From assembly GCA_035557715.1 (NCBI GenBank), contig DATMDQ010000016.1, positions 568 to 64,567 on the forward strand: a stretch of 64,000 nt of DNA, written 5' to 3'. A program made the translations under genes and the position numbers. The notes beneath the pieces are model-generated. The model was not told the DNA's origin. It made no database searches and saw only the letters and a list, made by a program, of their open reading frames with translations. Below, in pieces: positions 1 through 64,000 of the stretch. The DNA comes from Gemmatimonadales bacterium (GTDB lineage: Bacteria; Gemmatimonadota; Gemmatimonadetes; Gemmatimonadales; GWC2-71-9). The number at the start of each line of letters is the position of its first letter. Positions within the stretch are counted from its first letter, which is position 1.

Positions 1-590
1 CCCGCATTTCCAGTCGGTTTGCGGAGCAGTTCGGAGCCACGACCTGCGCCTTGACCGCGGCTGGTGCCGCGTACTGCTGGGGCGGCAACTTCCAGGGCCA
101 AACCGGCAATGGTGGAGTGGAGACAGAGTATCTCACACCGGTGCCCGTGGCCGGCGGCCATACCTTTGTAGATCTCAGCGCCGGGGGATCCTATTCGTGT
201 GGTGTCGACCCGGCCGGCGACGCCTGGTGTTGGGGCTCATATAGTGATGATGGAAGCACCCCGGTTCTGGTGCCTGGGGGAATCCAGTGGCAATCGATCA
301 GCGTCCTGGCCGACCACTCCTGCGGAGTCGCGACATCCGGCGCGGCCTACTGCTGGGGCGACAATGCCACGGGCCAGCTCGGCGATGGCACTAACACCGC
401 AAGCGGGATAGATCCGGTCCCCGTCTCCGGCGGACTGACCTTCCAGTCCGTCTCGGCAGCGCTGGGTTTTACCTGCGGCCGAACGGTAGCAGGAGTCGTC
501 TACTGCTGGGGCGAAGGCTCGTCGGGGCAGCTGGGACAGAACAGCCTCGAGACCCAGCTGAGCCCGGTACCGATCGTAGGGCAGCCATGA
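1..590 (+). CDS. RCC1-repeat beta-propeller protein, C-terminal part (5' end upstream of window)
   Basis: Frame is open from nt 3. Repeated units carry an AYCWG.N..GQ.G.G-type signature (AYCWGGNFQGQTGNG, DAWCWGS, AAYCWGDNATGQLGDG, VVYCWGEGSSGQLG). Stop overlaps the next start (ATGA at 587-590). Confidence 0.8.
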   Translation, partial: RISSRFAEQFGATTCALTAAGAAYCWGGNFQGQTGNGGVETEYLTPVPVAGGHTFVDLSAGGSYSCGVDPAGDAWCWGSYSDDGSTPVLVPGGIQWQSISVLADHSCGVATSGAAYCWGDNATGQLGDGTNTASGIDPVPVSGGLTFQSVSAALGFTCGRTVAGVVYCWGEGSSGQLGQNSLETQLSPVPIVGQP

Positions 591-1765
591 TGCCTTTCCG
601 TCGCTTCCGAGAAGTGAGCATCGGCTTGCTGGTGGGGCTCACCGCCTGCGGAACCGAACCGCCGGCGCCTACGACCGGTACCGTCCAGGTCGTCGCCCAC
701 ACCAACGGGCTCGGCCTCGATCTCGACGGCTACACGGTGCACCTGGACCAGGCATTGTCGCAGTCCCTGGCCGCCAATGGCACAACACACTTCAGCGATG
801 TCGCACCCGGCCCGCATGAGGTGCAGCTCGCGGGAATAGCCGACAACTGCGCTCTCGCACCCGCCGACCTCGCGGTCACCGTCTCAGTTGGTGACACGAG
901 TGTGGTGGACCTGAGCTTGGTGTGCCACATCGATCTTCATGGCCGCCTCGTGTTCATGAGTGAGGCCTACGACAACAACCTCCCTCAACTGCTCGTCATG
1001 TATCCGGACGGAACCGGCCGCTACCGCCTCTTCGTGGATCAGGACGGAAACGGCACGCCGGCCATCTTTCCCGGAGGCTCAGCGGTCGTCTATGGCAGCG
1101 CTCGCAGCAGTGCATGGCGCCTCTTCAGATTCGAGGTCGCCACGGGATCGATCACACCGCTGCCCCACGTCGGTGCCATGGAATTCCAGCCGACCATCTC
1201 TCCCGACGGAACCCAGATCGCGTTCGAAGTGATGGCGAACGACCAGGCGTCCCGGATCTGGGTCATGGGTGCCAACGGGGAGAACCCGACGGCACTGACG
1301 ACCGGCCCGGTGTCCCAGCCATCCGACTTCGCCCCGGCCTGGTCGCCCGATGGACAGTGGATCGTGTTCGCCAGGAACGGCACGCTGCACCGGATCCGTC
1401 CGAACGGGACCATGCTGACCCCGATCCCATGCCCACAGGAACCGTGCAACCATCCCTCGTGGTCGCCCGAAGGCAGTTCCCTCGCCTACACCGGCCTGTC
1501 GGACGATTCCGGCGACGGGATCGGTGACAACTACGATATCTATGTAATGGACCTCGGCACGGGAGGTTCCCAGCGTTTGACCGCGTCGCCTGACCAGGAG
1601 GATACGCCCCGGTGGTCGCCGGATGGCTCGGCCATCGCCTATCAGCGAGTAGTGGGCGGGACCCGCATTCAACTGTTTCGGATGCAGGCAGATGGGTCCG
1701 GAGCAGTGAACTTGACCAATCAGCCGGTCACGGAAGGGCAGCCCGCCTGGGGTCCTGTTCCCTAG
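587..1765 (+). CDS. TolB-like PD40/WD40-like beta-propeller lipoprotein
   Basis: Lipobox-like LVGLTAC near the N-terminus. Repeated PD40 motifs: ISPDGTQIAF, WSPDGQWIVF, WSPEGSSLAY, WSPDGSAIAY. Confidence 0.8.
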   Translation: MMPFRRFREVSIGLLVGLTACGTEPPAPTTGTVQVVAHTNGLGLDLDGYTVHLDQALSQSLAANGTTHFSDVAPGPHEVQLAGIADNCALAPADLAVTVSVGDTSVVDLSLVCHIDLHGRLVFMSEAYDNNLPQLLVMYPDGTGRYRLFVDQDGNGTPAIFPGGSAVVYGSARSSAWRLFRFEVATGSITPLPHVGAMEFQPTISPDGTQIAFEVMANDQASRIWVMGANGENPTALTTGPVSQPSDFAPAWSPDGQWIVFARNGTLHRIRPNGTMLTPIPCPQEPCNHPSWSPEGSSLAYTGLSDDSGDGIGDNYDIYVMDLGTGGSQRLTASPDQEDTPRWSPDGSAIAYQRVVGGTRIQLFRMQADGSGAVNLTNQPVTEGQPAWGPVP

Positions 1766-1880
1766 CCGAGGGAGGGTCATGTCACAATCGAGTGAAGGGC
1801 GCAACCATTTACGGCCGGCGCCCGTCTGATCCTGTGGGACGGAAATGCATTTGCTTACCCCACAGGTGAAAGGATCAGGT

Positions 1881-2450
1881 ATGGTTGTCAAGAATATCGT
1901 TTCCGCTGCGGTTACCGGTCTCTTCCTGAGTGCTGCAGTGGGTCTGGCGCCGGCGGCCGCGCAACAGCCGAAATCGCTGGCCTCCGACAGCGTCTTCATT
2001 ACCAGGACCGGCAGCGCTGGTCTGCTCCAGGTGAAACTCGGGAAGCTGGCGGAAAAGAAGGGGACCAGCACGGCCGTGGTGGAGTTCGGCAAGGGGATGG
2101 CAACCCACTACTCGAAGGCCAACGAAGAGCTCAAAACTGCGGCGAAGGCAGCGGGATTTCCAGCGCCGTCCCTGACGAGACAGGACCAGCTTAGCTTCGA
2201 CCGATTCAATTCGATGGGGCGGGGCTCGTTCGACAAGGCCTACATGACCGAGATGGTCGAGCGTCAGAATGAGGAGTTGCGGCTGTCCAAGGAGGAGTCC
2301 GCCGGTGGGCGGGTGCAGTCGCTGAAGCAGTTGGCATCGAGGATGCTGCCCGACACGGAGCAGCGTCTGAGCCTTGCCAGGCAGACGGGAGGGTCGGTTG
2401 GGGTAAACGTATCGACCTCACAAGCAAGTGAGGCGTCGGCCACCTACTAG
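1881..2450 (+). CDS. DUF4142 domain-containing secreted protein
   Basis: ATG at 1881 is preceded by AAAGGA. Signal-like N-terminus. Motifs LLQVKLGKLAEKKG...FGKGMATHYSKANEEL...FDKAYMTEMVERQNEEL are typical of DUF4142. The ORF-track start at 1845 is probably too early. Confidence 0.8.
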   Translation: MVVKNIVSAAVTGLFLSAAVGLAPAAAQQPKSLASDSVFITRTGSAGLLQVKLGKLAEKKGTSTAVVEFGKGMATHYSKANEELKTAAKAAGFPAPSLTRQDQLSFDRFNSMGRGSFDKAYMTEMVERQNEELRLSKEESAGGRVQSLKQLASRMLPDTEQRLSLARQTGGSVGVNVSTSQASEASATY

Positions 2451-2476
2451 AGCAGGGCAGAAATCTCCGATCTAGG

Positions 2477-2512
2477 AACCGCCGCCGACAGTCGCGACTA
2501 TCGGCGGCGGTT
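2477..2512 (+). terminator. GC-rich hairpin downstream of the DUF4142 gene (possible terminator, no U-tract)
   Basis: Perfect 12-bp stem AACCGCCGCCGA (2477-2488) / TCGGCGGCGGTT (2501-2512) with a 12-nt loop. It is followed by cagcttcc, so there is no T-run. Confidence 0.4.
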
Positions 2513-2577
2513 CAGCTTCCCTCCTTCCGCGGGCGTGATCTCTATCGCCCGACGGCAGCTCCCCGCATCTTGATCCG

Positions 2578-5500
2578 ATGCCATCGAGAGTCGTCATCGT
2601 TGCCGGGATCGCCGTGATTGCGGTGGCGATCGCCGCCTGGCTGTCTCCCCGCGCCGTTCCGTTCGTCACCCTCCAGCAGACACTCACCCGCGACGTCGCT
2701 CTCGCCCGGGCCGACTCGTTCTTTCGCGCGCACGCCCTGACCACACCCTACGCGCGAACCGCGGTCCAGTTCCGGGGCGACGACTCCCTCCGCACCTTTG
2801 TCGAGCTGGCGGGTGGAGGGCTCGATTCCCTCAACGCACTGGTTCGAGGCGACGACGTCGCCCCCTTCGCCTGGTTCGTCCGCGCGTTCGTGCCCGACGA
2901 TCCGCGGGAAGCGCGCGTTGTGTTCGCGCCCGACGGCCGTATCATCGGATTCACCCGCAGACTCGCCGAGGCGGACGCCCGGCCCGCGGTGACCGCCGAC
3001 TCGGGCAGGCGACTGGCGGAGCAGGTGCTGGACAGCTGGATCGACGACCGGATCGATCGCTGGAAGCTGGTCACATCGTCGTACGAGACGAAGAAGGTCA
3101 GCGGTCGTATTGACCGGAGCTATACCTTCGAGCGCACCGACCGGCGCATCGGAGATGCCCCCATCCGCACCGAGGTCGTCATCGCCGGCGACACTCCGAC
3201 TCGGCTGCGTCCCTACGTTGAGATTCCCCAGTCATTCCAGCGGCGCTATGCCGAGATGCGATCCTGGAACGATCTTCTTGCGCTGCTCGCCAGTCTCGGC
3301 ATCGCGGGCATGACCGCGATCGGGATCGTCGCGCTCCTGCGATACGCCCGTGAGCGCCAGGTGCGCTGGCGCCAGCCGATCCTGGTCGGGTCGGTGATCG
3401 GCGCGCTGTCGCTCGCCGCCGCCGTCAATCAGATGCCGGGAAACTGGTTCGAGTACGACACGGCCATGTCGGCGGGTACCTTCACGGCGATGCAGGTCCT
3501 GTTCGCGCTGCTGGCCGGCGTGAGTACGACTCTGCTCCTCGGCGTCACGCTCGCCGCGGCCGAAGCGGCCACTCGGCACGCCTTCCCCCGGCATCTCGAT
3601 TGGTGGAAGCTCTGGCGCTATCGCGGCACCAGAGAGGTCGCGTCTCGAGTCGGCGGTGGCTACGCCGTCGCCGCGATCGCCTTCGCCTATGTCGCAGTGT
3701 TCTATGTGGTGACCCGCACCCTGTTCGGCTGGTGGGTGCCGAGTGCGCTGCTCGACGATCCCAACCAGATCGCGTCGCCGATGCCATGGATCACCGGGAT
3801 CGCGATGTCGGCGAATGCCGCCGTCTGGGAAGAAGCGCTCTTCCGGGCGCTGCCGCTGTCGCTCCTCTCCCTGTGGATTGGGCCGCGGCCGAACCGCCGG
3901 TGGTGGATGGCGGCCGGCGTGGTCGCATCCGCGCTCATCTTCGGATTTGCCCATTCGAACTACGAATCGTGGCCGCCCTATTCGCGCGGCGTCGAGATCT
4001 TTCTCGATGCGTGCTTCTGGGCCGTCCTGTTCCTTCGGTTCGGACTGGTCGTCACCGTCGTCGCTCACTTCGTGTACAACGCAGTGCTGTTCGGGCTCTT
4101 CGCCGGAGCGGGAAACGCCGTAGAGTATCGGGTCACCGCCGCGATCCTGGCGGTGGCCCTGCTCGCGCCGGCGCTCGCCGTCCTTTGGCGGGCCGTTCGC
4201 CAGCGTGGGTTCATCCCGGCTCCGGAAGACGCGCGATTCTCGGCCTGGACGCCTCTCGCCGAACAGGAGCGACCGCGACCGGATCGTCCCAGGGAGGCCG
4301 CCACTGCGTTGACCCGGCCCGCGCGTCGTCTCGCGGTGGCGGCCGCTGTCGCTGGCCTCCTGGTCTCAGTGGGTCGGCCCCCCGAGCCGACATTGGGTCC
4401 GGAGTTCACGGCACCGCGCGGTCGCGTCATTCAGACGGCCGACTCGATGCTGCGCGCGTGGGGAGGCGATCCTGCAGGCTGGACCCGACTGACGACGATC
4501 GACAGTGAGACCCGCGGGACATGGTCGCGCTTTCTGCAGGAGCACGACATCACCGCCGAGGCTGAGCGCCTGGCATCGAGCTACGAGCCTCCGACGTGGT
4601 GGGAGGTGCGCTACGTCCACACCGGGGGTACCACCGCCGAGCGCGCCGAGGAGTGGGCGGTCTACCTCGGGCCGGGCGGGCGGCCGCTCGAGTCGCGTCA
4701 CATCCTGCCGGATTCCGCCCCCCGTGGATCCGCGGATAGCACGGCGATTCGGCGCATCGCCGCTGACGCTCTCGCGCGCGACCGGCTCGATGCATCCACG
4801 CTGAAGGAAACGGAGTACCGGGAGCGGGCTCGCCCGGCTCGGCTGGACGTCCGGGTGACGTATACCGATACCGCAGTGAAGCTGCCGGCCGGAGCGGCTG
4901 CAAGGGTATGGATAGTCGTCGCGGGCGACGAGGCGCTTGGCGTGCGCCGGGGAGTGGAGCTGCCAGAGGCGTTTCTCCGGGCCGATCGGGCGCGGCAGAC
5001 GAACCGGATGGTGATGGGGGTGGTCGCCGTCCTCCTGCTGGTCGGGTTCCTGATCACGGGCGCGCTCGTTGTGAAGCGCCGTCTCTCCCCCGCGGTACAC
5101 GATCGGCTGCTCGATCGGAGAACCAGCCTCAGGCTCCTGGGTGGGCTCTTCGTGCTCGCGACCCTGAGCAGCCTCAACTCCCTGCCGTCCCAGCTCTCCT
5201 CCTATGACACGGCGGAGCCCTGGAGCACCTTCGTCGGCACCCGCGCGCTCGGCTTCATCGAGGCCATCGTCTTCCCGCTATTTCTCATCGCCCTGTTGGG
5301 TGTGCTCGATGCACTGCGACGCCGCGTGGGAATCCCGATGGTGGCGGCCGCGCCCTCGAGATCGGCCCGAACCGACGTGTTGATCGTGGGCCTCGGGCTT
5401 GCCGGGCTTATCTACGTGGCCACTGGGCTCGACGCGCTCATTCCGCCCGGCGGAATGCCGTCCACACCCTCCACCGACCTCAACGATATCGTTCCACTTC

Positions 5501-5955
5501 TCGCCGGCATCCCGGACATCCCGGGGAATGCGATTGGGGTCGTCTCCATACTGGGGATCCCGATCCTCATTGTGGCGGGACTCACCTCCCGTCGCAGCTG
5601 GAGAGCCCTCCTTGCGGTGGCCATGGTGACGCTCGTTGCCGCAGTCGCGTGGTCATTCACGCCCCCGGCTGACGTGGATCCCGCCGGGCTGGCGCTGCTC
5701 ACGGTGAGCCTGGTGGTGGCGGCAGTCGGGATCAGGATCTTCGGTGCGCGATCCGCATGGGCCTGGTTCGTCGCGGCTCTCTTCTATGAGGGTCTGGAGG
5801 GGTTGCGAGGCGCAGTGTATGGCCCCGAGTGGCAGGCACGAGTCGCCGGCGCCCTCATCGTGCTCGTCGCGATCGCGCTGATCGCACTCATCATGCGTCG
5901 TGCCGTGCGTCAACCGGCTCAGGATTCATCGATGGAACCAACATCCGACGCTTAG
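2578..5955 (+). CDS. Very large polytopic membrane protein with a CPBP (CAAX/Abi) intramembrane metalloprotease core
   Basis: 1125-aa ORF with CPBP motifs EEALFRALPLS, FGFAHSNY and HFVYN. Multiple hydrophobic segments flank two soluble-looking domains. Confidence 0.8.
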   Translation: MPSRVVIVAGIAVIAVAIAAWLSPRAVPFVTLQQTLTRDVALARADSFFRAHALTTPYARTAVQFRGDDSLRTFVELAGGGLDSLNALVRGDDVAPFAWFVRAFVPDDPREARVVFAPDGRIIGFTRRLAEADARPAVTADSGRRLAEQVLDSWIDDRIDRWKLVTSSYETKKVSGRIDRSYTFERTDRRIGDAPIRTEVVIAGDTPTRLRPYVEIPQSFQRRYAEMRSWNDLLALLASLGIAGMTAIGIVALLRYARERQVRWRQPILVGSVIGALSLAAAVNQMPGNWFEYDTAMSAGTFTAMQVLFALLAGVSTTLLLGVTLAAAEAATRHAFPRHLDWWKLWRYRGTREVASRVGGGYAVAAIAFAYVAVFYVVTRTLFGWWVPSALLDDPNQIASPMPWITGIAMSANAAVWEEALFRALPLSLLSLWIGPRPNRRWWMAAGVVASALIFGFAHSNYESWPPYSRGVEIFLDACFWAVLFLRFGLVVTVVAHFVYNAVLFGLFAGAGNAVEYRVTAAILAVALLAPALAVLWRAVRQRGFIPAPEDARFSAWTPLAEQERPRPDRPREAATALTRPARRLAVAAAVAGLLVSVGRPPEPTLGPEFTAPRGRVIQTADSMLRAWGGDPAGWTRLTTIDSETRGTWSRFLQEHDITAEAERLASSYEPPTWWEVRYVHTGGTTAERAEEWAVYLGPGGRPLESRHILPDSAPRGSADSTAIRRIAADALARDRLDASTLKETEYRERARPARLDVRVTYTDTAVKLPAGAAARVWIVVAGDEALGVRRGVELPEAFLRADRARQTNRMVMGVVAVLLLVGFLITGALVVKRRLSPAVHDRLLDRRTSLRLLGGLFVLATLSSLNSLPSQLSSYDTAEPWSTFVGTRALGFIEAIVFPLFLIALLGVLDALRRRVGIPMVAAAPSRSARTDVLIVGLGLAGLIYVATGLDALIPPGGMPSTPSTDLNDIVPLLAGIPDIPGNAIGVVSILGIPILIVAGLTSRRSWRALLAVAMVTLVAAVAWSFTPPADVDPAGLALLTVSLVVAAVGIRIFGARSAWAWFVAALFYEGLEGLRGAVYGPEWQARVAGALIVLVAIALIALIMRRAVRQPAQDSSMEPTSDA

Positions 5956-6057
5956 GCCGCCCTCATAGCGGGCAGCGAGGACATGTCGATTCCGCCCACT
6001 CTCGTTCGATGCATAGATAGAGCAGGCATCGCAGTCACACGAGACAGGAGATCTACG

Positions 6058-6417
6058 ATGAAGTATCTGATGCTCATCAAGCACTCGGAGAGCTACCGCA
6101 ACCAGGCCATCCCCCAGGCATTGATGGATGCGATGGGCGAGTTCGTCGGCGAAGGACTCAAGAGCGGCGTCCTGAAGGACACGGCCGGGCTCAGGCCCAC
6201 CTCCGAGGGCTTCCGGGTTCGCTCCAGCAAGAACCGGCTCAAGGTGACGGATGGACCGTTCACCGAGACGAAGGAGATCATCGGTGGTTATGCCCTGATC
6301 GAGGTGGCCTCCCGGGAAGAGGCGCTGAAGACCGCCCGGCAGTTCATGGAGCTGCATCGGGTCCACTGGCCGGAATTCGAGGGGGAGTGCGAAGTGCGCC
6401 CGTTAGAGGGCATGTAA
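6058..6417 (+). CDS. YciI/DGPF-family protein
   Basis: ATG at 6058 is preceded by AGGAG. MKYLMLIKH...DGPFTETKEIIGGYALIEVASREEAL is characteristic of YCII-related proteins. Confidence 0.85.
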   Translation: MKYLMLIKHSESYRNQAIPQALMDAMGEFVGEGLKSGVLKDTAGLRPTSEGFRVRSSKNRLKVTDGPFTETKEIIGGYALIEVASREEALKTARQFMELHRVHWPEFEGECEVRPLEGM

Positions 6418-6656
6418 GGCGGTAAGGCGCCAGAGGAGGAACCTCCCCACGGTCTACTGGGGAGGGGAAGCGGCAGAAGTGGACTCTCTGGAGCGGACGT
6501 CAGTGAGCGGATGTCTGGACTTGTGATCTGAATGGCTCGCGCGAACTGCAGTCCGTGGAAGAGAGCCACTCTGCCGCTGGGAGGGGTGGCTCACCAGCCG
6601 GAGCTTATCGCCGGCGTTCTGGGGAACCCTTCCCGCGGTCGGCAGGTTTCCTAACC

Positions 6657-7775
6657 ATGACACATATCGAACTAGGCCTGGACACGTTCGGCGACGTCAC
6701 CGTCGACGCCGAAGGACGCCCGAAATCACACGCACAGGTCCTCCGCAACGTCGTTACCGAAGCCGAGCTGGCCGACCGGGTCGGCGTTGACTTCTTTGGC
6801 GTCGGCGAGCACCATCGCCCCGACTTTGCCATCAGCGCCCCCGAAGTGCTCCTTGGCGCCATCGCCGGGCGCACCGAGCGCCTCCGCCTCGGCACCGCCG
6901 TCACCGTCCTCAGCTCCGACGACCCGATCCGGGTCTACCAGCGTTTCTCCACCCTCAACGCCGTCTCGAACGGGCGGGCCGAGGTGATCCTGGGCCGGGG
7001 CTCGTTCACCGAATCGTTTCCGCTGTTCGGCTACTCGCTGGACGATTACAACGTCCTCTTCGACGAGAAGCTCGCGATCTTCGCGGCACTGCGGGATGCC
7101 GACCGCAACGGCCAGCCGGTCGGGTGGAAGGGAACCGTGCGTCCGCCAATCGAGGGTGTGCGAGTCTATCCGCCGGTGGAGAATCCGCCGCTCAGCACCT
7201 GGGTGGGAGTCGGAGGCAGCCCGGAGTCGGTGGTCCGCGCCGCGCGCTACGGCTTTCCGCTGACGCTCGCCATCATCGGCGGTGACCCGCGGCGGTTCAA
7301 GCCCTACGTCGAGCTCTACCACCGGGCCCTCGCTCAGCTAGGGCATGGAACGCTGCCGGTGGGCATTCACTCGCCGGGGCACATCGCGGAAACGGATGCC
7401 CAGGCGCGCAAGGAGCTGTGGCCGGCCTACCAGGTCATGCGCAACAGAATTGGTGCCGAGCGGGGGTGGCCCCCGACCAGCCGGGCCGAGTTCGACCACG
7501 AGATCGCCGAGGGGTCACTGTATGTTGGGTCGCCCGAGACCGTGGCCCGCAAGATGGCCGCGACGGTGCGCGCCCTGGGCGCGTCCCGGTTCGATCTCAA
7601 GTACAGCGCAGGGACGCTGGGACACGACCTGCTGCTGCGGAGCATCGAGCTGTATGGACGGGAAGTCATACCTCGCGTGCGGCAGTTGCTGGGGGAAGCG
7701 AGTCATCCCGAGCAGAGCGCTCGAAATTACTCACGGTTGCCTTCAGCGCCACCACTGCGCGCTCCTTCGCCTTAG
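6657..7775 (+). CDS. LLM-class (luciferase-like) flavin-dependent oxidoreductase
   Basis: MTHIELGLDTFGD...FFGVGEHH...LGTAVTVLSS...GRGSF are typical of the luciferase-like monooxygenase family. Start chosen at 6657. The 3' end converges on and overlaps uvsE. Confidence 0.85.
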   Translation: MTHIELGLDTFGDVTVDAEGRPKSHAQVLRNVVTEAELADRVGVDFFGVGEHHRPDFAISAPEVLLGAIAGRTERLRLGTAVTVLSSDDPIRVYQRFSTLNAVSNGRAEVILGRGSFTESFPLFGYSLDDYNVLFDEKLAIFAALRDADRNGQPVGWKGTVRPPIEGVRVYPPVENPPLSTWVGVGGSPESVVRAARYGFPLTLAIIGGDPRRFKPYVELYHRALAQLGHGTLPVGIHSPGHIAETDAQARKELWPAYQVMRNRIGAERGWPPTSRAEFDHEIAEGSLYVGSPETVARKMAATVRALGASRFDLKYSAGTLGHDLLLRSIELYGREVIPRVRQLLGEASHPEQSARNYSRLPSAPPLRAPSP

Positions 7776-8688
7776 CCTCGACATCCACCGTGATGGTCCG
7801 ATCCAGCCAGAACTCGGGAAAGTCCGCCGGATCGATGTAGTCGGCATGGGCCCTCGGGTTGGGCGACTCCCACCCGTCCCTGGGTGACGAGATGTGCGTG
7901 TACGGCTCGCGGTCTCCCCAGGTGGCAAACGACTGCTCGGTTGCCTCTTCGACGGAGAGCCCGTCGCCCAGGCAGCGGTGATGATGGACGTCGTAGACCA
8001 GCGGCACGCCGGAGCGCCGGCACAGCGGCAACAAGTTTCGGGGTGTGAAGCACCGGTCGTCGTTCTCCAGAGCCAGCCGCCCACGAGCCCTCGGTGACAG
8101 GAGCTCGAGTCCCCGTTCCAGTCGCTCCACCGCAGCCGGAACTCCTCCGCCCGCACCTCCCGCATGCACCACGATCACGTCCGCCCCGACCAGCTCGGCC
8201 ACCTCCGCCTGCAGCTCCAGCTCCTGCACCGCTGACTTCACCACCGGCTCCCGCTCGGAGTTGAGCACCACGAACTGGTCGGGATGAAGACTGAGCCGCA
8301 CATCGTAGGCTCGCGCCAGCGCACCGGCCCATTCATATGCTCCGGCGATCCCACCCGAGCGATCGAGATCGTCCAGGGTGTATCCGCTTTGGGGGTGAGT
8401 GGCGAGTGGCAGTATCTGACTGGTCATGCGAAAGGCGCCGATGCCCAGCTCGTGGCAGCGCTCTACGGCCGCAGCCAGGGCACCGGCGTTATGGCCGGCT
8501 ATATCCGCCAGATAAGCTCGGCGGTCTTCCGGCTCGAGTGTGGCGACATACCGATGAGTCGCCGCCCTGAACTGGATGGGTGAGTCGAGGAACTGACAGC
8601 AGAGGCCCCATCGGAGTCGGGAGTCGGGAGTCGGGAGCTGGGAGTCTCGAGCAGAAGCCAAGCGAAGGGCGTGCCCCGAGCTTGCCAA
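7666..8688 (-). CDS. uvsE: UV damage endonuclease UvsE/UvdE
   Basis: WGLCCQF...LSLHPDQFVVLNS...VVHAGG...LALENDD...VYDVHHHRC match the UvdE TIM-barrel family. The only in-frame canonical start upstream of the conserved core is TTG at 8688, so the first ~25 codons are encoded by the GGGAGTC repeat array. Confidence 0.85.
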   Translation of the reverse strand: MASSGHALRLASARDSQLPTPDSRLRWGLCCQFLDSPIQFRAATHRYVATLEPEDRRAYLADIAGHNAGALAAAVERCHELGIGAFRMTSQILPLATHPQSGYTLDDLDRSGGIAGAYEWAGALARAYDVRLSLHPDQFVVLNSEREPVVKSAVQELELQAEVAELVGADVIVVHAGGAGGGVPAAVERLERGLELLSPRARGRLALENDDRCFTPRNLLPLCRRSGVPLVYDVHHHRCLGDGLSVEEATEQSFATWGDREPYTHISSPRDGWESPNPRAHADYIDPADFPEFWLDRTITVDVEAKAKERAVVALKATVSNFERSARDDSLPPATAAREV

Positions 8689-8764
8689 ACGAATCTCTAC
8701 CTGTGGAATGACACCCTCCTCGACTTCGTGACCCCTAGCTCCTGACTCCCGACTCCCGACTTCC
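8612..8764. repeat. Inverted arrays of a tandem heptamer (GGGAGTC x~5 at 8612-8650; GACTCCC x~3 at 8737-8764)
   Basis: Read directly: cggagtcgggagtcgggagtcgggagctgggagtc ... agctcctgactcccgactcccgacttcc. The arms are reverse complements (~24/26) separated by ~90 nt. Confidence 0.9.
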
Positions 8765-9891
8765 TAGAGCAGCTTGACGATCCGCTCTCCCACGAAATAG
8801 CCGATCACGGCCACGCCCAGCCCGACCAGGAACATGTCCAGGCCACTCCGGAACACGCCGCGTCCGGTGAAGAAGCTGCGGGCGGCACCGACCCCGAAGT
8901 GGGAGATCATTGCCAGGGTGAACGAGGCCCAGATCGCCCACGGTCCGGTATCGAACAGGAAGGGGGCGACGGGGATGAACGCCCCGATGGCGGTGGCGGT
9001 CCCCGTGATCCAGGCTTCGCGCATCGGCGTGCTGGTCGCTTCACCGATCTTGAGCTCGTCCCGCACCTGCTCCTCCAGCGCCTTGGCCGGGTCCAGCATC
9101 ACCTGGGCAGCGATGGAATCGGCCTGCGTCGCCGGAATGCCCTTGGCCTGGTAAAGGAGGCTCAGCTCCTCCCGCTCGAGCTCCGGCATGAGCCTGATCT
9201 CCTCTTTCTCCATCGCAATCTCGTGCTCGAAGACCTCCCGCTCGCTTTTGGCCGCCAGGTAGCCCGAAGACCCCATGGACAGCGCGTCGGCGACCATTCC
9301 CGCCAGCCCGGCCACCACGACCGCGTGCTCCGCCGCCTGGAGATTTCCCTGGGCGCCGATCATCCCGGCCACCAAACCGAAGTTGGCGGTCAGTCCATCG
9401 TTGAAGCCGTAGACCAGGTTCCGGAGGAAGCCGCCGGCCCCCGTCTTGTGCCATGGCTCGCCCGAGGTCCCGCTCATCTGGGTCAGGGTTTCCGCGTGCT
9501 CTTTCGACTCCTTGGCCAGCCGGAGAGCGGTAGGCCCTACCGCCCCGTCGGGCTCGCTCTGGTACAGGTTCAGGTAGCCTTTGACCTCACGACCCTCCTC
9601 CTGGAGCAGCATCGGAAGAAGGACGCCGCTGCCCAGCCGGCGGGCCAGCCAGGCCCTGAACCGGGCTCCCCGGGTGGGCGAGGGCACCGCCAGGGCGTGT
9701 CCGTTCTCGGCCAGGAGCTTCCGCCACATCTCGACGTGACGATCTTCCACCGAGGCCAGCTTCCGGTAGATGTCCGCCTTCCCCGGGTCTCGCTCGGCCC
9801 GGGCCAGCTCCCGGTACAGGAAGGCTGCGTCGGCCTCATCCTCCAGGTGGTGGAGCCAGGTATGCGGGGGGGACGGGGGGGCTGAGGTCAT
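8764..9891 (-). CDS. VIT1/CCC1-family iron/manganese transporter with N-terminal ferritin-like domain
   Basis: N-terminal ferritin-like helix pair (FLYRELARAE...EDRHVEMW). C-terminal VIT1 motifs FNDGLTANFGLVAGM and membrane helices. Confidence 0.85.
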   Translation of the reverse strand: MTSAPPSPPHTWLHHLEDEADAAFLYRELARAERDPGKADIYRKLASVEDRHVEMWRKLLAENGHALAVPSPTRGARFRAWLARRLGSGVLLPMLLQEEGREVKGYLNLYQSEPDGAVGPTALRLAKESKEHAETLTQMSGTSGEPWHKTGAGGFLRNLVYGFNDGLTANFGLVAGMIGAQGNLQAAEHAVVVAGLAGMVADALSMGSSGYLAAKSEREVFEHEIAMEKEEIRLMPELEREELSLLYQAKGIPATQADSIAAQVMLDPAKALEEQVRDELKIGEATSTPMREAWITGTATAIGAFIPVAPFLFDTGPWAIWASFTLAMISHFGVGAARSFFTGRGVFRSGLDMFLVGLGVAVIGYFVGERIVKLL

Positions 9892-9905
9892 GAGGGGAAG
9901 ATAAA

Positions 9906-9989
9906 GGGGGAAGCGGTGAGCGGTGAGCGGTAAGCAGGGACCAGAGAAGAGAGCGAGTCATTGCGAGGTGGCCCCGCTCACCGCTTACC
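9906..9989. repeat. Inverted arrays of a tandem heptamer (GCGGTGA/GCGGTAA at 9906-9938; complement at 9971-9989)
   Basis: gggggaagcggtgagcggtgagcggtaagcaggg ... gccccgctcaccgcttacc. The arms are ~15/16 complementary. Located in the divergent region between VIT1 and the ECF sigma gene. Confidence 0.85.
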
Positions 9990-10040
9990 TTAAATAGACC
10001 CCCGCGACCGTCGGGCGGCCTCCCGCATCCTTAACGCACG

Positions 10041-10595
10041 ATGACTGGGACCCTGCTGATGGATTCCTCGCTGCTCGCTAATGCCGAAGCGGTCGTCGCT
10101 CGAGCCAGAGCGGGCGATACCGAGGCACTGGGCGAGCTGTATCGGGCGTTCGAGGTGCCGGTGTACAACCTGGCCCGCCGGATCTGCCGGACAACCGAGG
10201 ACGCCGAGGACGTGCTGCAGGAAACCTTCTTTGAGGTGTGCCGGAGCATCGGCCGCTACCGGGAAGAGGGTAGCTTGTGGGGCTGGATCCGGACCATCGC
10301 CGCCAGCAAGGCGCTCATGCGTCTCCGGCGCAACAAGTACCGCGAGACCGATGAGCTGCATGACGAAGCGGTAGGCCACAAGCGCGAAGAAACCCACCTC
10401 CGCATGGACCTCGAAGCCGCTCTCGAGCGGCTTTCGGAAACGTCCCGAGCCGTCGTCTGGCTCCACGACGTCGAAGGCTATACCCACGAAGAAATCGCCA
10501 ACATGATGGGCAAGACCCCAAGCTTTTCGAAGTCCCAGTTGTCGCGGGCCCACGCCCGGCTGCGCACCTGGCTCGGCGAGGAGATGATTCCATGA
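10041..10595 (+). CDS. ECF-type RNA polymerase sigma-70 factor
   Basis: Region 2 (DAEDVLQETFFEV...WGWIRTIAASKAL) and region 4 (EGYTHEEIANMMGKTPSFSKSQLSRAHARLR). 4-nt overlap with the downstream anti-sigma gene. Confidence 0.9.
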   Translation: MTGTLLMDSSLLANAEAVVARARAGDTEALGELYRAFEVPVYNLARRICRTTEDAEDVLQETFFEVCRSIGRYREEGSLWGWIRTIAASKALMRLRRNKYRETDELHDEAVGHKREETHLRMDLEAALERLSETSRAVVWLHDVEGYTHEEIANMMGKTPSFSKSQLSRAHARLRTWLGEEMIP

Positions 10596-11191
10596 CTCAT
10601 TTGACAATGGAGGCCCTTGTCGGCCTGCGGGAGCCGGGGACTGAGCCTGGCCAGGCCGCGGCGCGCGAACACCTTAACCAGTGCGCGCATTGTCAGGCCG
10701 AGCTGCAGCGGCTGCACCAGCGGGTGGCCCGGCTGAAGGCGCTCCCCACCCTCCGGCCAAGCCGCGACCGCTGGCCCGAGACCAAGGCCCGGTTCACTGC
10801 CGACCGCCGTCGCCGGCGTACCCGGGTGGCGGGCCTGGGTGGCCTGGCCCTGGCGGCCTCGGTCGCGCTCGCCATTGCGGTGGGCGATCTCGCTCAACCC
10901 CCCGATCCAACTCCCGAACAGCTCAGCCAGGCCATGGAGCGGTCCCACCTGCTCGAAAGCGCCATCAGCGAGTACAACCCGGCCGGTCGAGTGCTGGACG
11001 GCCGGACTGCCCGGATCGCGGGAGAGCTGGAGGATCGTATCGCGCGGGTCGATCGCCAGCTCGAAGCCACCGAGCTGCTCCGGCAACAGCCCGACGATCG
11101 CGACCTGCTGAAGCTCTGGCGGGAGCGGGTTGGACTGCTCGACGCGCTGGTCGATGTGCATGTGACTCGTGCCAGCAACGCAGGGCTCTAG
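10592..11191 (+). CDS. Anti-sigma factor (zf-HC2 type), single-pass membrane protein
   Basis: N-terminal H..(3)C..C motif (HLNQCAHCQAEL). Central TM segment (VAGLGGLALAASVALAIAV). Translationally coupled to the ECF sigma gene. Confidence 0.75.
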   Translation: MTHLTMEALVGLREPGTEPGQAAAREHLNQCAHCQAELQRLHQRVARLKALPTLRPSRDRWPETKARFTADRRRRRTRVAGLGGLALAASVALAIAVGDLAQPPDPTPEQLSQAMERSHLLESAISEYNPAGRVLDGRTARIAGELEDRIARVDRQLEATELLRQQPDDRDLLKLWRERVGLLDALVDVHVTRASNAGL

Positions 11192-11207
11192 CTCGAGGAG
11201 TACCGGT

Positions 11208-12080
11208 ATGTCCCGATCATCCTTTGTCGCAGCGGCCCTCGCACTCGCGGGCACCACACCGCTCCCGGTCTCCCTGATCGCTCAGGAGCCCGTCCGTCCC
11301 AGTGACCCCAGGGTCGAGGTTCGGGGCCGGGGCCCCGAGCGGGCGATGCAGTTTCTCATGGGCCGGCGCGCCCGGCTCGGTCTCAAGGTCAACCTCAGGG
11401 CGCGGGAAACCGATTCCGTCGGTGCCTACGTCGACGCCGTCACCCCGAACGGCCCCGCGGCAAATGCCGGGATCCGCTCGGGCGACGTGATCGTCCGGGT
11501 GGACAACAAGTCGGTGCTGACCGGAGAGGCGGCCTCCCGTGACGACCGGGAGTCGCTGCCCGGCCTTCGCTTGATCGAGCTTGCCGCCGCCCTAGAGCCC
11601 AACGACACCGTTCCGGTCGAGTTCCGCCGAGGCAAGGAGAAGAAGACCGTCACCGTGGTCACCGCTGACGAGCCGACCATCGTGTTCCGCGGACAGCCGG
11701 GGGCGGCGGCCTTCGACTTCCGCTACCCCGCCGAGGGACGCGGCATCTCGCCTAACGGCGAGGATGTGTTCATAGGGCGGTCCTTCCTGTACGGGTCGCC
11801 GCTTGCCAACCTCGAGCTGGCTCCCCTCAATCCGGATCTGGGCCAATACTTCGGGACCACGGCCGGGGTCCTGGTCATCAGCGTACCCCGGGACGTCCAG
11901 CTGGGGCTCAAGGGGGGAGACGTGGTGCTGGCGGTAGACGGCCGCAAGCCAGAGAGCCCTTCGCATCTCCTTCGGATCTTGCGCAGCTACGGGGATTCCG
12001 AGACCTTCAAGCTCGACGTCCTCCGCAACCGGAAGCGCGTGGCCGTCGAGGGCCGGCTGGGAGCACCCTCCGCCGACTGA
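11208..12080 (+). CDS. Secreted PDZ domain-containing protein
   Basis: ATG at 11208 follows GAGGAG. Signal peptide present. Two PDZ-like blocks (GAYVDAVTPNGPAANAGIRSGDVIVRVDN; GVLVISVPRDVQLGLKGGDVVLAVDG). Confidence 0.7.
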   Translation: MSRSSFVAAALALAGTTPLPVSLIAQEPVRPSDPRVEVRGRGPERAMQFLMGRRARLGLKVNLRARETDSVGAYVDAVTPNGPAANAGIRSGDVIVRVDNKSVLTGEAASRDDRESLPGLRLIELAAALEPNDTVPVEFRRGKEKKTVTVVTADEPTIVFRGQPGAAAFDFRYPAEGRGISPNGEDVFIGRSFLYGSPLANLELAPLNPDLGQYFGTTAGVLVISVPRDVQLGLKGGDVVLAVDGRKPESPSHLLRILRSYGDSETFKLDVLRNRKRVAVEGRLGAPSAD

Positions 12081-12155
12081 TCACCATTGTGCTCCCGCTC
12101 ACAGATGCCGGAAGCCCGCGTGTGTATATCTCCGGTTCACCTTGGGGAGGCAACT

Positions 12156-12425
12156 ATGGGTTTCCTGTGGACCTTGATTATCGGATTGGTAGTTGGGGCG
12201 ATTGCCAAGCTGTTGATGCCAGGAAAGGATCCGGGCGGCATTATCGTCACCATGTTGATCGGTGTCGCTGGCGCCCTGTTGGCGGGATTCATCGGCCGGG
12301 CACTCGGTTGGTACTCTGATCCGGGGGCGGGTCCTGGGATCATCGCCTCGATCGTCGGTGCGATCCTCCTGCTGTTACTGTACCGGCTGTTCACGGGTCG
12401 CCGGGGGACCACCACGGTTCCGTAA
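12156..12425 (+). CDS. GlsB/YeaQ/YmgE-family transglycosylase-associated small membrane protein
   Basis: MGFLWTLIIGLVVGAIAKLLMPGKDPGGIIVTMLIGVAGALLAGFIG is the typical family sequence. ATG follows GGGGAGG. Confidence 0.85.
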   Translation: MGFLWTLIIGLVVGAIAKLLMPGKDPGGIIVTMLIGVAGALLAGFIGRALGWYSDPGAGPGIIASIVGAILLLLLYRLFTGRRGTTTVP

Positions 12426-12448
12426 GCGAAAAGTCGGGAAGACGGGAA

Positions 12449-12485
12449 GGGCGGGAAAGAGGTGGGATTCTCTTCCCGCCCTTTT
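12449..12485 (+). terminator. Intrinsic terminator after the glsB-like gene (between convergent genes)
   Basis: Stem GGGCGGGAAAGAG (12449-12461) / CTCTTCCCGCCC (12470-12481, one bulge), 8-nt loop, then TTTT (12482-12485). Confidence 0.55.
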
Positions 12486-12497
12486 CGTGTCCTTCCC

Positions 12498-14240
12498 TTA
12501 CCGCCCCACGGCCTTCAGGCCCGCCCTTCCCGTCCTTCCAGCCTTTCCCGCCTTTCCCGGATGCACCTGCCGCGCCAGCTCCCCGAACATCGCAAAATCG
12601 AGACTCTGGGCCCCGTCGCTCATGGCTGCGGCCGGGTTGGGATGCACCTCCACGATCAGCCCGCAAGCGCCAGCCGCCAGCGCTCCCAGACTGAGCGGAA
12701 TGACGATCGAGCGTATCCCTGCCGCATGGCTGGGGTCGACGATCACGGGCAGGTGGGTCCGCTCGCGAACCAGGGCGACCGCGTTCAGGTCGAGGGTGTG
12801 CCGGGTAGCCCGCTCGAAGGTTCGGATGCCCCGCTCGCACAGTACGACGTTGGGATTGCCTTCGGCCAGGACGTATTCGGCTGCCCCCAGCCATTCCTCG
12901 AAGGTCGCACCCGCACCCCGTTTGAGCAGCACCGGCTTGCCGCTCCGGCTGGCCGCCCGAAGCAGGCTGAAGTTCTGCATGTTGCGGGCGCCGATCTGGA
13001 GCATGTCGGCAAAATGCGCGACCACCGGGACTTCTTCCCAGCTCAACACCTCAGTGACGATCGGTAGCCCGGTCTTGTCCCGGGCGTCGGCCAGGTACCG
13101 GAGTCCTTTGACGCCGAGCCCCTGAAAATCGTAGGGCGACGTTCGAGGCTTGTACGCGCCTCCTCGGAGCATGTCGGCTCCGGCCTGCGCCACCGCCACC
13201 GCCGTCTCGAGGATCATCTCCTCGCTTTCCACCGAGCAGGGCCCGGCGATCAAAACCGGTTCGCCCCCGCCGAATCTCAGGCCCCGAACCTGCACCACCG
13301 TCCCCTCCGGATTCCGGCGGCGGTCCACCAGGGGAACGGAAGGCTTCTCCACCCGGTGGGCCGGTGGCGGCACCGGAGCCGAGAGGCGGGAGCCTTCGGT
13401 CCAGGCCTCGTAGCTCCCCAGCACGATAAGCTTGGCGGCCAGGGCCTCGATCTCCTCCAGGGCCTCCGAGACCCGCGGGTCCTGGGCAGAGCCCTCCACG
13501 TCTACATAGAACCGGTAGGTCCAGGGAGCCGAGCGCTCAGGCCGCGACTGAAGCGCCATCAGGTTGACCCCCCTGGCTCCGAACGCCTGGAGCGTCAGGG
13601 CAAGCATGCCGGGCTTGTGGTCAACCAGGACGATGAGCGAGGTCTTGTACCGGCTCGCCCCGGGTGTCCGGAAGGAGTCGGCGACGTCGGCGCGGGTGAA
13701 GGTGAGAAAGCGGGTCTGATTGGTGGGGTCGTCCTCGATCCGCTCGGCCAGGGCCGCGAGGCCGTGGGCGTCGGCGGCCGGTCTCGCGGCGATAGCAGCC
13801 CAGGCCGGGTTCTTCTCCTGCGCCACTATTTCGGCGCTCCCCGCTGTATCCCAGGCACTGACCAGCTCGGCATCGGGAAGGTGCTCCGATAGCCAGATCC
13901 GGCACTGGCCCAGCGCCACCGGATGGGAGAGGACCCGGCGGATCCCGGAGAGCGGCGCTCCCGGCAGCGCCATGATGGTGTGGTGGACCGGATGGAGGAT
14001 CTCATGCGTCAGGTGGAGCGTGCCGTCGCCGAACGCCTCGTGGAGCAGATCGTAGGTGGTTGTGACCGACCCGATGAGGGAGTTCTCGATCGGTAGACAG
14101 CCGGCCTCGGCGCGGCCCTCGCGAACTGCCGCCACCACGTCCTTCACGTCACGGCAGGGCAGGGCTTCCAGGTCCGGCCAGCGGCGCCGGGCCGCGGCTT
14201 CACTGAAGGATCCGTGAGAACCCTGAATGGCTACACGCAT
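12498..14240 (-). CDS. Fusion protein: prephenate dehydratase (with ACT domain) + type I-beta 3-deoxy-7-phosphoheptulonate (DAHP) synthase
   Basis: Start ATG at 14240 (MRVAIQGSHGSFSE...). PDT catalytic and ACT domains (KTSLIVLVDHKPGML...YRFYVDVEG). DAHPS barrel (VLIAGPCSVESEE...GGAYKPRTSPYDFQGLG...KRG...DPSHA). The C-terminal GKAGKAGRTGRAG tail is encoded by a repeat array. Confidence 0.9.
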   Translation of the reverse strand: MRVAIQGSHGSFSEAAARRRWPDLEALPCRDVKDVVAAVREGRAEAGCLPIENSLIGSVTTTYDLLHEAFGDGTLHLTHEILHPVHHTIMALPGAPLSGIRRVLSHPVALGQCRIWLSEHLPDAELVSAWDTAGSAEIVAQEKNPAWAAIAARPAADAHGLAALAERIEDDPTNQTRFLTFTRADVADSFRTPGASRYKTSLIVLVDHKPGMLALTLQAFGARGVNLMALQSRPERSAPWTYRFYVDVEGSAQDPRVSEALEEIEALAAKLIVLGSYEAWTEGSRLSAPVPPPAHRVEKPSVPLVDRRRNPEGTVVQVRGLRFGGGEPVLIAGPCSVESEEMILETAVAVAQAGADMLRGGAYKPRTSPYDFQGLGVKGLRYLADARDKTGLPIVTEVLSWEEVPVVAHFADMLQIGARNMQNFSLLRAASRSGKPVLLKRGAGATFEEWLGAAEYVLAEGNPNVVLCERGIRTFERATRHTLDLNAVALVRERTHLPVIVDPSHAAGIRSIVIPLSLGALAAGACGLIVEVHPNPAAAMSDGAQSLDFAMFGELARQVHPGKAGKAGRTGRAGLKAVGR

Positions 14241-14260
14241 GAGGGAAACTCCGAAGTGAG

Positions 14261-14296
14261 AAAAGAAAAAAGCCCCGCCGATAGAGTCGGCGGGGC
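14261..14296 (-). terminator. Intrinsic terminator-like hairpin in the 5' leader of the PDT-DAHPS gene (candidate attenuator)
   Basis: Minus strand: GCCCCGCCGA-CUCUA-UCGGCGGGGC (perfect 10-bp stem, 14272-14296) followed by UUUUUUCUUUU (14261-14271). It ends ~20 nt before the ATG at 14240. No upstream same-strand gene is available for it to terminate. Confidence 0.6.
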
Positions 14297-14319
14297 GTCG
14301 ATCGTCCGGGCGGAAAGCG

Positions 14320-14403
14320 CTAACGCACTCTACCGGCACCGGGCGGGCATCGAGCCTCGCCGGCGTTGGTAAAGAGGAACCAGTAACTGCGCACGGACAT
14401 CAT
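14320..14403 (-). CDS. Putative leader peptide M(M)SVRSYWFLFTNAGEARCPPGAGRVR
   Basis: Minus-strand ATG(ATG) at 14403/14400, stop TAG at 14320-14322. Codons 6-10 are Tyr-Trp-Phe-Leu-Phe. It lies directly upstream of the terminator hairpin. No obvious Shine-Dalgarno sequence. Confidence 0.4.
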   Translation of the reverse strand: MMSVRSYWFLFTNAGEARCPPGAGRVR

Positions 14404-15439
14404 GGAGCGAACCTACGGCTCAGCGCGGAGGGTTGTCAAGGGCATGAGAGCTTATCTTTTGCGGATGCCCCGCCGTTGCGTACCATGTCTTCCAGCCCTC
14501 CTGCTGGGGTTGGCGCTGGCCATCCCAGGGCCCGCTCAGGCCCAGGGGCTGCCCGAGTTTGGACCGCTCAACCCTGTGGCCAGCTCGCGCAGCGGGCTCT
14601 ACTTCCACCCGTTCCGCGAACCCGGGCCGGGGCGTTGGCGCCCCGCGGTCGCATTGGATTACGCCAGCCTCATCGAGTACAACCGGCTGGACCAGGCTGA
14701 CTACGTCCTGGACTCCGAGGTTCTCCGGCTGAGCTTCGGGGTCAGTCGGGATCTAGGGCGGCGGACCTTCCTGGCCCTGAGCGCATCGGTGGGCGGTGCC
14801 TATGCCGGATTCCTGGACGGTTTTCTCGACTGGTACCACGCCAGGCTGGGCTTCAGGATGAGCGAGCGGGACGACAGGCCCCAGGACCAGTTCCTTTACT
14901 CTATCGTCCTGCCTGACGGACGAACCGTCAACCGGACCAGACCGGACCTCTTTCTGGGCGATGTTCGGGCGGGGCTTGGGATCCGGCTCAATTCGCATCT
15001 CCAGACTGTTTTCTCGATCACGCTCCCCACGTCAACCGGGCCTGAGGGGTATGGGCGCGGGGTTCCTTCGGCGGCAATCCTGAACACGCTGAAGACTCAG
15101 CTGTCTCCTCGGCTGATCTACGAGGGTAGTGTCGGTTTGGGGGTCACCCCGACGCACGGCCGCATGGCCGATCTTCAGAAGACCGTAATGCTGGCGGTCA
15201 GCTCGGGCCTGAGGCATCGCCTCTGGGGCAACCAGTCGCTCTACGGGAATCTGTTTTATCATTCTCCGTACTACCACGACACCACGCTTCCGGCTCTTGA
15301 CCGGCGGGAGCTGTCGCTGGACTTCGGCTGGACCCTGCAGACGCAGGGTGGGGGAGAGTGGCGGGTTGGGATGACGGAAGACCTCGAGCCCGGAGGGCCG
15401 GGGGTGGATCTGATCTTCAGGCTGGGAAGGACATTCTAG
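14402..15439 (+). CDS. Hypothetical secreted / outer-membrane-like protein
   Basis: Signal peptide (LPALLLGLALAIPGPAQAQ). Alternating beta-strand-like pattern and a C-terminal aromatic residue (RLGRTF). The start may be 14444 or 14465 rather than 14402. Family not recognised with confidence. Confidence 0.6.
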   Translation: MERTYGSARRVVKGMRAYLLRMPRRCVPCLPALLLGLALAIPGPAQAQGLPEFGPLNPVASSRSGLYFHPFREPGPGRWRPAVALDYASLIEYNRLDQADYVLDSEVLRLSFGVSRDLGRRTFLALSASVGGAYAGFLDGFLDWYHARLGFRMSERDDRPQDQFLYSIVLPDGRTVNRTRPDLFLGDVRAGLGIRLNSHLQTVFSITLPTSTGPEGYGRGVPSAAILNTLKTQLSPRLIYEGSVGLGVTPTHGRMADLQKTVMLAVSSGLRHRLWGNQSLYGNLFYHSPYYHDTTLPALDRRELSLDFGWTLQTQGGGEWRVGMTEDLEPGGPGVDLIFRLGRTF

Positions 15440-15681
15440 GAATCGACTTTCGGCGCCGCGAAGAGAAACTGTTCCATGTTGTTGAACAGAAACTCCTTCG
15501 CCTTCGGCTCCCGCAAGTTCAAGCCGTAGTGGTTGATAAGCTGCTGCTGGGTCTTGAGCCATTCACCCCAGCACACTCCGCAAATCTCCTGGAAGGCACG
15601 CCGTCCCAGGTCGTTTTGAAACGGCTGGAAGGCCATCCGTTCCCGGTCCAGCCCGCAACGAGTGCAGTGCAGTGTGCTCAT
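15436..15681 (-). CDS. yggX: Fe(2+)-trafficking / oxidative damage protection protein YggX
   Basis: CTRCG...PFQNDLGRRAFQEICGVCWGEWLKTQQQLINHYGLNLREPKAKEFL closely follows the YggX family pattern. Confidence 0.85.
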   Translation of the reverse strand: MSTLHCTRCGLDRERMAFQPFQNDLGRRAFQEICGVCWGEWLKTQQQLINHYGLNLREPKAKEFLFNNMEQFLFAAPKVDS

Positions 15682-15753
15682 TGGGGCAAGATAGACCTCT
15701 CCCGGAATGTGATCCAGTCTATCGAAGGATCTTGAAGCAACCGTTAGACTGGT

Positions 15754-16035
15754 TCAGGGAGCGAGGCGGCGGTGGTCTCCATTATGATGTCGAAGCATCC
15801 GAGAGCCGCTCGCAGTTCCCAGTCCAGTTCCAATGCCGAACACAACTGCCGTGGGAAGCGTTACAAGTGGCAGAAGAACGGCAGGCCAGGCCAGTACGGC
15901 CGCCACAGTACCCGCCACGATGGGGGCCACCGGGGAGTGGACAGCGTCCACAAACCGGAGCCGGCGGAAGACGAAATTGCGGGCCAGGATGAAGCCTAGG
16001 GCCCCGGCAGCCAACGTGATAATGATTTGCAGCAT
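15754..16035 (-). CDS. Hypothetical small membrane protein
   Basis: 93-aa ORF with three hydrophobic helices. No recognised family. Confidence 0.5.
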   Translation of the reverse strand: MLQIIITLAAGALGFILARNFVFRRLRFVDAVHSPVAPIVAGTVAAVLAWPAVLLPLVTLPTAVVFGIGTGLGTASGSRMLRHHNGDHRRLAP

Positions 16036-16201
16036 ATAGAGTTCCGGATATGAGGGTTGCGCTCCGTTACAGTACGAAACGTTGAGACGAAAGATTCAGG
16101 TTTCCCTGCCAATTCGGGCACCGGACTTTGTGGTATGCGAATCGCGGGCAGAACTACCAATCGTATCCTTGCCTAAGGTCTCTCAGGGAAGGAGCCAAAC
16201 G

Positions 16202-16636
16202 ATGCCTAGACAACATCCGACGGTGCAGGTGCCAAACATCGGCCCTATGGACCACGCGTGGGATTTGCTCGGCGAGTGGCAGGCTGAGTTCGAGCTGCCC
16301 GAGACTGAGTCGCCGGTGCACGGCAAGGTGACGTTCCGGTCATGGACCGATGCCGAGCTGCAGCTTGACCCCATCGAGGCGGCTATCGCGGGGATTCCGT
16401 CGAGCGTGCCGCTCGAGCGGGCCAGCGAGATCCATCTCACCGATGCGGGCGGAGGCGCGCTCCAATGGGTGCTGCACGCGCCCTCCACCAACTGGTCGCT
16501 TCAAGCGACGCTCTGGCCCGGCTCGCTCCACCTGTTCGTCCATGACGCGGACGACGACGAGGAGCAGCTCTACCGGGCCCGCGCGACCCGGGATCAGGAT
16601 TACTACCTAAGGAAGTACCCGCTCGACAACCGCTGA
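16202..16636 (+). CDS. Hypothetical protein
   Basis: ATG at 16202 is preceded by GGAAGGAGC. A strong intrinsic terminator follows the stop. No recognised family. Confidence 0.55.
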   Translation: MPRQHPTVQVPNIGPMDHAWDLLGEWQAEFELPETESPVHGKVTFRSWTDAELQLDPIEAAIAGIPSSVPLERASEIHLTDAGGGALQWVLHAPSTNWSLQATLWPGSLHLFVHDADDDEEQLYRARATRDQDYYLRKYPLDNR

Positions 16637-16650
16637 GTTTCCTGCGATCG

Positions 16651-16686
16651 ACGCCCGTCGGCATTTCGCCGACGGGCGTTTTGCTT
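16651..16686 (+). terminator. Rho-independent terminator
   Basis: Perfect 12-bp stem ACGCCCGTCGGC (16651-16662) / GCCGACGGGCGT (16668-16679), 5-nt loop, then TTTGCTT. Confidence 0.8.
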
Positions 16687-16829
16687 GTGACTGTTATTGT
16701 TAGTTGTTACGGTTCTTCCGTTCTGCGCTGTGTTGTTTTTCGGGCTTTCGTGCTTACGGGCTTTCGTGTTATTCAGTCTCCGTCCGCAGTGAATGCCTGC
16801 AACCCAATTACCTCCTCGAGCAAGCGTGC

Positions 16830-17231
16830 ATGGAAGTCCGATCATTGGAGCTCCCTCTACGAGCATTCGGTGCCGAAACCACGGCAGTCAAGGTAGAGCT
16901 CGATATCCTATCTCCCGCCGACCGTCTCAAACGGGCAGCCCTCATAATCGGAATCAGCCTCGCCGTGGCCATCGTGGCCATCCCGATTCCGCTCGTTCAC
17001 CTGGTGCTGGTTCCAGGGGCGCTGGTGCTGGGGATGATTTTCTCGCTGGTAAAGCTGAGTCAGCATGAGATTTTCCGTACAGTCCGGGGCCGTTGTCCCT
17101 TCTGCGCCACCGAACAGCAGTTCACAGTCATGGGTCGGTTCAAGCTGCCGAAAAGGCTGTATTGCAAGTCCTGTCAGCAGGAGTTGACGCTGGAGGGTCC
17201 TACCACCGCACCGCGGCACTCCCCCACATGA
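16830..17231 (+). CDS. Hypothetical membrane protein with C-terminal zinc-ribbon (CPFC...CKSC)
   Basis: ATG at 16830. Two TM helices (AALIIGISLAVAIVAIPIPLVHLVLVPGALVLGMIF), then CPFCATEQQF...YCKSCQQEL. The 3' end overlaps convergent fabH. Confidence 0.45.
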   Translation: MEVRSLELPLRAFGAETTAVKVELDILSPADRLKRAALIIGISLAVAIVAIPIPLVHLVLVPGALVLGMIFSLVKLSQHEIFRTVRGRCPFCATEQQFTVMGRFKLPKRLYCKSCQQELTLEGPTTAPRHSPT

Positions 17232-18198
17232 AGCCGGACCCGAATGCGGTCATCACCAGAAGGTCTCCCCGCTCCAGCCGGCCGCTCCGCACGCATTCGT
17301 CCAGCGCGATGGGAATGGTGGCGGCGGTGGTGTTTCCGTATCGCATGATGTTGTTGTAGATCTGATCGTCACGCAACTTGAGATCTTTCTGCATGGCCTC
17401 CGCAATCCGGAGATTGGCCTGGTGGGCCAGCAGGAGATCGAGCTCTTCTACCGTATGCCCCGCTGCCGACAGTACGGCTCGCACCGATTCGGGCATGCGA
17501 GCGACTGCGTGGCGGAAGACCTCCCGGCCGTCCATCTGCAGCAGGTGCTGCCCCGCGTCGATCTGCCCGTGAGATACTCTCGGATGGTACATTGATCCCG
17601 GGCTATCTACCCATAGCTTCTCCGCGTGCGCGCCCTCCGAGTGGAGATCGAAGGCCAGAATGCCTCCGTTGTCAGCCCCATCAGCACCCAGGAGAACGGC
17701 TCCGGCCCCATCGGCGAAGATGACCGCCACGTGCCGACCTGCGCTGGACACGTCCAGCCCGGTTGATTGGATCTCCGACCCAACCACCAGAACGCGCCGA
17801 TATTGGCCGCTACGGATCCACGCATCGGCCACCGAAAGAGCGTAGATGAACCCGCTGCACTGCGCCCGAATGTCGAGCGCCGGAACGGTGGAGATGCCGA
17901 GCTGGCGCTGCAGGTACACCCCGTTACCAGGGGCGAAATGATCGGGGCTGGAGGTGGCGTAGACGATGGCGTCGAGCTCGCCCGGGGGCACACCGGCCAT
18001 CTCCAGGGCTCGCACGGTCGCGCGCTGGGCCATGTCGGTTCCGGTCTCGCCTTCGGTCACCCAGTGGCGCTCTTCGATCCCGGTGCGGGTGCGAATCCAC
18101 TCGTCGGTGGTGTCCATGAGCTGCGACAGCTCATCGTTGGTGACGACACGGTCGGGAACGGAGAAACCGGTTCCAAGTATTCGAGAGCGTTGCATCAC
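17200..18198 (-). CDS. fabH: Beta-ketoacyl-ACP synthase III
   Basis: ILGTGFSVPDRVVTNDEL...TDEWIRTRTGIEERH...QCSGFIYAL...HQAN...GNTTAATIP (Cys-His-Asn triad context). Confidence 0.9.
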   Translation of the reverse strand: MMQRSRILGTGFSVPDRVVTNDELSQLMDTTDEWIRTRTGIEERHWVTEGETGTDMAQRATVRALEMAGVPPGELDAIVYATSSPDHFAPGNGVYLQRQLGISTVPALDIRAQCSGFIYALSVADAWIRSGQYRRVLVVGSEIQSTGLDVSSAGRHVAVIFADGAGAVLLGADGADNGGILAFDLHSEGAHAEKLWVDSPGSMYHPRVSHGQIDAGQHLLQMDGREVFRHAVARMPESVRAVLSAAGHTVEELDLLLAHQANLRIAEAMQKDLKLRDDQIYNNIMRYGNTTAATIPIALDECVRSGRLERGDLLVMTAFGSGFMWGSAAVRW

Positions 18199-18277
18199 AT
18201 CATCCGGTGAGAGGCGGTGAGCACGAGAGTTCTATCTTGAGGTGTGAAGATGAGGACCGCAAGCCGACGACGTCCGT

Positions 18278-19531
18278 TCAAGGCGGGCGCGCGGGCAATC
18301 GCGTCCTACGCCGGGGCTGCATGGCCCAGAGCCAGGTCCAGACCAGCCACGCTCCGGTGAGCGCCCATCCCATGCCGCGCCACGTCTCCCAGACCACGCC
18401 CAGCGGGGTGAGCCACATGGGCCACCAGGAGTCGGGACGAAGCCGGTGGCGCTCGATGATTGACACCGCGGGGAAGCCGCTGCGCAGACTTTGAAGAACT
18501 GCCTGACAAGTGTCCGAGGGTCTGTTGTCCGCCGAGTGAACCAGATTCCAGACCATGCTGGTCGCTCCCCACCCATGGCTGTCGCTGACCCCCACCACGA
18601 AGCGGTTGTGAGCGCGGGCCAGCCGAATGACGGAGTCCCGCTCCGCGCGGGGCAGCTCATTGGCCTTGGGTGATGCGTTAACCACCTCGAAGCCATCCAG
18701 CCCCGCAGCGATGAGCCGGTCCAGTCGGTCCCAGTGATTGCGCCGGTATTCCGGAAGCGAGGCTACCGAGAGCGCGCCCAGTCCTGAGTCGCTGGTGGCG
18801 AGCAGGGTAAGCAGCTCCTCGAGTGTGCTATTGTAGCGGCTCCGGTCCACCGGCAGGGTATCGCCCAAGAGCACGATATGGGCCCGCCACGCACTCACTT
18901 CGATGCCGGGGCATCCAACCGTGGAGGCCGTGCTCGACTGGCGACTCGCGACCGGCGACTGAGGACTCCTCACATTGTGGTCGGTAATGAACGTAGCATC
19001 GAAGCCCGCACGCGTGTGCCATCGCAGGTTCGCATCGGTGTCGAAACCGCGCATCCAGGTGTCTTCAACGTCATGCGAGACGTTGGTGTGGCTGTGGAAA
19101 TCCACCACGATGTCACGAGGGTCGGTCCCTCTCAGCGCCAGCATCGGCCGGTGCCACAGCGCCCCGCCCACCAGGAACGCCACCAGCAGCAGTAGCGAAA
19201 CGGCGAGAATGCGGGTCTCCTTCAATAGCGACGCACCCTGGTCAGGCTTGAGCCAGATCACGCGGCCAAGCCGGCATGCCAGGTAGAGCACCACAAGGCC
19301 GACCAGAAAACCCTTGAGCCGGGCCATGCTCAGCATCGATACCCCGTCCCACAGCGTGAAAAGCGGAGCCAGGACCAGGTAGAGCCGGGGCACCGCGAGG
19401 CTGAGCGAAGGCGGAGCCGCTCCGGCCACCGGGTCGGAGAGCGCGGGCACCGATACCAGCCGGGCGCACAGAAGGAGCGCAGTCAGCGCGAGTGGCGCGG
19501 CGAGGCGAGCCATGGTCTGGCGTTGGTTCAT
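18278..19531 (-). CDS. Membrane-anchored PHP-domain metal-dependent phosphoesterase
   Basis: N-terminal TM helices followed by VVDFHSHTNVSHD and later D.HGW motifs typical of the PHP/CehA-McbA-like family. Confidence 0.75.
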   Translation of the reverse strand: MNQRQTMARLAAPLALTALLLCARLVSVPALSDPVAGAAPPSLSLAVPRLYLVLAPLFTLWDGVSMLSMARLKGFLVGLVVLYLACRLGRVIWLKPDQGASLLKETRILAVSLLLLVAFLVGGALWHRPMLALRGTDPRDIVVDFHSHTNVSHDVEDTWMRGFDTDANLRWHTRAGFDATFITDHNVRSPQSPVASRQSSTASTVGCPGIEVSAWRAHIVLLGDTLPVDRSRYNSTLEELLTLLATSDSGLGALSVASLPEYRRNHWDRLDRLIAAGLDGFEVVNASPKANELPRAERDSVIRLARAHNRFVVGVSDSHGWGATSMVWNLVHSADNRPSDTCQAVLQSLRSGFPAVSIIERHRLRPDSWWPMWLTPLGVVWETWRGMGWALTGAWLVWTWLWAMQPRRRTRLPARPP

Positions 19532-19546
19532 CGAGAGGGAGCGAGA

Positions 19547-19792
19547 ATGAGCCTAGACGACGGTGATCTGGATGAGGAGTTCCCCCTGGGCGACGGCACC
19601 GTCGAGACCGGCGCCACGGTGCACTGTCCTTATTGCGGGGAAATCAACGAGATCGCGCTGGATCCCGGGAGTGGGAGCCACCAGGAATATGTGGAGGATT
19701 GCCAGGTTTGCTGTCGACCCTGGCGGGTGACCGTGCATTACCAGCCCGATGGGACTGCCGAAGTCTCCGCCGAGGTGGAAGATCTCGGTTAG
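19547..19792 (+). CDS. CPXCG-motif cysteine-rich protein
   Basis: VHCPYCGEINEIALD...EYVEDCQVCCRPW matches the CPXCG zinc-binding small protein family. ATG at 19547 follows GGGAG. Confidence 0.8.
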   Translation: MSLDDGDLDEEFPLGDGTVETGATVHCPYCGEINEIALDPGSGSHQEYVEDCQVCCRPWRVTVHYQPDGTAEVSAEVEDLG

Positions 19793-20529
19793 ACTCCGCC
19801 GAACCAGGGGTACCCCTGATCCTCCCAGTACCCGCCTGGCCGGTCTCGGGTAAAGGCCAGGCCACTCAGATATTTGGTCAGCTTGTAACCCAGCTTCACC
19901 GGCGAATAGAGGCGCAGGGGCGCGCCGTGGTTCATCCCCAGCGGGCGATCGTTGTATGCGTAGGCCAGGATCGTCTGCGGATGCATGGCGCTGGTGAGGT
20001 CCCAGCCGTTGTAGTATCCGCTGTCGAATGAGTCGAACCGCAGATATCGGGCTTCGGGTTTCGGCTGCACCAAGGCGACGACCGTCGACAAAGGAACACC
20101 GGTCCAGGTGGCGATCGCGGTCCAGCCTTCAACACAGTGATGCTTCACGGTGTAGGTCAGTCTCGGCAGGGTCTCGAGCGCCTGCAGTGAGAGGCGAACC
20201 GGGTTTTTGACCAACCCTCCTATCTCCAGCCTCCAATCGCGAAGATCGCCCAGCACGGGGAACGAACCGGTGCGGTTGTAGGTGATGGAGTACGCCGGGA
20301 AGTTCTGCATCGATGTTCTGGCAGCCACCGGATATTCCCGCGCCATCCGGCGCGGTGAGAACAGGACCTTCTCTCCCACCCAGTCGTTGATCCGGCTGAA
20401 CGCCCTTAGCCTGGGCTCCAGTATCGGGCCCCCATCCCATCCGCAAGCCGCCACGATCGAGGCGGGTCCAGCTACCGCCCCTAACCGGAAGAAGTCACGG
20501 CGGGTGAGCGAGGGGATGCGGTCAGTCAT
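19789..20529 (-). CDS. Periplasmic molybdopterin-dependent oxidoreductase (sulfite oxidase / YedY-like fold), Tat signal
   Basis: Twin-arginine motif (LTRRDFFRLGAV). HHCVEGWTAIATWTGV and GAPLRLYSP.KLGYK motifs of the oxidoreductase molybdopterin-binding domain. Confidence 0.85.
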   Translation of the reverse strand: MTDRIPSLTRRDFFRLGAVAGPASIVAACGWDGGPILEPRLRAFSRINDWVGEKVLFSPRRMAREYPVAARTSMQNFPAYSITYNRTGSFPVLGDLRDWRLEIGGLVKNPVRLSLQALETLPRLTYTVKHHCVEGWTAIATWTGVPLSTVVALVQPKPEARYLRFDSFDSGYYNGWDLTSAMHPQTILAYAYNDRPLGMNHGAPLRLYSPVKLGYKLTKYLSGLAFTRDRPGGYWEDQGYPWFGGV

Positions 20530-21232
20530 GGCTGGGGAACCGCCCCCGATACCAGCCGCTGATCATTCCCCGGAGTGACGCCGGATCCACCAGGAAGACC
20601 AGCGCGACATGGAGTAGAGTAAATCCCACGAAGAGCCAGACCGCGAGGAAGTGCCAGTATCGGGTGAGCTCGTAGCCGCCAAACAGGCTCGTGAGCCAGG
20701 CCAGCTGCACCGGCTGGTAGATGGCGAACCCGGTGAGGGTGGCCAGGGCGCCGAGCACGACGATGAAGGTGTAGGCCGCCTTCTGGAGCGCGTTATGCTT
20801 TCCCTGAGGCGGGTGCTCTTTCCGGAGGCGCAGGTAGTAGAGCTGCATCTGGATCGCTGGCCCGATATCGCGTGGCCGGAACACCAGCGACCTCCATTCG
20901 CCCGAGAGCGCGAGGAAGCCGAGATAGATCAATCCGGTGATGACGAACGGCCAGGCCAGTGCGAAGTGCCAGTTGAGTCCGCCGGCCAGCCACCCGCCGA
21001 GCCGCGCCCATTGTGGAATGGGATTCCCGTCCAGCGGATTGGGCAGGACAAGCGGGTGGCCCCTCAGGCCGAAGTGAGCATAGGCGTTATAGATCTGCAG
21101 CCCACTGGCGATCATGCCCAGGAGAAACACCGCGTTGAGCCAGTGAGCGAGCCGCACGACGCCCGAGTAGCGCTTGACCAGCGGACGCCGGCCCGAAAGG
21201 CCCTCAGCCGGCACCCCCGAAGTGGAGCTCAT
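20522..21232 (-). CDS. Membrane b-type cytochrome (cytochrome b561 / Ni-Fe hydrogenase b-subunit-like) partner of the Mo-oxidoreductase
   Basis: Start ATG at 21232 overlaps the stop of the upstream permease (ATGA). VRLAHWLNAVFLLGMIASGLQIY and later His-bearing helices. The ORF-track start at 21436 lies inside the permease gene. Confidence 0.8.
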   Translation of the reverse strand: MSSTSGVPAEGLSGRRPLVKRYSGVVRLAHWLNAVFLLGMIASGLQIYNAYAHFGLRGHPLVLPNPLDGNPIPQWARLGGWLAGGLNWHFALAWPFVITGLIYLGFLALSGEWRSLVFRPRDIGPAIQMQLYYLRLRKEHPPQGKHNALQKAAYTFIVVLGALATLTGFAIYQPVQLAWLTSLFGGYELTRYWHFLAVWLFVGFTLLHVALVFLVDPASLRGMISGWYRGRFPSHD

Positions 21233-22443
21233 TCGTATCGCAGGGCGACGATGGGATCCAGGCTGGCAGCCCGCCGGGCCGGGTAGATCCCGAAGAAGAG
21301 ACCGACCGCCGCACTGAAGGCAAAGGCGACGCCAACGGCCATAGGCGAGATGAGGGTGTTCCACTGCATCACCCTGGCCAGGAGCATGGCCGTGCCCACG
21401 CCGAGGAGCACGCCGAGCAGGCCGCCCAGGAGACATAGCGTCAGCGCCTCGATCAGGAACTGCATCATGATGTTGAGGCGGGTGGCGCCGAGTGCTTTCC
21501 GGATGCCGATCTCGCGGGTGCGCTCCGTCACCGAGACCAGCATGATGTTCATGATGCCGATTCCCCCGACGAGCAGGCTTACTGCTGCGATGCTGGCGAG
21601 CAGGCTGGTGAACACCTGGGTAGCCTGCTGCTGGGTGGCGAGCACGTCCTGCTGATTGCGGATAGTGAAGTCGTTCTCCGCCCCCGGGCGGATCTTGTGC
21701 TCCCGCCGTAGAACCCGCTCCAGATCGACCATCCCCTGCTCGATCGGCACGTTGTCGGCCACCTGGATCGAGAACGAGCGAATCCGGTTGCTGCCGAAGA
21801 CCCGGTAGCGCGCGGTCTGAAGCGGAATGAGGATCTGCTCGTCCGGATTGCCGAAGCCGCCGGCAGATCCCTTCTCGCCGAGGACCCCGATGACCTGGAA
21901 AGAGATGCCCCGAATCCAGAGGGTCTGATTGATCATCCCCGCAGGATTCCCATTCAGCATCCGGGGCACCGATGCACCCAGTACCGCGTATCGCTGCCGG
22001 GCCTCATCCTCTCCCGGGGTGAACATCCGGCCGTAGGGCACCGTGTAGTTGCGCACGTCGGTGTACTCGGACGTGGTTCCTACGACGTTGACGTTGCTGT
22101 TTTGATTGCCGTACTTGATCTGGAGGGATTGCTGCATCTCGGGCACGACCGCCTTGAGCAACGGCGCGCTCCGCCGGAGGGCATCGTAGTCGTCGGTGCT
22201 CAGGATGGTCCGGTCGGTGATTCTGATGCCGCCCTGGCGCGCCTGACCGGCCATCACGGTGAAGACGTTGGCGCCCAGGGCGGCGATTCTGTCCTGCACC
22301 GCCTTCTGGGCGCCGCTGCCCAGGGCGACCATGGTGATCACGGCGCCGACGCCTATGATGATGCCAAGCATGGTCAGCACCGACCGAAGCATGTTGGCCC
22401 GGATGGATTGCAGGGCCACGGCCACGGTTTCGCCGAGCAGCAT
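21229..22443 (-). CDS. MacB-type ABC transporter permease (FtsX domain)
   Basis: Start ATG at 22443, 3 nt after the adaptor stop. MLLGETVAVALQSIRANMLRSVLTMLGIIIGV..., a large periplasmic domain, and C-terminal ERTREIGIRKALGA. Confidence 0.9.
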   Translation of the reverse strand: MLLGETVAVALQSIRANMLRSVLTMLGIIIGVGAVITMVALGSGAQKAVQDRIAALGANVFTVMAGQARQGGIRITDRTILSTDDYDALRRSAPLLKAVVPEMQQSLQIKYGNQNSNVNVVGTTSEYTDVRNYTVPYGRMFTPGEDEARQRYAVLGASVPRMLNGNPAGMINQTLWIRGISFQVIGVLGEKGSAGGFGNPDEQILIPLQTARYRVFGSNRIRSFSIQVADNVPIEQGMVDLERVLRREHKIRPGAENDFTIRNQQDVLATQQQATQVFTSLLASIAAVSLLVGGIGIMNIMLVSVTERTREIGIRKALGATRLNIMMQFLIEALTLCLLGGLLGVLLGVGTAMLLARVMQWNTLISPMAVGVAFAFSAAVGLFFGIYPARRAASLDPIVALRYE

Positions 22444-22445
22444 GG

Positions 22446-23888
22446 CTACGGCCTCGCGCCGCCCGTAGGCTGGGTAGTCTGTTGTTGCATTCCTGGCACC
22501 GCCCCACCTCCCGTGATCCGGTTCATGCGCTCCCGCGATTCCTGCTGCGACTGCACCAGGCCCGCGCTCGGCAGCACCAGCACCGAGTCGGACGCGGTCA
22601 GCCCCTCGATCACCTCGCTGTAGTCCAGGTCGGTGAGCCCGGTCCGGATCCACACCGGGGTCGGCTTACCACCACGGTTTACAAAGACGATGTAGCGGGC
22701 GCCCATCCCTTGCGGTGTCCTGGCGACCCGCCCTCCCGGGCGCCGGCGCTGGGGGTCACCACCGGCCGCCGGGGCTGCAGCACCCAACGACGCCCGACCG
22801 GCCGTGTCTCGCCGCCCCGCTGCCCCGCTGTCTCGCTGCCCCGCTGCCCCGCTGTCCCGCTGTCCCGCTGCCAGTTGCTGCTGGACCGCGTCAGGAGACA
22901 GCCCCAGCACCTGGGCCGCCGATCCAACATCCCGCTGCGTGCGCAGCGCCGCATTGGGAACGGCCAGCACACTGTCCCGGCGCCCGACATGGACCTCGAC
23001 CTCAGCATTCATTCCCGGGCGGAGGAGGCCGTCCTTGTTGTCGATCCGGACCAGCACCGGAAACATGGTGACGTTCTGCTCGGTGAGGGCCTGAGGCTCG
23101 ATCTTGAGCACCGTGCCCTGAAATGGACGGTTAGGAAAAGCATCCACCGTCACGGTGGCGCGTAGCCCCGGCTGGATCTTGCCGATGTCGGTTTCATCCA
23201 CCAGGGTACGGACCTGGACCAGTCCGAGATCGGCCATCTTGAGCAGCACCGTGCCGCCCCCCACATCGTTGGTGGGCGAAGAAATGACCTGGCCCCGCTC
23301 GACTTGTTTCTCGATGATGGTGCCGCTGATCGGAGCTCGAACGTTGGTGTCGTCCAGCTGGTCCTTGGCGTTGTCGAGCGACACCCGGGCCCGAATGACC
23401 TCGGCATTGGCGTTGGCATAGTCGAGCAGGGCCTGCTCGTGTTCCTGCTCGGTAATCGACTGTGACTTGAACAGCTCGTCGGCGCGGCGCTTCTGGGAGC
23501 CGGCGTTGGTGAGGCGGGCCTGCGCCACCTCGAGGTCGGCCTGGGCCTGCGCCACGGCGTTCTTTGGAATGCGCGGGTCCACCCGGACCATCAGATCGCC
23601 CCGCTTGACGGCCTGGCCGGTTTCCACGGCAAGATCGAGGATTTCGCCCGAGGCCTTGGATTTCACTTCGACGGTGGTGTCTGGCTGGATCGAGCCGGAG
23701 GCCTGGGCGGACACGACGATGTCGCGGTGTACAACGGGAAGGGACTGATAGGTCGGCGGCAGCGTTTCCTTCTTGCACGCTGCCACAAGCACCAGCCCAA
23801 TGACTGTCGTCCTCCGCAACGCGAAGGAGCCGGAACGCGGCTTCGGTCCCTTCGTTCCGCTCAAGGTGACACCCCTATTACAGATCAC
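22446..23888 (-). CDS. macA: Efflux periplasmic adaptor (HlyD/MacA family) lipoprotein with a low-complexity insert
   Basis: Lipobox VLVAAC, a coiled-coil hairpin and a beta-barrel domain. The insert [22 protein letters not shown] is encoded by an octamer repeat. Confidence 0.85.
22815..22870. repeat. In-CDS tandem octamer repeat (YCYCGCTG x7 on the + strand; CAGCGRGR on the coding strand)
   Basis: Read directly: ccccgctg ccccgctg tctcgctg ccccgctg ccccgctg tcccgctg tcccgctg. Three units equal 24 nt, encoding the 8-aa repeat AAGQRDSG. Confidence 0.9.
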
Positions 23889-24640
23889 TCGCGCCCGGCC
23901 GTCTCGAAGTCCCGCTCTACTTTCCCGTCCTTCAAATGCACCTGCCGCCGCGCGTGCTCCGCAATGTCGTGCTCGTGGGTCACGAGGACGATGGTCTGCC
24001 CGCTGACGTGTAGCGCCTTGAACAGGGCCATGATCTCCTCGCCGGTGGCGCTGTCGAGGTTTCCGGTCGGCTCGTCGGCCAGGAGGATGCTGGGCTTGTT
24101 GACCAATGCCCTCGCGATAGCCACCCGCTGACGCTGGCCGCCGGAAAGCTCATTGGGTCGATGGCTCATCCGGTCCTGGAGCCCGACGTGCGTCAACGCT
24201 TCGCTCGCCAGTTGCCGCCGCTCCTTGGCGCCCACCCCGGCATAGACCAGCGGCAGCTCGACGTTGTGGAGACTGGTGGCCCGGGGAAGGAGGTTGAAGG
24301 TCTGAAACACGAAGCCGATCTCCTTGTTCCGGATCCTGGCAAGCTCATCGTCTTCCAGCTCGGACACCCGGTGTCCATTGAGCCAGTACTCTCCCGCCGT
24401 CGGGCTGTCGAGACAGCCGATGAGGTTCATCAGCGTTGACTTGCCGGATCCGGAGGGACCCATCACCGCCACGAACTCGTTCTTCCGGATGGTAACGTCC
24501 ACGCCCCGGAGCGCCCGGACGATTTCGCCTCCCATGTCGTACTCGCGATGGAGGTTCCGGGTGACGATGACCGCGTCCCGGGGGACATCGGCAGGGAGCT
24601 TGGCCATCCGCTCTTCGGTGTTCAGCATGGTGCCGGTCAA
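23885..24640 (-). CDS. ABC transporter ATP-binding protein (MacB/LolD type)
   Basis: Walker [10 protein letters not shown], signature [15 protein letters not shown], Walker [13 protein letters not shown]. Confidence 0.95.
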
Positions 24641-25944
24641 AGGTTCCGTCCGATCAGCGCTTCGATTTGCGCTTTGGCGCGGAGGTAGTCGAAACGGGCG
24701 TTCACCACGTCGACCTCCGCCTGGTTGAGCGCTTCCTGGGAAGTGAGCAGGTCTACGATCGTCGAGACACCGAGGCGGTAGCGTTCCTGCTGCACGCGCA
24801 GATCCTCCGTCGCGGCGGCCACACTGGTCTGGGTAATCTCGGTCCTGGTGCGCGCAGCGTCCAACTCGGCGAGACGGGCAGTAAGCTCCGCCTGCACTTC
24901 GCGCTGGGCATCCGCTGCGGTGGCCTCGGCCAAGTCGAGGTCCGCATCCGCCTGGACGATGGTCAGCTCCCGGTCGAACCCGTCAAAGAGGTTCCACCGC
25001 AGCGACAGGCTGATCTGACGCTCGTTGAAGAGATCGTAGTCGGTGGTGCGGCTTCCGTTCCACCCGGTGCTCCCCGCCAGCGTCAGTGAGGGCCAGTAGG
25101 TGGAGCGGGAGGCCCCAAGCGAGGCGCGTGCAGCCACGGCATTGGCCGCGGCGCTTTGGACCCGGGGAGACTTGGACTCGGCCTCGACTCGGATGGCCTG
25201 CGTGTCGATGGCGGTGGTTAGGCGGTAGAAGGAGGAGTCGTCGGCGGCGCGCACCCGGCCAGCTTCTCCGATCAGTCTTGCCAGATTGGCCTCAGCCGAT
25301 GCGAGCTGGGTCTGGGTCGTGATCTGATCGAGGCGAGCGTTCCCCAGCGTAACCAGCGAGCGCAGCGAGTCGGAACGGGTGGCGGAGCCGGCCCGAAGCT
25401 TGGCCACCGCGGTCTTGAGCTGTTCCTCGGCCCGGCGAACGCTCGCCTCCCTCACCCGAAGCAGCTGGTCGGCGGCCAGGGCATCGAGGAACTGATTGGT
25501 GGTCGTCAGGGCCTGCTCGAAGCGCGCGTCGAGCAAGGAGGCCGCCGCAGCGTCCTCGCCGGCACGAGCCGCCCGCATTTCAGCCCCGCGCCGGAACCCG
25601 GTGAACAGGTCCAGGCTGCCTGACAGGGAGGCGCTGATACTCCGGTTTTTCGAGTTCCCGCTGACGAGCCCGCCGGTAATCGGGTCGACCCGTGCTGGTC
25701 CCTCGGAGAAGAAATCGCCGGCGGAAGAGTTGGCGGACAGGCGGGGCAGGTACGCCCCCCAGGCGTTTCGGCGCCGTGCCCCGGCCGTGCGCACATCCGC
25801 CGTCGCCCGCACCATGGCCGGCTGGACCCGCTCCGCGCGGCGGATGGCTTCGGCAAGCGTGATGGCGGGTGCCTGAGCGGCCACCGCTCCCGCACCCAAA
25901 GGAGAGAGCATCAGAACGGCAACGAGGAGAGGACGCTGCACCAT
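24637..25944 (-). CDS. TolC-family outer membrane efflux protein
   Basis: Start ATG at 25944 with a signal peptide ([20 protein letters not shown]). Two-repeat OEP architecture. 4-nt overlap with the ATPase gene. Confidence 0.85.
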
Positions 25945-26042
25945 GTGTTCGGTCGACGCAATCCGGTTAACGGCGTTAAGTCGAAGAACGAAGGACTTAC
26001 AATAAAGTTTCAAGACGGAACGTTGTGGCGACGCCTCCCTGG

Positions 26043-27446
26043 CTAGCGATCCGCGCGCCGGCGAAAGGCTTCCCGGCCGGCTCCGAGCGCGAACCAGGCA
26101 CACAGCACGGCCAGCGCATATGCCGACGCTTTGGGCAGGGCTACGAACAGCACGCCGAGGACAATGAATATCGCACTGATTGGCCCGAACACGGACCGGC
26201 GGGCATTGCTGGCAATGGCTCGGAGAACCAGGGCGGCCCGATGGCGAGCCTCCCGGCCGCTCCGGCGGTAAATCTCCGGCTCCCCCTCAGGTGGGATCTG
26301 GTGAGTCAGGATCGCAGGGAGGGCCTGGCTGATTCTGCGGGGGCCCCGAACCGGGCGGCTGGCCACCTCGCGGCTCCTAGCCACGTCGCGGCGAAACTGC
26401 GCCTCCATGGCGCCGGCCAGGCCAGGGTCTTCGATGAGCACATCCAGCTCGTAATTCCCCAGAAGACTCGAGGGATTGAGGTTGCTGGATCCGATCCGAA
26501 CCCATCGATCGTCGCAGATGATGGTCTTGGCGTGCAACATCGGCCCGTCCCATTCATAGATCCGCACCCCGCTCCGCAGCAGATCGCGGTAGCCGATGCG
26601 GGTGAGATTCCGGATCAAAGGAAGGTCGCTCGAGCCGGGGACGAGAAGCCGCACGTCCACACCGTCCCGGCCCGCGTCGCGAAGCGCCTGGAAGAGGCGT
26701 GGCGGCGCTACCAGGTAGGCGTCCGTGATCCAGAGCCGCTCGACACTGCCGGCTGCGAGCAGCTCTATCACCCGGTACGCTCGCTCCCGGCCCGGCTCTC
26801 CGCTGATGATGCGCACATCCGCTCCGCCCACCGGCTCCACCACTCCGGCCCTCTGATCGGGCGCCACCTCCGACCCGGTGAGCTCCCAGGCGCTGGCGAA
26901 CGTCTGATCCAGTACCGCGGCCGCGGGGCCACGAATGTCCACCGCGGTATCTCTCCATGGCTGGCTGCCGGTGTGGGTCTCACCAGTCCACTCGCACCCG
27001 ATGCACAATCCGCCGACGACGGCACGGGTGCCGTCTGCGACGACCAGCTTCCGGTGATTGCGAGACACGTTGGCGAGAACATCAACCAGCTGCGGCGGGT
27101 GAAAGGCCCGGACTTCTACGCCGGCCTTCCGGAGATAGCGCCAGAAACCGCGACCGGTAGCGATGGATCCAAACCAGTCGTACAGGACTCGTACCTGGAC
27201 TCCTTCGCGCGCCCGCCCGGCCAGCAGCTCGGCAAACCGCCACCCCGCCGCGTCGCTCCGAATGATGTAATTCTCGAAGTGAACCCAGCGTTGCGCGCCG
27301 GCAATGGCGTCGAGCATGGCGCGGTAGGTATTGGGTCCGTCAATGAGAAGAGTGACCTCATTGCCGGGGACCGGTCGCCCACCCGCTGCACGGTTGATGG
27401 CACAGGCGATCGAATGCTCCGCCCGGACGGGACGCCCTTCCGTCAC
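26043..27446 (-). CDS. cls: Phospholipase D / cardiolipin synthase family protein
   Basis: Two HKD motifs (NHRKLVVADG; LHAKTIICDDRWVRIGSSNLN). C-terminal TM helices. Confidence 0.85.
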   Translation of the reverse strand: MTEGRPVRAEHSIACAINRAAGGRPVPGNEVTLLIDGPNTYRAMLDAIAGAQRWVHFENYIIRSDAAGWRFAELLAGRAREGVQVRVLYDWFGSIATGRGFWRYLRKAGVEVRAFHPPQLVDVLANVSRNHRKLVVADGTRAVVGGLCIGCEWTGETHTGSQPWRDTAVDIRGPAAAVLDQTFASAWELTGSEVAPDQRAGVVEPVGGADVRIISGEPGRERAYRVIELLAAGSVERLWITDAYLVAPPRLFQALRDAGRDGVDVRLLVPGSSDLPLIRNLTRIGYRDLLRSGVRIYEWDGPMLHAKTIICDDRWVRIGSSNLNPSSLLGNYELDVLIEDPGLAGAMEAQFRRDVARSREVASRPVRGPRRISQALPAILTHQIPPEGEPEIYRRSGREARHRAALVLRAIASNARRSVFGPISAIFIVLGVLFVALPKASAYALAVLCAWFALGAGREAFRRRADR

Positions 27447-28024
27447 GGAGCTCCGAGGCCCAGGGTCCGTTCATGCGGTCTGAGTGCGGCCAGCATGAAG
27501 GCGATGTGATCGTCGAGCGGAACGTCCAGCTCTTCAGCACCCCGCACCACATCGTCCCGGCTCACTCCCCGGGCAAACGCCTTGTCCTTGAGCTTCTTCT
27601 TGACGCTGGAGACTTCCAGATCCTGGAGGCTCCGGGATGGGCGGACCAGGGCGCAGGCGACCAGAAAGCCGGCCAGCTCGTCCACGGCAAAGAGCGCCTT
27701 GGCCATCGGCGTGTCACGGGGAACCCCGCTGTAGTTGGCGTGGCCCAGGATGGCCCGCTGCATCGGCTCGGGAAATCCGCCGGCAGCCAGTGTGCGCACG
27801 CCTTCGGCAGGATGGCCTTCTGTGGCGGAGTGTTCGGAGTTGGGAAACCGTTCATAATCGAAGTCGTGCAGCAGGCCGACCAGGCCCCAGCTCTCCGGGT
27901 CCTCGCCGGCCCGCTCCGCCATAGCCCGCATCGCGATCTCCACTGCGTACATGTGCTTTCGGAGGGCATCCGATGGGGTGTATTCGTGCATCAAGGCCAG
28001 GGCGCGGTCGCGGGTCCAGGTCAT
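27443..28024 (-). CDS. HD-domain (HDIG-like) metal-dependent phosphohydrolase
   Basis: LRKHMYAVEIAMRAMAE...GLLHDFDY...H motif arrangement of HD hydrolases. Confidence 0.85.
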   Translation of the reverse strand: MTWTRDRALALMHEYTPSDALRKHMYAVEIAMRAMAERAGEDPESWGLVGLLHDFDYERFPNSEHSATEGHPAEGVRTLAAGGFPEPMQRAILGHANYSGVPRDTPMAKALFAVDELAGFLVACALVRPSRSLQDLEVSSVKKKLKDKAFARGVSRDDVVRGAEELDVPLDDHIAFMLAALRPHERTLGLGAP

Positions 28025-28042
28025 GGTTTTCCTTCTTACCTC

Positions 28043-28456
28043 TTACCTCTCACTTTGAGGCTGCTGTTGTGGATACCCCGCCGTGAGTGCAACCCGGCTG
28101 GCAAGCTCGCCATCGAGGCTGATTTCGAAGGCATAAGGTCCGGGCCGGGGCAGTGGGACATCGAAGACGAGAACCGCCCCAGCTTCGACGTCCACTACGC
28201 CGGCCGGGGGCTCCCCGAACTGAACGGTGCCCTCGCCGCCCATGAGCTCGGTTCCGGCTTCGTCCACGAACCGAATGCGGATGGTGTGGATCCCGATCTC
28301 GGTGCGCCGCCCGCGCACCCGGAGCACCAGATGGGTCCGGGGGTAGACAGCGGGAAAGTTGGAGAGCCAGACGTGCTGAAACATGCCGAGCACGCTGAGC
28401 TTGCCCTGCTGGTCGATCAGGGCGTAATCGGCGACGACCGCGAAATCGAGGTGCAG
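28043..28456 (-). CDS. Hypothetical protein; probable start upstream of the listed GTG (candidate CTG at 28456)
   Basis: The frame remains open and protein-like (HLDFAVVADYALIDQQGKLS) upstream of GTG 28393. There is no ATG/GTG/TTG between the in-frame stop (28481-28483) and 28393. Confidence 0.5.
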   Translation of the reverse strand: MHLDFAVVADYALIDQQGKLSVLGMFQHVWLSNFPAVYPRTHLVLRVRGRRTEIGIHTIRIRFVDEAGTELMGGEGTVQFGEPPAGVVDVEAGAVLVFDVPLPRPGPYAFEISLDGELASRVALTAGYPQQQPQSER

Positions 28457-28457
28457 C

Positions 28458-28910
28458 TCAGCTGACTCGGATGGATGTAATCACGTCGTTCTGCTTGATC
28501 TTGTTGACCACATCCATCCCGTCGGTGACCTGACCAAAAACCGTGTGGACCTTGTCCAGGTGAGGCTGGGGCGAGTGGGTGATGAAGAACTGGCTGCCGC
28601 CCGTGTCCTTCCCGGCGTGCGCCATCGAGAGGGTTCCGGTGGCGTGCTTATGGGTGTTGAGGTGGGTCTCACACTTGATCTTGTAGCCCGGTCCGCCGGT
28701 ACCGACCCGCGGATTGGAAGCATCCTTCGAAAGCGGATCGCCTCCCTGGATCATGAAGTTCGGGATGACGCGATGAAAGCGGGTTCCATCGTAGAACTCG
28801 CTGTTGGCCAGCTTCTCGAAGTTAGAGACGGTGCCCGGCACCTCGGTGTCGAACAATTCCGCCTTGATGGTGCCCTTGCTGGTCTCGATTGTTGCGTTCT
28901 TCTTGGCCAC
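28458..28910 (-). CDS. ppiB: Peptidyl-prolyl cis-trans isomerase (cyclophilin type)
   Basis: [15 protein letters not shown]...[18 protein letters not shown]...LD..HTVFG are canonical cyclophilin motifs. Confidence 0.95.
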
Positions 28911-28955
28911 GGATAACCCTCGGGAAAAATGACGTCCTAATCTAACGGGAAGAGA

Positions 28956-31037
28956 CTATGCCGGAACGCTCGGGCGCAAAGACTCCAGCGTCTCGCGCCA
29001 GGCGGCAGGCTCGTCCGCGGGCTGGGTGCAACTCGCGCCGACGCAGGCATAGCCCCTTGGGAATCGCCCCGCCGCCAGCATCCCGCTCAGCGCCTCCGGG
29101 AGAGGTCGGCTCCCCGCCTCGGCAGGTTTGATATTCTGGACCACTCGGCGCGCCGCGAAGCCCGCCAGCGCGGTCCGGTGCATGGCCTGGGTACTCGGAT
29201 CGGTGGAGTCCCCCACGACCACGAGGTGAGTGGCGGGATTGAGCTGCCAATCCACTGCCAGCAGATAGGCGGCCGCGTAGAGTCCCAGCTCCTGCGCTCG
29301 TCCCGCGAACGCCCGGACGAGCGCTCCACCCCGCTGCTTCCAGCGTGGATCGCCAGTGAGTTCGTGCAGCCGCGCAACGACGATGCCGGCAACGCCGTTG
29401 GGCGATGGGGTCGGTGTGTCCTGGACCGGTTTTGCCCTGGCGGGCAGCAAGCCCTCTTCTGCCGACCGGCTTCTGGCCGTATCGAACAGCCCGCCTTCGT
29501 TGCCGTCCCAGTAGTCGGACCAGACCCGATCCATGAGCCGCTCACTCCACTCGAGCCACTCACGCTTGCCCGTCGTCTCGTAGGCATCGAGTGCCCCCGC
29601 TGCCGTCTGCACCTGATCATCCAGTAGCCCCTGAAGACCACCGGAGGTGTGGGCTACTCTGTCGCCATCCGGGTTTTCCCGTCGGAGGCGCTCCAGCGTC
29701 AGCAGGCCATGGCTCCGGCCCCACTCGTCTCCCAGCACCGCTCCCGCCCGGAGCATAGCCGAGGCCATCATGGCGTTCCAGTTGGTATAGCGGGTGCGAT
29801 CGATGAACGGCGCGGTCCTCTGGGCCCGGGCCGCTCGCAGCTTGTCCTGCGCGGAGCGCAGGACTTTCTCGATGGTCTCCTGACTCTTACCGGTGCGCTG
29901 AGCCAGGCCTGGTACGGTCGCGGAGATGAAGAGCACGTTCTTGCCCGGATCATGGTGCATCTCCCCGGCGGTGCCGATGTCGTAGTACGCGGCGGCAACC
30001 TCAAGCTCGTCGGGACTCAAGACCGCGGCAGCCTCGTCGCGGGTCCAGGTGAAGTAGTCGCCGTCGTCGTCGAGACCCACATCGGCGTCCTGGCTTGCGG
30101 CGTAGCCTCCCTTTGGATCGGCCATCACCTCACGGACCCACCGGACGATCCCTCTGGCCACCTCGGCGTACTCCTCGTTGCCGAAGAGCGCGTGTGCGTC
30201 GAGGTAGGCCTTGAGCAGCTCCGAATTGTCGTAGGACATCTTTTCGAAGTGGGGGACGATCCAGCGGGCGTCGACGCTGTAGCGGTGAAAGCCCCCGGCC
30301 AACTGATCGTACATCCCTCCCCGCGCCATGCCTTGCAGGGTGCGGTCAATGACGGTGCGGATCTGCTCGGAGGGCTGGTCGTACCACCGGTGCAGCAGCA
30401 GCGTGAGGGCTCCCGGATGGGGAAATTTCGGTTGGCTCCCGAATCCGCCGTTTATCGAGTCGAACACCCGAACCATCTGGTCCACGGCCGCGTCCAGCAT
30501 TGGAGGGCCAACCTCGCCCGGCGCACTCTCATCCAGATGTTCCTCCAGCACCCGGCGGATGGCCTGCGCCTGGGCTTGCACCTGCTCGGGCCGGGCTCGG
30601 TACGCGTCGAGGACGCTGGCGAGCACCGACCGGAAGCCCGGCCGCCCATACTGGCCATCAGGCGGGAAATACGTGCCGCCGAAGAAGACCTCTCCCTTGG
30701 GGTTGAGAAACGCCGTCAGCGGCCACCCCCCCTGCTGGGTCAGGGTCTGGACGGCGCGCTGGTAACGCGCGTCCACATCAGGACGCTCGTCGCGATCCAC
30801 CTTGATGCAGACAAAATGCTCGTTCAGGAAGCCGGCGAGCTCGAGGTTCTCGTAGGACTCGCCGTCCATGACATGGCACCAGTGGCACCAGACGGCGCCG
30901 ATGTCGAGCAGCACCGGCTTGTCGGCCGTCTGGGCCGCGGCGAATGCCTCGGGACCCCAGGGGTACCAATGGATCGGCTGATGGGACGCCGATTGGAGAT
31001 AGGCCGAAGCTGAATCGGCCAAGCGGTTCATGGTCAT
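28956..31037 (-). CDS. Thioredoxin-domain protein (DUF255/YyaL family, N-terminal Trx fold + (alpha/alpha)6 domain)
   Basis: WYPWGPEAF...KPVLLDIGAVWCHWCHVM...FV.IKVDREERPD followed by a long alpha-helical domain. Confidence 0.85.
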   Translation of the reverse strand: MTMNRLADSASAYLQSASHQPIHWYPWGPEAFAAAQTADKPVLLDIGAVWCHWCHVMDGESYENLELAGFLNEHFVCIKVDRDERPDVDARYQRAVQTLTQQGGWPLTAFLNPKGEVFFGGTYFPPDGQYGRPGFRSVLASVLDAYRARPEQVQAQAQAIRRVLEEHLDESAPGEVGPPMLDAAVDQMVRVFDSINGGFGSQPKFPHPGALTLLLHRWYDQPSEQIRTVIDRTLQGMARGGMYDQLAGGFHRYSVDARWIVPHFEKMSYDNSELLKAYLDAHALFGNEEYAEVARGIVRWVREVMADPKGGYAASQDADVGLDDDGDYFTWTRDEAAAVLSPDELEVAAAYYDIGTAGEMHHDPGKNVLFISATVPGLAQRTGKSQETIEKVLRSAQDKLRAARAQRTAPFIDRTRYTNWNAMMASAMLRAGAVLGDEWGRSHGLLTLERLRRENPDGDRVAHTSGGLQGLLDDQVQTAAGALDAYETTGKREWLEWSERLMDRVWSDYWDGNEGGLFDTARSRSAEEGLLPARAKPVQDTPTPSPNGVAGIVVARLHELTGDPRWKQRGGALVRAFAGRAQELGLYAAAYLLAVDWQLNPATHLVVVGDSTDPSTQAMHRTALAGFAARRVVQNIKPAEAGSRPLPEALSGMLAAGRFPRGYACVGASCTQPADEPAAWRETLESLRPSVPA

Positions 31038-31110
31038 GAGTAGAAGGTAAACGGCTGGACGGCCCGGCTGGTGATTTCCGACCGGTGTCTAACCGAGCTA
31101 CTCTTCCTCC

Positions 31111-31872
31111 ATGTTCGGACTGGACGAGTGGATTGCAGGCCACGGGGGTAACGGCCTGATGGCGCTGGCGGTGGCCCTCCTGCTGGGTCTCCGGCACGCC
31201 ACCGACCCTGACCACCTCACCGCGGTCTCGACCCTTATCCTGTCGGACCAGCGGGACGGCGCACGTCGGGCTGGATCCCTAGGCCTCGCGTGGGGGCTCG
31301 GCCATGCCACCACATTGCTGGTCTTCGGGCTGCCGGTGGTCTTGTTCCGGCGGTATCTGCCCGACGGGCTGATCCGGGGCGCAGAGGTGGCCATCGGCCT
31401 GGTGATCATCTTCCTCGCGCTCAGGCTCCTGCTCCGCTGGGCGCAGGGCTACTTCCATATCCATCCGCACAGCCACGATGGGGTGAACCACTCGCATCCA
31501 CACGTCCACCAGGGTCGCCAGGCCAGCCACTCGCCTACCGGCCACCGTCACTCGCACGCCGAGGCACTGGGCCGGTCGCCTTTGGCGGCGTTCGGGATCG
31601 GGATGGTACATGGAATCGGCGGTTCGGCGGGGGTGGGAATTCTGGTGGTTGGTGCAGCGTCGAGCCAGATGACCGGGGTGGCGGCGCTGGTGCTCTTTGC
31701 CCTGGCCACCGCGATATCGATGGCCCTGGTCTCATCCTTCTTCGGCTACGCTCTGGCGCGAGGCCCTGTCGCCCGGCGCGCCGCCTCTCTTATCCCTGTG
31801 CTGGCGTTGGCCAGCCTGGCCTTCGGGGTCTGGTACGCGTTCGAGGCCGTGGGCGCTCAGTCCCTCTTCTAA
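31111..31872 (+). CDS. NicO/RcnA-like nickel/cobalt transporter
   Basis: HATDPDHL motif, His-rich loop (HIHPHSHDGVNHSHPHVH...HRHSH), six hydrophobic helices. Confidence 0.8.
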   Translation: MFGLDEWIAGHGGNGLMALAVALLLGLRHATDPDHLTAVSTLILSDQRDGARRAGSLGLAWGLGHATTLLVFGLPVVLFRRYLPDGLIRGAEVAIGLVIIFLALRLLLRWAQGYFHIHPHSHDGVNHSHPHVHQGRQASHSPTGHRHSHAEALGRSPLAAFGIGMVHGIGGSAGVGILVVGAASSQMTGVAALVLFALATAISMALVSSFFGYALARGPVARRAASLIPVLALASLAFGVWYAFEAVGAQSLF

Positions 31873-32300
31873 GACCCCTTCTGACTCAACGAGTGGACGT
31901 ACGCCGCACAGGCTTTGACGTCCTCGTCGCTGAGGGTGGAACCGCCCTTGGGCGGCATCGGGATTCCGCTCTTGGACTCTTCCTTCGGGACCCCGTGAAG
32001 GATCTGCGCTTCGATCTCCGCGAGTGTCCCCTTGCTATGAATCCACTCTGAATCCGTCAGGTTCGGACCGACCAGGCCCTCCCCCTTGCTGCCATGGCAG
32101 GCGTAGCAGTTGCCTGGGCCGTGGAACACCGCGTCTCCCTGGGCGATCAATGCTGAAGAAGAGGCGCCCGGGGGCGCTTCCGAGGTAGCCGGTGGGGTGG
32201 CCGGAGTGGTCGAGGTTTCCGAGGTGGCCTGGGCTGCAGCGGGCACCGCCCCAGCCATTATGAGCGAGGCGAGAACCCCGAGACAGGTCCGCGTGTCCAT
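31869..32300 (-). CDS. Class I c-type cytochrome (secreted)
   Basis: Signal peptide, Ala/Pro/Thr-rich linker, CYACHG haem-binding motif, distal IPMPP Met. Confidence 0.8.
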   Translation of the reverse strand: MDTRTCLGVLASLIMAGAVPAAAQATSETSTTPATPPATSEAPPGASSSALIAQGDAVFHGPGNCYACHGSKGEGLVGPNLTDSEWIHSKGTLAEIEAQILHGVPKEESKSGIPMPPKGGSTLSDEDVKACAAYVHSLSQKGS

Positions 32301-32357
32301 TTCAAGCTCCTGGGGGAGAATACCTTCGCATCAGATATATCCCCCCACGAGAGTTGG

Positions 32358-33884
32358 TCAAGACGGTGCAACCGGCCGGATCTCGATCCTTCGATTCGCG
32401 GCACGCCCCCGCGGCGTTGTATCCGGAGTCCTGGGCATGCTGGACCCGTATCCTCGGGCCACCATCTGCTGGAATGGGACGCCCTTGGCTACGAGGTAGT
32501 TTCGAACCGCCTCCGCCCTCAGGTTCGAGAGGTGCATGTTGTCGGCCGGCGTTCCACCCTCGTCGGTGTGGCCCCCGATCTCAACCCGGAGGTTCGGATT
32601 GGCAGTGAGGACCTTGGCGATAGAATCCAGCTCGATGTACGCCGCGGTCTGAAGACGAGCACTGCCGGTGCCGAACGTCACGCCCTCCAGCACCATTGCC
32701 TGGCTGCCCACCATAGCCGGACCGCTGGGCTGGTTTTGTTGGCGGGGTTGCTGTTGCCGGGCCGCCGAGGTGTCTGCTCGTGACGGCGCTGGTTGCCTGC
32801 CTTGCTGTCCTGCGGCACACCCCGCGGCGTTGACGCTGGCCCCGGTCGGTGTCCTGGGGCAGCGGTCCAGACCATCCAGCGCTCCGTCGCCGTCCTCGTC
32901 ACCCGGGCAACCCAGGGCATCCACGGTGGCGCCTTTGGGCGTATCTGAGCACCGGTCCAGCCCATCCGCGATGCGGTCGCCATCGCTGTCGCGTGGGCAG
33001 CCGTTCGAGTCCACCAGGACACCCGCGGGGGTGTCGGCACATTTATCGATCCCATCCGCGATGTTGTCGCCATCGCTGTCCTGGCTACAGCCGGCCGCGT
33101 CAACCAGGGCGCCCGTCCCGCTGTTGGGGCAGCGATCGACGCCGTTGGGTACGCCATCCCCATCGCTATCGGACGGGCAACCGCTTCCGTCTACCTGCGC
33201 GCCAGCCGGGGTTCCGGCACAGCGGTCCCGGTTATTCAGGATTCCGTCGCCATCGCTGTCCGGAATCGGCTTGCTACCGAGCATCAGGCTGACGCCGACA
33301 TTCACGCCGAAATTGGAGAACTTGATGGTAGTGTCTCTGGCGGGATTCGATCCGGGCACTGTGGTCGTTCCCCGATTGGGATTGATGACCCCCTCGGCCC
33401 GCAGCATGAGCGTCGGGGTCAACCCAATGCGAGCCCCCAGCCCGGCCACGAAGGTGGAGGTGGTGCCACAGAGCTTTCCTTGGAATTCCTGCGCCTGGCA
33501 ATCCGCGGTTGTGCTGGCGCCATATCGAACGCCGCCATAGCCGAGCTTTGCGTACCCCCAGGTCTTCGATCCGAAGAGCACGTTATACAGAACCGAAGCG
33601 GTTGTGGTTCTGACACTCACCGAGGAAGGCTTGGCGATCGACCCCTCCGCCTCGAGTGAGAAATTGAGGGGAAGCCACACCCCAATCCGCGCCAACCCCC
33701 CGGCTCCGCTGCCCAGATGGGTAGAGTCCGCGAACGACTGATACGCCCCCGAGGCACCTACCTCGAAGAGGTAACGCCGCTCCTGCGCCTCGGCGTGTGA
33801 GATGCACGAGAGTGTCAACACAAGAGCGCCCAGGTGCCTGAGCGCCCGGGCTAATCCCCCACCGGGGAACCGATAGGTTCGCAT
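32358..33884 (-). CDS. OmpA-family outer membrane protein with thrombospondin type-3 (Asp-rich Ca-binding) repeats
   Basis: N-terminal beta-barrel. About 8 repeats of D.DGDG..D..D.CP.TP.G. C-terminal OmpA domain (GHTD..G....N..LS..RA.AV..YL). Confidence 0.85.
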   Translation of the reverse strand: MRTYRFPGGGLARALRHLGALVLTLSCISHAEAQERRYLFEVGASGAYQSFADSTHLGSGAGGLARIGVWLPLNFSLEAEGSIAKPSSVSVRTTTASVLYNVLFGSKTWGYAKLGYGGVRYGASTTADCQAQEFQGKLCGTTSTFVAGLGARIGLTPTLMLRAEGVINPNRGTTTVPGSNPARDTTIKFSNFGVNVGVSLMLGSKPIPDSDGDGILNNRDRCAGTPAGAQVDGSGCPSDSDGDGVPNGVDRCPNSGTGALVDAAGCSQDSDGDNIADGIDKCADTPAGVLVDSNGCPRDSDGDRIADGLDRCSDTPKGATVDALGCPGDEDGDGALDGLDRCPRTPTGASVNAAGCAAGQQGRQPAPSRADTSAARQQQPRQQNQPSGPAMVGSQAMVLEGVTFGTGSARLQTAAYIELDSIAKVLTANPNLRVEIGGHTDEGGTPADNMHLSNLRAEAVRNYLVAKGVPFQQMVARGYGSSMPRTPDTTPRGRAANRRIEIRPVAPS

Positions 33885-34023
33885 GGGTCAAATAGATACG
33901 CGAGGAGGGTGGGGCTGACAAGGAGCGGCATCACAGCGGGACGCGTCCCCTTGGCATCCCCCCTCGGCGCCGCTACGATTCGCGGCGGTACGTGCCCCTA
34001 TCTCGTGAAAAGGGTACCCAATA

Positions 34024-34260
34024 ATGCAAGTCACCATTCAGTACTGTGTGGTCTGAAACTACCAGCCCCGAGCCGCCAGTTTGGCGGCTGAGCTGAAGCA
34101 AGCCTACCCCGACGCTGAAGTCAGGTTTATCGAATCCTCGGGTGGTGTCTTTGAAGTGGCGGTAGATGGCCGGCCGGTGTTTTCCAAGAAGGCATCCCGG
34201 CGACATGCCGAGCCCGGAGAGGTTCTCAAGGCGGTCCAGCAGTTGAGAGGTGGTAAGTGA
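34024..34260 (+). CDS. selW: SelW-like (Rdx family) selenoprotein; TGA at 34054-34056 read as selenocysteine
   Basis: ATG 34024. Translation: MQVTIQYCVV-U-NYQPRAASLAAELKQAYPDAEVRFIESSGGVFEVAVDGRPVFSKKASRRHAEPGEVLKAVQQLRGGK. CxxU redox motif, a SECIS-like hairpin just downstream, and stop at 34258-34260, 3 nt before the pfk ATG. Absent from the ORF track because of the in-frame TGA. Confidence 0.8.
34063..34095 (+). promoter_or_regulatory. Bacterial SECIS-like stem-loop
   Basis: Outer stem CAGC (34063-66) / GCTG (34092-95). Upper perfect 7-bp stem AGCCGCC (34071-77) / GGCGGCT (34083-89). Loop AGUUU, with its G-U ~25 nt from the UGA. Confidence 0.6.
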
Positions 34261-34263
34261 CCC

Positions 34264-35343
34264 ATGCGCATTGCCATCTCCACTGGCGGGGGTGACGCCC
34301 CCGGTCTGAACGCGGTGATCCGCGCCGTGGTCCTTTCGGCTCATAACCGCGGATGGCGGTCCTACGGCATCCAGCGTGGCTACGAAGGCCTTCTCAGCTT
34401 CAACGGTGTCGTTCCCCTGGGGCCTGCTGAGGTTCGGGGCATCACCCACCTTGGCGGGACCATCCTGGGCACTACCAACCGCGGCAACCCGTTTCGCTAT
34501 GTGACTCGGGACGCGGAAGGCAACGAGCACGAGACCGATCGCTCCGACGACATGGTGGCCGCGTTTCAGGCCAGCGGGTTCGACGCCCTGGTCTCGATCG
34601 GCGGAGACGGCAGCCTGCAGATCTCCTACGAACTCTGGAAGAAGGGTCTTCCAGTCGTCTGCGTCCCCAAGACCATCGACAACGACGTCAGCGGCACTCA
34701 GCGCACCTTCGGATTCGACACCGCCGTAAGCACCGCCACGGAAGCGATAGACCGGCTGCATTCCACGGCGGAGAGCCATGACCGGGTCATGGTGGTCGAG
34801 CTCATGGGCCGGTATGCGGGCTGGATTGCGCTGTACAGCGGCCTGTCCGGCAGCGCCGACGTCATCCTGTTGCCCGAGATCCCCTTCGACATCGAGAAGG
34901 TCTGCGCCAAGATCCGGGCCCGTGAGGCCGCCGGGCGGCATTTCAGTATCGTGGTGGTGGCGGAGGGTGCGCGGTCAAGGGATGGGGCCATCGAGCTGCT
35001 CGAACGCCGCGGCGCAGGAACGGTGGATCGCCTGGGCGGAATCGGGAGCAAGGTGGCCCGGGCGATCGAGCATGCCACCGGCAAGGAAACCCGGACCCTG
35101 GTGCTGGGGCACCTTCAGCGCGGCGGTTCGCCCACCACCTATGATCGGCTTCTCGCGCTCCGGTTTGGGGCAGCCGCGGTGCGGGCGATCGCGGAGGGTG
35201 CGTTCGGGATGATGGTCGGGCTCAAGGGACCCGGCATCGAGCAGGTGCCGCTGGAGGAGGTCGTCGGCAAATCGAAGAATGTGCCCCTCGACTCGGACAC
35301 GATTGCCACTGCGCGCGAGTTAGGGATCAGTTTAGGGGATTAG
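34264..35343 (+). CDS. pfkA: 6-phosphofructokinase (PfkA family; phosphoryl donor not resolvable)
   Basis: MRIAISTGGGDAPGLNAVIR...SIGGDGS...PKTIDNDV...MGR.AG. Gly at the E. coli-104 position and Lys at the 124 position. Confidence 0.9.
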   Translation: MRIAISTGGGDAPGLNAVIRAVVLSAHNRGWRSYGIQRGYEGLLSFNGVVPLGPAEVRGITHLGGTILGTTNRGNPFRYVTRDAEGNEHETDRSDDMVAAFQASGFDALVSIGGDGSLQISYELWKKGLPVVCVPKTIDNDVSGTQRTFGFDTAVSTATEAIDRLHSTAESHDRVMVVELMGRYAGWIALYSGLSGSADVILLPEIPFDIEKVCAKIRAREAAGRHFSIVVVAEGARSRDGAIELLERRGAGTVDRLGGIGSKVARAIEHATGKETRTLVLGHLQRGGSPTTYDRLLALRFGAAAVRAIAEGAFGMMVGLKGPGIEQVPLEEVVGKSKNVPLDSDTIATARELGISLGD

Positions 35344-35355
35344 TGCCTGAACTGC

Positions 35356-35438
35356 CTCACCACGAAGGACACGATTGAAGAGCGATGAGAGACAGAGCGC
35401 GGGCTTGCTTCGTGTCCTTCGTGCCCTTCGTGGTGAAG
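35356..35438. repeat. Inverted repeat with a tandem 9-mer on one arm (CACCACGAAGGACACG ... CGTGTCCTTCGTG CCCTTCGTGGTG)
   Basis: Perfect 13-bp complement CACGAAGGACACG (35361-35373) / CGTGTCCTTCGTG (35411-35423). The second unit cccttcgtggtg offers alternative pairing with caccacgaag. Confidence 0.85.
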
Positions 35439-35446
35439 TAGTTTGG

Positions 35447-37486
35447 ATGCCTACTTATCCCGATAGTCGTACCACTGACCTGGTCGAAACACTCCACGGC
35501 GAAGAAATTGCTGATCCCTACCGTTGGCTAGAGGACGGGGACTCCACCGAGACGAGACACTGGACCGAGCAACAGAACGCGGTCACTGAGGCCTATCTCG
35601 CCGCGTTTCCCGGCCGGGAACGGATTCGTCGTCGCCTCGAGGAGCTGCTGGGGATCGGAGTGCTCGGGACGCCAACGCCGAAACGCGGCCGCTATTTCTA
35701 TCTTCGCCGCGACGGACACGAGAACCACCCAGTTCTCTACTGGCGGGATGGCGTCGAGGGGGCAGACCGCGTTGCCGTCGATCCGAACGCCTTGAATGAG
35801 GCGGGTACCACTGCTCTGGACTGGTACTACCCCAGCGAGGATGGCCGCCTGCTGGCCTACGGATTGTCGGAAAACGGGAACGAGGAAAGTGTTCTCCACC
35901 TGCTCGAGGTCGGCGTCGGTCGGGACCTGCCCGACCGGATCCCTCGAATGCGGGCCGCCTCAGTCGCCTGGCTCCCCGACAGTACAGGCTTTTACTACAC
36001 CCGCTATCCCGCGCCTGAGGACGTGCCCGAGGGAGAGGAGCAGTACCATCGTGCGCTCTACTTCCATCGGCTCGGCGCCAACCCGGCCACCGATCCGCTG
36101 ATCTTCAAGCCCGCCGCAAAAGAGTACTGGCCCGGCGTAAGCCTGTCACCCGACGGGCGCTGGCTCATTCTCAGCGTGGCTCGGACGTTCGACCAGGTCG
36201 ATCTCTATCTCCAGGACCTCGCATCGGGCGGCGAGCTGGTTCCGGTTGCCCGCGACCTGCCGGCGTCGTTCGAGGGTGAGATTGCCCACGGCCGTCTTTT
36301 CATGCGGACCAACCTCGATGCGCCGACCTACCGATTGTATGCAGTGGATCCCGAGCGGCCCGAGCGCAGCTCCTGGCGTGAGATTGTGCCGCTGAGAGCC
36401 GACGCCGTATTGGAGAGCGTCGCGGTAGCGGGTGACCGGCTGGCTCTCGGCTATCTCGAGCGAGCATCCTCCCGCCTGCGACTCACCGACCTCGACGGTG
36501 GTCTCATTCAGGATGTCGCGCTTCCCGCCTTGGGGAGCCTCTTTGGGTTGGGGGCCGAGTGGGACGGCGGAGAGCTGTTCTACGGTTTCTCATCCTACTC
36601 CGTGCCTCCCAGTGTCTATCGGATCGACCTCGCAATCGGGACCTCCTCGCTCTGGCGGCAGGTCGAGACGACCATCGATCCCACCAGATTCGAGGTCGGG
36701 CAGATCAGCTATCCATCCAGCGATGGCACTCCGATCTCGATGTTTCTGGTGCACCGCAAGGGACTGGTGTGCAATGGTGACAACCCAACCTATCTCACCG
36801 CCTATGGCGGGTTCAACATCAGCATGACTCCCGCCTTCTCCCGCTCGCTGCTGCTGTGGCTGGAACGGGGCGGCGTCGTCGCTGTGCCCAACATCAGGGG
36901 CGGCGGAGAGTATGGTGAGGGATGGCATCAGGCTGGGATCCTGGCAAACAAGCAGAACAGCTTCGACGATTTCATCACCGCCGCCGAATGGCTGATCCGC
37001 GAGCGGTACACTCGGCCCCAGCGTTTGGCGGTGGCCGGAGGTTCCAACGGTGGGCTTCTCATGGGGGCGGCGCTCACGCAGCGCCCCGAACTGTTCCGCG
37101 CGGTGCTGATTCAGGTTCCCCTACTGGATATGCTCCGGTACCACCGGTTTCTGATCGCGCGGCTGTGGATTCCGGAATACGGTTCCGCCGAGGACCCAGA
37201 GCAGTTCCGCTGGCTCCGGGCCTACTCGCCCTACCACCACGTTCAACCGGGTGTGGCCTACCCGGCCGTGCTCCTCGCCACGGCGGAGAGTGATACCCGG
37301 GTGGACCCGATGCACGCCCGGAAGATGGCTGCCCGTCTCCAGGCCGCCACTTCGGCCGAGCGTCCGGTGCTGCTCCGGCTCGAGGCCAAGGCCGGACATG
37401 GAGCCGGCAAGCCGCTCTCAAAGGTCCAGCAGGAGCTGACTGACAGCTGGACGTTTGTCTTTTCGGAGCTAGGGGTCGAGGTTTGA
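35447..37486 (+). CDS. Prolyl oligopeptidase (S9A family)
   Basis: Start ATG 35447 (MPTYPDSRTTD.VE.LHG..I.DPYRWLED). Beta-propeller plus catalytic domain with GGSNGGLLMG (Ser), D and H of the triad. Confidence 0.9.
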   Translation: MPTYPDSRTTDLVETLHGEEIADPYRWLEDGDSTETRHWTEQQNAVTEAYLAAFPGRERIRRRLEELLGIGVLGTPTPKRGRYFYLRRDGHENHPVLYWRDGVEGADRVAVDPNALNEAGTTALDWYYPSEDGRLLAYGLSENGNEESVLHLLEVGVGRDLPDRIPRMRAASVAWLPDSTGFYYTRYPAPEDVPEGEEQYHRALYFHRLGANPATDPLIFKPAAKEYWPGVSLSPDGRWLILSVARTFDQVDLYLQDLASGGELVPVARDLPASFEGEIAHGRLFMRTNLDAPTYRLYAVDPERPERSSWREIVPLRADAVLESVAVAGDRLALGYLERASSRLRLTDLDGGLIQDVALPALGSLFGLGAEWDGGELFYGFSSYSVPPSVYRIDLAIGTSSLWRQVETTIDPTRFEVGQISYPSSDGTPISMFLVHRKGLVCNGDNPTYLTAYGGFNISMTPAFSRSLLLWLERGGVVAVPNIRGGGEYGEGWHQAGILANKQNSFDDFITAAEWLIRERYTRPQRLAVAGGSNGGLLMGAALTQRPELFRAVLIQVPLLDMLRYHRFLIARLWIPEYGSAEDPEQFRWLRAYSPYHHVQPGVAYPAVLLATAESDTRVDPMHARKMAARLQAATSAERPVLLRLEAKAGHGAGKPLSKVQQELTDSWTFVFSELGVEV

Positions 37487-37565
37487 GGGGAGGCTCCATT
37501 CGTCGCGGCTCTCACTGCAAGGGTCCACTTCCATGAGGTCAACAGCCCGGCCTGCACCCGTAACG

Positions 37566-38078
37566 ATGTCTCATCCCGCAGAGTGGCTGGCTGTGCTCCG
37601 GATCGTGGTGGGGCTCTACTTCGTCAAGTCGCTGGTGACCAAGATGACGCTGGTCATGCTCGGTGGCGTGCTACCTGTGCCGGCGGTCTCGCAGCGGTGG
37701 CTCGAGGTCATGCCGAAGATCGTCGCCAAGCAGGCCTCGGAGAATCCGATCGGGTTCTATAAGCACTTTCTTGAAACGACGGTGTTGCCGAACAGCAATC
37801 TCTTCGCGCAGCTGACGGCCTGGGGAGAGACGGTCGTCGGCATCGGGCTAACCCTCGGCTTGCTCACCGGGGTGGCGTCCCTGATTGGATTGGTTCTGGT
37901 GATCAGCTACGGGCTGGCGACGCAGTGGATGTCACCGGGGCAGCAGGGCTTTCACCTGGTCCTGTCTTTTCTCATGCTGGCGTTCTTCTTTGCCCGGGCG
38001 GGACGCACCTGGGGCCTCGACGCCTGGCTTGCCCGGCGGACGCCTGGATCCAGGTTGGCGCGGCGGCCGCTTTCGTAG
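37566..38078 (+). CDS. DoxX-family membrane protein
   Basis: WLAVLRIVVGLYFVKS... four TM helices typical of DoxX/DoxD-like proteins. Start chosen at ATG 37566. Confidence 0.8.
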   Translation: MSHPAEWLAVLRIVVGLYFVKSLVTKMTLVMLGGVLPVPAVSQRWLEVMPKIVAKQASENPIGFYKHFLETTVLPNSNLFAQLTAWGETVVGIGLTLGLLTGVASLIGLVLVISYGLATQWMSPGQQGFHLVLSFLMLAFFFARAGRTWGLDAWLARRTPGSRLARRPLS

Positions 38079-38182
38079 GCGGACGGGCGGACGGGCGGTC
38101 GGACGGTCGGTAAACTGTCCGCCTGTCCGCCCTACCGCCTTCCCGCCTTGCGCCTCATTCCGCCTACCACCCCGTCCGCCTC
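38078..38182. repeat. Inverted arrays of a tandem octamer GGGCGGAC (38078-38110) and its complement GTCCGCCY (38115-38182); family copy 1
   Basis: ggcggacgggcggacgggcggtcggacggtcgg-taaa-ctgtccgcctgtccgccctaccgccttcccgcc... It shares a 21-nt identical string (ggcggacgggcggacgggcgg) and a 15-nt string (gtccgcctgtccgcc) with 50256-50358. Confidence 0.9.
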
Positions 38183-38761
38183 ACAGTGGGCGTCACGGGC
38201 GCTGTAAATCAGACAGAACACCCCATCCGATTTCCACCGATCGTACCAGAGACGCATGGCGATCCGGTCCTGGCCCGAAAACCGGGTCGAAGGCAGATCG
38301 TCGGTGTAGAGTGTGATGTGGGTATGGACGGTTCCGGACCACCGGGGCGGGCCACACTCCTCGACCGAGCCGGTGGCTGAGATTCCCATCGAGTCCGCGT
38401 CCTCCGGCTCGAGCGGCGCGATGGCGGTCACGAAGACGGTGTCGTTGCGGATATGGCTCGCCAGACAGGCGACCCGCTCTTCCCGGGCGGCCAGGCTGTT
38501 CTGCCATAGCTCCCGCAGCCTGTGGCTCGCGTCGGGGCTGAACTGGAACGAGGCGCGGGGGCGGGAGGCTTCGGTTTGCGCCGGTAGCAGCCGGAATGGG
38601 GCAAGGAGGAGGAGTACTACGAACCCAGACCGCAGCAGGATATGCGTCAGTAGCGTGAGCGAGGAAAGAGTACCGCGCCCCGGGGTCCCTCGATTTCGCA
38701 GATGACCTCCTCCGCGCTGTACAGCAGGCAGAAGATTCCGTCCTCTCGCCAACGCTGCCAC
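38132..38761 (-). CDS. Secreted JAB/MPN-like (HxH...SxxD) Cys4 protein, paralog 1; start uncertain
   Basis: ~50% identical to the upstream paralog. Motifs ERVACLAS, CGPPRWSGTVHTHI, FSGQDR. The listed start at 38761 overlaps the paralog-2 gene by 115 nt, so the true start is probably nearer 38646 (no canonical start codon there). Confidence 0.55.
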   Translation of the reverse strand: MAALARGRNLLPAVQRGGGHLRNRGTPGRGTLSSLTLLTHILLRSGFVVLLLLAPFRLLPAQTEASRPRASFQFSPDASHRLRELWQNSLAAREERVACLASHIRNDTVFVTAIAPLEPEDADSMGISATGSVEECGPPRWSGTVHTHITLYTDDLPSTRFSGQDRIAMRLWYDRWKSDGVFCLIYSARDAHCEADGVVGGMRRKAGRR

Positions 38762-39147
38762 CAGAGCATCATGATGCCGCGGTCCGCTCCCGAGAACAGG
38801 GAGTAGGGGTGGCGTCCGTCACGAAGGGCTACGTGGGTGTGCACCGTGCCGCGCCAGCTCGGGGGGCCGCAGGTTTCGAGGGACGCGCCGGCCGACACGC
38901 CGAGCGAATCCGAGGCACCTACCTCGAGCGGAAGCACTCGGGAGATTCGCACGGTGTCGCTATCGATCGAGCCGGCGAGGCAGGCGACGCGTTCCGCCTT
39001 GGCGCTGAGGCTTGCGTCCCAGAGCCGATGGAGCTCGGGCCGGGCGCTGGGCTCGAAACGAAAGGCAGTCGGGACCGAGGCGGCCCCTCCGGCCGCAAGC
39101 AGCAGGGCAACGATTCCAATGCGGAGCGTGCCGCCTAGGAGCGCCAC
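38647..39147 (-). CDS. Secreted JAB/MPN-like (HxH...SxxD) Cys4 protein, paralog 2
   Basis: Signal/anchor peptide (IGIVALLLAAGGAAS). Motifs ERVACLAG, CGPPSWRGTVHTHV, FSGADR, four conserved Cys. Starts 7 nt after the YVTN gene stop. Confidence 0.6.
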   Translation of the reverse strand: MALLGGTLRIGIVALLLAAGGAASVPTAFRFEPSARPELHRLWDASLSAKAERVACLAGSIDSDTVRISRVLPLEVGASDSLGVSAGASLETCGPPSWRGTVHTHVALRDGRHPYSLFSGADRGIMMLWWQRWREDGIFCLLYSAEEVICEIEGPRGAVLFPRSRY

Positions 39148-39154
39148 GGTGCGT

Positions 39155-40249
39155 CTATGAGCCGGAGCCGCCGGCTGAGCCGATGGCCACTCCCCAGGGG
39201 ATCTTCCCAGCCGGGATCTTCTTCACCACTTGCAGCTTCTCGGTATCCACCACGGAGACGTCGTTGGAGGGCCCGTTGGCCGTGTAGAGCTTCCTGCCAT
39301 CGGGCGTGAGTGCAATTCCCCAGGGGCGCTGGCCCACTGGAATCGTGCTGACTACCGCATTGGTTGCGGCATCGATGACCGAGACGGTGCCCCCCCGGCC
39401 ATTGGCCACATAGACTCGCTTGGCGTCGGGCGACACCACTACACCCATTGGCTTCGAATCCTTCGGCAGATCGATGACCTTGATGCGTTTCTTCGTCGGA
39501 ACGTCGATCACCCACACAGTCCCGTCAATCTCGGATGTCACATAGGCCCTGCTGCCGTCGGGGGTAAACGCCAGATCGCGGGGCCGTTTCCCGACGTTGA
39601 TCTGCCCAACGACTTTTCCGGTCTTGGTGTCGATGAGTGTCAAATTGTGATCGGTCTCGCCGGTCACCCAGACCGCCGCCCCATCGGGCTGGAGCCGGAC
39701 CCCTTCCGGCTCCTTTCCCACGGCTACGGTGGACCGGACCTTTCCACTGGCGACGTCCACGATCGATGCGGTGTGGGCATCCTCGTTGGAGACGAACAGG
39801 GTAGACCCGTCCTGGCTGATATCGAACGTCTCCGGGTCGGATCCTCCGGGCAGGATCCGGGTCACCTTTCTGGTGGCCACGTCGACCATGGCAACGCCAT
39901 CCTTGCTCTTGTCGGAGCCGAGCTTTTCGCATTCCTCGTCCGGCATGGTCGGCGGGCACTTGGGCGACCCACTGAGCGCCACGAACACTGTCCTGCCATC
40001 GGGAGCAATGCGTACCCCGCGCGGACGGGTCCCAACCGGAATGGTTGCGACGGTACTATCCGTACGGGTATCGATGACCGTGAGTTCCTGCGAGTCCTCG
40101 TTGCTGACGTAGGCCAGCTCGCCGGCCGGCACAGATGCGGTGGCAGCCGTATCGGCCTGCCCGCCTGGCGAGGGCTGCTCTTTGCCACAAGCGGCAGCGA
40201 GCAGGAGGGCGGCGACCATTGGGGCAGCGGAGGATCTATTTGGACGCAT
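39155..40249 (-). CDS. YVTN-family beta-propeller lipoprotein (PQQ-dependent catabolism-associated type)
   Basis: Start ATG 40249, lipobox LLLAAAC. Repeated ~40-aa units (YV.N......V.VID........I.VG..P.G....PDG). Confidence 0.8.
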   Translation of the reverse strand: MRPNRSSAAPMVAALLLAAACGKEQPSPGGQADTAATASVPAGELAYVSNEDSQELTVIDTRTDSTVATIPVGTRPRGVRIAPDGRTVFVALSGSPKCPPTMPDEECEKLGSDKSKDGVAMVDVATRKVTRILPGGSDPETFDISQDGSTLFVSNEDAHTASIVDVASGKVRSTVAVGKEPEGVRLQPDGAAVWVTGETDHNLTLIDTKTGKVVGQINVGKRPRDLAFTPDGSRAYVTSEIDGTVWVIDVPTKKRIKVIDLPKDSKPMGVVVSPDAKRVYVANGRGGTVSVIDAATNAVVSTIPVGQRPWGIALTPDGRKLYTANGPSNDVSVVDTEKLQVVKKIPAGKIPWGVAIGSAGGSGS

Positions 40250-41096
40250 CGAAAATCGCCTTGTCACGGTTCCGGGCCTGGTCGAGTCCCTTGATCTCGC
40301 TCCGCCCCAGAACACCAGTAAAAATCGCTCCGTCGAGATCGGCCTTGTCCAGCCTGGCACCGGTCAGGTCGGCTCCAGTGAGATCAGTCTGGATCAACTC
40401 GCCGTTTCTGAGGTCGGTCCCAACCAGCCGGGCCTTGGCCAGCGTGGCGTGGGACAGGTCTGCCTTGAAGAGATTGGCTCCCGACAGGTCGGCGCCCGTC
40501 AGATCAGCGCCTACAAAAGTCGCCCGCATGACCCCCATCGACTGGTTGCCCGGGTCGGCGCCCATGTTGGCATTGCGCAGGTTGGTTCCTACCAGTTTGG
40601 CGGACCGCAGGTATCCGATGATTCTGGTGCCCGACAGCTGTGCCCCGCTCAGATCAGCAGCCTCGATGATGGTGGCGAAGAGGCTGGCGCCGGTGAGATC
40701 GGCTCCCTTGAGATTGGCTCGCCGGAGTACGGTGCCGTCGAGATTGGCCTTCGTCAGGTCGGCATCGGTGAGCGTTGCGTCGGTCAGGTCGGAGGTGAAG
40801 AGGTTCGCGCCTGCCAGCTTGGTGCCGATGAGGCGCGCTCCGGTCAAATTGGCCCGCTTGAAGTCTACCCCGTGGAGGTCGAGCCCACTCAGGTCGGTCC
40901 TGGAGAGATCGGGCGCCTTCTCTTCGGTGCCGGCCGCGAGGCGAGCCTTGACCTGCTGCAGGGTCAGCCGCACGGCCGGGCTGTCGGCTTCGAACCGGGC
41001 GGGCGAAACACCGACGCCCGTCCCCTCCGCCATGGTCGCCGTGAGAGCGGCCAGGGTGAGGAGGGGAGCGAGCGTGAGCAACGGAGTCATGTGCAT
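40236..41096 (-). CDS. Secreted pentapeptide-repeat protein
   Basis: Signal peptide, then ~45 consecutive A(D/N)LxG-type pentapeptides (ANLTGARLIGTKLAGANLFTSDLTDATLTDADLTKANLDG...). Confidence 0.85.
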   Translation of the reverse strand: MHMTPLLTLAPLLTLAALTATMAEGTGVGVSPARFEADSPAVRLTLQQVKARLAAGTEEKAPDLSRTDLSGLDLHGVDFKRANLTGARLIGTKLAGANLFTSDLTDATLTDADLTKANLDGTVLRRANLKGADLTGASLFATIIEAADLSGAQLSGTRIIGYLRSAKLVGTNLRNANMGADPGNQSMGVMRATFVGADLTGADLSGANLFKADLSHATLAKARLVGTDLRNGELIQTDLTGADLTGARLDKADLDGAIFTGVLGRSEIKGLDQARNRDKAIFDASK

Positions 41097-41132
41097 TTCC
41101 GGAATGTACTCGCTTTGCGGATGGGACCGAGG

Positions 41133-41573
41133 CTAGGTCCCCGGTTTGAGCGCCGGCCGCCCCGGGGAGAGTTTGGCGTCGCTCCTACCCTTCACGTATG
41201 CGTAGATCTTGTTGATGGTCGCCGGTTCCATGCCGAGCGCGCACCACGACGGCATTCCCTTGTCCGGCCGGCCGGCACAGACGGTCTGCAGGAAGAGCTC
41301 CTTGGTGTTGACCGGACCCTCGGGCTTGAGCGACAGTATCAGGTGTGGGGCAATCGTGGTCCCCTGGACGTCCTCGCCGTGACATCGAGCGCAGTTGAGG
41401 TTGAATTGCTTCCAGCCGTCGTAGATCTCCTGTGATACCGTGTCCCGGGGTGCCTGATGGTACTGATCGCGCAGCTCCTGGGCCTGCACGGTGGAGGCCC
41501 TCGTGCTCAGGCCAAGAATCAGGGTGGCTCCGAGGAACATCCGGCGGGTCAGTGTCGAGATAGGCGTACGCAT
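41133..41573 (-). CDS. c-type cytochrome of the methanol-metabolism-associated 4-Cys type (likely XoxF electron acceptor)
   Basis: Tat/Sec-like signal, CARCHG haem motif plus a second conserved Cys pair (VCAG...WCAL). Lies inside the xox operon. Confidence 0.8.
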   Translation of the reverse strand: MRTPISTLTRRMFLGATLILGLSTRASTVQAQELRDQYHQAPRDTVSQEIYDGWKQFNLNCARCHGEDVQGTTIAPHLILSLKPEGPVNTKELFLQTVCAGRPDKGMPSWCALGMEPATINKIYAYVKGRSDAKLSPGRPALKPGT

Positions 41574-41632
41574 GCTCGCAGCGCGATCCTTTCGTGCGGA
41601 GAGGGATGCTTTGGAGTAGCCTGGTGAGCCTG

Positions 41633-42511
41633 CTAGCGGTTGGCGGCCTGTCCCGAGTCCGGGGGCTGAGCAGCGGGGATGGGGAATGTTGGAATAGCGT
41701 ACTCTTTGAGGATCGCCTGGATCTCCGGCTTCCGTCGATCAAGCACCGTCTGGAGACTGTCGCGCAGCGCCCGGTCGCGCCGCCGCACCGCCATCCCGAT
41801 GTTGAAGCGAAAGGGGAAGTCGGTCGCCGAGTCGCGTTCCGCCAGGGGCTGCAGCGTCAAGGGAACCGGCGACCGTTTGGCGAAGTAGCCCGCGACCGGG
41901 CCCCACACGATACCGACATCGATGTCCTTCTTGGCCACCCCGGTGACGATGTCCTCCGGCCGGATGGTGTCGGTATAGAAGGTGGGGTACCCGGTCAGGT
42001 TGCCCACGACGCCGTAGCGGCTCAGCGCCATGGCGGGCGGCGTGTTCTCCGCGTCGGAATTGAGGATGTTGACTCCTATCTTCAGCTTCTTGAGGCGGGG
42101 ATCAGCCAGCGACTTGATGTTGAGACCGTCGGCCTTTCGCGTCACGAACACGTAGCCCGAGCGAAAATACGGCTTGGTCACCGCGGCCATGTCGAAGTCC
42201 GCGGGAGCCTGTATGGCCACATCGCAGTACCGGCCGTTGAGGGCGCGGGCAAAGAACCCGCGACGGACCGGCCACCAGGCGTACTCGATCTTCGCATTCC
42301 ACTCCTTGGCCACCAGCTCGGCGATCTTCTGCTCGAACCCCTCACCCTTCTGATTCGAGAGCGGCATGTTGTCCGGGTCCGCACAGACCCGAATGACGCC
42401 TGGCTTCTCGAGACCGGGGCGCAGTTGCGCGTGAGCCACCTGAGGAATGGCACCGAGGGTGACGAGGAGGAAACAGCCCGTCAAGCCGAGAAACGATTGC
42501 TGGTAGGTCAT
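41633..42511 (-). CDS. xoxJ: Quinoprotein dehydrogenase-associated periplasmic solute-binding protein (MoxJ/XoxJ family)
   Basis: Start ATG 42511 with a signal peptide. IRVCADPDNMPLSNQKGEGFE.KIAELVAKEW.AKIEY.W...RRGF.R..LN...CDV is the MoxJ-family pattern. Confidence 0.85.
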   Translation of the reverse strand: MTYQQSFLGLTGCFLLVTLGAIPQVAHAQLRPGLEKPGVIRVCADPDNMPLSNQKGEGFEQKIAELVAKEWNAKIEYAWWPVRRGFFARALNGRYCDVAIQAPADFDMAAVTKPYFRSGYVFVTRKADGLNIKSLADPRLKKLKIGVNILNSDAENTPPAMALSRYGVVGNLTGYPTFYTDTIRPEDIVTGVAKKDIDVGIVWGPVAGYFAKRSPVPLTLQPLAERDSATDFPFRFNIGMAVRRRDRALRDSLQTVLDRRKPEIQAILKEYAIPTFPIPAAQPPDSGQAANR

Positions 42512-42677
42512 GGCCTTCAAGTCGGTGGGGGGTCGCCAGCCGGTGGACTCCGCCGGAAGACGGGCTCCGTGGAACGAACGACGCCGGAGCGAGCAGCACC
42601 CCGGCGCCGTTCTCATTCTGAATCTAGCCCGGGTCGAGCTGGAGGGGAGTCCTCGAGCTCGACCGGGTCCTGCCGAG

Positions 42678-44492
42678 TTACTTCGCGAGCGGGGAGTTCT
42701 TCAGCGCGAAGACGGTCAGAACGCCGCCCTGGTTGCTGAAGTTGCCCGCGTCGCCGAAGGCGCCGAGCGCGCCGAGACCGGCGGTCGGATCTTCAGCGCC
42801 GATGCCCGCGGCCACGCCGATGCCGGCCCAGCCACCGATGCCCGAGAGCACGGCCACATACTGTTGGCCATCGGGACCGTTGTAGGTCATCGGGTTACCA
42901 ATGATGCCCGACGGGGTCTTGTACTGCCACAGGCTCTTGCCGGTCTTCTGGTCAAGCGCCTTGAGCCAGCCTTCCATGGTGCCGTAGAATACGACGCCAC
43001 CGGCCGTGGTGAGCGCCCCGCCGTAGGCGGCGAGGTTTTCCTTGTTGGACCACACGGCCTTGCCCTTCATCGGGTCCCAGGCAATGAAGTTGCCACGGTG
43101 TCCGCCGGGGCCGGGGAACATCCGCACGATCGCGCCGACGTACGGCTGACCGGCGGTGTACTTCACTTCGACGCCCTCGTAGTCCATACAGATGTGATTG
43201 GCGGGGACGTAGAAGAGACCGGTCATCGGCGAGTAGGCCGCCGGCTGCTGATCCTTGAAGCCGATCGCCGCGGGGCAGATGCCCTCGGTGTTCTTCTTCG
43301 AGGTGGTGCCATACTTCGGATCCTTCTCCGGCACGCCGGTGGTCAGGTCGACCCGCTTGGCCCAGTTGACCGGACCGTAGGGCTGGGCAACGAGAACCTT
43401 GCCATTGGTGCGGTCGAGGGTATAGCCGAAGCCGTTACGATCGAAGTGCGCCAGCAGCTTCTTCCCGCCGCTCTCGAAGAGGACGTTCTCGTTGACGCCA
43501 TCATAGTCCCACTCATCGTGCGGCGTCATCTGGTAGGCCCACTTCACCTTACCGTTGTCCGGGTTACGAGCGAAAATGGTCATGGACCACTTGTTGTCGC
43601 CCGGCCGCTGGTCAGGATTCCAGCTGCCCGGGTTACCGGTGCTGTAGTAGAAGAGGTTCAGCTCTGGGTCGTAGGAATACCAGCCCCAGGTGGTGCCGCC
43701 GCCACGCTTCCACTCATCACCCTGCCAGGTCGAAACGCCGAGATCCTTGCCCTTGTGTGACGGATAGTTCGCGTTGGCATCGCCTTCGATCAGGACTTCG
43801 CTGTCCGGACCGGTGCTGTACCCGCGCCAAACTTCCTTACCATCGTTGATGTTGTACGCCGTCACGCGGCCGCGGACACCGAACTCACCGCCCGAGATAC
43901 CGGCGATGACGATGTCCTTGATCACGATCGGGGCGTTGGTCATCGTGGAGCCCTGCTTGTAGTCGGCGTTCTTCACCTTCCACAGCTCTTTGCCGGTCTT
44001 GGCATCGAGCGCGAGCAGCTCACCCTGGAGCAGCTGAATGAAGATCTTGCCGCTGGGGTGATACGTGGTCCCACGGTTTACCAGGTCGCAGCACGCGATT
44101 GGAATCGCGTCGGGCGACTGGTTGGGGACGTGCTTCCAGATCAACGGCGCGCCGGCCTTGGAGAGATCCAACGCGTACACGATGTTCGGGAAGGACGTGT
44201 GCACGTACATCACGTTGCCGATCACGAGCGGGTTGCCCTCGTGTCCCCGAAGCGTCCCGGTCGAGAACGACCAGACGGGCCGGAGCTCGGCCACGTTCGC
44301 CGTCGTGATCTGCTTCAACGGGCTGAACCGCTGGAGGCTGTGATCACGACCGGGCATGTGCCATTCGCCCTCGGGCGCATTCTGGGTCCAAACCCCAGAC
44401 CGCGCCTGCTGGGCATCGGCTGACAACGCTACGGCTGCTGATAGACCCGCGGCGAGCCCGCCGGACACCACTTTCTGCGCAAAACGGTTCAT
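42678..44492 (-). CDS. xoxF: PQQ-dependent methanol/alcohol dehydrogenase, XoxF type (lanthanide-signature)
   Basis: Start ATG 44492 (GAGG 8 nt upstream) with a signal peptide. Vicinal Cys (PIACCDLVNRG). PGDNKWSMTIFARNPD...PHDEWDYDGVNE has the D-Y-D motif of XoxF rather than D-Y-A of MxaF. Eight-bladed W-motif propeller. Confidence 0.95.
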   Translation of the reverse strand: MNRFAQKVVSGGLAAGLSAAVALSADAQQARSGVWTQNAPEGEWHMPGRDHSLQRFSPLKQITTANVAELRPVWSFSTGTLRGHEGNPLVIGNVMYVHTSFPNIVYALDLSKAGAPLIWKHVPNQSPDAIPIACCDLVNRGTTYHPSGKIFIQLLQGELLALDAKTGKELWKVKNADYKQGSTMTNAPIVIKDIVIAGISGGEFGVRGRVTAYNINDGKEVWRGYSTGPDSEVLIEGDANANYPSHKGKDLGVSTWQGDEWKRGGGTTWGWYSYDPELNLFYYSTGNPGSWNPDQRPGDNKWSMTIFARNPDNGKVKWAYQMTPHDEWDYDGVNENVLFESGGKKLLAHFDRNGFGYTLDRTNGKVLVAQPYGPVNWAKRVDLTTGVPEKDPKYGTTSKKNTEGICPAAIGFKDQQPAAYSPMTGLFYVPANHICMDYEGVEVKYTAGQPYVGAIVRMFPGPGGHRGNFIAWDPMKGKAVWSNKENLAAYGGALTTAGGVVFYGTMEGWLKALDQKTGKSLWQYKTPSGIIGNPMTYNGPDGQQYVAVLSGIGGWAGIGVAAGIGAEDPTAGLGALGAFGDAGNFSNQGGVLTVFALKNSPLAK

Positions 44493-45009
44493 AACTGACC
44501 TCAGGGAAAAGTGTGATTCTCCTGCTCTACAGCTAACTGGTGCGGTGCTGCGGGACTGAAAATCAGAAACACACAGGGGAGGGCTGCGCTCGAATGTTAG
44601 GATCATCGAGCGGTGACTGTTCGCAGCCCTCGAAAGCTGGATGTGACTGGGTTGGGAGGAAGAGGACGAGCTGGAAGGATACAGGGACCTGCAATTTGGC
44701 ATGGACGAGACATGAGCAGGCCAGCGCACTTCGGGCCACCCGTTGCGCGCGGCATGCGCGGCCGTCGGGTTCACCCTCGATGGAATAGCGCGAGCGAACG
44801 GGAACAAGCCCATCTCATTCCTCAGCAACGTCGCTGAACTACATTGTGCGTCAGAAATAGAATACGCCCGGGGAGACGGAACTGGATTTCCTGATCATGC
44901 CGCCGTCGATATCCCCCAATTTTTCCATCCAGGAAGGGCCGCCCAAGAGGATAGGGCGAAAGCCCTCTAATGCCTGCCAAATCAGCCGGTAAGGTGGGCT
45001 AGGGGGGTC

Positions 45010-45038
45010 AGTATACACCCTGAAAAATGAACTGTCAA
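45010..45038 (-). promoter_or_regulatory. Near-consensus sigma70-type promoter (TTGACA-17 nt-TATACT) directed toward xoxF
   Basis: Minus strand: TTGACA (45038-45033), 17-nt spacer, TATACT (45015-45010). The -35 hexamer abuts the stop codon of the RFAP synthase gene. It lies ~510 nt upstream of the xoxF ATG. Confidence 0.4.
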
Positions 45039-46013
45039 TTAGGGTGGTACTAGATATTTACCCCTCCAGACCTGGGCCCCGCGCGCCGCAACCCCCCCCT
45101 CGAAAACGACCCCGCCAGGGGCCATGGTCCGGCGGACTCGCTCGGCCAATTCCTGGCCCGCCTGCTCGGTGTCTACCAGCCCATACGCTGCCGGACCCCA
45201 GGAGCTCTGACCCACCCCTGCGGCACCCCAGGCAGCCATATCCGCCACCAGGCGTTCGGTCGGTCCAGGAGCAAAGACCCCTCCCTGCGACGCCGCGAAC
45301 CAGGCCCCCGTGATGCGCTGGATCGCCGAGAGAGCCTCTCCGAAGCTGGGGAGGTCCGCCTCGACCAACGCCGGCAGTAGCTGCATGAGAACCAGGTGGG
45401 AGACCTGCTCGACCTCCCGATCGGCCGGCGGAGGTAGCTGCTCGAAGGCGCTCGACTCCGCCTCGCCGCTCAGCCCTCGGGGACCGGGCGGAACAGCGAC
45501 GACAAACCGCCAGCTACCGGGCACCGCGAAACGAGCCAGTAATGGGGCGATCTCCTGGCTCCCAACCCGCCGCCCTCCCTCGACGATGAACCCTCCGAGC
45601 GCAAAGGCCCAGGTGCCAATCGCCGAGCGCTTGCCCCGGTCCACCGCCCGGGCCAGCTCGACCGCGTCGCTGGGTAAGCGGTGAAGCTCGGCCAGGGCGC
45701 GCGCCACCGCCAACCCCAGCTGGGTTCCGGAGCCCAGACCGGCATGGCTGGGAATCGCCCGGTGAATGATGATTCGGCCGCCTTCGGGCAGCCGGTGGAA
45801 GGCCAGGAACCGGCGGGCGAATTCGGTCGCACGATCCGCGTCGGGGCCTTCGGCGGTCAGCGTTGTGGCGGGTGCGACTTCCAGGAGCAGCGAAGGGGAG
45901 GGAATTGCGGCCCCGAGCCCACCAAAGTGACGGCCCAGCCTTCCGCCCAGATCGAGTACGCCAAAATGGAGGCGCGCCGGCGCTTCGACCCAGACCCTAC
46001 CGGGACTGGACAT
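45039..46013 (-). CDS. mptG: Beta-ribofuranosylaminobenzene 5'-phosphate (RFAP) synthase, H4MPT biosynthesis
   Basis: GHMP-kinase-like fold. VEAPARLHFGVLDLGG..GR.FGGLG..I..P and HAGLGSGTQL motifs typical of MptG. Confidence 0.85.
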   Translation of the reverse strand: MSSPGRVWVEAPARLHFGVLDLGGRLGRHFGGLGAAIPSPSLLLEVAPATTLTAEGPDADRATEFARRFLAFHRLPEGGRIIIHRAIPSHAGLGSGTQLGLAVARALAELHRLPSDAVELARAVDRGKRSAIGTWAFALGGFIVEGGRRVGSQEIAPLLARFAVPGSWRFVVAVPPGPRGLSGEAESSAFEQLPPPADREVEQVSHLVLMQLLPALVEADLPSFGEALSAIQRITGAWFAASQGGVFAPGPTERLVADMAAWGAAGVGQSSWGPAAYGLVDTEQAGQELAERVRRTMAPGGVVFEGGVAARGAQVWRGKYLVPP

Positions 46014-46542
46014 AGTCCGTCAGGAGTGCCATCGCCTCTTGTTCCCTGGGTCCGGCGGTCTTGTCTACAATGACCTGCAGCCGGGTGTACTCATCGCGGA
46101 TCTGTTCGGCTGGAAGCAGGTGGGTGCGGGTGGCAAGAATCGCCGCTTCCAGTACGGCATGCCTGGCTCGGTTGAAGCCTATGAACTCACGATTGACCCC
46201 CCGATGCACCACCCGGGCCTCGATGCGCGACCGGGGCGGGGTGGCATCAATGGCCAGGACCTCGAGCTCCCGCCAGGAGCACGCGGCCTCGAGCACGGCG
46301 CCCTTCACGACTGCCGAAGGTACCCAGGGAAACTGTGGGCTTGATATGGCGCCCTGAGCGAAGAGCATGACATCGTCAACGAGATTGACTACCGCCGCCC
46401 GGGTGGCGCGCAGGTTGCCAAAGGTGCTGGTCGTCAGAAATGGCTTCAAAACGATGATCTCCTCGTCCCACTCGACCCCCATGGGAGCAAAATTGATGGC
46501 CCCAGCGGCGTCCAGCGTCGTGACGATGGTCTCGAGGATCAC
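45997..46542 (-). CDS. DUF447-family protein (H4MPT-pathway associated, FMN-binding split-barrel-like)
   Basis: GTG start at 46542 overlaps the pabA stop (GTGA). ILETIVTT.D..G..N.APMGV... is typical of DUF447. The longer ORF-track version (to 47055) overlaps pabA in another frame. Confidence 0.8.
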   Translation of the reverse strand: MILETIVTTLDAAGAINFAPMGVEWDEEIIVLKPFLTTSTFGNLRATRAAVVNLVDDVMLFAQGAISSPQFPWVPSAVVKGAVLEAACSWRELEVLAIDATPPRSRIEARVVHRGVNREFIGFNRARHAVLEAAILATRTHLLPAEQIRDEYTRLQVIVDKTAGPREQEAMALLTDYVQSR

Positions 46543-47213
46543 CGGACCAGATCCACCGGTGGTGGGGAGGTGGCGAGAGTGCTCACCTCTGAGCGTTGCG
46601 GGACCAGCACGCCGTCGGCTGCCTGAGGGAGAGCTCGCGGTACGGTGGAGACTCCATGGAGAAAGTGATCGAGCAGGCGATAGCCGTGCTCGGTCAGCAC
46701 CGACTCGGGATGGAACTGCACTCCGTAGACGGGATGCTCGACGTGCTGCACCGCCATGATCTCGCCATCCTCCGACTTGGCCGTGATAGTGAGGGAGGCC
46801 GGCACCGAAGCCGGGGCAATCACCAGCGAGTGATACCTCGTGGCCAGAAACGGGGTGGGCAGGCCGGAAAACAGTCCAGTGCCGACATGATGGATGCGGG
46901 AAGTCTTGCCGTGCATTGGGGCGCCGGCCCGCAGGATCTCCCCGCCGTAGGCGGCGCCGATACACTGGTGACCTAGACAGACGCCGAGAACCGGAATCGA
47001 CGGCCCCAGCTGGCGGACCACCTCGGTCGAGATACCGGCTTCCCTGGGCGAGCACGGCCCGGGGCTGATCACGATGTGGCTGGGCGCCAGGGCGCGAATC
47101 CCGTCGATGTCGATCGCATCGTGGCGGCGGACCAGCGGCGTCTCACCCAGCTCCCGGACGTAGCGGGCGAGGTTGTAGACGAATGAGTCGTAGTTGTCGA
47201 TTAGTAGAATCAT
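46539..47213 (-). CDS. pabA: Glutamine amidotransferase component II of aminodeoxychorismate/anthranilate synthase
   Basis: MILLIDNYDSFVYNLARY...GVCLGHQ...FHPES (Cys-His-Glu triad GATase-1). Confidence 0.85.
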   Translation of the reverse strand: MILLIDNYDSFVYNLARYVRELGETPLVRRHDAIDIDGIRALAPSHIVISPGPCSPREAGISTEVVRQLGPSIPVLGVCLGHQCIGAAYGGEILRAGAPMHGKTSRIHHVGTGLFSGLPTPFLATRYHSLVIAPASVPASLTITAKSEDGEIMAVQHVEHPVYGVQFHPESVLTEHGYRLLDHFLHGVSTVPRALPQAADGVLVPQRSEVSTLATSPPPVDLVR

Positions 47214-47295
47214 CAGAGTCGCCAGTCACCAGCCATGGGTCCCATCACGCAGAGCTCACCTAGACTGGCGACCGGCGACTGGCGACCGCCGACTG
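47214..47295. repeat. Inverted repeat with a tandem heptamer GGCGACY (array 47264-47295; partner 47214-47234)
   Basis: cagagtcgccagtcaccagcc ... gactggcgaccggcgactggcgaccgccgactg. The array spans the pabB stop and encodes its SAVASRRSPV tail. Confidence 0.8.
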
Positions 47296-48816
47296 ATGAC
47301 TCTCCACCAACGTCTCAATCAGCCCACGCGCCTTGTCCAGCGTCTCCCGGTACTCCAACTCTGGGTCGGAATCGGCCACAATGCCGCCGCCGGCCTGGAA
47401 GTATACCTGTCCCCCGAGGGCCAGATACGTCCGGATGACGATGCTGGTATCCATGGCACCGGTGGCGCTCACATAGCCGATCGAGCCGCAATACACCCCT
47501 CGCTGGGTCGGCTCCAGCTCCGCGATGATCTCCATCGCCCGTACCTTGGGTGCTCCGGTGATCGACCCGCCGGGGAAGGTGGCGCGGATGAGCTCCACCG
47601 CTCCCGATCCCGGCTCGATCTCACCCACGACGGTGGAGACCAGGTGATGCACCGTCGGGTGATGCTCCAGTGCGAAGAGCTCGGGAACTCGAACCGAGCC
47701 CGGCCGGCATACCCGCGAGAGATCATTCCGCAACAGGTCTACGATCATCACATTCTCCGCCCGATCCTTCTCACTCTCGGCCAGGGCACGCCCGAGCGCG
47801 GCGTCATGCATCGGCCCCAGGCCGCGGGGCCGGGTTCCCTTGATGGGCCGAGTTTCGATGCGCCGGCGGTCCTCATCCAGACGGAGGAAACGCTCGGGGG
47901 AGGCACTGAGGACCGCTACCTCGTCGAAGCCGAGATAGGCGGCAAACGGCGCGGGGTTCAGGTGTCGGAGTCTCTGGTAGAGCTCGAAGGGAGGCTCGTC
48001 TGACCGGCACTGAAACCGCTGGGAGAGATTGGCCTGAAAGATGTCGCCGGCCAGGATGTACTCCCGCACCCGCGCCACCGCCTCGAGGTAGGCTCGATGG
48101 GTAAAGGTCGAGCGAAGGCCAATCTTCTCCGCCCCCCCGATGCCCATGACCGGGTAAGAAGGGACAGCTGGGCTGCGGGGCAGCGGGGCAGTGCGTGAGG
48201 CCTGTCGCGCCGATGCTGCCTCGCCGCCCACCCGCCCGTGCGCGGGTACCCGCCCCACCGTCCGTCCCCCCAGCCGCTCCCGCACCAGGTCCATTCGCTC
48301 CCGCGCCCGCCGGGCCTGAGCCTCACCGCTCTCGGGAAGGCCAGTCGAGATCAGCCACGCGGTGCCGATCCGATGGTCCCACGCGATCACCCAGTCGTAG
48401 AGGCCGAGCACCACATCGGGAACAGCCAGATCGTCGTACCGGGCGCGGGGAAGTCGCTCCAGCACGGCGCCCCAGTCGTACCCGATGTATCCCGCGATGC
48501 CTCCCTGAAACGGAGGGAGCCCGGGCACCGGCTGGGTCGGCTGAGCAGGGAGCAGCGCCCGGGCGACACCCAAGGCATCGCCCTCTACGGGAGTCCAGTG
48601 ACCGCCTGGGAGGCTCCGGATCTCGGTGTCGGGTCCTTTGCTGCGAACCACCTGCAACGGATCGGCCGCAAGGAAGGAGTACTGGGCATCGGCATGCTGA
48701 GTGGCCGCACTGTCGAGGAACAACACGTAGGGAAGATCGAGAAAGCGAGCGCAGACTTGGGCGGGGTCGTCCGTACGGCCGAGCGGCTCAACCAGCGGCG
48801 GAAAACCTGTGGTCAT
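47260..48816 (-). CDS. pabB: Chorismate-utilising enzyme component I, most likely aminodeoxychorismate synthase
   Basis: Chorismate-binding domain (PIKGTRPRG...ENVMIVDLLRND...FPGGSITGAPK.RAMEII.ELE). PabB versus TrpE cannot be separated by eye. Context (RFAP synthase needs pABA) favours PabB. Confidence 0.75.
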   Translation of the reverse strand: MTTGFPPLVEPLGRTDDPAQVCARFLDLPYVLFLDSAATQHADAQYSFLAADPLQVVRSKGPDTEIRSLPGGHWTPVEGDALGVARALLPAQPTQPVPGLPPFQGGIAGYIGYDWGAVLERLPRARYDDLAVPDVVLGLYDWVIAWDHRIGTAWLISTGLPESGEAQARRARERMDLVRERLGGRTVGRVPAHGRVGGEAASARQASRTAPLPRSPAVPSYPVMGIGGAEKIGLRSTFTHRAYLEAVARVREYILAGDIFQANLSQRFQCRSDEPPFELYQRLRHLNPAPFAAYLGFDEVAVLSASPERFLRLDEDRRRIETRPIKGTRPRGLGPMHDAALGRALAESEKDRAENVMIVDLLRNDLSRVCRPGSVRVPELFALEHHPTVHHLVSTVVGEIEPGSGAVELIRATFPGGSITGAPKVRAMEIIAELEPTQRGVYCGSIGYVSATGAMDTSIVIRTYLALGGQVYFQAGGGIVADSDPELEYRETLDKARGLIETLVESHQSAVASRRSPV

Positions 48817-50312
48817 ACCGGCTCGCGGCCGCTGCCTTGCTTACCGGCTCTCCCGCTTCCCCGCTTCCGCGCTTCCCCGCCTCGCGCCTTCTGCGACCGC
48901 TGGGTCAGCTTCACGTGCTCCGATTTGACATCATCAGGAGGGGTTAGGTAGCCCCAACTGAGGGCGCCCTCCTGCCGGTAGGTCTTCCCCAGGGTGATGG
49001 CAAGCTTGGCCTTCATGAGCTCCCGTCCCAGATAGAAGGCGTGGGTGGCCTCATCGACGCGTAGCTGCGAGAAGATCTCCTGGATGTCCGTCCCCCGGAC
49101 GAAGATCTCATTGTTGAAGACGGTGATCGTCTGCCGGTCGGTGAAGATCCTGAAATTGGGATCCTTGACCTCCGCCTGAAGGCGCCTGAGCTCGGCCTCG
49201 TCGTACTCGAGGATGACGGGATCCTTGACGGTGAGAAGCCGGTCGTCGATGCCCTTGGGAGGAATGCGGTGGGTGAGCGAGTAGTGCATCAGCCGGCGCG
49301 CGATGTCGACCTCGCGCACCGCCCCGCGAGCCCAGTTGATGACCTCAGTCGTGAGGACAGCCCGTACCCCGGTCTCTTCGCAGATCGCCAGCAGCAGCGC
49401 GTTCACCCCGGTGGTGTCGGCGCTGGTCAGCTCGGTGATATTCCCGATCCCCATCAGCTGGGCTCCCGCCGGGTAGCGCCGGTGGATCTCGGTATACCGC
49501 TCCAGGGATGCCATGAACCCGAAGCCGATCGGCTCGATGATGGGGTCGATGAGGTAGCGGACACCCCACCGCTCCAGTGCCTCGATGCTACGGTCGAGTG
49601 TGTCCAGTCCCTCGCCGAAGTCGGGGATCACCACCACACCGCAGTCCGTGCCGGCCAGCTCCTGAGCCACCTCGAGGTTGGAAGAGTTCACACTGAGAAC
49701 CAGCTCGGCACCCGCCTCCACCGCCGCGCGAATCTCTCCTGGGTCAAAAGAGTCCACGCTCACCCGGATCCCGGCCTCTCGCAGCTCACGCACCACCGCG
49801 CCCAGGTCGGGGAAGGGCACCCCCGGAGTACAGCCGATATCGATGAGATCCGCCCCGCTGGCGCGGAAATAATCGGCGCCGGCCCGGATCTCGGCCCGGG
49901 TCAGTTTCGGCGCGTTGTTGATCTCAGCCAGGATCTCGATGGAATAGGAGCCGTAGTCCGGAGCGGCAGCGGCTTGCCCGAAGTAGCGGGGGATCTCCCG
50001 GAGGTCCTTCGGCCCCTTCTCGACCCGCACCCCGAATCGCTCCCGCAATACCATGGTATCCCCTTCGCAGAGGCCGGGAATCAGCACCAGGTCGGTCTCT
50101 GCTGGAACCTCCAGGAAGCGGGCGATCCAGGGAGTGGTCATCAAGGCGGCCACGGTGATTTTCATGACCGCCACGTCCGGCTGAAATGGTGGCTGCATTT
50201 CTTTCAGCACCCGCCGCAGCGCGGGTTCCGCGAGCTTTCCGGTGACGAACAGGACGCGGCGGACGGGCGGACGGGCGGACGGGCGGTCGGAAGACTCGGA
50301 ATCAATCGGCAT
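48813..50312 (-). CDS. Dihydropteroate synthase-like pterin-binding protein (H4MPT biosynthesis type)
   Basis: Start ATG 50312. The N-terminal domain (VLFVTGKLAEPALRRVL) is fused to a pterin-binding TIM barrel (ADLIDIGC...SVDS...). N- and C-terminal tails are encoded by G-rich repeat arrays. Confidence 0.75.
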   Translation of the reverse strand: MPIDSESSDRPSARPPVRRVLFVTGKLAEPALRRVLKEMQPPFQPDVAVMKITVAALMTTPWIARFLEVPAETDLVLIPGLCEGDTMVLRERFGVRVEKGPKDLREIPRYFGQAAAAPDYGSYSIEILAEINNAPKLTRAEIRAGADYFRASGADLIDIGCTPGVPFPDLGAVVRELREAGIRVSVDSFDPGEIRAAVEAGAELVLSVNSSNLEVAQELAGTDCGVVVIPDFGEGLDTLDRSIEALERWGVRYLIDPIIEPIGFGFMASLERYTEIHRRYPAGAQLMGIGNITELTSADTTGVNALLLAICEETGVRAVLTTEVINWARGAVREVDIARRLMHYSLTHRIPPKGIDDRLLTVKDPVILEYDEAELRRLQAEVKDPNFRIFTDRQTITVFNNEIFVRGTDIQEIFSQLRVDEATHAFYLGRELMKAKLAITLGKTYRQEGALSWGYLTPPDDVKSEHVKLTQRSQKARGGEARKRGSGRAGKQGSGREPV

Positions 50313-50358
50313 ATGATCCGCGCTTAAGTTCGGTCCGCCTGTCCGCCTGTCCGCCCGC
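50256..50358. repeat. Inverted arrays of the tandem octamer GGGCGGAC (50256-50290) and its complement (50331-50358); family copy 2
   Basis: gcggcggacgggcggacgggcggacgggcggtcgg ...40 nt... cggtccgcctgtccgcctgtccgcccgc. The 40-nt spacer contains the ATG (50312-50310) of the DHPS-like gene. Confidence 0.9.
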
Positions 50359-50721
50359 TTATTTCGGCTCTCCGGGCCGAACCCATTTGTTCGGGGTGCC
50401 CTCGAGCGCGCCGCCCTGCGGCTTCCACAGGATGACCTCCTCGATCTTCCGGGCCAGCTCGAAGTCCTTGTCCGATATGCCACCGGCAGCGTGATTCTGC
50501 AGCTTCACGATGACTCGTCCCCAGGTCACGCTCAGATCGGGGTGGTGATATGCCGCCTCGGCCAGGTAGCCGATGGCGTTCACCAACATCAGGGTGGTGG
50601 GCCACCCGTCGGTTTTGTACACCCGGCGGATCCAGCCGTCTTCGTAGTACCAGCCGGGCAACGCCTTCAGTCGCTCGGCGATTTCGGTTTCGTTGTAGGT
50701 TCGCTCTTTGGTCGCAGGCAT
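50359..50721 (-). CDS. Pterin-4a-carbinolamine dehydratase (PCD/DCoH)
   Basis: ATG 50721 preceded by GGAGGCAAC. L.GW......I.R.Y.......TL..VN.IG.LAE...HHPDL...WG.V are PCD family motifs. Confidence 0.9.
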   Translation of the reverse strand: MPATKERTYNETEIAERLKALPGWYYEDGWIRRVYKTDGWPTTLMLVNAIGYLAEAAYHHPDLSVTWGRVIVKLQNHAAGGISDKDFELARKIEEVILWKPQGGALEGTPNKWVRPGEPK

Positions 50722-50750
50722 GTTGCCTCCTTGATAGCTAATAGCTCCCT

Positions 50751-51500
50751 TCACATCACTACTCCCCCATTCACCGATATCGTCTGCCCCGTCAGGAAAG
50801 CCGCGTCGTCGGATGCCAGAAAGACCGCTGCAGCGGCCACATCGTCCGGCGTACCCCAGCGTCCCAACGGGGTCAGTTCGATGACGGTCTGGCGGAACTT
50901 TGGATCCGCACCCTCTCCGAAGGCGGTCTCGATGAAGCCGGGGGCAAGAATATTCACTCGAATATCAGGAGCGACGTCGCGGGCGAGCGATTTGCTGAAG
51001 CTGGCGATACCTCCCTTCGCTGCCGAATAGAGCCCCGGATTCTCTCCCTTCATGCCCACCATGACGTGGTCCCAGGCCATGTTGATGATGGCTCCGCCTC
51101 CCTGCACCCGCATCAGATCGGCTGCCGCCCAGGAGGCGAGAATCGTCCCGCGAAGGTCCACATCCAGCACCAGGTCGAGCTTCTGGAGCCGGTCGAGTCG
51201 CCCGCCCTCGCCGGTGAGGATGTCAGCCCCGGCGTTGTTGATCCAGACATCGACTCTCCTGAAGGCTTGCTTGAGGCGCTGAACCAGCGCGTCGATGTCC
51301 TCCCGCCGGCTGATATCGGTCCGGATCACCTCGACCCGGCGTCCGAGCGACCGGATCTCCGCTGCGGTGGCCTCTGCGCCAGCCTGATTCCCCCGGTAAG
51401 TAAGTGCGATGTCGGCCCCGGCGCGCGCGCACCGGAGTGCGATTGCCCGACCGATTCCGCTCGACGCTCCGGTAACCAGGACGACCTTGTGGTCCAGCAC
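50751..51500 (-). CDS. Classical short-chain dehydrogenase/reductase (FabG-like)
   Basis: TGASSGIGRAIA cofactor motif, NNAG, and the S...YSAAK catalytic set. Confidence 0.9.
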   Translation of the reverse strand: MLDHKVVLVTGASSGIGRAIALRCARAGADIALTYRGNQAGAEATAAEIRSLGRRVEVIRTDISRREDIDALVQRLKQAFRRVDVWINNAGADILTGEGGRLDRLQKLDLVLDVDLRGTILASWAAADLMRVQGGGAIINMAWDHVMVGMKGENPGLYSAAKGGIASFSKSLARDVAPDIRVNILAPGFIETAFGEGADPKFRQTVIELTPLGRWGTPDDVAAAAVFLASDDAAFLTGQTISVNGGVVM

Positions 51501-51589
51501 TCCGCCGCCTCCCCTCCGAACCCAGCCGGTGATAACTTCTTAAATCCTAACATATCAGCGCCTTATCGTCTTACCTAGGGAGTCGCTCG

Positions 51590-52417
51590 ATGCAGTTGCT
51601 GGTAAGCGTGAGGTCAGCGGCCGAAGTGGGTTCGGCGCTCAGCGGCGGCGCGGACATCATCGACGCCAAGGAACCGCAGAACGGTTCGCTCGGTCCGGTG
51701 TCGTCGGCCACGCTCGCCGAGATACTCGCCCTGGTCCCTTCCGACTGTTCTTTCAGCATCGCGCTGGGCGATCTGGTCAAGCCCGAAGATGCCGTTACCG
51801 CGATTGCCTCCATCGCGCTGCCGGTCCGAGCTGCGCCGACGTATCTGAAGCTCGGCTTTGCCGGTGTGCGCTCGCCCGAGAGGGTGACCAGAATTCTTGC
51901 GACTGCCGTGGCCGCGCTGGCCGAGAGGGGCTCTCCGGCTCTCGTTGTGGGGGTGGCCTACGCCGACGCGACACGGGCTGGAACCCTGACCCCGGACCTC
52001 ATCCTCGGGCGCGTTCACTCCGCAGGGGCGGCGGGTGTCCTGCTCGATACTTACACGAAAGACGGGATAGGACTCCTGGAATGGATCACCCCCACGGCCC
52101 TTGGTGCCTGGGTAGAGGGTGCCCGTCACGCGGGTCTGCTCACTGCTGTTGCGGGGTCGCTCACGCTGGAAACTCTCGATACCGTCGTGGGGGCCGGGGC
52201 GGATGTGGTGGGGGTGCGCGGAGCCGCGTGCCACGGCGGTCGCCAGGGCCAGGTTCAGACCGATCGGGTACGGGCGCTGAGACGACGACTTGACGGTTTC
52301 GGCTCCTCCTCCGTGAGGGAGGATCTCAGGCGGCGCGGGGCGGATGGCGAAACGCGGGATGGAGCGCCAAATCTACCCCTCGGGACGGTGGCTAAGTTCC
52401 ATAAAGCCAACGCTTAG
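51590..52417 (+). CDS. mfnB: MfnB-like (5-formylfuran-3-yl)methyl phosphate synthase (UPF0264), methanofuran biosynthesis
   Basis: MQLLVSVRSAAEVGSALSGGADIIDAKEP.NGSLG is the family N-terminus. Carries a ~40-aa C-terminal extension. Confidence 0.8.
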   Translation: MQLLVSVRSAAEVGSALSGGADIIDAKEPQNGSLGPVSSATLAEILALVPSDCSFSIALGDLVKPEDAVTAIASIALPVRAAPTYLKLGFAGVRSPERVTRILATAVAALAERGSPALVVGVAYADATRAGTLTPDLILGRVHSAGAAGVLLDTYTKDGIGLLEWITPTALGAWVEGARHAGLLTAVAGSLTLETLDTVVGAGADVVGVRGAACHGGRQGQVQTDRVRALRRRLDGFGSSSVREDLRRRGADGETRDGAPNLPLGTVAKFHKANA

Positions 52418-52502
52418 GGGGGCGTCTCGAAGGGCATGACACTTGCTCGGTACGGGAAGGCTGCGGCCGCGTTGCACCGACCAGCCATTCCACGTGAGCA
52501 AG

Positions 52503-55500
52503 ATGACTCTTCCGTCGACACCACTGCGTAGCAGGTTTGGTCGCCGGCTTCTTTTTCTGTTCGTGGGCTGCGCCTTTGTCCCCATGTTTCTGCTTGCGCT
52601 CCTGTCTTACCGGCACGTCAAACAGCAACTCTACCGCCAGAGTGCGAACCGGCTCCAGCAGGCCAACGTCGCGCTCGGCCAGGCGATCTTCGAACGCCTT
52701 CTGCTCCTCGACGCTACGCTGAAGAGCATCCCTCCCCAGGCCCTACTCCAGCTGGATGTCTCCAAGCGGAAGCCCAAACCGGCTCCCGTGGTGAGGCCTC
52801 CAGCCAAGCCAAGTCTGGGAAACCAGACCCAGACCGGCAACATGGATGGCCGGCTGGCGATGGGCGGGATCGTGCTGGAACGGACTCCCAAGGGAGTTTC
52901 GTCCCGGTCTCCATCGCGTGCGGAGCTGATCGCTGCCAGCCAGGCGCTGATCGCGGGGCTGGACCTGCTCGCACGGCAGCGGTTCGTGGCCGTGGAGTTC
53001 GTGGGCGACGATGGCAAGCGCATCGAGGTCTTCGGCCGTCTGGCCCGGCGGCCCAAGCTGACATCGCGAGATAGCTCCGATCTGAGGCTGGGCCTTCCAT
53101 TGATCGTGACCGAGCACCTTCCCGGCGAGCAGCCGCGGATCTATCTGCTGCGCCGGCTCGTCCGGCGTAATGAAGTGCGGGGCACCTTCGTGGGCGAAGC
53201 AAGCCCGGAGTATCTCTGGGGCACGTTGGACCAGAGCATACCTTCACCGACCACGCGCGTGGCGGTGATGGACGACTCCGGACACGTCATCTTCAGCTCG
53301 GCCAAAACGCTGCCCCTCTCCGCTGCTGGAAACCGCACCCAGGACCCGGGCGTGGTGGCCGACCTGGCTGACCAGTCCTACCTGTCGGCCTCGTCCGAGA
53401 TCAGAATGACCGAAGCCTTCGCCTCGCAACCCTGGCGGGTCTTGCTGTCCGAGTCCAAGGACGAGGTGCTGGACCCGATGGTGGATTTCACCAACACCTT
53501 CCTCATGGTCGTGGGGCTGTCCAGCCTGATCGTCCTGCTGCTCAGCGTGACCCAGATCCGCCGGAGCGTGTTGCCGCTCGAGGAGTTGCAGAAGGGGACC
53601 CGCCGGATTGCGCAGCGCGATTTCACCAGCCAGATCACCGTGAACAGCCGGGACGAATTCGAGCAGCTAGCGGCATCATTCAATACCATGGCCACTCAGC
53701 TGGGCCGTCAGTTCAACGCCCTGGCAACAGCGGCCGAGATCGACCGGGCGGTGCTGTCGGCGACCGATGCCACGGCTATCGTGGACACCATTCTGGCTCG
53801 CATCCGCGATGTGTTCCCCTGCTGCGTGGTCAGCGTGACTGTCGGCGTCCCCGACAGCGCCAAGTCACTCACCAGCGTGATCCAGGATTACACGACCGGC
53901 CTGCGGCATGTCGCCCGCGTCAGCATGCGAGGGCAGGACGTGCAATCCATTCTGACTGGCCCCGAAGTGCTCGAGCTGCGAACCGGCGAGGTCGTGCCGG
54001 GTTATCTCGAGCCGCTGGTGGAGCTCGGAGCCACGTCCTTCGTGATCCTTCCGCTCTCCTACCAGCGCCAGCTGTCCGGCATCATCGCGCTGGGTGAGCG
54101 CTTCGATCTCGTCCCCACCGAGGAAGACCGGGTGCAGATGCGTCGCCTCGCCGACCAGGCGGCGGTAGCGCTGGCCAACGCGCGAATGCTGGATCAGGTG
54201 CGCGAGCTGGCCTACTTCGACAGTCTGACCGGGCTCCCCAATCGACTGTCCTACAAAGAGCGGCTGGCTTACGCCCTGGAGCAGGCGAGCCGGAACCAGA
54301 AGCTGGTGGCCGCGTTCTTCATCGACCTCGACCACTTCAGCCGAATCAACGACACGCTGGGTCACGAGGTCGGCGACCAGCTGCTCCGGCACGTCGCGTC
54401 ACGGCTCCGTTCCTGCTGCCGCGAGCGAGAGGACGAAGTAGGGCCAGCGTTCGCTACTCTGGCTCCGGAGGTGGCGCGCCTGGGTGGTGACGAGTTCACC
54501 GTCATCATGCCGGGTCTGAACGACCCTCAGGACGCGGCGAAGCTCGCCCGGCGAATCATCAGCAGCTTTGCTCATCCGATCCGGGTCAGCACCCACGAGA
54601 TCTTCATCAACGCCAGCATCGGCATCGCCATCTATCCGTTCGATGGCGAGGACCTGGATACGCTGCTGATGCACGCAGACACCGCCATGTACAAGGCCAA
54701 GGAGCAGGGGGGGAACAGCTACCAGACCTACTCCAAGTCCATGACCACGACGGCGCTCCAGCGGCTCACCCTGGAGAACGACCTGCGCCGGGCGCTGGAC
54801 CGAAACGAGTTCGAGGTGCACTTCCAGCCCATTGTCGACGCCTACACCGGTACCGTAGTCGGGGCCGAGGCGCTGCTTCGCTGGCGCCACCCCGAGCTCG
54901 GGCTTCTCCTGCCGTCCGAATTCATCCCCATCGCCGAGGAGAACGGTCTGATCGTTCCCATGGGCGAATGGATTCTCCAGGCCGCCTGCCTGCAGAACCG
55001 GGCCTGGCAGGACGCCGGGTTGCCACGCATCCGGGTTGGAGTGAACCTGTCCAGCCGGCAGCTCAAGCGGCGACTCACCGAGACGGTCAGCCGCGCGCTC
55101 CAGTTGAGTGGGCTCGAGCCTCGTTATCTCAGTCTGGAGCTCACCGAGAGCGTCCTAGTCAATCACCACAAGGAAGGCACCGAGGCCCTGCACGCTCTCC
55201 GGGCCATGGGTCTGCACCTCGCGGTGGACGACTTCGGCACCGGCTACTCGTCGTTCAGCTATTTGAAGCATTTTCCCCTGGACACGCTAAAGATCGACCG
55301 CTCTTTCATCCGGGAGATCGCCATCCATCCGGACGACGCGGCCATCACCACGGCCATCATCGCCATGGGGCACGCGCTGGGGTTGAGAGTGATCGCTGAG
55401 GGAGTTGAGACCGAGGCACATCTGAGCCTGCTGCAGAAACAAGGCTGCGACGAGATCCAGGGTTACCTGGTGGGTCGCCCGGTACCAGCCGATCGTTTCG

Positions 55501-55574
55501 AAGAGCATCTGGCCCGCAAGCGCGGGACGAATGGGGCCGGCGCCCGCCGGCAGCAGCGCTCGCCTAGCCGTTGA
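52503..55574 (+). CDS. Membrane sensor with HAMP-GAF-GGDEF-EAL domains (c-di-GMP turnover)
   Basis: Two TM helices flank a periplasmic region. HAMP (PLEELQKGTRRIAQRDF), GAF-like domain, GGDEF (RLGGDEFTVI), EAL (EALLRW...ELTE...DDFGTGYSS). The start may be 52443 or 52503. Confidence 0.9.
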   Translation: MTLPSTPLRSRFGRRLLFLFVGCAFVPMFLLALLSYRHVKQQLYRQSANRLQQANVALGQAIFERLLLLDATLKSIPPQALLQLDVSKRKPKPAPVVRPPAKPSLGNQTQTGNMDGRLAMGGIVLERTPKGVSSRSPSRAELIAASQALIAGLDLLARQRFVAVEFVGDDGKRIEVFGRLARRPKLTSRDSSDLRLGLPLIVTEHLPGEQPRIYLLRRLVRRNEVRGTFVGEASPEYLWGTLDQSIPSPTTRVAVMDDSGHVIFSSAKTLPLSAAGNRTQDPGVVADLADQSYLSASSEIRMTEAFASQPWRVLLSESKDEVLDPMVDFTNTFLMVVGLSSLIVLLLSVTQIRRSVLPLEELQKGTRRIAQRDFTSQITVNSRDEFEQLAASFNTMATQLGRQFNALATAAEIDRAVLSATDATAIVDTILARIRDVFPCCVVSVTVGVPDSAKSLTSVIQDYTTGLRHVARVSMRGQDVQSILTGPEVLELRTGEVVPGYLEPLVELGATSFVILPLSYQRQLSGIIALGERFDLVPTEEDRVQMRRLADQAAVALANARMLDQVRELAYFDSLTGLPNRLSYKERLAYALEQASRNQKLVAAFFIDLDHFSRINDTLGHEVGDQLLRHVASRLRSCCREREDEVGPAFATLAPEVARLGGDEFTVIMPGLNDPQDAAKLARRIISSFAHPIRVSTHEIFINASIGIAIYPFDGEDLDTLLMHADTAMYKAKEQGGNSYQTYSKSMTTTALQRLTLENDLRRALDRNEFEVHFQPIVDAYTGTVVGAEALLRWRHPELGLLLPSEFIPIAEENGLIVPMGEWILQAACLQNRAWQDAGLPRIRVGVNLSSRQLKRRLTETVSRALQLSGLEPRYLSLELTESVLVNHHKEGTEALHALRAMGLHLAVDDFGTGYSSFSYLKHFPLDTLKIDRSFIREIAIHPDDAAITTAIIAMGHALGLRVIAEGVETEAHLSLLQKQGCDEIQGYLVGRPVPADRFEEHLARKRGTNGAGARRQQRSPSR

Positions 55575-56136
55575 GCCGCGCCGCCAGCTCGTCCATCCGA
55601 TCGCACCCGACAGTGAAGTAGGGCAACCCGACCGGCAGCGTCGTACCGAAATAGGGGTCTACCGGGTCAGACAGCCCGGTTGCCGGCTTGATCAGGATCA
55701 GGCGAGCTGCATCCAGCGCGCCAGCCACGAAAGCCGCGATGCTGTCGCTGGTAACTTCCCAGCTGTGGGGCAAGACATCGGCGGAGCGCATCCAGCGATA
55801 CGGCGCCAGAACAGCCACACCGCTCGATGGCAGCGCCTGGAGCAGAGCTCCGGGCTCCTCGATCAGCGTGGCGCCAGGGATACGCTCGGCGAGCACATGA
55901 GCGTACTGATCCATGGCGAGGATGGCCATCCAGTGTGCGGCGTCAGATGACAAACCCATGGTGCGATCGAATTGCCGTACCGAGTCGGCGAAGGCTCCTC
56001 CACCGGGCACCACCAGTATTCGATGATCACACGCGGACGCCGATACCGCCTGGCATATGCGGTCCAGCGCACCGGGTACCGCCGCGAGCCCTCCGCCGAT
56101 CTTGATCACGCTGAACGGAACCGAGGGTAGGTTCAT
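55564..56136 (-). CDS. Amino-acid-kinase-fold protein of the H4MPT-linked C1 cluster
   Basis: VIKIGGGL... N-terminus and the overall aspartate/glutamate/uridylate kinase pattern. 4-nt overlap with the upstream gene. Confidence 0.7.
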   Translation of the reverse strand: MNLPSVPFSVIKIGGGLAAVPGALDRICQAVSASACDHRILVVPGGGAFADSVRQFDRTMGLSSDAAHWMAILAMDQYAHVLAERIPGATLIEEPGALLQALPSSGVAVLAPYRWMRSADVLPHSWEVTSDSIAAFVAGALDAARLILIKPATGLSDPVDPYFGTTLPVGLPYFTVGCDRMDELAARLNG

Positions 56137-57173
56137 CCACCCGCTTCCATGGTATACCAGAGAAGCCAGGCCACCGCAGCTGCGGGAGCTGTGCGGGCCG
56201 ACTGCCCCAGGCGGTCAGCCAGTCGCACGATGTCCAGTCCCACTGTCTCCGCGGCCTCGGCCGCGATGAAATCGCCCAGCCCAGCCACCACGGCGGTGGT
56301 AATGACGGGCCAACGCTCCAGAATGCGCTCGAGTGCCGCGGCAACGGCACGGACCTGAGCATCGGCGAGAGCGCGGGCGATGGCGTCGAGCGCCGAGTCG
56401 TCCAACATGTCGCGGTCGGCGCACACGGTACGCGCCAGGCGCTCGCCCGCATACTCGCGAGTAGGCGGCCGGCCGTCCGGAGTGCGGCAGGTGTAGTCGC
56501 CGGGACTCAGACGCCCGAGCCAGAGGTGGGCGTCACCGATGAGCGCAAACCCGTCGGCGGAGACACCGGCGCTCCCGCCCCACAGGGGAACCCGGGGCGC
56601 TACCGCTTCTGCCGGGGTCCGAAGGGCGCCGGTGTAGACCAGCTCTCCGCTGAGCAACCGCGCCGGATCGGTGTGTCCCTGCACGACCACCTGGCCGTTC
56701 ACGATCGGGATGAGATCCGCCGAAGTGGTCCCCACGTCGAGGAGGATGCAGGTGGAGACCGATCGAGCCACTAAGCGGGCTGTAGCCGCCCAATTGGCCG
56801 CCCCAACCGACCAGGGTAGTGTTCGCGCCTGCAAAGGCGTGACGAACCGGCCTTCCACGATATAGACGTGGAGCGTGGCCTCCGGGAATGCGACCTCGAG
56901 CGCGTCGAGAACGAATCCGACGCCCTCGCGCTTGGTACGAAAGGCCTGTGAGAGCTCGGCGGTCATGGTGACCGCATGCAGATCGCCGGGAGCGGCACCG
57001 ACCGCTCGTGCGGCCTCGGTCAGTGTCGGCGCCAGGGCGCCTGGGTCATGCTTCAGCTCGAACGGGAGACACATGCTGCGGATTACAGGACCATCGGCGC
57101 CCGCCTCGAGCCGGGTCACCTTGGTGTTGACGCCACCTATGTCCCAGCCAAGAACCGAGGGTGACATGGTCAT
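56133..57173 (-). CDS. Hydantoinase/oxoprolinase-fold protein, H4MPT-linked C1 transfer pathway family
   Basis: LGWDIGGVNTKV...DVGTTSADLIP... is an ASKHA-type ATPase pattern found in methylotroph H4MPT clusters. Confidence 0.8.
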   Translation of the reverse strand: MTMSPSVLGWDIGGVNTKVTRLEAGADGPVIRSMCLPFELKHDPGALAPTLTEAARAVGAAPGDLHAVTMTAELSQAFRTKREGVGFVLDALEVAFPEATLHVYIVEGRFVTPLQARTLPWSVGAANWAATARLVARSVSTCILLDVGTTSADLIPIVNGQVVVQGHTDPARLLSGELVYTGALRTPAEAVAPRVPLWGGSAGVSADGFALIGDAHLWLGRLSPGDYTCRTPDGRPPTREYAGERLARTVCADRDMLDDSALDAIARALADAQVRAVAAALERILERWPVITTAVVAGLGDFIAAEAAETVGLDIVRLADRLGQSARTAPAAAVAWLLWYTMEAGG

Positions 57174-57200
57174 TCATCTCCTGCCGGGCTAGGATCACGC

Positions 57201-58004
57201 ATGCAGATCATTCCCGTGCTGGACCTGGCCGGCGGCGTAGCCGTACACGCCCAGGCGGGTGACCGCAGCAATTACGCGCCACTGACATCTGACCTGGTGC
57301 CGGATCGCACCGGCGACGCGGTTGCATTGCTGCGCGCGTTTCACTCCGTCCTCGGCGTCCATGAGTGCTATGTCGCCGATCTCGATGCCATCCAGGGCGG
57401 GGCACTCCAGCGATCGCTGCTTCGTCAGCTGGCCGAGTTCCACACCGGGTTCGCCGGCGCGCTGCTGGTTGACGCCGGCACCAGCATGCCGGGCGGGGCC
57501 CTCGAAGTGCTTTCCTGCGGTGCCAGCGAGGTGGTGGTGGGCCTGGAGACGCTTCAGGCCTTTTCGGATCTCGCCGCCATCGTCGAGGTGGTCGGCCCAT
57601 CGCGGCTGGTATTCAGCCTCGACCTCCGCCTGGGCAACCCTGTGCTTCACGCCGCCATGCAGGACGCGAGTGGCGTGGGTCCGGACGCCTTGAGCCTGGC
57701 CGCCCAGGCCACTGCGTCCGGCGTGGCGACCCTGCTGCTCCTGGACCTGGGTCGAATCGGCACGGGATGTGGAGTGGACATCGGTCTGCTGGAGACGCTG
57801 CGACGTCGTTTCCCGCGCGTACGGCTCCTGGCGGGAGGTGGCGTCCTTACCCGGCGGGACCTCGAGCGCATGCGGGATGTGGGGTGTGATGGTGCCCTCG
57901 TAGCCAGCGCCCTTCACACGGGAAGGATATCCGCAACCGACCTGTCGGAGCTGTCCGCCCCTGCATCCTGGAACGGTCAGTCGGAGACGAGCGCCTCGCG
58001 GTAA
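57201..58004 (+). CDS. HisA/HisF-related TIM-barrel protein (H4MPT cluster type)
   Basis: MQIIPVLDLAGGVAVHA..GDR..Y...YVADLDAI....VDAG...GGGV resembles HisA/HisF phosphate-binding barrels. Confidence 0.8.
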   Translation: MQIIPVLDLAGGVAVHAQAGDRSNYAPLTSDLVPDRTGDAVALLRAFHSVLGVHECYVADLDAIQGGALQRSLLRQLAEFHTGFAGALLVDAGTSMPGGALEVLSCGASEVVVGLETLQAFSDLAAIVEVVGPSRLVFSLDLRLGNPVLHAAMQDASGVGPDALSLAAQATASGVATLLLLDLGRIGTGCGVDIGLLETLRRRFPRVRLLAGGGVLTRRDLERMRDVGCDGALVASALHTGRISATDLSELSAPASWNGQSETSASR

Positions 58005-58504
58005 GTGGCCGACTGGCCGTAATTCTCCTCCACCTCCAGCTCCAGAAGGGTCAGGTGGCGATAGCCACCGGCCGCGAGCTCCTGGCGCACCTGCACCCCG
58101 AGATATTGGGCCAGCATCTCCGCCGTGCTGTTTGGAATCGGAAGCAAGGCGCAGTCGCGTCGGGGAAAGACGTAGGCCGGCTCGCCGAAGTAGTCGACCG
58201 CCAGGCGCTCGCCCTCCTCGCGGAAAGCGAGCTTGGGATTCAGCGTGGGCAAGAGGACCTTGTGATCAATGGCGTCGACCAGCTTACGGACGATCTGCTT
58301 CAGAATGCTGAAATCGAGCACGAAGAGGCATTCGGAGTCGACCGTGCCCTCGACCGCCACGCCGACACGGTAGTTGTGCCCGTGGAGTGTCTCGCACTGG
58401 TGCCCGCGGAAGGTGATAAAATGAGCCGAGGCGAAGACTAGATAGTCCTTGCTGACCTGGACCCTGAAATTGCTCTGCACGGCAGTTCTCCTCAGCGATC
58501 CCAT
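57977..58504 (-). CDS. 6-pyruvoyl-tetrahydropterin synthase / QueD-family protein
   Basis: FASAHF......CE.LHGHNY.V.V.VEG motif (Zn-binding His set). Confidence 0.85.
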   Translation of the reverse strand: MGSLRRTAVQSNFRVQVSKDYLVFASAHFITFRGHQCETLHGHNYRVGVAVEGTVDSECLFVLDFSILKQIVRKLVDAIDHKVLLPTLNPKLAFREEGERLAVDYFGEPAYVFPRRDCALLPIPNSTAEMLAQYLGVQVRQELAAGGYRHLTLLELEVEENYGQSATYREALVSD

Positions 58505-59340
58505 CCGCCTTCAAGTATAACGACGAACAAAGCAGCGCAGGTCAGGTCGGCGGTCGTGCCCGGATTCCGGCGATTCCGTGGATCTCGCAGCTCGGCATCG
58601 AGCGCTGCCAGGGCCTTCAGCCCAGCGGCCGACTGCGTGCCGCCCGCGGCCCGAACCTGTATAGCCCGGCGGGAGACAGCCTCGGCCTCTGCCGTTCCCA
58701 GCTTGCGCGCGATGTGAGTGTCGGGGGTCGAAGCCAGCAGCGTGAGGTATGCCTCGACCGCGGCTTCGGTCCACCCGAGCCCCTCCTGCCGGCTCGCCCG
58801 AATGGCTGGAACCCCCACCTCGAAAGTGAGGGCAAAGTCGGTAACGTATTCCCGGGCAACAGCGTCTCTGTCGGCCGCGAGGGCCATCGCTTCCCGCAGG
58901 GTGACGGTCGGCGTGTCCGACACGTCCTCCGCCGAGCTTGCTCCCAGCCCCCCCGGACCCGCATGCCTGATGGCGGCGTACATCTGGGCCGCGTCCGCCA
59001 CCGTGGTTCCCGCCAGCACCCGTGTCAGCCGCTCGCGCAGGCTGCCCCCGGATTGCAGCGCGGCCCGCGCCAAGGGCGCGAGCAGGAGTACGATCCCCAG
59101 GTTGGTGTTGGACCTGGTCCAGCGCCGGGTGGCCTCCACCGCGGTGCGGATGGTCGTACCCAGAGGGTGCTTCGCGGCGTCCGAGAGCGCTGGTCCGATG
59201 GCCACTGCGCTGGCCAGGAAGTCCTCGTACCGCGTGTCGTGAAAGTGATGCTCGGGGGACACATTCCCGGGCTTTGGGGCGCTCACCTCCAGCAGGCACG
59301 CGAGCTGGCCTGCGGCCGCTACATCGGCCGGCGTCGTCAC
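58492..59340 (-). CDS. Triphosphoribosyl-dephospho-CoA synthase (CitG/MdcB) family protein
   Basis: ACLLEVSAPKPGNVS...DTRYEDF...TNLGIVLLLAPLA is the CitG-family pattern. Confidence 0.8.
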   Translation of the reverse strand: MTTPADVAAAGQLACLLEVSAPKPGNVSPEHHFHDTRYEDFLASAVAIGPALSDAAKHPLGTTIRTAVEATRRWTRSNTNLGIVLLLAPLARAALQSGGSLRERLTRVLAGTTVADAAQMYAAIRHAGPGGLGASSAEDVSDTPTVTLREAMALAADRDAVAREYVTDFALTFEVGVPAIRASRQEGLGWTEAAVEAYLTLLASTPDTHIARKLGTAEAEAVSRRAIQVRAAGGTQSAAGLKALAALDAELRDPRNRRNPGTTADLTCAALFVVILEGGWDR

Positions 59341-60206
59341 CCGGCCTGGTGGGCGAGAAAGTCCAGCAGCCTGCCGGCAACATCGATCCTGGTTGCCTCT
59401 TGCAGTCCCTTCCAGCCGGGGATCCCATTCACCTCCAGCACATAGACCTTACCGGCGCCGTCGGCCAAAAGATCTACTCCGGCGTAGTCCGCACCCACGG
59501 CAGCGGCAGCCCGCACGGCCAGGGTGCTCCACTCCTCCGACAACACCACGCTGCAAGCGGTGCCTCCCCGCGCCAGGTTGGTCCGCCAACCCGTGGACCG
59601 GCGCTCGATCGCGCCCATCACCCGGCCGCCGATGACGAATGCTCGGACGTCGACCCCCCCATGGTTGATGGTCCGTTGCAGGTAGTACACACCACGAATC
59701 TGCTCGATGGTGCGAAAGACACGGAATGCCATCTCCTCCTCACTCACCCGGACCATCCCCAGTCCCATCGACCCGAACAGCGGCTTGACGATGACATCGC
59801 CGAGAGCCCGGAAGGCGGCCATAGCCTCCTCCGGGTTATCGCACACAACGGTTTCCGGGGTTAGCACACCGCATTGCTCCAGCAGGGTCGAGGTCCAGAA
59901 CTTGTCGACCGTGCGCTCGATGGCTCGAGGTGAGTTCATCACCCGGACACCGCGGTCCTCCAGGCGGTGCAGAGCATCCACCCGGAAGATGATCTGCTCC
60001 AGCGAGCCGGAAGGGATGATACGAGCGAGGACGGCGTCCACCTCGTCGAGCTCGGTGTCGTGGCTGCGAAGGCCAGGGCCCGGCCCAATCCTGGCAACCA
60101 GGCCCTCGTACGGAAGCACTACGGCGTGATGCCCCCGTTCGGCCGCCGCCCTCTCCAGCTCCCTGGTATGCCAGCCGGTCCGGGCGGCGAGGACGGCGAT
60201 TCTCAA
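59337..60206 (-). CDS. RimK-type ATP-grasp ligase (tetrahydromethanopterin:glutamate ligase MptN-like)
   Basis: ATP-grasp motifs (VIVKPLFGSMG.G...; AGVDLL...G..YVLEVNG.PGW.G). Confidence 0.85.
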   Translation of the reverse strand: MRIAVLAARTGWHTRELERAAAERGHHAVVLPYEGLVARIGPGPGLRSHDTELDEVDAVLARIIPSGSLEQIIFRVDALHRLEDRGVRVMNSPRAIERTVDKFWTSTLLEQCGVLTPETVVCDNPEEAMAAFRALGDVIVKPLFGSMGLGMVRVSEEEMAFRVFRTIEQIRGVYYLQRTINHGGVDVRAFVIGGRVMGAIERRSTGWRTNLARGGTACSVVLSEEWSTLAVRAAAAVGADYAGVDLLADGAGKVYVLEVNGIPGWKGLQEATRIDVAGRLLDFLAHQAG

Positions 60207-60207
60207 G

Positions 60208-60987
60208 CTATTTGGTCTCCGCCCCGATAAGGGCGTCGAGTCCCCCGCTGGCGAACTTGCCTAGATCGTCGCTGACCTTCTTGAACGCCGGCGTCGCTAT
60301 GCCTTTCTTGGCCGCGTTCATCGAGGGGAAATACAGCTCCGCCTGGCGGTAGCGGGTGGGCTTGGAGCCGTCGAGGTTGGAGTTGAAGCGGGTGAGCTCG
60401 GCCCGGGTGAAGCCAATCTCGGGCTGACTCGCCACGACCAGCGGCACATGGATCTCGGCGTAGTACTTCTCAAATGCGGCAGTATCCTTGGGCGCCTTGT
60501 AGATCACGGTCACGATGGCCCCTGGCTCGCCCGAGCCTGCTTCGTGGTCGTTGGTGGTCGTTGCCACCATTCCGATGAGGCCGCCCGATGCGAATTTAGG
60601 CAGGTCATCCGCGACCTTCTTGAACCCGGGGGTCGCCACCCCTTTCTGCAGGTCATCCATTGAATCGAAGTAGAGCTCGGCCTGACGGTAGAACGTCGGC
60701 TTCTTGCCGTCGAGGTTAGACTCGAACTTGGTCAGGTCGGCCCGCTTGAACCCGATCTCACCCTGGTTGGCCACCACCAGAGGCACATGGGTTTCGGCAT
60801 AGTACTTCTCGAAGGCCGCCGGATCCTTGGGCGGGTTGTAGATGACCGTCACGATTGCCGCCGGACCCGCGGGGGCCGCGGCGGTGGCCGTGTCCGCTCC
60901 TGGCGTGTCCGCTGCTTTGTCACCGCCTTTGTTGCAGGCGAAGCCAACGATGGAGGCGGCCACCAACAGCCAACTCGAGCGACGCAT
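60208..60987 (-). CDS. Lipoprotein with two tandem EthD-like domains
   Basis: Lipobox VGFAC. Two ~105-aa repeats: IVTVIY(N/K)(P/A)PKD(P/T)AAFEKYYAE(T/I)HVPLVVA...YRQAELYF.SM......(V/I)ATP.FKKV.DDL.KFASGGL. Confidence 0.7.
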   Translation of the reverse strand: MRRSSWLLVAASIVGFACNKGGDKAADTPGADTATAAAPAGPAAIVTVIYNPPKDPAAFEKYYAETHVPLVVANQGEIGFKRADLTKFESNLDGKKPTFYRQAELYFDSMDDLQKGVATPGFKKVADDLPKFASGGLIGMVATTTNDHEAGSGEPGAIVTVIYKAPKDTAAFEKYYAEIHVPLVVASQPEIGFTRAELTRFNSNLDGSKPTRYRQAELYFPSMNAAKKGIATPAFKKVSDDLGKFASGGLDALIGAETK

Positions 60988-61000
60988 GGAAAGCTCCTGG

Positions 61001-61969
61001 TTAGGTGTATAGCGAGGCCTCGAGCACCTCGGGATTCAAACGCCCGGCGTGAAATGTCCGGCCGCTTTCGGTGCTGGTAAGCCACACCTCGGCGGGACTA
61101 AACAACAACGGATCGATCTTGTAGAAGTCTCCCCCGTACCGCTGGAAGATCTCGTAGAATGGTGTGCCATAGTCCCTTGAGGCGGAAGCGGGCACCTGTT
61201 CGGCCAGCTTCTCCAGCTCGGCGTCGGCGGCCTTGATGGTGTACCGGGCCTGACCGCCGTAGAGGATACAGTCATTGGTTCGGCCGATGGCCCGGAGATC
61301 GTTCTTGGCCACGGGGGGAAGCGGCGCGGTCCCCATGGCGGTCACGATCCGCGTCACGTCGAATCCAAGGGTCTCTATCTTGTGGAGGCCGGTCTCGACG
61401 ATCCGGGCCGAGATCTGGACCCCGCCGGCAATGCTTGCCGTCGGTGCAACTACAAAGGTGAGCTGGAGCGGCTGGAGGCGCGCTTTCTCCGCCACCCAGG
61501 CTACGACCTCATCGGTCGGAAGTGAGCGAGTCTCGAGAACCAGCACCCCCTCATCCGCCTGCTCCTCATACCCCAGCTTCTCGAACAGCTCGCGCTCTAC
61601 CCTGGCATGCGCCCGCAATGGGCCCGAGCCCATCGCAAAGAACTTGCCGACCGAGATGGCCCAGCCGGCGTACTGTGAGGCCATGCACGCCACGGCAGGG
61701 TGGTCGGTCCAGACGATCAATCCGGCATGTGATCGCCCGCCGATCTGAAGCGGAGTAAAGCTTACGTTGCCGAGCCCGCCCATGCAGATCTCTGCCAGCG
61801 CGAGTCCGGCCTCGACTCCGCCATCGACCTCAACTCCGGCATCGATTACCCGTGCCCCGCTCGGGAGTCTGAAGCTCTTCACCCGAAGGAGGTCCGCCTG
61901 ATCCGCCATGCTATCGGCGATTTCGCCCGCAGCTTCGTTCATCCGGAGTGAGGTCACTTGCTCGTCCAT
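61001..61969 (-). CDS. mch: Methenyltetrahydromethanopterin cyclohydrolase
   Basis: VIDAGVEV.GG.EAGL.LAEICMGGLG...LYGG.. are typical of Mch. Start is ATG 61969 (overlaps the fhcC end) or ATG 61945. Confidence 0.9.
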   Translation of the reverse strand: MDEQVTSLRMNEAAGEIADSMADQADLLRVKSFRLPSGARVIDAGVEVDGGVEAGLALAEICMGGLGNVSFTPLQIGGRSHAGLIVWTDHPAVACMASQYAGWAISVGKFFAMGSGPLRAHARVERELFEKLGYEEQADEGVLVLETRSLPTDEVVAWVAEKARLQPLQLTFVVAPTASIAGGVQISARIVETGLHKIETLGFDVTRIVTAMGTAPLPPVAKNDLRAIGRTNDCILYGGQARYTIKAADAELEKLAEQVPASASRDYGTPFYEIFQRYGGDFYKIDPLLFSPAEVWLTSTESGRTFHAGRLNPEVLEASLYT

Positions 61970-62715
61970 GCGAGGATCTCTCCCTTGCCTAACTCGGCCA
62001 TGTCGCCGCTGTAGCGGCGATACTGGCCGTTGAGGTGTCGTGGCTGAACCGGCAGTCCATAGCTGGAGCGCAACCGGGTGAGCAGCAGCCGCAGGTACGT
62101 CGGTTGAAAGGTGCAGGCGTAGAAGTACGTCGGCGGCGGGCTTACCTGGCCGAAAGCCACTATTGACCCTCGTTTGGACCACAGGCCGGCATCGGCGCCG
62201 ACGGCGCCGAACACGACGATGGTTCCCGCGATCATCCCCAGCCCCGTCCTGTCACCGGCGGCGCGGAGGATTACGAGGAGGCCTCGCCGCATCCCGCCGC
62301 CGGCCTCGGCTCCAGCTGACCCGCGCACGATCAACTCGCCTCCGGTCATTCCGCGCTTGAACCCGGGCGGGGCAGCGCCGGCGCGGGGACCGGCATCGCC
62401 ATTGATGTCGAGCCTGCCCCCCGCCTGCGCGAGGCCGGCCTCACGACCCACATTGCCCTCGACGATCACCTCACCCTCCGTGAGCACTGCGCCCAGGCGG
62501 TCGGCCTGATCGAGCTGCCCCACGAAGCGGATCCTCCCCTCGGGGCTACCGGCCAGCTCGAAGAGATCGCCGAGGCGCGCGCCGCCGTCACGCTCCAGAT
62601 ACACCCGACGTCCGGAGAGCTCTCTCGCCGAGAGGGTAGCCCAGGAGCCGGCCAGCACCTCGGACAGATCCACTCGTTGACTGAGCGGTCCCTTTAGCTT
62701 GGCGAGAATACTCAC
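61954..62715 (-). CDS. fhcC: Formyltransferase/hydrolase complex subunit C (FwdC-like beta-helix)
   Basis: Gly-rich beta-helix repeats (I.V.GN.G...G..M.GG.I.V.G.AG...G..M.GG.IVV.G). Confidence 0.85.
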   Translation of the reverse strand: MSILAKLKGPLSQRVDLSEVLAGSWATLSARELSGRRVYLERDGGARLGDLFELAGSPEGRIRFVGQLDQADRLGAVLTEGEVIVEGNVGREAGLAQAGGRLDINGDAGPRAGAAPPGFKRGMTGGELIVRGSAGAEAGGGMRRGLLVILRAAGDRTGLGMIAGTIVVFGAVGADAGLWSKRGSIVAFGQVSPPPTYFYACTFQPTYLRLLLTRLRSSYGLPVQPRHLNGQYRRYSGDMAELGKGEILAWTSK

Positions 62716-63614
62716 CCGGACGCTCCGCTCATGATCTTCCGAAGGTAGAAGTGATGAGGGCCAAGCTTGCCGCCGTAGTTCCCCGCGCTGATAGCCACCA
62801 CCCCATCCCGGCAGGCCGCATCGATTCCAGTCTTCATGGCCGAGGCGATCGTATTCGTATCCACTCCGTTGATCACGATCTCGAGCACGGAATTCACACC
62901 TTCAGGTAACGCGCTGGCGGTGACCGCCCGAAGGGTTGGGCAGAAAGCGTCGTTGGTGGAGGCGATCATGGACTTGATCCGGCGCGCGCCCACCTTGCTG
63001 CCGCTCCGAACCACGCCGCCGGGGAAGGGGAGAATGACTCCTGGCCGCGCCGACATCGAATCGGCCGCCGCTTCGGCTGCCTCGAGCGCGGCATCGGCGC
63101 TTCGGGCCAAGATGAGAAAGTTGCCGCCACCTACCCCCTTGAGCATCCCGAACTTCTCCTGGACCAGAAACTCGCCTTCCATGACGGGGATCCGCCAGAA
63201 ACGCTGTCCAGCGATGACCTTGCTGATCTGGAAGCCGTCGCCGAAAAACCGCAGGGCGGATCCCACGCCCACCCGATCCGGCGCCTCGGGCAGGCCATCG
63301 TAGCATGCAGTGGTGGGGCAGGTGAGCACGGTCTGCCCTATGCGTTCGATCAGGCGTTTCCCGAGATCGTCCTTACCCATGGTCATCATCAGAACGCTGA
63401 CACCCGGTCGTCCGTCGGGAGTCTCCTTTGCGGACAGCTCCCGTTCGATGCCGGCCTCGACCTTGCACCCGATCACTGAAGTGGCGAAGCCGGTCAGCTT
63501 GAGCGCCGCGGCACGCACCCAGCGTGCGCTGCGTGCAGTAATGATGATCCGCGCCACCCGCATGGTGAAAGCTTCGGCGAAGGTGTCCTCGATGAAGACC
63601 CCGCGGATCTTCAT
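62712..63614 (-). CDS. fhcD: Formylmethanofuran:tetrahydromethanopterin formyltransferase (Fhc subunit D)
   Basis: Start ATG 63614 (MKIRGVFIEDTFAEAFTMRVARIIITA). Ftr family over the full length. Confidence 0.9.
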   Translation of the reverse strand: MKIRGVFIEDTFAEAFTMRVARIIITARSARWVRAAALKLTGFATSVIGCKVEAGIERELSAKETPDGRPGVSVLMMTMGKDDLGKRLIERIGQTVLTCPTTACYDGLPEAPDRVGVGSALRFFGDGFQISKVIAGQRFWRIPVMEGEFLVQEKFGMLKGVGGGNFLILARSADAALEAAEAAADSMSARPGVILPFPGGVVRSGSKVGARRIKSMIASTNDAFCPTLRAVTASALPEGVNSVLEIVINGVDTNTIASAMKTGIDAACRDGVVAISAGNYGGKLGPHHFYLRKIMSGASG

Positions 63615-63618
63615 GACA

Positions 63619-64000
63619 TCAGACCGCGATGGGCTCATCTGGAATGCCTTGCACCGGATAGTTCTCGAACGCCACGGTCGAGTACGCGTCGAAGTAGCGC
63701 TTGAGATCCGGCAGCAGGGCATTGTCGTACCCGGGCCGGACGTGCAGCCGGCGGCCGACTGGTGCACGCCGCAACTGGCCCTCTTCAACCACGAGGCTGC
63801 CCCCTTTGATCACGTACCGTGGAGTGGCGAACATCTGGGCGATGTCCGCGTTCCGGGCGAAGACGGTTACATCGGCATCCGCTCCCGGCCCCAGGTGGCC
63901 CTTCTGACGGAGACCCAGCAGCCGGGCTGGACCTGCACGGGTTATGATCGCGATCTCGTTCAGGGTGTATTCGCGGGTGAGTCCGTCCGCCAGGGCGGAC
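63619..64000 (-). CDS. fhcA: Formyltransferase/hydrolase complex subunit A (FwdA-like amidohydrolase), C-terminal part; 5' end beyond window
   Basis: The frame is open to the window edge. ...[33 protein letters not shown]...PRYVIKGG is typical of the FwdA/FhcA C-terminus. Confidence 0.85.
   Translation of the reverse strand, partial: SALADGLTREYTLNEIAIITRAGPARLLGLRQKGHLGPGADADVTVFARNADIAQMFATPRYVIKGGSLVVEEGQLRRAPVGRRLHVRPGYDNALLPDLKRYFDAYSTVAFENYPVQGIPDEPIAV

What the first reader, a model, noticed from the sequence alone, without database searches (positions are those of the whole stretch)
8612..8764. Inverted arrays of tandem GGGAGTC heptamers bracketing the uvsE start: hairpin versus G-quadruplex-capable element
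At 8612-8650 the sequence is (c)GGAGTC GGGAGTC GGGAGTC GGGAGCT GGGAGTC. At 8737-8764 lies the reverse complement, AGCTCCT GACTCCC GACTCCC GACTTCC (~24/26 complementary), about 90 nt away. Each strand therefore carries one G-rich arm with four or more GGG runs spaced by 4 nt, a canonical G3N4 quadruplex pattern, plus a complementary C-rich arm that could compete by forming a long hairpin. The element lies between the VIT1 stop and uvsE. The 5' arm is translated as the first ~25 codons of UvsE (DSQLPTPDSRL), because no canonical start exists downstream of it.
Basis: seen in the sequence. Interest (0 to 1): 0.6.

Follow-up and report, generated by a model that had tools for sequence, protein, structure and literature searches.

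The report
Heptamer-armed hairpin inserted before uvsE
The two mirror-image runs of a 7-base repeat between the VIT1 and uvsE genes are real and form one long hairpin-type insert. It is one of about 200 in this soil Gemmatimonadales genome, split two formerly overlapping genes, and is defined by arm pairing rather than by G-quadruplex potential.

Summary
Window 8613-8650 and 8726-8764 are inverted arrays of GGGAGTC-type heptamers: 36-nt arms, 89% complementary, with a 75-nt loop.

It is one of 194 inverted array pairs in this 3.2-Mb Gemmatimonadales MAG. Tandem arrays are about 14 times more frequent than in Markov simulations. Neighbouring arrays are inverted 159 times and direct once. In 190 of 194 pairs the G-rich arm is 5'.

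Relatives show the ancestral state: the VIT1 stop and the uvsE start overlapped (GTGA). The roughly 155-bp element is present in at least three lineages of the genus and absent in their sisters. Its loop is flipped between the window and one relative.

The insertion removed the uvsE start. The only canonical in-frame starts left are two TTGs in the loop, so the C-rich arm is translated.

G-quadruplex potential is incidental. Only 20% of arrays have four G3 runs, and this element has them on one strand only. Arm length is the same for units without G-runs.

No U-tract, promoter or Rfam family was found, and sense and antisense RNA folds are equally stable.

The closest published relative is the Xanthomonas GGGAATC inverted arrays (Rehm 2015). 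All six PF05635 genes of the genome sit in such hairpins. Function and origin remain inferred.

The parts
8726..8764 (-). 5' arm on the sense (minus) strand. It is G-rich: GGAAGTC GGGAGTC GGGAGTC AGGAGCT AGGGGTC. It begins with the G of the VIT1 TAG stop codon.
   Evidence: inverted repeat I1. It has no canonical four-G3 motif on this strand.
8651..8725 (-). 75-nt loop (core). It is unique in the genome and is homologous to the loop in relative L002, but inverted relative to the flanking genes. It contains both candidate TTG starts and a GGAGG motif (reverse complement of 8715-8719).
   Evidence: BLAST of the core finds no other copy in G000. It matches L002 at 81% over 53 nt in the opposite orientation relative to uvsE. 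No match to the core was found elsewhere in 41 related genomes.
8613..8650 (-). 3' arm on the sense strand. It is C-rich: GACTCCC AGCTCCC GACTCCC GACTCCC GACTCC. It is translated as UvsE residues about 14-26 (RDSQLPTPDSRLR) if a loop TTG is used. On the + strand it is the G-rich arm with four GGG runs.
8764..8766 (-). VIT1 stop codon (TAG), directly abutting and overlapping the first heptamer.
8686..8688 (-). First in-frame TTG, the candidate uvsE start, 27 codons before the G of GLCC. It lies in the loop.
8659..8661 (-). Second in-frame TTG, 18 codons before the G of GLCC. It lies in the loop.
7666..8613 (-). uvsE (UvdE, PF03851) from the first conserved residues (RWGLCCQF) to the stop. The gene is intact.
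   Evidence: Pfam 2e-50. Homologues align from residue about 25. Junction alignment.
8764..9891 (-). VIT1-family gene (PF01988) upstream of the element.

Best explanation
The feature is one copy of a lineage-specific class of foldback (hairpin) elements. Each has a G-rich tandem array of a 7-9-nt unit, a short non-conserved loop, and the complementary C-rich array.

**Origin at this site.** About 155 bp of DNA was inserted exactly into the junction where, ancestrally, the VIT1 stop and the uvsE start overlapped (cTGTGAtcc: GTG start, TGA stop).

**What defines the class.** It is arm-to-arm complementarity with a fixed polarity: the G-rich arm is 5' on both strands. The arms change unit sequence together over evolutionary time, and the loop can be flipped by recombination between the arms.

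**Status of each step.**
- Shown: the insertion, the class membership, the arm pairing and the loss of the ancestral start.
- Inferred: in RNA or in unwound DNA the element folds into a roughly 30-bp stem. G4 folding of the + strand arm is at most a side property.
- Inferred: the insert uncoupled uvsE translation from VIT1. UvsE can now be made only by initiating at a TTG (or another non-ATG codon) in the loop and reading through the C-rich arm, which adds an N-terminal RDSQLPTPDSRL tail.
- Inferred: the element has no site-specific host function. It behaves like a selfish or neutral structural insert tolerated only at gene boundaries.
- Unknown: the generating mechanism.
For: **Structure.** 36-nt arms are 89% complementary, with fold z-scores of -5.5 and -5.6.

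**Class.**
- The genome has 682 arrays against 44-50 simulated.
- Adjacent arrays are inverted 159 times and direct once.
- Of 194 pairs, 190 have the G arm first. The loops are unrelated: only 14 of 158 cluster, and those only through a nested repeat.
- With a crude gene caller that% of the genome coding, 20% of heptamer-array bases are called coding.
- The G arm starts within -3 to +6 nt of the upstream stop codon at 85 of 170 gene ends, and more than 10 nt away at only 7.

**Insertion.**
- Seven relatives have the 8-nt junction CTGTGATCCGCTGGGG with overlapping stop and start. Six have a 118-245-nt array element at exactly that point.
- On the VIT1+UvsE tree the empty state occurs in both major clades. 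Filled states fall in at least three lineages, each next to empty sisters. The genus survey gives the same mixture.
- The same pattern holds at a second site, window 47213-47323, where same-genus genome G004 has an ATGA overlap.

**Loop flip.** The core matches L002 only in inverted orientation.

**Concerted arms.** Orthologous elements at window 9892-10040 and 12431-12559 carry different units in L001, L002, L003 and L005 (GTGAGCG, GTGAACA, GTAAACG). In each genome both arms changed together.

**Start loss.** Only two in-frame TTGs are left. Every filled relative likewise has an in-frame start in its loop and an open frame through the C arm.

**Against G4 as the key property.**
Against: - Folding in vivo and use of the TTG are therefore inferences.
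- No mobility machinery, target-site duplication or donor copy was found.
- Loops are unique, which is unlike classical MITEs.
- Related unit sequences (GGGAGTC, GGGAGCT) occur at this same junction in lineages separated by empty sites. This could mean one old insertion with several precise losses rather than repeated gains.
- Elements are depleted between divergent genes (6 observed, about 14 expected) and enriched between convergent genes (27 observed, about 14 expected). In G004 plain hairpins or a terminator sit where the window has arrays, or the reverse. Both observations fit a host 3'-end function.
- A mirrored order of variant units in the two arms is not supported genome-wide.
- The gene calls used for the statistics are home-made.
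Confidence: 0.7

Rival explanations
1. G-quadruplex element. The G-rich arms fold into G4 structures in DNA or RNA and regulate transcription or translation of VIT1 and uvsE. The complementary arm serves only as a competitor.
For: The + strand arm has a canonical (G3N4)x4 motif. The almost identical Xanthomonas unit GGGAATC forms G4 in vitro (Rehm 2015). The modal copy number is about 4.
Against: - The sense-strand G arm lacks four G3 runs.
- Only 20% of arrays genome-wide have a canonical motif, and 66% of pairs have none.
- The G3 run is not conserved within this unit family: the first G is A or T in 46 of 107 units.
- Arrays without G-runs have the same copy number and length.
- Orthologous elements switch to G-poor units such as GTAAACA while keeping arm complementarity.
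- A roughly 30-bp duplex partner 75 nt away should out-compete a three-tetrad G4.
Confidence: 0.06
2. Host-functional RNA hairpin. The element serves as a U-tract-independent terminator, an insulator, or a 3'-end stabiliser of the VIT1 mRNA. It sits flush with the stop codon so that terminating ribosomes interact with its base.
For: - Pairs are enriched between convergent genes and depleted between divergent genes.
- The G arm starts within a few nt of the stop codon at half of the gene ends examined.
- In G004 a plain 14-bp hairpin sits where the window has an array hairpin, and G004 has an array hairpin where the window has a canonical terminator.
- T is mildly enriched in the first 5 nt after the C arm.
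Against: - No U-tract: a T4 run follows 15 of 386 arms, and none follows this one.
- Sense and antisense RNA folds are equally stable in 86 co-directional pairs (44 against 41, p = 0.5).
- The element was inserted inside a translationally coupled gene pair that is intact in many relatives.
- Sites turn over within the genus.
- uvsE stays intact downstream in all filled lineages.
Confidence: 0.2
3. Purely local origin. The arrays arose in place by replication slippage and template switching, without any insertion event, and spread to fill the spacer.
For: - There are 188 different canonical units.
- Units change rapidly at orthologous sites.
- The outermost units incorporate the stop codon and resemble the ancestral junction: TGA|GTC... 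and ...GAC|TCCGCTGGGG against the ancestral TGATCCGCTGGGG.
Against: - The ancestral junction had no spacer at all, yet the element carries a 75-95-nt loop unrelated to either flank.
- The same unit family (GAGTCNG) occurs in 43 arrays at unlinked sites.
- Adjacent arrays are inverted rather than direct 159 to 1, and 190 of 194 pairs have the same polarity. Simple slippage does not predict either.
Confidence: 0.15

Closest known systems
G-rich heptamer repeats GGGAATC of Xanthomonas and GGGGA(C/T)T of Nostoc (Rehm et al. 2015, PLoS One, PMC4692102)
   Same: - Tandem heptamers, most often about 4 copies.
- Over-represented in non-coding DNA, lying within 50 bp after stop codons on the sense strand or before ORFs on the antisense strand, and rare between divergent genes.
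- 70-75 convergent inverted pairs per genome, with the G-rich copy on each strand.
- The authors themselves raise hairpin-versus-G4 competition.
- The unit here (GGGAGTC) differs from GGGAATC by one base.
   Different: - This genome uses 188 canonical units of 7, 8 and 9 nt, many without G-runs, rather than one dominant unit.
- Density is 21 arrays per 100 kb here. From the counts in the paper, Xanthomonas has very roughly 4 per 100 kb (my estimate).
- Insertion into stop/start overlaps, loop inversion and forced translation of an arm are not described there.
- The G4 criterion fails for most arrays here.
ORF-bearing intervening sequences of 23S rRNA (Coxiella burnetii IVS with S23p/PF05635 ORF; Warrier et al. 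2016, PMC4990558)
   Same: A long stem made of terminal inverted repeats that include tandem heptamers of variable copy number. In this genome all six PF05635 genes lie in loops of G-first inverted arrays. One of them, at C86:16150-16596, has the same unit family as the VIT1-uvsE element.
   Different: The element studied here has no ORF in its 75-nt loop and lies between protein genes, not in rRNA. The IVS stem is cut by RNase III, but no RNase III gene was found in this genome or in 66 genomes of its class.
STRR (short tandemly repeated repetitive) heptamers of heterocystous cyanobacteria
   Same: Several families of intergenic tandem heptamers of unknown origin and function (from my own knowledge; the searchable papers mention them only in passing).
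   Different: According to Rehm et al., Nostoc repeats are mostly solo arrays and only a few are inverted pairs. Here inverted pairing with fixed polarity is the rule.
REP/BIME/REPIN elements mobilised by RAYT (Y1) transposases
   Same: Abundant extragenic palindromes at gene ends, often as inverted doublets.
   Different: REPs are one conserved 20-40-nt sequence per family, not tandem arrays. The two Y1-transposase genes of this genome are flanked by other hairpin repeats, not by arrays.

Membership tests
Xanthomonas/Nostoc-type G-rich heptamer repeats (Rehm 2015) | Tandem heptamer unit matching GGGNATC / GGGGAYT | tested here: not met
   The unit is GGGAGTC (with variants GGGAGCT and AGGAGTC), one base off the pattern.
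Xanthomonas/Nostoc-type G-rich heptamer repeats (Rehm 2015) | Over-representation in non-coding DNA near gene ends, with convergent inverted pairs | tested here: met
Xanthomonas/Nostoc-type G-rich heptamer repeats (Rehm 2015) | Four consecutive G3 tracts (G4-capable) as the rule | tested here: not met
   The + strand arm has them and the minus-strand arm does not. Genome-wide 20% of arrays have them, and 4 of 43 arrays in this unit family.
Xanthomonas/Nostoc-type G-rich heptamer repeats (Rehm 2015) | G4 formation of the oligonucleotide in vitro | not testable with these tools
   This needs CD or UV melting.
Intrinsic (Rho-independent) terminator | GC-rich stem-loop followed by a U-tract | tested here: not met
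   The consensus scan finds none in 8300-10100. A T4 run follows only 15 of 386 arms genome-wide.
MITE | Copies share a conserved internal sequence, plus terminal inverted repeats and a target-site duplication | tested here: not met
   Loops are unique: 14 of 158 cluster, and only through a nested repeat. This loop has no second copy. No duplication is visible at the junction TGA|...|TCCGC.
REP/REPIN-RAYT | One conserved palindrome per family, with the RAYT gene flanked by its own REPs | tested here: not met
   The two PF01797 genes are flanked by other hairpins and by no arrays.
IVS-type hairpin cassette (PF05635 ORF in a heptamer-array stem) | Long stem formed by inverted tandem-heptamer termini | tested here: met
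.
IVS-type hairpin cassette (PF05635 ORF in a heptamer-array stem) | PF05635 (S23p / four-helix-bundle) ORF in the loop | tested here: not met
   The loop is 75 nt and has no such ORF. Six other elements of the genome do carry one.
IVS-type hairpin cassette (PF05635 ORF in a heptamer-array stem) | Excision of the stem by RNase III | not testable with these tools
   No RNase III gene was detected in G000 with PF14622, PF00636 or TIGR02191.
Any Rfam RNA family | Match at the gathering score | tested here: not met
   Only far sub-threshold matches to generic miRNA-precursor hairpins were found.

The most novel reading that the evidence does not exclude
The VIT1-uvsE element would be a gene-less member of a family of foldback elements whose 'full' copies carry a PF05635 (Avd-like four-helix-bundle) gene.
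- The copy at C86:16150-16596 has the same GAGTCNG heptamer arms.
- On this reading the protein recognises its own heptamer arrays and drives or maintains insertion at stop-codon junctions.
- Such elements could spread inside operons of this class of bacteria because the class has lost RNase III, the enzyme that would otherwise cut every such stem in mRNA.

This would give a partner and a life cycle to the long-unexplained bacterial heptamer repeats (STRR, Xanthomonas GGGAATC).
Probability: 0.15. Interest if true: 0.8.

Novelty: new variant of a known kind. Interest (0 to 1): 0.5.

Why it matters
Intergenic tandem heptamers have been known since the cyanobacterial STRR sequences and were re-described in Xanthomonas in 2015. 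Their origin and role are still open.

This locus gives an unusually clean before-and-after comparison:
- The ancestral state is a 4-nt stop/start overlap with no spacer.
- The insertion boundaries are exact, and there is no target duplication.
- The loop can flip between the arms.
- Both arms change unit in concert.
- The host gene is forced to start translation inside the loop and to translate an arm.

The comparison also shows, within one genome, that arm pairing and polarity are what the family shares, and G-quadruplex potential is not.

If a trans-acting partner (PF05635) or a permissive background (loss of RNase III) were confirmed, the class would become experimentally tractable.

For genome annotation, such elements explain mis-called starts and low-complexity N- or C-terminal tails in Gemmatimonadales genes.

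Tried and rejected
- **Sequencing runs.** There is therefore no RNA-end, coverage or population-variation evidence.
- **Mirrored unit order.** A genome-wide test of whether variant units are mirrored in the two arms was negative: real and permuted scores were equal, p = 0.24. The mirrored GCT variant in this element is not claimed as evidence.
- **Strand-specific RNA selection.** There is no difference in sense against antisense fold energy or G-U count.
- **Telomerase-like or RT-templated array synthesis.** The only reverse transcriptase is a group II intron maturase-type ORF with an internal stop. Rejected.
- **RAYT/REP link.** Rejected.
- **Rfam.** Nothing found.
- **Donor copy of the loop.** None in the genome or in 41 relatives.
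- **Promoter or terminator consensus in or near the element.** None.
- **RNase III loss as the explanation for hairpin abundance.**
  - Inverted pairs were absent from 396 kb of RNase III-positive classes.
  - They were also absent from 400 kb of RNase III-negative families f6 and f7.
  - The loss is therefore at most permissive, and GC content confounds the comparison.
- **Association between PF05635-cassette units and the most abundant unit families.** I judged it not significant given size-biased sampling. No formal test was run.
- **Gene calling.** My first gene calls (longest ORF) placed many arrays inside genes. This was largely an artefact of 5' extension through stop-free arrays. I replaced it with flank-based coding classification.
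Full report
**1. Observation**

- Window 8613-8650 reads GGAGTC GGGAGTC GGGAGTC GGGAGCT GGGAGTC.
- Window 8737-8764 reads AGCTCCT GACTCCC GACTCCC GACTTCC.
- TRF reports both arrays.
- The repeat finder reports 36-nt arms (8615-8650 and 8726-8761), 89% complementary and 75 nt apart.
- The 165-nt stretch folds into one long stem. As RNA on the sense strand it reaches -91.8 kcal/mol (z = -5.55). As DNA it reaches -43.5 kcal/mol (z = -5.60). None of 200 shuffles folds as well in either case.

Both flanking genes are on the minus strand.
- The VIT1-family gene (PF01988) is at 8764-9891. Its TAG stop supplies the first base of the array.
- The UvdE gene (PF03851) has its conserved domain beginning at RWGLCCQF, around 8605-8613.

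**2. It is one of a genome-wide class**

The window belongs to a 3.21-Mb MAG with 65% GC. All close UvsE relatives are Gemmatimonadales.
- TRF finds 682 arrays of period 6-10 with at least 3 copies, built from 188 different canonical units. Order-3 Markov simulations of the genome give 44-50.
- For period 7-9 and at least 3.5 copies the counts are 464 real against 6-13 simulated.
- Neighbouring arrays less than 400 nt apart are inverted 159 times and direct once.
- With a slightly looser unit match there are 194 inverted pairs with gaps of mostly 10-170 nt. In 190 of them the G-rich arm is 5' and the C-rich arm is 3'. For a palindrome this holds on both strands.
- The loops are unrelated to each other. 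Only 14 of 158 cluster, and all of those do so through a nested high-copy hairpin repeat, GTCATCCTGAGCG..., which occurs 321 times in the genome.

Location was assessed with home-made gene calls, which are crude.
- Only 20% of heptamer-array bases lie in called coding sequence, against 90% of the genome called coding.
- Classifying the flanks by codon statistics gives 86 pairs between co-directional genes, 27 between convergent genes and 6 between divergent genes. Adjacent gene pairs in the genome as a whole are 76% co-directional, 12% convergent and 12% divergent.
- The G arm begins within -3 to +6 nt of the end of the upstream stop codon at 85 of 170 gene ends. It begins more than 10 nt away at only 7. 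In the remaining cases the ORF runs into the arm.
- Array density is the same in other Gemmatimonadales loci (22 per 100 kb) as in this genome (21 per 100 kb). It is lower in loci from other phyla (5.9 per 100 kb).

**3. What happened at this site**

VIT1-uvsE synteny is conserved across the order.
- In seven relatives (L001, L003, L007, L008, L012, L027, L028) the two genes overlap: ...CTG TGA TCC GCT GGG G.... The uvsE GTG start overlaps the VIT1 TGA stop, a classic arrangement for translational coupling.
- In the window and in L002, L004, L009, L010 and L019, a 118-245-nt element of inverted heptamer arrays plus loop sits exactly between TGA/TAG and TCCGCTGGGG.
- L005 and L083 carry a shorter version.

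A maximum-likelihood tree of VIT1+UvsE places the states as follows.
- The empty state occurs in both major clades.
- The window groups with support 100/99 with L001 (empty), L002 (filled) and L003 (empty).
- L009, L010 and L019 (all filled) are sister to L007 (empty).
- L004 (filled) lies elsewhere.

A DNA survey of 40 relatives gives the same mixture inside the genus. So the overlap is ancestral and the element is an insertion. Either it was gained at least three times, or it was gained once and lost precisely several times. I cannot decide between these.
- The units are related at this junction in all lineages (GGGAGTC, GGGAGCT).
- The outermost units incorporate the stop codon and the first uvsE bases (TGA|GTC... 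and ...GAC|TCCG).
- This fits either common descent or constraint from the coding flanks.
- No target-site duplication is visible.

The window's loop has no second copy in the genome or in 41 related genomes. It matches only the loop of L002 (81% over 53 nt), and there it lies in the opposite orientation relative to the genes. This is what recombination between inverted arms would produce.

A second site shows the same history. The element at window 47213-47323 occupies what is an ATGA stop/start overlap in the same-genus genome G004.

**4. Arms evolve together**

At two other intergenic sites the orthologous elements persist in L001, L002, L003 and L005, but with different units. Examples are GTGAGCG in the window and L003, GTGAACA/GTAAACA in L001, and GTAAACG in L002 and L005. 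In every genome both arms carry the matching unit.
- Complementarity is therefore conserved and the unit sequence is not. Several of these units have no G-run at all.
- Against G004, sites turn over. Window elements correspond to empty sites, to a small hairpin or to a plain 14-bp hairpin. G004 has an array hairpin where the window has a canonical U-tract terminator.

**5. Hairpin versus G-quadruplex**
- Only the + strand arm of this element fits (G3+N1-7)x4. The sense-strand arm does not.
- Genome-wide, 135 of 682 arrays (20%) fit, and 128 of 194 pairs have no motif in either arm.
- In this element's unit family (43 arrays), the base before GGAGTC is G 60 times, A 39 times and T 7 times. Only 4 arrays have four GGG runs.
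- Heptamer arrays with maximal G-run of 2 or less have the same copy-number mode (3-4) and the same median length (27 nt) as those with G3. The 'preference for four units' does not need a G4 explanation here.
- G4 formation by the + strand arm remains chemically possible but is not what the family shares.

**6. RNA-level function?**
- No U-tract follows the arms. A T4 run follows 15 of 386 arms, and none follows this one.
- There is no sigma-70-like promoter, no consensus terminator and no Rfam family.
- In 86 co-directional pairs, sense and antisense RNA folds are equally stable (44 against 41, p = 0.5). G-U pairs number 346 against 309. Nothing points to selection on one transcript strand.
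- The distribution at 3' ends and the flush position at stop codons are compatible with a terminator-like or stabiliser role. They are equally what one expects if insertions survive only at gene boundaries in a compact genome.

**7. Consequence for uvsE**
- The ancestral GTG start is gone.
- Between the VIT1 stop and codon +50 of the conserved domain, the only in-frame ATG/GTG/TTG codons are two TTGs in the loop, at 8686-8688 and 8659-8661. Any UvsE made must therefore carry about 13 residues encoded by the C-rich arm (RDSQLPTPDSRLR).
- All six filled relatives also keep an in-frame start in the loop and an open frame through the arm, and uvsE stays intact in them. The gene evidently survives the insertion.

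**8. Links to other elements**

Leads from earlier notes of this scan were tested here.
- All six PF05635 genes (23S-rRNA-IVS protein, Avd-like four-helix bundle) and the single PF13366 gene of this genome lie in 390-520-nt loops of G-first inverted arrays. Each has a different unit.
- The cassette at C86:16150-16596 uses the same GAGTCNG family as the VIT1-uvsE element.
- The published Coxiella IVS has the same design (28-bp stem, tandem heptamers, S23p ORF) and is cut by RNase III.
- No RNase III gene is detectable in this genome with three models. None is detectable in 66 genomes of its class, whereas 14 of 15 genomes of other classes of the phylum have one.
- Inverted pairs were also absent from 400 kb sampled from RNase III-less families f6 and f7. 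The loss is therefore at most permissive.
- The two Y1 transposases and the single group II intron RT are unrelated to the arrays.

**9. Comparison with the literature, and verdict**

The closest description is Rehm et al. 2015. It covers:
- GGGAATC heptamers of Xanthomonas, about 4 units per array and enriched near gene ends;
- 70-75 convergent inverted pairs per genome;
- an explicit hairpin-versus-G4 discussion.

I found no paper on such elements in Gemmatimonadota.

The present case is a new variant of that kind. It has many unit families including G-poor ones, fixed polarity, insertion into stop/start overlaps, a flipped loop and a translated arm.

Function and generating mechanism remain inferred. 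My best reading is a structurally maintained, selfish or neutral foldback insert (confidence 0.7 for the compound statement).

Noticed in passing
whole genome G000 and 80 genomes of the phylum: No RNase III gene was found (PF14622, PF00636 and TIGR02191 all negative) in this 99.7%-complete genome. None was found in 66 of 66 genomes of the same class, including single-contig genomes. In contrast, 14 of 15 genomes of other classes of the phylum have one. I found no paper stating this.
   Followed up: partly
G000 C57:8373-8887, C92:13227-13784, C127:12732-13325, C86:25270-25835, C86:16150-16596, C121:49463-50009, C126:1512-1999: All six PF05635 (23S rRNA IVS protein / Avd-like) genes and the only PF13366 (PDDEXK_3) gene of the genome sit in loops of G-first inverted tandem arrays. 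Each has a different unit. The C86:16150-16596 cassette shares the GAGTCNG unit family with the VIT1-uvsE element.
   Followed up: partly
window 8607-8766 (minus strand): The whole element is open in the VIT1 reading frame and is 156 nt long, a multiple of 3. A single TAG therefore separates VIT1 from UvsE, and read-through would give a fusion protein. L009 (132 nt) and L005 (63 nt) share this property. Three of seven is compatible with chance.
   Followed up: no
window 8707-8719 (minus strand): The only Shine-Dalgarno-like motif in the loop is GGAGG (reverse complement of 8715-8719). It lies 5 nt before an in-frame ATT (8707-8709) and 27 nt before the first TTG. It might mark a non-canonical uvsE start.
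   Followed up: no
window 47213-47323: A second array element (GTCGCCA-type heptamers) sits in what is an ATGA stop/start overlap in same-genus genome G004. Here the downstream ATG is kept and the upstream ORF seems to run into the 5' arm, giving a C-terminal extension.
   Followed up: partly
window 16640-16700 against G004 (L109, stretch 67447-67558 of the joined G004 pieces): The window has a canonical U-tract terminator after the stop codon. At the same gene end G004 has an array-armed hairpin (GGCCGGAC units) starting at its TAG. The reverse pattern (window array hairpin, G004 plain 14-bp hairpin) occurs at window 12431-12505.
   Followed up: partly
genome-wide; e.g. loops in L004, L009, L019 and G000 C3:16831-17002: A separate high-copy hairpin repeat, GTCATCCTGAGCGAAGCGAAGGATC..., has 321 matches at up to 2 mismatches in G000. 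It is nested in the loops of some array elements, including the VIT1-uvsE elements of L004, L009, L010 and L019. It has no Rfam match.
   Followed up: partly
window 22805-22872: A solo C-rich 8-mer array (CGCTGCCC, 7.9 copies) has no clear inverted partner. About 300 of the 682 arrays are solo or have degenerate partners.
   Followed up: no
L009:5007-5122 and L019:5010-5124: A c-di-GMP-I riboswitch (RF01051, above the gathering score) lies just downstream of uvsE in two relatives.
   Followed up: no
window 7666-7775: The uvsE 3' end overlaps the convergent luciferase-like monooxygenase ORF (6555/6657-7775, + strand) by 110 nt.
   Followed up: no

What the first reader, a model, noticed from the sequence alone, without database searches (positions are those of the whole stretch)
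14261..14403. Aromatic-rich leader peptide (SYWFLF) plus perfect intrinsic terminator upstream of the PDT-DAHP synthase gene: candidate ribosome-mediated attenuator
On the minus strand, the 160 nt before the ATG (14240) of the prephenate dehydratase-DAHP synthase fusion contain two elements. The first is a short ORF, ATG(ATG) TCC GTG CGC AGT TAC TGG TTC CTC TTT ACC AAC ... TAG, encoding M(M)SVRSYWFLFTNAGEARCPPGAGRVR. It has Tyr, Trp and two Phe codons within five consecutive positions. The second lies 24 nt later: a perfect 10-bp GC hairpin (GCCCCGCCGA/UCGGCGGGGC) followed by UUUUUUCUUUU. No upstream same-strand gene exists for this terminator to serve, because the neighbour is divergent. A leader carrying all three aromatic amino acids fits control of the first common step (DAHPS) plus the Phe branch. 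A segment inside the leader ORF (GCCGGCGAGGC) is 9/11 complementary to the 5' arm of the terminator and could act as an antiterminator, but that pairing is imperfect.
Basis: partly seen in the sequence, partly recalled or inferred. Interest (0 to 1): 0.7.

Follow-up and report, generated by a model that had tools for sequence, protein, structure and literature searches.

The report
Aromatic amino-acid attenuator, leaderless leader peptide
The stretch in front of a phenylalanine/aromatic-pathway gene in an uncultured soil bacterium (Gemmatimonadales) is very probably a classic "ribosome-sensing" transcription attenuator, a well-known kind of switch that has not been described in this phylum and that here seems to start translation at the very first base of the RNA.

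Summary
On the minus strand a conserved promoter (TTGACA-N18-TAGGTT) sits 6 nt before the leader AUG, so the 27-codon ORF is most likely translated without a 5' UTR or Shine-Dalgarno sequence. Across 94 non-redundant orthologous leaders the ORF behaves as translated:
- Between the AUG and the aromatic run, all five length classes differ by whole codons.
- 4-6 Phe/Tyr/Trp codons occur within 7 codons, and TGG, TTC and TAC replace each other at the same sites.
- The stop codon keeps its position while changing identity (TAG/TAA/TGA).

An intrinsic terminator follows in every leader. It is a 79-nt hairpin (14364-14286, -44.6 kcal/mol) that contains the terminator's 5' arm and is supported by covariation. 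Its base lies exactly 7 nt after the last Phe codon. A ribosome stalled on the aromatic codons leaves it intact; one that moves on destroys it. The element occurs only upstream of the PDT-ACT-DAHP synthase fusion. It is a new member of a known kind, closest to E. coli pheL-pheA and C. glutamicum aroR-aroF. No experimental data exist.

The parts
14434..14439 (-). -35 box TTGACA
   Evidence: One search gives the exact match. TTGACA (70) or TTGACG (3) is present in 73 of 75 orthologous leaders, with an 18-nt (70) or 17-nt (3) spacer.
14410..14415 (-). -10 box TAGGTT (TAnnnT)
   Evidence: a TAnnnT hexamer is present in 73 of 75 leaders. It ends 6 nt before the leader ATG in 62 of 75 (range 5-9 nt).
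14401..14403 (-). Leader AUG and predicted transcription start (leaderless); no Shine-Dalgarno sequence upstream
   Evidence: The start site is inferred from promoter geometry and has not been measured.
14320..14403 (-). Leader-peptide ORF: 27 codons plus stop TAG (14322-14320), encoding MMSVRSYWFLFTNAGEARCPPGAGRVR
   Evidence: The aromatic run is always in phase with the AUG, at offsets of 24, 27, 30, 33 or 36 nt. The stop codon sits at the same alignment column in 70 of 74 leaders, as TAG (59), TAA (7) or TGA (4).
14371..14385 (-). Regulatory codons TAC TGG TTC CTC TTT (Y W F L F)
   Evidence: 4-6 aromatic residues in 7 codons in 71 of 74 leaders. Codon position 1 is fixed as T while position 2 varies among T, A and G, and TGG, TTC and TAC interchange at the same sites.
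14364..14370 (-). 7-nt spacer between the last Phe codon and the base of the antiterminator
   Evidence: Exactly 7 nt in 73 of 74 leaders. This places the 3' edge of a stalled ribosome at the base of the helix.
14286..14364 (-). Antiterminator hairpin. The 5' strand is 14362-14325, all within leader codons 14-27. The 3' strand is 14320-14288 and includes the terminator's 5' arm.
   Evidence: Folded alone it gives -44.6 kcal/mol, z = -4.37. Covariance-model hit at 14286-14364. 90.4% of cells paired, with 49 compensatory cells against 17.4 in shuffles. Cognate strands beat swapped strands by -2.43 kcal/mol, 0 of 5000 permutations as good.
14337..14365 (-). A:B hairpin (CGCCGGCGAGGC / GCCCGCCCGGUG). 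A local alternative that folds the antiterminator's 5' strand on itself, acting as an anti-antiterminator.
   Evidence: Cognate against swapped: -0.52 kcal/mol, 22 of 5000 permutations as good.
14312..14334 (-). Apical hairpin shared by both folds; it contains the leader stop codon
   Evidence: The adjacent helix P3 gives -1.18 kcal/mol cognate against swapped, 0 of 5000 permutations as good.
14391..14401 (-). P1 5' strand (GAUGUCCGUGC, includes the start codons)
   Evidence: It pairs with 14311-14300 in the terminator fold only. Support is modest: -0.83 kcal/mol, 3 of 5000 permutations as good, and P1 is absent from the predicted folds of some clades.
14300..14311 (-). P1 3' strand (GCCCGGACGAUC). 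The same bases form the inner helices of the antiterminator.
   Evidence: helix H3: -0.79 kcal/mol, 0 of 5000 permutations as good. C-G to G-C compensation at alignment pair 24-105 in 10 sequences.
14272..14296 (-). Intrinsic terminator stem-loop, 10 bp with 9 G-C pairs and loop CUCUA
   Evidence: A terminator is present in all 74 leaders, 21-31 nt after the stop codon in all three phases.
14261..14271 (-). U-tract TTTTTTCTTTT
14249..14252 (-). Shine-Dalgarno GGAG of the main gene, 8 nt before its ATG
   Evidence: GGAG is nearly invariant in alignment A1.
12498..14240 (-). Regulated gene: prephenate dehydratase - ACT - DAHP synthase (type I-beta) fusion, 580 aa, monocistronic
   Evidence: Pfam. 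A hairpin follows the stop codon and a convergent PDZ-domain gene lies beyond it.

Best explanation
This is a leader-peptide (ribosome-mediated) transcription attenuator. It sets expression of the PDT-ACT-DAHP synthase gene according to the supply of charged aromatic tRNAs, mainly Phe and also Tyr and Trp.

Transcription starts from a sigma-70-type promoter at or next to the A of the leader AUG, so a ribosome must load on the 5'-terminal AUG without a Shine-Dalgarno sequence (inferred). Two outcomes follow.

1. Aromatic aminoacyl-tRNAs are scarce. The ribosome stalls on the Tyr/Trp/Phe codons (14385-14371), and its front edge stops just short of the helix base 7 nt downstream. As RNA polymerase continues, the long antiterminator hairpin (14364-14286) zips up from the inside and captures the 5' arm of the terminator. 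The polymerase reads through into the gene.

2. Aromatic aminoacyl-tRNAs are plentiful. The ribosome keeps translating along the 5' strand of the antiterminator (codons 14-27) and ends at the stop codon in its apical hairpin. The antiterminator cannot form, the local A:B hairpin refolds behind the ribosome, the terminator forms, and transcription ends at about 14261-14268.

Shown here: all the sequence elements, their conservation, the signatures of translation, the two mutually exclusive folds, and how the folds depend on ribosome position in silico.

Inferred: the transcription start, leaderless initiation, the kinetics, and the response to starvation.
For: Conserved architecture:
- Promoter, AUG, aromatic run, structured tail, terminator, Shine-Dalgarno sequence and gene recur in 74 genome-derived and 22 metagenome-derived non-redundant leaders.

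Signatures of translation:
- The aromatic run lies 24, 27, 30, 33 or 36 nt from the AUG, always in phase. The untranslated spacer after the stop takes every length from 21 to 31 nt.
- The stop codon sits at one column in 70 of 74 leaders while drifting among TAG, TAA and TGA.
- In the aromatic run codon position 1 is nearly fixed as T, position 2 varies, and TGG, TTC and TAC interchange. The N-terminal codons are unconstrained, and the tail is equally constrained at all three codon positions.

Antiterminator:
- It is the best fold of transcripts that end before the 3' arm, in four divergent leaders.
- Folded alone it gives z = -4.37.
- Cognate strands beat swapped strands by -2.43 kcal/mol (0 of 5000 permutations as good), and a reversed-strand control shows nothing.
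- On the structure-aware alignment 90.4% of cells are paired, against 27-54% when partners are slid. There are 49 compensatory cells against 17.4 +/- 3.3 in shuffles.

Ribosome ruler:
- The free energy holding the terminator's 5' arm is -13 to -16 kcal/mol with the A-site on or before the aromatic run. It is -9.6 at the last Phe codon, -6.2 one codon later, and about -3 from there to the stop.
- The spacer is 7 nt in 73 of 74 leaders.

Refolding from the A:B state to the antiterminator is feasible: the mean direct-path barrier is 7.6 kcal/mol, the driving force is -14.9, and the inner helices already win 24 nt before the 3' arm is complete.

Specificity: every full copy found in metagenomes precedes the same fusion gene.

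Biological logic: the gene encodes the Phe-branch enzyme fused to the first common step of aromatic synthesis. Precedents are pheL-pheA and aroR-aroF (PMC11802643, PMC4046766, PMC3082878).
Against: - There are no experimental data of any kind: no mapped transcription start, no mapped 3' end, no starvation response.
- At equilibrium the terminator wins for every ribosome position once its 3' arm exists, so the model depends on kinetics I could not simulate.
- Before the 3' arm appears, the antiterminator is also favoured in RNA with no ribosome at all (-9.2 kcal/mol). The untranslated default may therefore be read-through rather than the 'super-attenuation' described (from my own knowledge) for the E. 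coli trp leader.
- A ribosome at the stop codon still allows the outer antiterminator helix in the naive mask model. This is excluded only by a steric assumption.
- In this window itself the refolding barrier is 10.6 kcal/mol, which is slow unless the polymerase pauses.
- No other gene in the window shows the leaderless promoter geometry, and leaderless translation is undocumented in this phylum.
- One ortholog (L074) has lost the aromatic run and one (L044) has a frameshift.
Confidence: 0.8

Rival explanations
1. The leader is a ligand- or protein-binding RNA switch, either a riboswitch-like four-way junction or the target of an RNA-binding regulator. It would choose between the same terminator and antiterminator, and the small ORF would be incidental.
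For: The terminator fold is a closed multi-helix junction (P1, a small hairpin, A:B and the apical hairpin) with z = -4.1. The tail of the ORF is conserved at the nucleotide level at all three codon positions. The antiterminator is favoured even without a ribosome, so something must act to prevent it.
Against: - An incidental ORF would not keep the codon phase of its indels, or keep a stop codon at one column while changing its identity.
- It would not keep 4-6 interchangeable aromatic codons, or a 7-nt spacing matched to a ribosome footprint.
- No Rfam family matches.
- P1, which closes the junction, is only weakly supported and is missing from the predicted folds of some clades.
Confidence: 0.05
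2. The ORF encodes a functional micropeptide, or the terminated 140-nt leader transcript is a trans-acting small RNA in its own right. The terminator would then simply end that gene.
For: It is a strong promoter plus terminator unit of about 140 nt. Weak, terminator-driven similarities to sRNA families appear in Rfam. An attenuator-derived leader RNA that acts in trans is known in Sinorhizobium (rnTrpL, PMC6614838).
Against: - The N-terminal third of the peptide is unconstrained, and the C-terminal half is constrained as RNA, not as protein.
- The unit is always placed immediately before the same gene, and no separate promoter was noticed in the short stretch between the terminator and that gene's Shine-Dalgarno sequence.
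- A stand-alone sRNA does not need an antiterminator that covaries.
- A trans role would add to attenuation, not replace it.
Confidence: 0.07
3. The hairpin is a constitutive terminator or insulator between divergent genes, and the fusion gene is transcribed from another promoter downstream of it.
For: The region lies between divergent genes, and the generic terminator scan shows no enrichment in this area.
Against: - Only 20 nt separate the U-tract from the ATG, and 8 nt separate it from the Shine-Dalgarno sequence. That leaves no room for a promoter.
- The only conserved promoter points into the leader.
- There is no same-strand gene upstream for the terminator to serve.
Confidence: 0.02

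Closest known systems
E. coli pheL-pheA attenuator (Phe-codon leader peptide upstream of chorismate mutase-prephenate dehydratase; Rfam Phe_leader)
   Same: A short ORF rich in Phe codons, followed by alternative antiterminator and terminator hairpins, directly upstream of the prephenate dehydratase gene. It senses charged tRNA-Phe through ribosome stalling (PMC11802643, PMC3082878).
   Different: - There is no sequence or structure homology: no Rfam hit even at E = 10.
- Known pheL genes are from the gamma subdivision of Proteobacteria (PMC3082878).
- The leader here is predicted to be leaderless, mixes Phe, Tyr and Trp codons, and is about twice as long as E. coli pheL (about 15 codons, from my own knowledge).
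- It runs through the whole 5' strand of the antiterminator to a stop codon in its apical hairpin.
- The regulated enzyme is fused to DAHP synthase rather than to chorismate mutase.
Corynebacterium glutamicum aroR-aroF attenuator (Neshat et al. 2014, as summarised in PMC11802643 and PMC4046766)
   Same: A leader peptide with mixed aromatic residues (Phe-Tyr-Phe) upstream of a DAHP synthase gene. Read-through rises under Phe limitation.
   Different: It comes from a different phylum and has an unrelated sequence. The aromatic run here is longer and includes Trp. The target here is a PDT-DAHPS fusion. The C. glutamicum element has been tested experimentally and this one has not.
Leaderless leader peptides of Actinobacteria (Streptomyces lividans trpL, leuL and ilvL, PMC8079986; mycobacterial polycysteine short ORFs, bioRxiv 10.1101/834739)
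   Same: The attenuator ORF begins at the transcription start with no 5' UTR or Shine-Dalgarno sequence. Several are followed by a hairpin and a U-run.
   Different: In those cases the leaderless start was mapped by RNA-seq. Here it is inferred from a conserved promoter with 6 nt between the -10 box and the AUG. The phylum is different (Gemmatimonadota), and no report of leaderless translation or attenuation there was found.
E. coli trpL-trp operon attenuator (the textbook 1:2 / 2:3 / 3:4 model)
   Same: - The logic is the same: a ribosome stalled on the regulatory codons permits the antiterminator, and a ribosome that proceeds blocks the antiterminator's 5' strand.
- A local hairpin (here A:B, plus P1) plays the part of 1:2.
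- The terminator is thermodynamically stronger than the antiterminator.
   Different: - The regulatory codons here lie outside the competing helices, 7 nt upstream of them, rather than within segment 1.
- The ORF overlaps the entire 5' strand of the antiterminator.
- The antiterminator is a long 30-bp composite hairpin.
- Without any ribosome the antiterminator, not the 1:2-like state, is predicted to be favoured before the 3' arm emerges.

Membership tests
Leader-peptide (ribosome-mediated) transcription attenuators | A short ORF between the promoter and an amino-acid biosynthetic gene, enriched in codons for the pathway's product | tested here: met
   The 27-codon ORF has Y-W-F-L-F. 4-6 aromatic residues occur in 7 codons in 71 of 74 orthologs. 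The downstream gene is PDT-ACT-DAHPS. The background F+W+Y fraction is 5.7%, and only 3 of 127,972 five-residue windows reach 4 or more.
Leader-peptide (ribosome-mediated) transcription attenuators | The ORF is actually translated | tested here: inconclusive
   The evolutionary signatures are strong: whole-codon spacing classes, a stop kept at one position as TAG, TAA or TGA, and interchange of aromatic codons. There is no ribosome profiling or reporter data, and there is no Shine-Dalgarno sequence, so translation would have to be leaderless.
Leader-peptide (ribosome-mediated) transcription attenuators | An intrinsic terminator between the leader ORF and the structural gene | tested here: met
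   A 10-bp GC stem plus a U-tract, present in all 74 orthologs.
Leader-peptide (ribosome-mediated) transcription attenuators | An antiterminator that is mutually exclusive with the terminator | tested here: met
   The hairpin 14364-14286 includes the terminator's 5' arm. Covariation supports it.
Leader-peptide (ribosome-mediated) transcription attenuators | A ribosome stalled on the regulatory codons permits the antiterminator, and a ribosome further on prevents it | tested here: met
   In-silico footprint masking across the 74 genome-derived leaders gives -13 to -16 kcal/mol falling to about -3 kcal/mol, with the step exactly at the last Phe codon. The spacer is invariant at 7 nt.
Leader-peptide (ribosome-mediated) transcription attenuators | Premature termination that is relieved by starvation for the cognate amino acid | not testable with these tools
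   This needs Term-seq or a reporter under Phe, Tyr or Trp limitation.
Rfam Phe_leader / Trp_leader and other curated leader families | A match to the family covariance model | tested here: not met
   cmscan of 13900-14900 at E up to 10 gave no leader family. Only sub-threshold sRNA hits driven by the terminator appeared.
T-box riboswitch | A match to the curated Rfam T-box covariance model | tested here: not met
   No T-box hit in the permissive Rfam scan.
Leaderless mRNA | The transcription start coincides with the start codon | tested here: inconclusive
   The geometry TTGACA-N18-TAGGTT-N6-ATG is conserved in 73 of 75 leaders and unique in the window, and it predicts a start at the A of the AUG. 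No 5'-end data exist.

The most novel reading that the evidence does not exclude
The element is a leaderless, multi-input attenuator. A single 70S ribosome would load on the 5'-terminal AUG of the nascent RNA and read interchangeable Phe, Tyr and Trp codons, so that one switch integrates all three aromatic tRNA pools. The AUG region itself is part of the switch: helix P1 pairs it with the inner strand of the antiterminator. The window for translation initiation, and not only elongation speed, would then set the outcome. If so, this would be the first evidence I know of for leaderless translation and classical attenuation in Gemmatimonadota.
Probability: 0.25. Interest if true: 0.55.

Novelty: new member of a known kind. 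Interest (0 to 1): 0.4.

Why it matters
- **Reach of attenuation.** It extends classical leader-peptide attenuation, and probably leaderless translation, to Gemmatimonadota. This is an abundant soil phylum with almost no experimental genetics. I found no such element reported for it in the searched literature, and Rfam has no matching family.
- **Annotation.** Gene callers miss the leader ORF. The window also contains an in-frame 613-aa reading of the fusion gene that runs through the terminator, and some database proteins are 606-614 aa instead of about 572-580, possibly for the same reason.
- **A well-defined test system.** With 96 natural variants, the covarying antiterminator and the invariant 7-nt spacing give specific mutations to try.
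- **Enzyme logic.** A single ACT-containing fusion of the Phe-branch enzyme with the first common step is controlled by a leader that mixes all three aromatic codons.

Tried and rejected
- **RNAalifold on the MAFFT alignment.** It recovered only the invariant base of A:B and the terminator, with no covariation, because sequence-only alignment misplaces the 3' strand. I replaced it with the swap test and a covariance-model alignment.
- **Pairing of CUUUACC (end of the aromatic run) with GGUAGAG.** Rejected, because cognate pairs were worse than swapped pairs.
- **Equilibrium probability of the terminator against ribosome position.** It stayed at about 0.94-1.0 everywhere, so it could not discriminate.
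- **Probability that the 5' arm is paired with anything.** Weak local pairings inflate it to about 0.5 for downstream ribosomes. I replaced it with the free energy of sequestration.
- **Rfam scan.** No family matched.
- **Search for other leaderless-type promoters in the window.** Only the leader itself matched, so there is no independent support for leaderless genes in this genome.
- **The search for homologous proteins.** It listed only relatives at 88-95% identity, which did not widen the taxonomic range.
- **Metagenome pattern scan.** 94 of the 120 loci fetched were chance matches with no promoter, ORF or fusion gene. The 26 real ones all precede the fusion gene, so no second regulon member was found.
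- **Literature searches.** Searches for attenuation or leaderless translation in Gemmatimonadota found nothing relevant.
Full report
**1. What is there**

- A 27-codon ORF (14403-14320, MMSVRSYWFLFTNAGEARCPPGAGRVR) with Tyr-Trp-Phe-Leu-Phe at 14385-14371.
- 23 nt after its stop codon, a perfect 10-bp GC-rich stem-loop (14296-14272).
- Then TTTTTTCTTTT (14271-14261), a GGAG Shine-Dalgarno sequence (14252-14249), and the ATG of the main gene at 14240.

Pfam confirms the main gene as a fusion of prephenate dehydratase, an ACT domain and a type-I DAHP synthase. The upstream neighbour is divergent: a DUF3187 protein starting at 14465 on the plus strand. The fusion gene is monocistronic. A hairpin follows its stop codon, and a convergent PDZ-domain gene lies beyond it. 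No Rfam family matches the leader, even at E = 10. The weak sRNA hits are driven by the terminator.

**2. Origin and comparative material**

The fusion protein retrieved 80 orthologous loci at 78-95% identity, all from uncultured Gemmatimonadales or Gemmatimonadota genome bins. 74 non-redundant leaders were usable.

A metagenome scan for the leader's conserved core fetched 120 loci.
- 26 are followed by the same fusion gene at 70-92% identity.
- 22 of those 26 show the full architecture with my strict criteria.
- The other 94 lack promoter, ORF and fusion gene, and are chance matches.

The element is therefore dedicated to this one gene. The most distant leaders still carry aromatic runs, for example MTRYRTFWF and MHNGNRFGFFF.

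**3. Promoter and transcription start**

Immediately upstream of the leader ATG there is no Shine-Dalgarno sequence. Instead there is a conserved sigma-70-type promoter.
- TTGACA (70) or TTGACG (3), in 73 of 75 leaders.
- A spacer of 18 nt (70) or 17 nt (3).
- A TAnnnT hexamer (TAGGTT, TACGTT, TAGCTT and others).
- 6 nt before the ATG in 62 of 75 (range 5-9).

In the window this is 14439-14434, 14415-14410 and ATG 14403. The composite pattern occurs once in the 64 kb, against 0.04 expected by chance.

Established promoter geometry puts the start about 7 nt after the -10 hexamer, which is on the A of the AUG. This is an inference, not a measurement. It means the leader peptide must be translated from a leaderless mRNA. 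That is documented for attenuator leader peptides in Streptomyces (PMC8079986) and for regulatory short ORFs in mycobacteria (bioRxiv 10.1101/834739). I found no report for Gemmatimonadota.

**4. Evidence that the ORF is translated**

- *Codon phase.* The aromatic run lies 24, 27, 30, 33 or 36 nt from the AUG, always in phase. The untranslated spacer between stop codon and terminator takes every length from 21 to 31 nt.
- *Stop codon.* It occupies one alignment column in 70 of 74 leaders but is TAG in 59, TAA in 7 and TGA in 4. That is selection for a stop, not for particular bases.
- *Aromatic codons.* The 7 codons ending at the last Phe contain 4-6 aromatic residues in 71 of 74 leaders (F 39%, Y 19%, W 11%). 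Codon position 1 is almost fixed as T while position 2 varies among T, A and G, and TGG, TTC and TAC/TAT replace each other at the same sites. That is selection for the aromatic class.
- *Rest of the ORF.* The N-terminal codons are unconstrained at all three positions. The C-terminal 15 codons are equally constrained at all three positions (0.61, 0.61, 0.76 bits), which indicates RNA-level constraint and argues against a functional micropeptide.
- *Background.* F+W+Y make up 5.7% of residues in the long ORFs of the window (six-frame, at least 300 aa). Only 3 of 127,972 five-residue windows in the six-frame translation reach 4 or more aromatic residues.

**5. Two mutually exclusive folds**

The minimum-energy fold of the full leader is the terminator fold. 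It has five elements.
- Helix P1, which pairs the start-codon region (14401-14391) with 14311-14300.
- A small hairpin around the aromatic codons.
- The A:B hairpin (14365-14337).
- An apical hairpin that holds the stop codon (14334-14312).
- The terminator.

If the 3' arm of the terminator is not yet available, the best fold is a single long hairpin, 14364-14286. Its 5' strand lies entirely within leader codons 14-27. Its 3' strand is the segment just upstream of the terminator plus the terminator's 5' arm. Folded alone it gives -44.6 kcal/mol, z = -4.37, and none of 200 shuffles fold as well. The same long hairpin is predicted in leaders from four divergent clades.

**6. Co-evolution of the folds**

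*Alignment-free test.* I compared the duplex energy of each leader's own two strands with strands swapped between leaders.

| Helix | Cognate minus swapped (kcal/mol) | Permutations as good |
|---|---|---|
| Antiterminator, whole | -2.43 | 0/5000 |
| Control: 3' strand reversed | +0.12 | not significant |
| H2, UCGAUG x CAUCGA (antiterminator only) | -1.11 | 0/5000 |
| H3, GUCCGG x CCGGAC (antiterminator only) | -0.79 | 0/5000 |
| P3 (shared by both folds) | -1.18 | 0/5000 |
| Terminator | -0.88 | 0/5000 |
| A:B (terminator fold only) | -0.52 | 22/5000 |
| P1 (terminator fold only) | -0.83 | 3/5000 |

The outer helix (A x 5' arm) is invariant at about -15 kcal/mol, so it carries no covariation signal. 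In the window it is better than all but 10 of 2000 shuffles.

*Conventional count.* I used an Infernal alignment of 85 hits (78 distinct sequences) to a model of the antiterminator.
- 90.4% of cells are paired, against 27-54% with slid partners.
- 11 pairs have changes on both sides, against 6.7 +/- 1.2 in shuffles (2/500).
- 49 cells are compensatory, against 17.4 +/- 3.3 (0/500).
- Examples are C-G to G-C in 10 sequences at pair 24-105, and U-A to A-U or G-C at pairs 12-16 with 118-123.

That alignment was fitted to the structure, which biases it towards pairing. The swap test does not share this bias.

**7. The ribosome as a ruler**

I masked a ribosome footprint (A-site -18 to +12 nt) at every codon of the 74 genome-derived leaders. 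I then asked how much free energy holds the terminator's 5' arm in transcripts that end just before the 3' arm, allowing no pairing across the ribosome.

| A-site position | Free energy holding the 5' arm (kcal/mol) |
|---|---|
| Any codon up to one before the last Phe | -13 to -16 |
| Last Phe codon | -9.6 |
| One codon later | -6.2 |
| From there to the stop codon | about -3 |

The step coincides with the end of the aromatic run because the base of the antiterminator lies exactly 7 nt after the last Phe codon in 73 of 74 leaders. So a ribosome stalled on any aromatic codon leaves the antiterminator free, and a ribosome that proceeds occupies its 5' strand until it terminates in the apical hairpin. 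The stop codon is always 21 nt or more from the terminator stem, so the terminating ribosome does not block the terminator itself.

**8. Kinetics (inference)**

- With the complete terminator present it wins at equilibrium for all ribosome positions. The terminator hairpin alone averages -23.2 kcal/mol. As in classical attenuators, the decision must therefore be kinetic.
- The local A:B hairpin forms first.
- The direct-path barrier from the A:B state to the antiterminator averages 7.6 +/- 3.3 kcal/mol, with a driving force of -14.9. In this window it is 10.6 kcal/mol.
- In stepwise folding of the window's leader, the inner antiterminator helices already become the best fold at transcript length 108. 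That is 24 nt before the 3' arm is complete. This is compatible with inside-out strand displacement in which the A:B loop (UCGAU) serves as a toehold.

I could not run a true co-transcriptional simulation.

Two weaknesses remain.
- Without any ribosome the antiterminator is still favoured before the 3' arm appears (-9.2 kcal/mol, against -12.9 with a stalled ribosome). The untranslated default may therefore be read-through.
- The claim that a terminating ribosome prevents the outer helix rests on a steric assumption.

**9. Comparison with known systems**

In function, this is the E. coli pheL-pheA design (a Phe-codon leader before prephenate dehydratase) combined with the C. glutamicum aroR-aroF design (a Phe-Tyr-Phe leader before DAHP synthase) (PMC11802643, PMC4046766, PMC3082878). 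It also has the leaderless initiation reported for actinobacterial attenuators (PMC8079986; bioRxiv 10.1101/834739).

It is not a homologue of any curated family. Known pheL genes are from the gamma subdivision of Proteobacteria (PMC3082878).

It differs in five ways.
- The predicted start is leaderless.
- Three kinds of aromatic codon are interchangeable.
- The ORF runs through the whole 5' strand of the antiterminator to a stop codon at its apex.
- The regulatory codons lie outside the competing helices.
- The phylum is new.

**10. Verdict**

It is a new member of a known kind of regulatory element. The comparative and structural evidence is strong, and experimental evidence is entirely lacking. 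I put confidence in the attenuator model at about 0.8. Confidence in the leaderless start and in the auxiliary role of P1 is lower.

Noticed in passing
window 14371-14373 (minus strand), and the same position in all orthologs: The last Phe codon of the aromatic run is TTT in 94 of 94 leaders, although TTT is the minor Phe codon (122 TTT against 823 TTC in the 80 orthologous fusion genes). The next codon is ACC in 76 of 94. It may be a deliberately slow codon at the critical position, or an unidentified RNA constraint. The one pairing I proposed for it was rejected.
   Followed up: partly
window 12498-14339 (minus strand): An in-frame GTG at 14339 gives a 613-aa reading of the fusion gene that runs through the terminator and part of the leader. 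Some database entries for this protein are 606-614 aa instead of about 572-580, so some public annotations may have an over-extended N-terminus. I did not inspect those entries.
   Followed up: no
window 12498-14240 (minus strand): The regulated protein is a PDT-ACT-DAHP synthase (type I-beta) fusion, conserved across Gemmatimonadales. The single ACT domain sits between the two catalytic domains and could mediate feedback on both. I did not investigate this.
   Followed up: no
L074:2834-3003: One ortholog keeps the promoter, all helices and the terminator but has lost the aromatic run (MLRLNGLACSFT..., a single Phe). It is a natural 'regulatory-codon mutant', or an assembly artefact.
   Followed up: no
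L009, L010, L014 (leaders, about 2848-3003 in L009): This clade has only a 6-bp terminator stem. The antiterminator remains the minimum-energy fold even in the full-length leader, so these leaders may be leaky or set to a different threshold.
   Followed up: no
L044:2832-3003: A 1-nt insertion between the ATG and the aromatic run puts the ATG out of frame. Only an upstream GTG is in frame. This could be a sequencing error in the genome bin or a decaying leader.
   Followed up: no
window 16650-16680 (plus strand): A strong terminator-like hairpin (13-bp stem, 10 G-C pairs) lies right after the 184-aa ORF at 16082-16636, which has no Pfam match.
   Followed up: no
window 12429-12480: A GC-rich hairpin (GGGCGGGAAGAG...CTCTTTCCCGCCC) lies between the convergent fusion gene and the PDZ-domain gene. 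It is probably a shared, bidirectional terminator, with a weak T-run on the minus strand.
   Followed up: partly
window 14367-14382 (minus strand): A small 4-bp hairpin (UGGU/ACCA) pairs the Trp codon with the Thr codon after the last Phe. It encloses the aromatic codons in both predicted folds. Its role is unknown.
   Followed up: no

What the first reader, a model, noticed from the sequence alone, without database searches (positions are those of the whole stretch)
34024..34260. Unlisted SelW/Rdx-like selenoprotein gene: in-frame UGA in a CxxU motif plus a SECIS-like hairpin
No ORF is listed in this frame because TGA at 34054-34056 interrupts it. Reading through gives 78 codons, MQVTIQYCVV[U]NYQPRAASLAAELKQAYPDAEVRFIESSGGVFEVAVDGRPVFSKKASRRHAEPGEVLKAVQQLRGGK. 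The TGA sits where Rdx-family (SelW/SelT/SelH) thioredoxin-like proteins carry the CxxC/CxxU redox centre. The SGGVFEV.VDG..VFSKK...EPGEV block resembles bacterial SelW-like proteins. A hairpin begins 7 nt after the TGA: 7-bp perfect upper stem at 34071-77/34083-89, AGUUU loop, and a G-U about 25 nt from the UGA. That is roughly where bacterial SelB-binding SECIS elements sit. The gene ends 3 nt before the pfk ATG, so it fills an otherwise empty gap.
Basis: partly seen in the sequence, partly recalled or inferred. Interest (0 to 1): 0.8.

Follow-up and report, generated by a model that had tools for sequence, protein, structure and literature searches.

The report
Unannotated SelW-like selenoprotein gene before pfk
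This is very probably a real but ordinary selenoprotein gene: a small SelW-like redox protein whose in-frame TGA most likely encodes selenocysteine, so gene callers truncate it, in a soil Gemmatimonadales bacterium.

Summary
Window 34024-34260 (+) reads MQVTIQYCVV[TGA]NYQ...GGK. With U replaced by C it passes Pfam Rdx (76.6 bits) and NCBIfam NF041051 'SelT/SelW/SelH family (seleno)protein' (99.6 bits, cutoff 88).

- **TGA conservation:** the TGA is kept at this column in 59 of 60 metagenome loci and 70 of 71 named genomes, mostly Gemmatimonadales MAGs.
- **Selection:** codons 2-10 upstream are under purifying selection (pN/pS 0.21-0.36).
- **Hairpin:** the hairpin at 34071-34089 meets all four published bacterial SECIS criteria. 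Its upper stem is about 94% paired in two independent alignments, with compensatory changes at synonymous sites.
- **Operon:** a conserved promoter (33951-33979) precedes the ATG, and pfk follows 3 nt after the stop. This junction is conserved across Gemmatimonadales only.

Limits: selA, selB, selD and tRNA-Sec are not in the window or in about 1.4 Mb of related loci, and the source genome could not be searched. In this window alone the hairpin is only marginally better (p about 0.06) than the peptide's codons would give.

SelW-like CxxU selenoproteins have been known in bacteria since 2005, so this is a new member of a known kind. Public annotation of its closest relatives is truncated to 55-59 aa.

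The parts
33951..33979 (+). Promoter-like site: -35 TTGGCA (33951-56), 17-nt spacer, -10 TACGAT (33974-79)
   Evidence: Consensus scan. cTTGGCAt-16 nt-TACGAT(tcgcggcgg) is kept at fixed spacing in about 27 Gemmatimonadales MAG loci while the spacer and 5'UTR drift. Function is inferred, not shown.
34024..34260 (+). SelW-like (Rdx family) selenoprotein gene, 78 codons plus stop; product MQVTIQYCVVUNYQ...GGK
   Evidence: Pfam PF10262 76.6 bits. NCBIfam NF041051 99.6 bits against cutoff 88, and TIGR02174 68.9 bits.
34045..34047 (+). Cys8 codon (TGT) of the C-x-x-U redox motif
   Evidence: TGT or TGC in every related locus.
34054..34056 (+). In-frame TGA, inferred selenocysteine codon (residue 11)
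   Evidence: TGA at the same column in 59 of 60 metagenome loci and 70 of 71 genome loci. Aligned to Cys in P0052, L054, L132 and 2fa8.
34071..34089 (+). SECIS-like upper stem-loop: stem 34071-77 / 34083-89, apical loop AGUUU 34078-82, invariant G at 34079 and U at 34080
   Evidence: Fold. Hairpin alone -13.6 kcal/mol. 94.4% and 93.8% of cells paired in A1 and A2 against 15-51% in slid controls, with compensatory pairs. Meets the bSECIS criteria of PMC13188914.
34063..34095 (+). Extended hairpin including a 4-bp lower stem (34063-66 / 34092-95); the lower stem is weakly supported
   Evidence: MFE structure. The lower helix is paired in only 61.6% of cells across relatives.
34081..34260 (+). 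Truncated 59-aa TTG ORF, the part that gene callers annotate in relatives; it is not the real gene start
   Evidence: It matches only Rdx profile positions 19-73 at 43.2 bits.
34264..35343 (+). Downstream 6-phosphofructokinase gene, apparently co-transcribed
   Evidence: TIGR02483 PFK_mixed 436.4 bits. No terminator-like site between the two genes. The Rdx-PFK junction is 0-4 nt in most Gemmatimonadales loci.

Best explanation
Window 34024-34260 encodes a 78-residue SelW-like (Rdx family) thioredoxin-fold protein with a Cys8-Val-Val-Sec11 redox centre. Transcription probably starts just downstream of the conserved TTGGCA/TACGAT promoter and runs through Rdx into pfk. Translation starts at ATG 34024. 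At UGA 34054 the elongation factor SelB, carrying Sec-tRNA(Sec), is recruited by the stem-loop at 34071-34089, whose apical loop presents an invariant G-U 21 nt after the UGA. Selenocysteine is then inserted instead of termination. The product is expected to cycle between a selenol/thiol and a selenenylsulfide form as a small redox protein; its substrate is unknown. Shown here: the sequence features, family membership, fold (on a 61%-identical Cys proxy), TGA conservation, purifying selection on both sides of the TGA, covariation in the hairpin, promoter conservation and pfk linkage. Inferred: SelB binding, actual Sec insertion, presence of the Sec machinery in this genome, redox activity and co-transcription.
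For: - Family: Pfam Rdx 76.6 bits over profile positions 1-73. NF041051 99.6 bits against cutoff 88, and TIGR02174 68.9 bits. The truncated ORF scores only 43.2 bits over positions 19-73.
- TGA conservation: 59 of 60 loci and 70 of 71 loci, spanning 42-94% identity and several phyla, including the cultured Melghirimyces thermohalophilus and two Corallococcus species.
- Database proteins: of the 120 best protein hits, 114 are 55-59-aa truncations, 4 print W at the column, 1 has Cys and 1 has Arg. The W is a TGA in the DNA.
- Selection: pN/pS upstream of the TGA is 0.21-0.36 against 0.43-0.63 in the gene body. pS falls to 0.38 over the hairpin against 0.62-0.69 elsewhere.
- Hairpin: the upper stem is 94.4% (A1) and 93.8% (A2) paired. 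Pair 21-39 is G-C 23-27, A-U 20-24, C-G 2-3, and both bases are synonymous third positions. Pairs 24-36 and 27-33 are also compensatory, and 0 of 500 shuffles reach the observed covariation score.
- All four bSECIS criteria from PMC13188914 are met.
- TGA is an ordinary stop for 18 of 40 long ORFs in the window, and for this gene itself.
- Fold: the proxy model has pLDDT 88.7 with CxxC between beta1 and alpha1, and TM 0.85-0.91 to solved SelW-related proteins.
- The promoter is conserved upstream of ATG 34024.
Against: - No selA, selB, selD or tRNA-Sec was found in the 64-kb window or in about 1.4 Mb of related loci. The source genome was not among the 71 genome hits (best 94%), so the machinery is unverified.
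- No accessible paper documents Sec decoding in Gemmatimonadota.
- In this window alone the hairpin is only marginally beyond what the peptide RAASLAAE gives: synonymous resampling reaches the native MFE in 6.4% of trials and keeps all 7 pairs in 7.5%.
- Distant Cys homologues in GC-rich DNA also fold to -17 to -22 kcal/mol, so stability alone does not discriminate.
- No Rfam family matches.
- The locus scans were seeded with peptides that include SLAAELKQ, which the hairpin encodes, so the sample is biased towards hairpin-bearing forms.
- A recurrent A.C mismatch occurs at pair 25-35 in 16 of 66 sequences.
- The shuffle control does not correct for relatedness between sequences.
Confidence: 0.88

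Rival explanations
1. The TGA is a genuine stop. The functional product is the 59-aa protein from TTG 34081, as public annotation has it, or there is no functional product at all.
For: Gene callers list only the 59-aa ORF. More than 100 database clusters are annotated that way. No Sec machinery was found in the window.
Against: The 59-aa ORF lacks beta1 and the CxxC/U centre, matching only Rdx profile positions 19-73. The 10 codons before the TGA are under purifying selection and add about 33 bits of family score. The conserved promoter sits in front of ATG 34024. The TTG lies inside the hairpin loop/stem.
Confidence: 0.03
2. The TGA is a sequencing or assembly error, or a recent inactivating mutation of a TGC/TGT Cys codon, making this a pseudogene or an ordinary Cys-type Rdx protein.
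For: Single-base variants at this codon do exist: CGA in L139 and TGC in the L138 paralogue.
Against: TGA is found at this column in 129 of 131 independent assemblies from many samples and phyla, and identically in three other assemblies of the same sequence (L062-L064). Purifying selection continues downstream of the TGA.
Confidence: 0.02
3. The UGA is decoded, but not as Sec. Possible routes are Trp or Cys insertion by near-cognate or suppressor tRNA, or a reassigned code, with the hairpin only a by-product of the conserved RAASLAAE peptide.
For: The peptide alone gives a comparable hairpin in about 6-7% of synonymous resamples. Some database entries print W at the column. The Sec machinery is not demonstrated.
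Against: TGA ends 18 of 40 long ORFs in the window and this gene itself, so there is no code reassignment. The W entries are TGA, and they also print the terminal stop as W. Covariation occurs at synonymous third positions, which peptide conservation cannot explain. The column is the redox Cys position, where only Cys or Sec is functional in this family. The Cys paralogue in L138 shows hairpin decay once the TGA is lost.
Confidence: 0.04

Closest known systems
Bacterial SelW-like selenoproteins (Rdx family PF10262; NCBIfam NF041051 and TIGR02174), as described in the Sargasso Sea and bacterial selenoproteome surveys (PMC1088965, PMC1794560)
   Same: About 75-80 aa with an N-terminal CxxU motif, a thioredoxin-like fold, a SECIS hairpin inside the coding region just after the UGA with a G in a small apical loop, and mostly Sec forms with few Cys homologues. 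It scores above the curated cutoffs.
   Different: Nothing in kind. The lineage is different (soil Gemmatimonadales), and the gene sits immediately upstream of pfk behind a conserved promoter. I found no paper describing that arrangement.
Cys-type bacterial Rdx proteins with solved structures (A. tumefaciens Atu0228 2fa8, P. fluorescens 2obk, V. cholerae 2p0g, S. avermitilis 3dex)
   Same: The fold matches at TM 0.85-0.91 and rmsd 1.2-1.5 A for the proxy model. Sequence E-value is 6e-9 to 2fa8, with CxxC aligned to CxxU.
   Different: They carry Cys instead of Sec, are about 100-108 aa with extra termini, and have no UGA or SECIS.
Mammalian selenoprotein W (mouse SelW, 2npb) and MIEN1 (2ljk)
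   Same: Same family and fold (TM 0.74-0.78), with the CxxU motif in the same place.
   Different: The eukaryotic SECIS lies in the 3'UTR and uses SBP2 and eEFSec (established knowledge). Sequence identity is only 25-32%.
E. coli fdhF-type bacterial SECIS bound by SelB (bSECIS consensus model, PMC13188914 Fig. 2A)
   Same: A hairpin directly downstream of the UGA inside the ORF. It has a 5-nt loop with G-U in the A-G-U-U-U (N1-G-[G|U]-N-N2) pattern, a 7-bp upper stem, 21-nt spacing and MFE below -7.5 kcal/mol.
   Different: No bulged U in the upper stem, which from memory is a feature of fdhF. No Rfam model matches. SelB binding was not tested.

Membership tests
Rdx / SelT-SelW-SelH family (Pfam PF10262; NCBIfam TIGR02174, NF041051) | Profile HMM score above the curated cutoff over the full domain | tested here: met
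   PF10262 76.6 bits against 22.6, positions 1-73 of 74. NF041051 99.6 against 88, and TIGR02174 68.9 against 34.2, with U written as C.
Rdx / SelT-SelW-SelH family | CxxC or CxxU motif in the loop between beta1 and alpha1 | tested here: met
   C8-V-V-U11. In the proxy model, C9/C12 lie between strand 3-9 and helix 15-28. Aligned to CTQC of 2fa8.
Rdx / SelT-SelW-SelH family | Thioredoxin-like beta1-alpha1-beta2-beta3-beta4-alpha2 fold | tested here: met
   AlphaFold model of the natural Cys homologue P0052 (61% identical), pLDDT 88.7. TM 0.85-0.91 to 2fa8, 2obk, 2oka, 3dex, 2ojl and 2p0g. The window protein itself could not be submitted.
Rdx / SelT-SelW-SelH family | Thiol/selenol redox activity | not testable with these tools
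   Needs biochemistry. The function of bacterial SelW-like proteins is itself described as unclear (PMC1088965).
Bacterial selenoprotein gene (SelB/SECIS-dependent UGA recoding) | In-frame UGA aligned with Cys in homologues and conserved in orthologues | tested here: met
   59 of 60 and 70 of 71 loci carry TGA. Cys at the column in L054, L132, P0052 and 2fa8.
Bacterial selenoprotein gene | Coding conservation on both sides of the UGA | tested here: met
   pN/pS is 0.21-0.36 upstream and 0.09-0.63 in the downstream segments.
Bacterial selenoprotein gene | bSECIS model: 3-9 nt apical loop, 4-16 bp upper stem, G in the first two loop positions, 16-37 nt from the UGA, MFE no higher than -7.5 kcal/mol (PMC13188914) | tested here: met
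   Loop AGUUU (5 nt), 7-bp stem, G at loop position 2 followed by U, 21-nt spacing, and -13.6 kcal/mol (hairpin) or -20.3 kcal/mol (52 nt).
Bacterial selenoprotein gene | Hairpin maintained by compensatory change across orthologues | tested here: met
   The upper stem is 94.4% and 93.8% paired, and 4-5 of 8 pairs have changes on both sides. 0 of 500 shuffles reach the covariation score, and slid controls give 15-51%. The lower stem is not supported (61.6%). For this window alone the test is inconclusive (p about 0.06).
Bacterial selenoprotein gene | selA, selB, selD and tRNA-Sec present in the same genome | not testable with these tools
   Absent from the window and from about 1.4 Mb of related loci.
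Bacterial selenoprotein gene | Selenium actually incorporated at residue 11 | not testable with these tools
   Needs 75Se labelling or mass spectrometry.
Rfam SECIS families | Covariance-model match at or near the gathering score | tested here: not met
   No hit at gathering thresholds across the window. No SECIS family appears even at E up to 10 for 33950-34300. To my knowledge, Rfam's bacterial SECIS models are gene- and lineage-specific, so this does not count against SECIS function.

The most novel reading that the evidence does not exclude
In Gemmatimonadales the Sec-UGA/SECIS of the SelW-like gene may be more than a coding feature. The gene sits behind a single conserved promoter and 0-4 nt (in most loci) upstream of pfk. 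Failure to decode the UGA when selenium is scarce would leave about 200 nt untranslated, which could reduce pfk expression through polarity. That would make the small ORF a selenium- or redox-responsive leader for glycolysis. Alternatively, the selenoprotein could be a dedicated redox partner of this phosphofructokinase.
Probability: 0.07. Interest if true: 0.55.

Novelty: new member of a known kind. Interest (0 to 1): 0.25.

Why it matters
It corrects the annotation. The closest relatives in public databases, more than 100 protein clusters from JGI, ENA and NCBI, are called as 55-59-aa fragments that lack the catalytic CxxU centre. It also suggests that soil Gemmatimonadales decode selenocysteine, a phylum for which I found no published selenoproteome. 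The conserved promoter-Rdx(Sec)-pfk unit gives a concrete hypothesis linking selenium or redox status to glycolysis, but that link is speculative. The gene family, the recoding mechanism and the SECIS type are all textbook.

Tried and rejected
- Rfam at gathering thresholds on the whole window, and at E up to 10 on 33950-34300: no SECIS family, only chance hits.
- ARAGORN on the window and on 95 related loci: no tRNA-Sec.
- tblastn of E. coli SelA, SelB and SelD against the window and all loci: no hits.
- Genome scan to identify the source genome: best hit 94%, so it was not found.
- Literature and supplements for Gemmatimonadota or Gemmatimonas with selenocysteine: nothing relevant.
A natural Cys homologue was used instead.
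- Scan of the window for a second selenoprotein gene: four other TGA-plus-hairpin sites, all with out-of-frame-looking peptides, so rejected.
- Overlapping ORFs 33973-34941 (-), 33909-34091 (+), 34104-34283 (-) and 33888-34037 (-): no Pfam match, so treated as shadow ORFs.
- RNAalifold on A1 recovered only 5 pairs of the upper stem at weak energy. I relied on explicit pair counts instead.
- The 4-bp lower stem predicted by the MFE fold is not conserved.
- Looking for the 'W' database proteins among loci already held found none. This was resolved by fetching L140.

Full report
**Observation.** ATG is at 34024, TGT (Cys8) at 34045-47, TGA at 34054-56 and the stop TGA at 34258-60. The pfk ATG at 34264 follows three bases later. 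The read-through peptide is MQVTIQYCVV*NYQPRAASLAAELKQAYPDAEVRFIESSGGVFEVAVDGRPVFSKKASRRHAEPGEVLKAVQQLRGGK. The only mechanical ORF in this frame is the 59-aa TTG ORF at 34081-34260. The hairpin is a perfect 7-bp stem at 34071-77/34083-89 with loop AGUUU. The 52-nt segment folds at -20.3 kcal/mol, z = -2.96.

**Family.** With U written as C, the protein matches Pfam Rdx (PF10262) at 76.6 bits over profile positions 1-73. It matches NCBIfam NF041051 'SelT/SelW/SelH family (seleno)protein' at 99.6 bits against a cutoff of 88, and TIGR02174 'CXXU_selWTH' at 68.9 bits. The truncated 59-aa ORF matches only profile positions 19-73 at 43.2 bits, so the residues before and around the TGA add about 33 bits of family signal. 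The nearest solved relatives are the Cys-type SelW-related proteins 2fa8, 2ojl, 3dex, 2oka, 2obk and 2p0g, plus MIEN1. The window protein could not be submitted for structure prediction. A natural Cys homologue, P0052 (61% identical and also sitting upstream of a PFK gene), gave a confident model (pLDDT 88.7) with topology beta1-alpha1-beta2-beta3-beta4-alpha2 and the CxxC between beta1 and alpha1. That model superposes on the SelW-related crystal structures at TM 0.85-0.91 and rmsd 1.2-1.5 A, and on mouse SelW at TM 0.78.

**Is the TGA conserved?**
- A protein search returned 428 relatives. Of the best 120, 114 are 55-59-aa fragments corresponding to the truncated ORF, many named 'selT/selW/selH-like putative selenoprotein' by JGI or 'SelT/SelW/SelH family protein [Gemmatimonadales bacterium]' by NCBI. 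Four 'full-length' entries print W at the Sec column, one has Cys and one has Arg.
- The W is a TGA in the DNA, and the terminal stop is printed as W too.
- At the DNA level, 59 of 60 metagenome loci and 70 of 71 loci from named genomes carry TGA at exactly this column. These span 42-94% protein identity.
- The genomes are mostly Gemmatimonadales MAGs. They also include Krumholzibacteriota, Thermoanaerobaculales, Desulfobulbaceae, Planctomycetota, Eisenbacteria and Acidobacteriota, and the cultured Melghirimyces thermohalophilus and two Corallococcus species. The two exceptions (L054 and Arhodomonas L132) have TGC.
- Caveat: both scans used seed peptides that include SLAAELKQ, which the hairpin encodes, so hairpin-bearing forms are favoured. 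The protein search works against that bias, because Cys forms are the only ones callable at full length and would score best, yet only one appeared among the 120 best hits.

**Selection.** Across 39 sequences, pN/pS for codons 2-10 upstream of the TGA is 0.36 over all pairs and 0.21 against the window. The gene body gives 0.63 and 0.43. Synonymous divergence falls over the hairpin codons (pS 0.38 against 0.62-0.69), as expected if an RNA structure constrains silent sites.

**SECIS.** The published bacterial model (PMC13188914 Fig. 2A) has four requirements:
- a 3-9 nt apical loop with a 4-16 bp upper stem;
- a G in the first two loop positions, usually as N1-G-[G|U]-N-N2 with N1 and N2 pairable;
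- 16-37 nt between the UGA and the loop;
- MFE no higher than -7.5 kcal/mol.

The window has loop A-G-U-U-U, a 7-bp stem, 21-nt spacing, and -13.6 kcal/mol for the hairpin or -20.3 kcal/mol for the 52-nt segment. All four are met. In alignment A1 (58 distinct sequences) the upper stem is 94.4% paired, against 15-45% when the 3' partners are slid. Pair 21-39 splits G-C 23, A-U 20, C-G 2, and both bases are synonymous third positions of Arg CGN and Ala GCN. Pair 27-33 splits C-G 49 and G-C 7 (Ala GCC to GCG with Leu UUG to CUC). Pair 24-36 also shows double changes. The loop G is invariant. An independent alignment A2 (66 sequences from named genomes, none identical to A1 rows apart from the window itself) reproduces this: 93.8% paired, five of eight pairs with changes on both sides, and 0 of 500 shuffles reaching the covariation score. 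The 4-bp lower stem is not conserved (61.6% paired).

**Cautions.**
- Resampling synonymous codons for the window's own peptide gives an equally stable fold in 6.4% of trials and keeps all seven stem pairs in 7.5%. The peptide RAASLAAE nearly encodes the stem, so the hairpin in this window alone is not decisive.
- Distant Cys homologues in similarly GC-rich DNA also fold to -17 to -22 kcal/mol.
- No Rfam family matches.
- The shuffle control ignores phylogenetic relatedness. The argument rests on covariation at silent sites in two data sets.
- Two natural controls help. In L138 a Sec-form Rdx is followed by a Cys paralogue whose hairpin has acquired a C.A mismatch (-15.5 against -20.3 kcal/mol). 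L139 carries CGA with an intact hairpin on a 1-kb contig, a one-base variant of TGA.

**Code and machinery.** TGA terminates 18 of 40 long ORFs in the window, and this gene itself, so TGA is not reassigned. No tRNA-Sec and no SelA, SelB or SelD homologue is present in the window or in about 1.4 Mb of related loci. The source genome was not among the genome hits (best 94%). Identical copies of the pfk protein occur only in metagenome assemblies. I found no paper or supplement reporting Sec use in Gemmatimonadota. The presence of the machinery in this organism is therefore inferred from the long-term maintenance of TGA plus SECIS. It is not shown.

**Context.**
- The gene lies between a divergently transcribed OmpA-family gene (32358-33884, minus strand) and pfk (34264-35343; TIGR02483 at 436 bits), which is followed by an S9 peptidase.
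- A sigma-70-like site, TTGGCA-17 nt-TACGAT at 33951-33979, is conserved at fixed spacing in about 27 Gemmatimonadales MAGs while the surrounding bases drift. This places ATG 34024 at the head of the first cistron.
- No terminator-like site separates Rdx from pfk.
- The Rdx-pfk junction is 0-4 nt in most Gemmatimonadales loci and is absent outside the phylum.
- Overlapping ORFs on both strands have no family match.
- No other credible selenoprotein candidate exists in the window.

**Comparison with what is known.** SelW-like CxxU proteins were the most abundant selenoprotein family in the Sargasso Sea survey, with bacterial-type SECIS elements carrying a conserved loop G (PMC1088965). They are listed among the families with very few Cys homologues in Sec-using bacteria (PMC1794560). 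NCBI maintains a curated '(seleno)protein' model that this sequence passes. This is therefore a new member of a known kind. The finding is correct and useful for annotation, but it would not surprise a specialist. The lineage-specific promoter-Rdx(Sec)-pfk unit is the only feature that might repay further work.

**Verdict.** This is very probably a genuine SelW-like selenoprotein gene (confidence 0.88). The rivals (true stop, error or pseudogene, non-Sec decoding) together hold about 0.1. Interest is 0.25.

Noticed in passing
window 33951-33988; L068-L099 upstream of the Rdx ATG: A promoter-like block, cTTGGCAt-16 nt-TACGAT followed by tcgcggcgg, is conserved at fixed spacing in about 27 Gemmatimonadales MAGs. 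It lies 29-45 nt upstream of the ATG, while the spacer and 5'UTR vary.
   Followed up: partly
L138 (ENA ERZ27257243 k141_1222465) 80-818: Tandem Rdx paralogues lie upstream of PFK. A Sec form (CGM-TGA-GYQSRAAGLAA...) is followed by a Cys form (CTAC) whose relic hairpin has a C.A mismatch. This looks like a recent Sec-to-Cys conversion after duplication.
   Followed up: partly
L139 (GCA_033612675.1 JAWMQY010417899.1) 698-922: An orthologue with CGA (Arg) at the Sec column and an intact SECIS-like hairpin, on a 1-kb contig. It is either a sequencing error or an inactivating TGA-to-CGA change.
   Followed up: no
window 34245-34253: A Shine-Dalgarno-like GAGAGGTGG for pfk lies inside the last codons of the Rdx gene (L-R-G-G), 10 nt before the pfk ATG. 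The conserved C-terminal LRGG may therefore be under dual constraint.
   Followed up: no
window about 14270-14300 (+): A strong 8-bp GC-rich hairpin, GCCCCGCCGAUAGAGUCGGCGGGGC (-22.7 kcal/mol), follows a TGA at 14257. The read-through frame looks non-coding, so this is probably a terminator or other structure and not a SECIS.
   Followed up: partly
window 28956-31037 (-): A 693-aa protein has an N-terminal thioredoxin-like domain (Pfam Thioredox_DsbH/Thioredoxin_7 on the identical L062 gene). It has weak NCBIfam hits to DsbH and to the selenoprotein TsoB, both far below cutoff. It is a second thiol-redox gene about 3 kb upstream.
   Followed up: no
Database proteins P0001-P0120; L140 766-1002: Public annotation of this gene in relatives is inconsistent. 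More than 100 clusters are truncated to 55-59 aa. A few JGI calls span the full gene but print both the internal TGA and the terminal stop as W.
   Followed up: yes
A2 columns 25 and 35 (window 34075 and 34085): 16 of 66 orthologues carry an A.C mismatch in the middle of the upper stem, where Ala to Thr gives GCCACC. It recurs across lineages, so it is either tolerated or forms an A+.C wobble.
   Followed up: no
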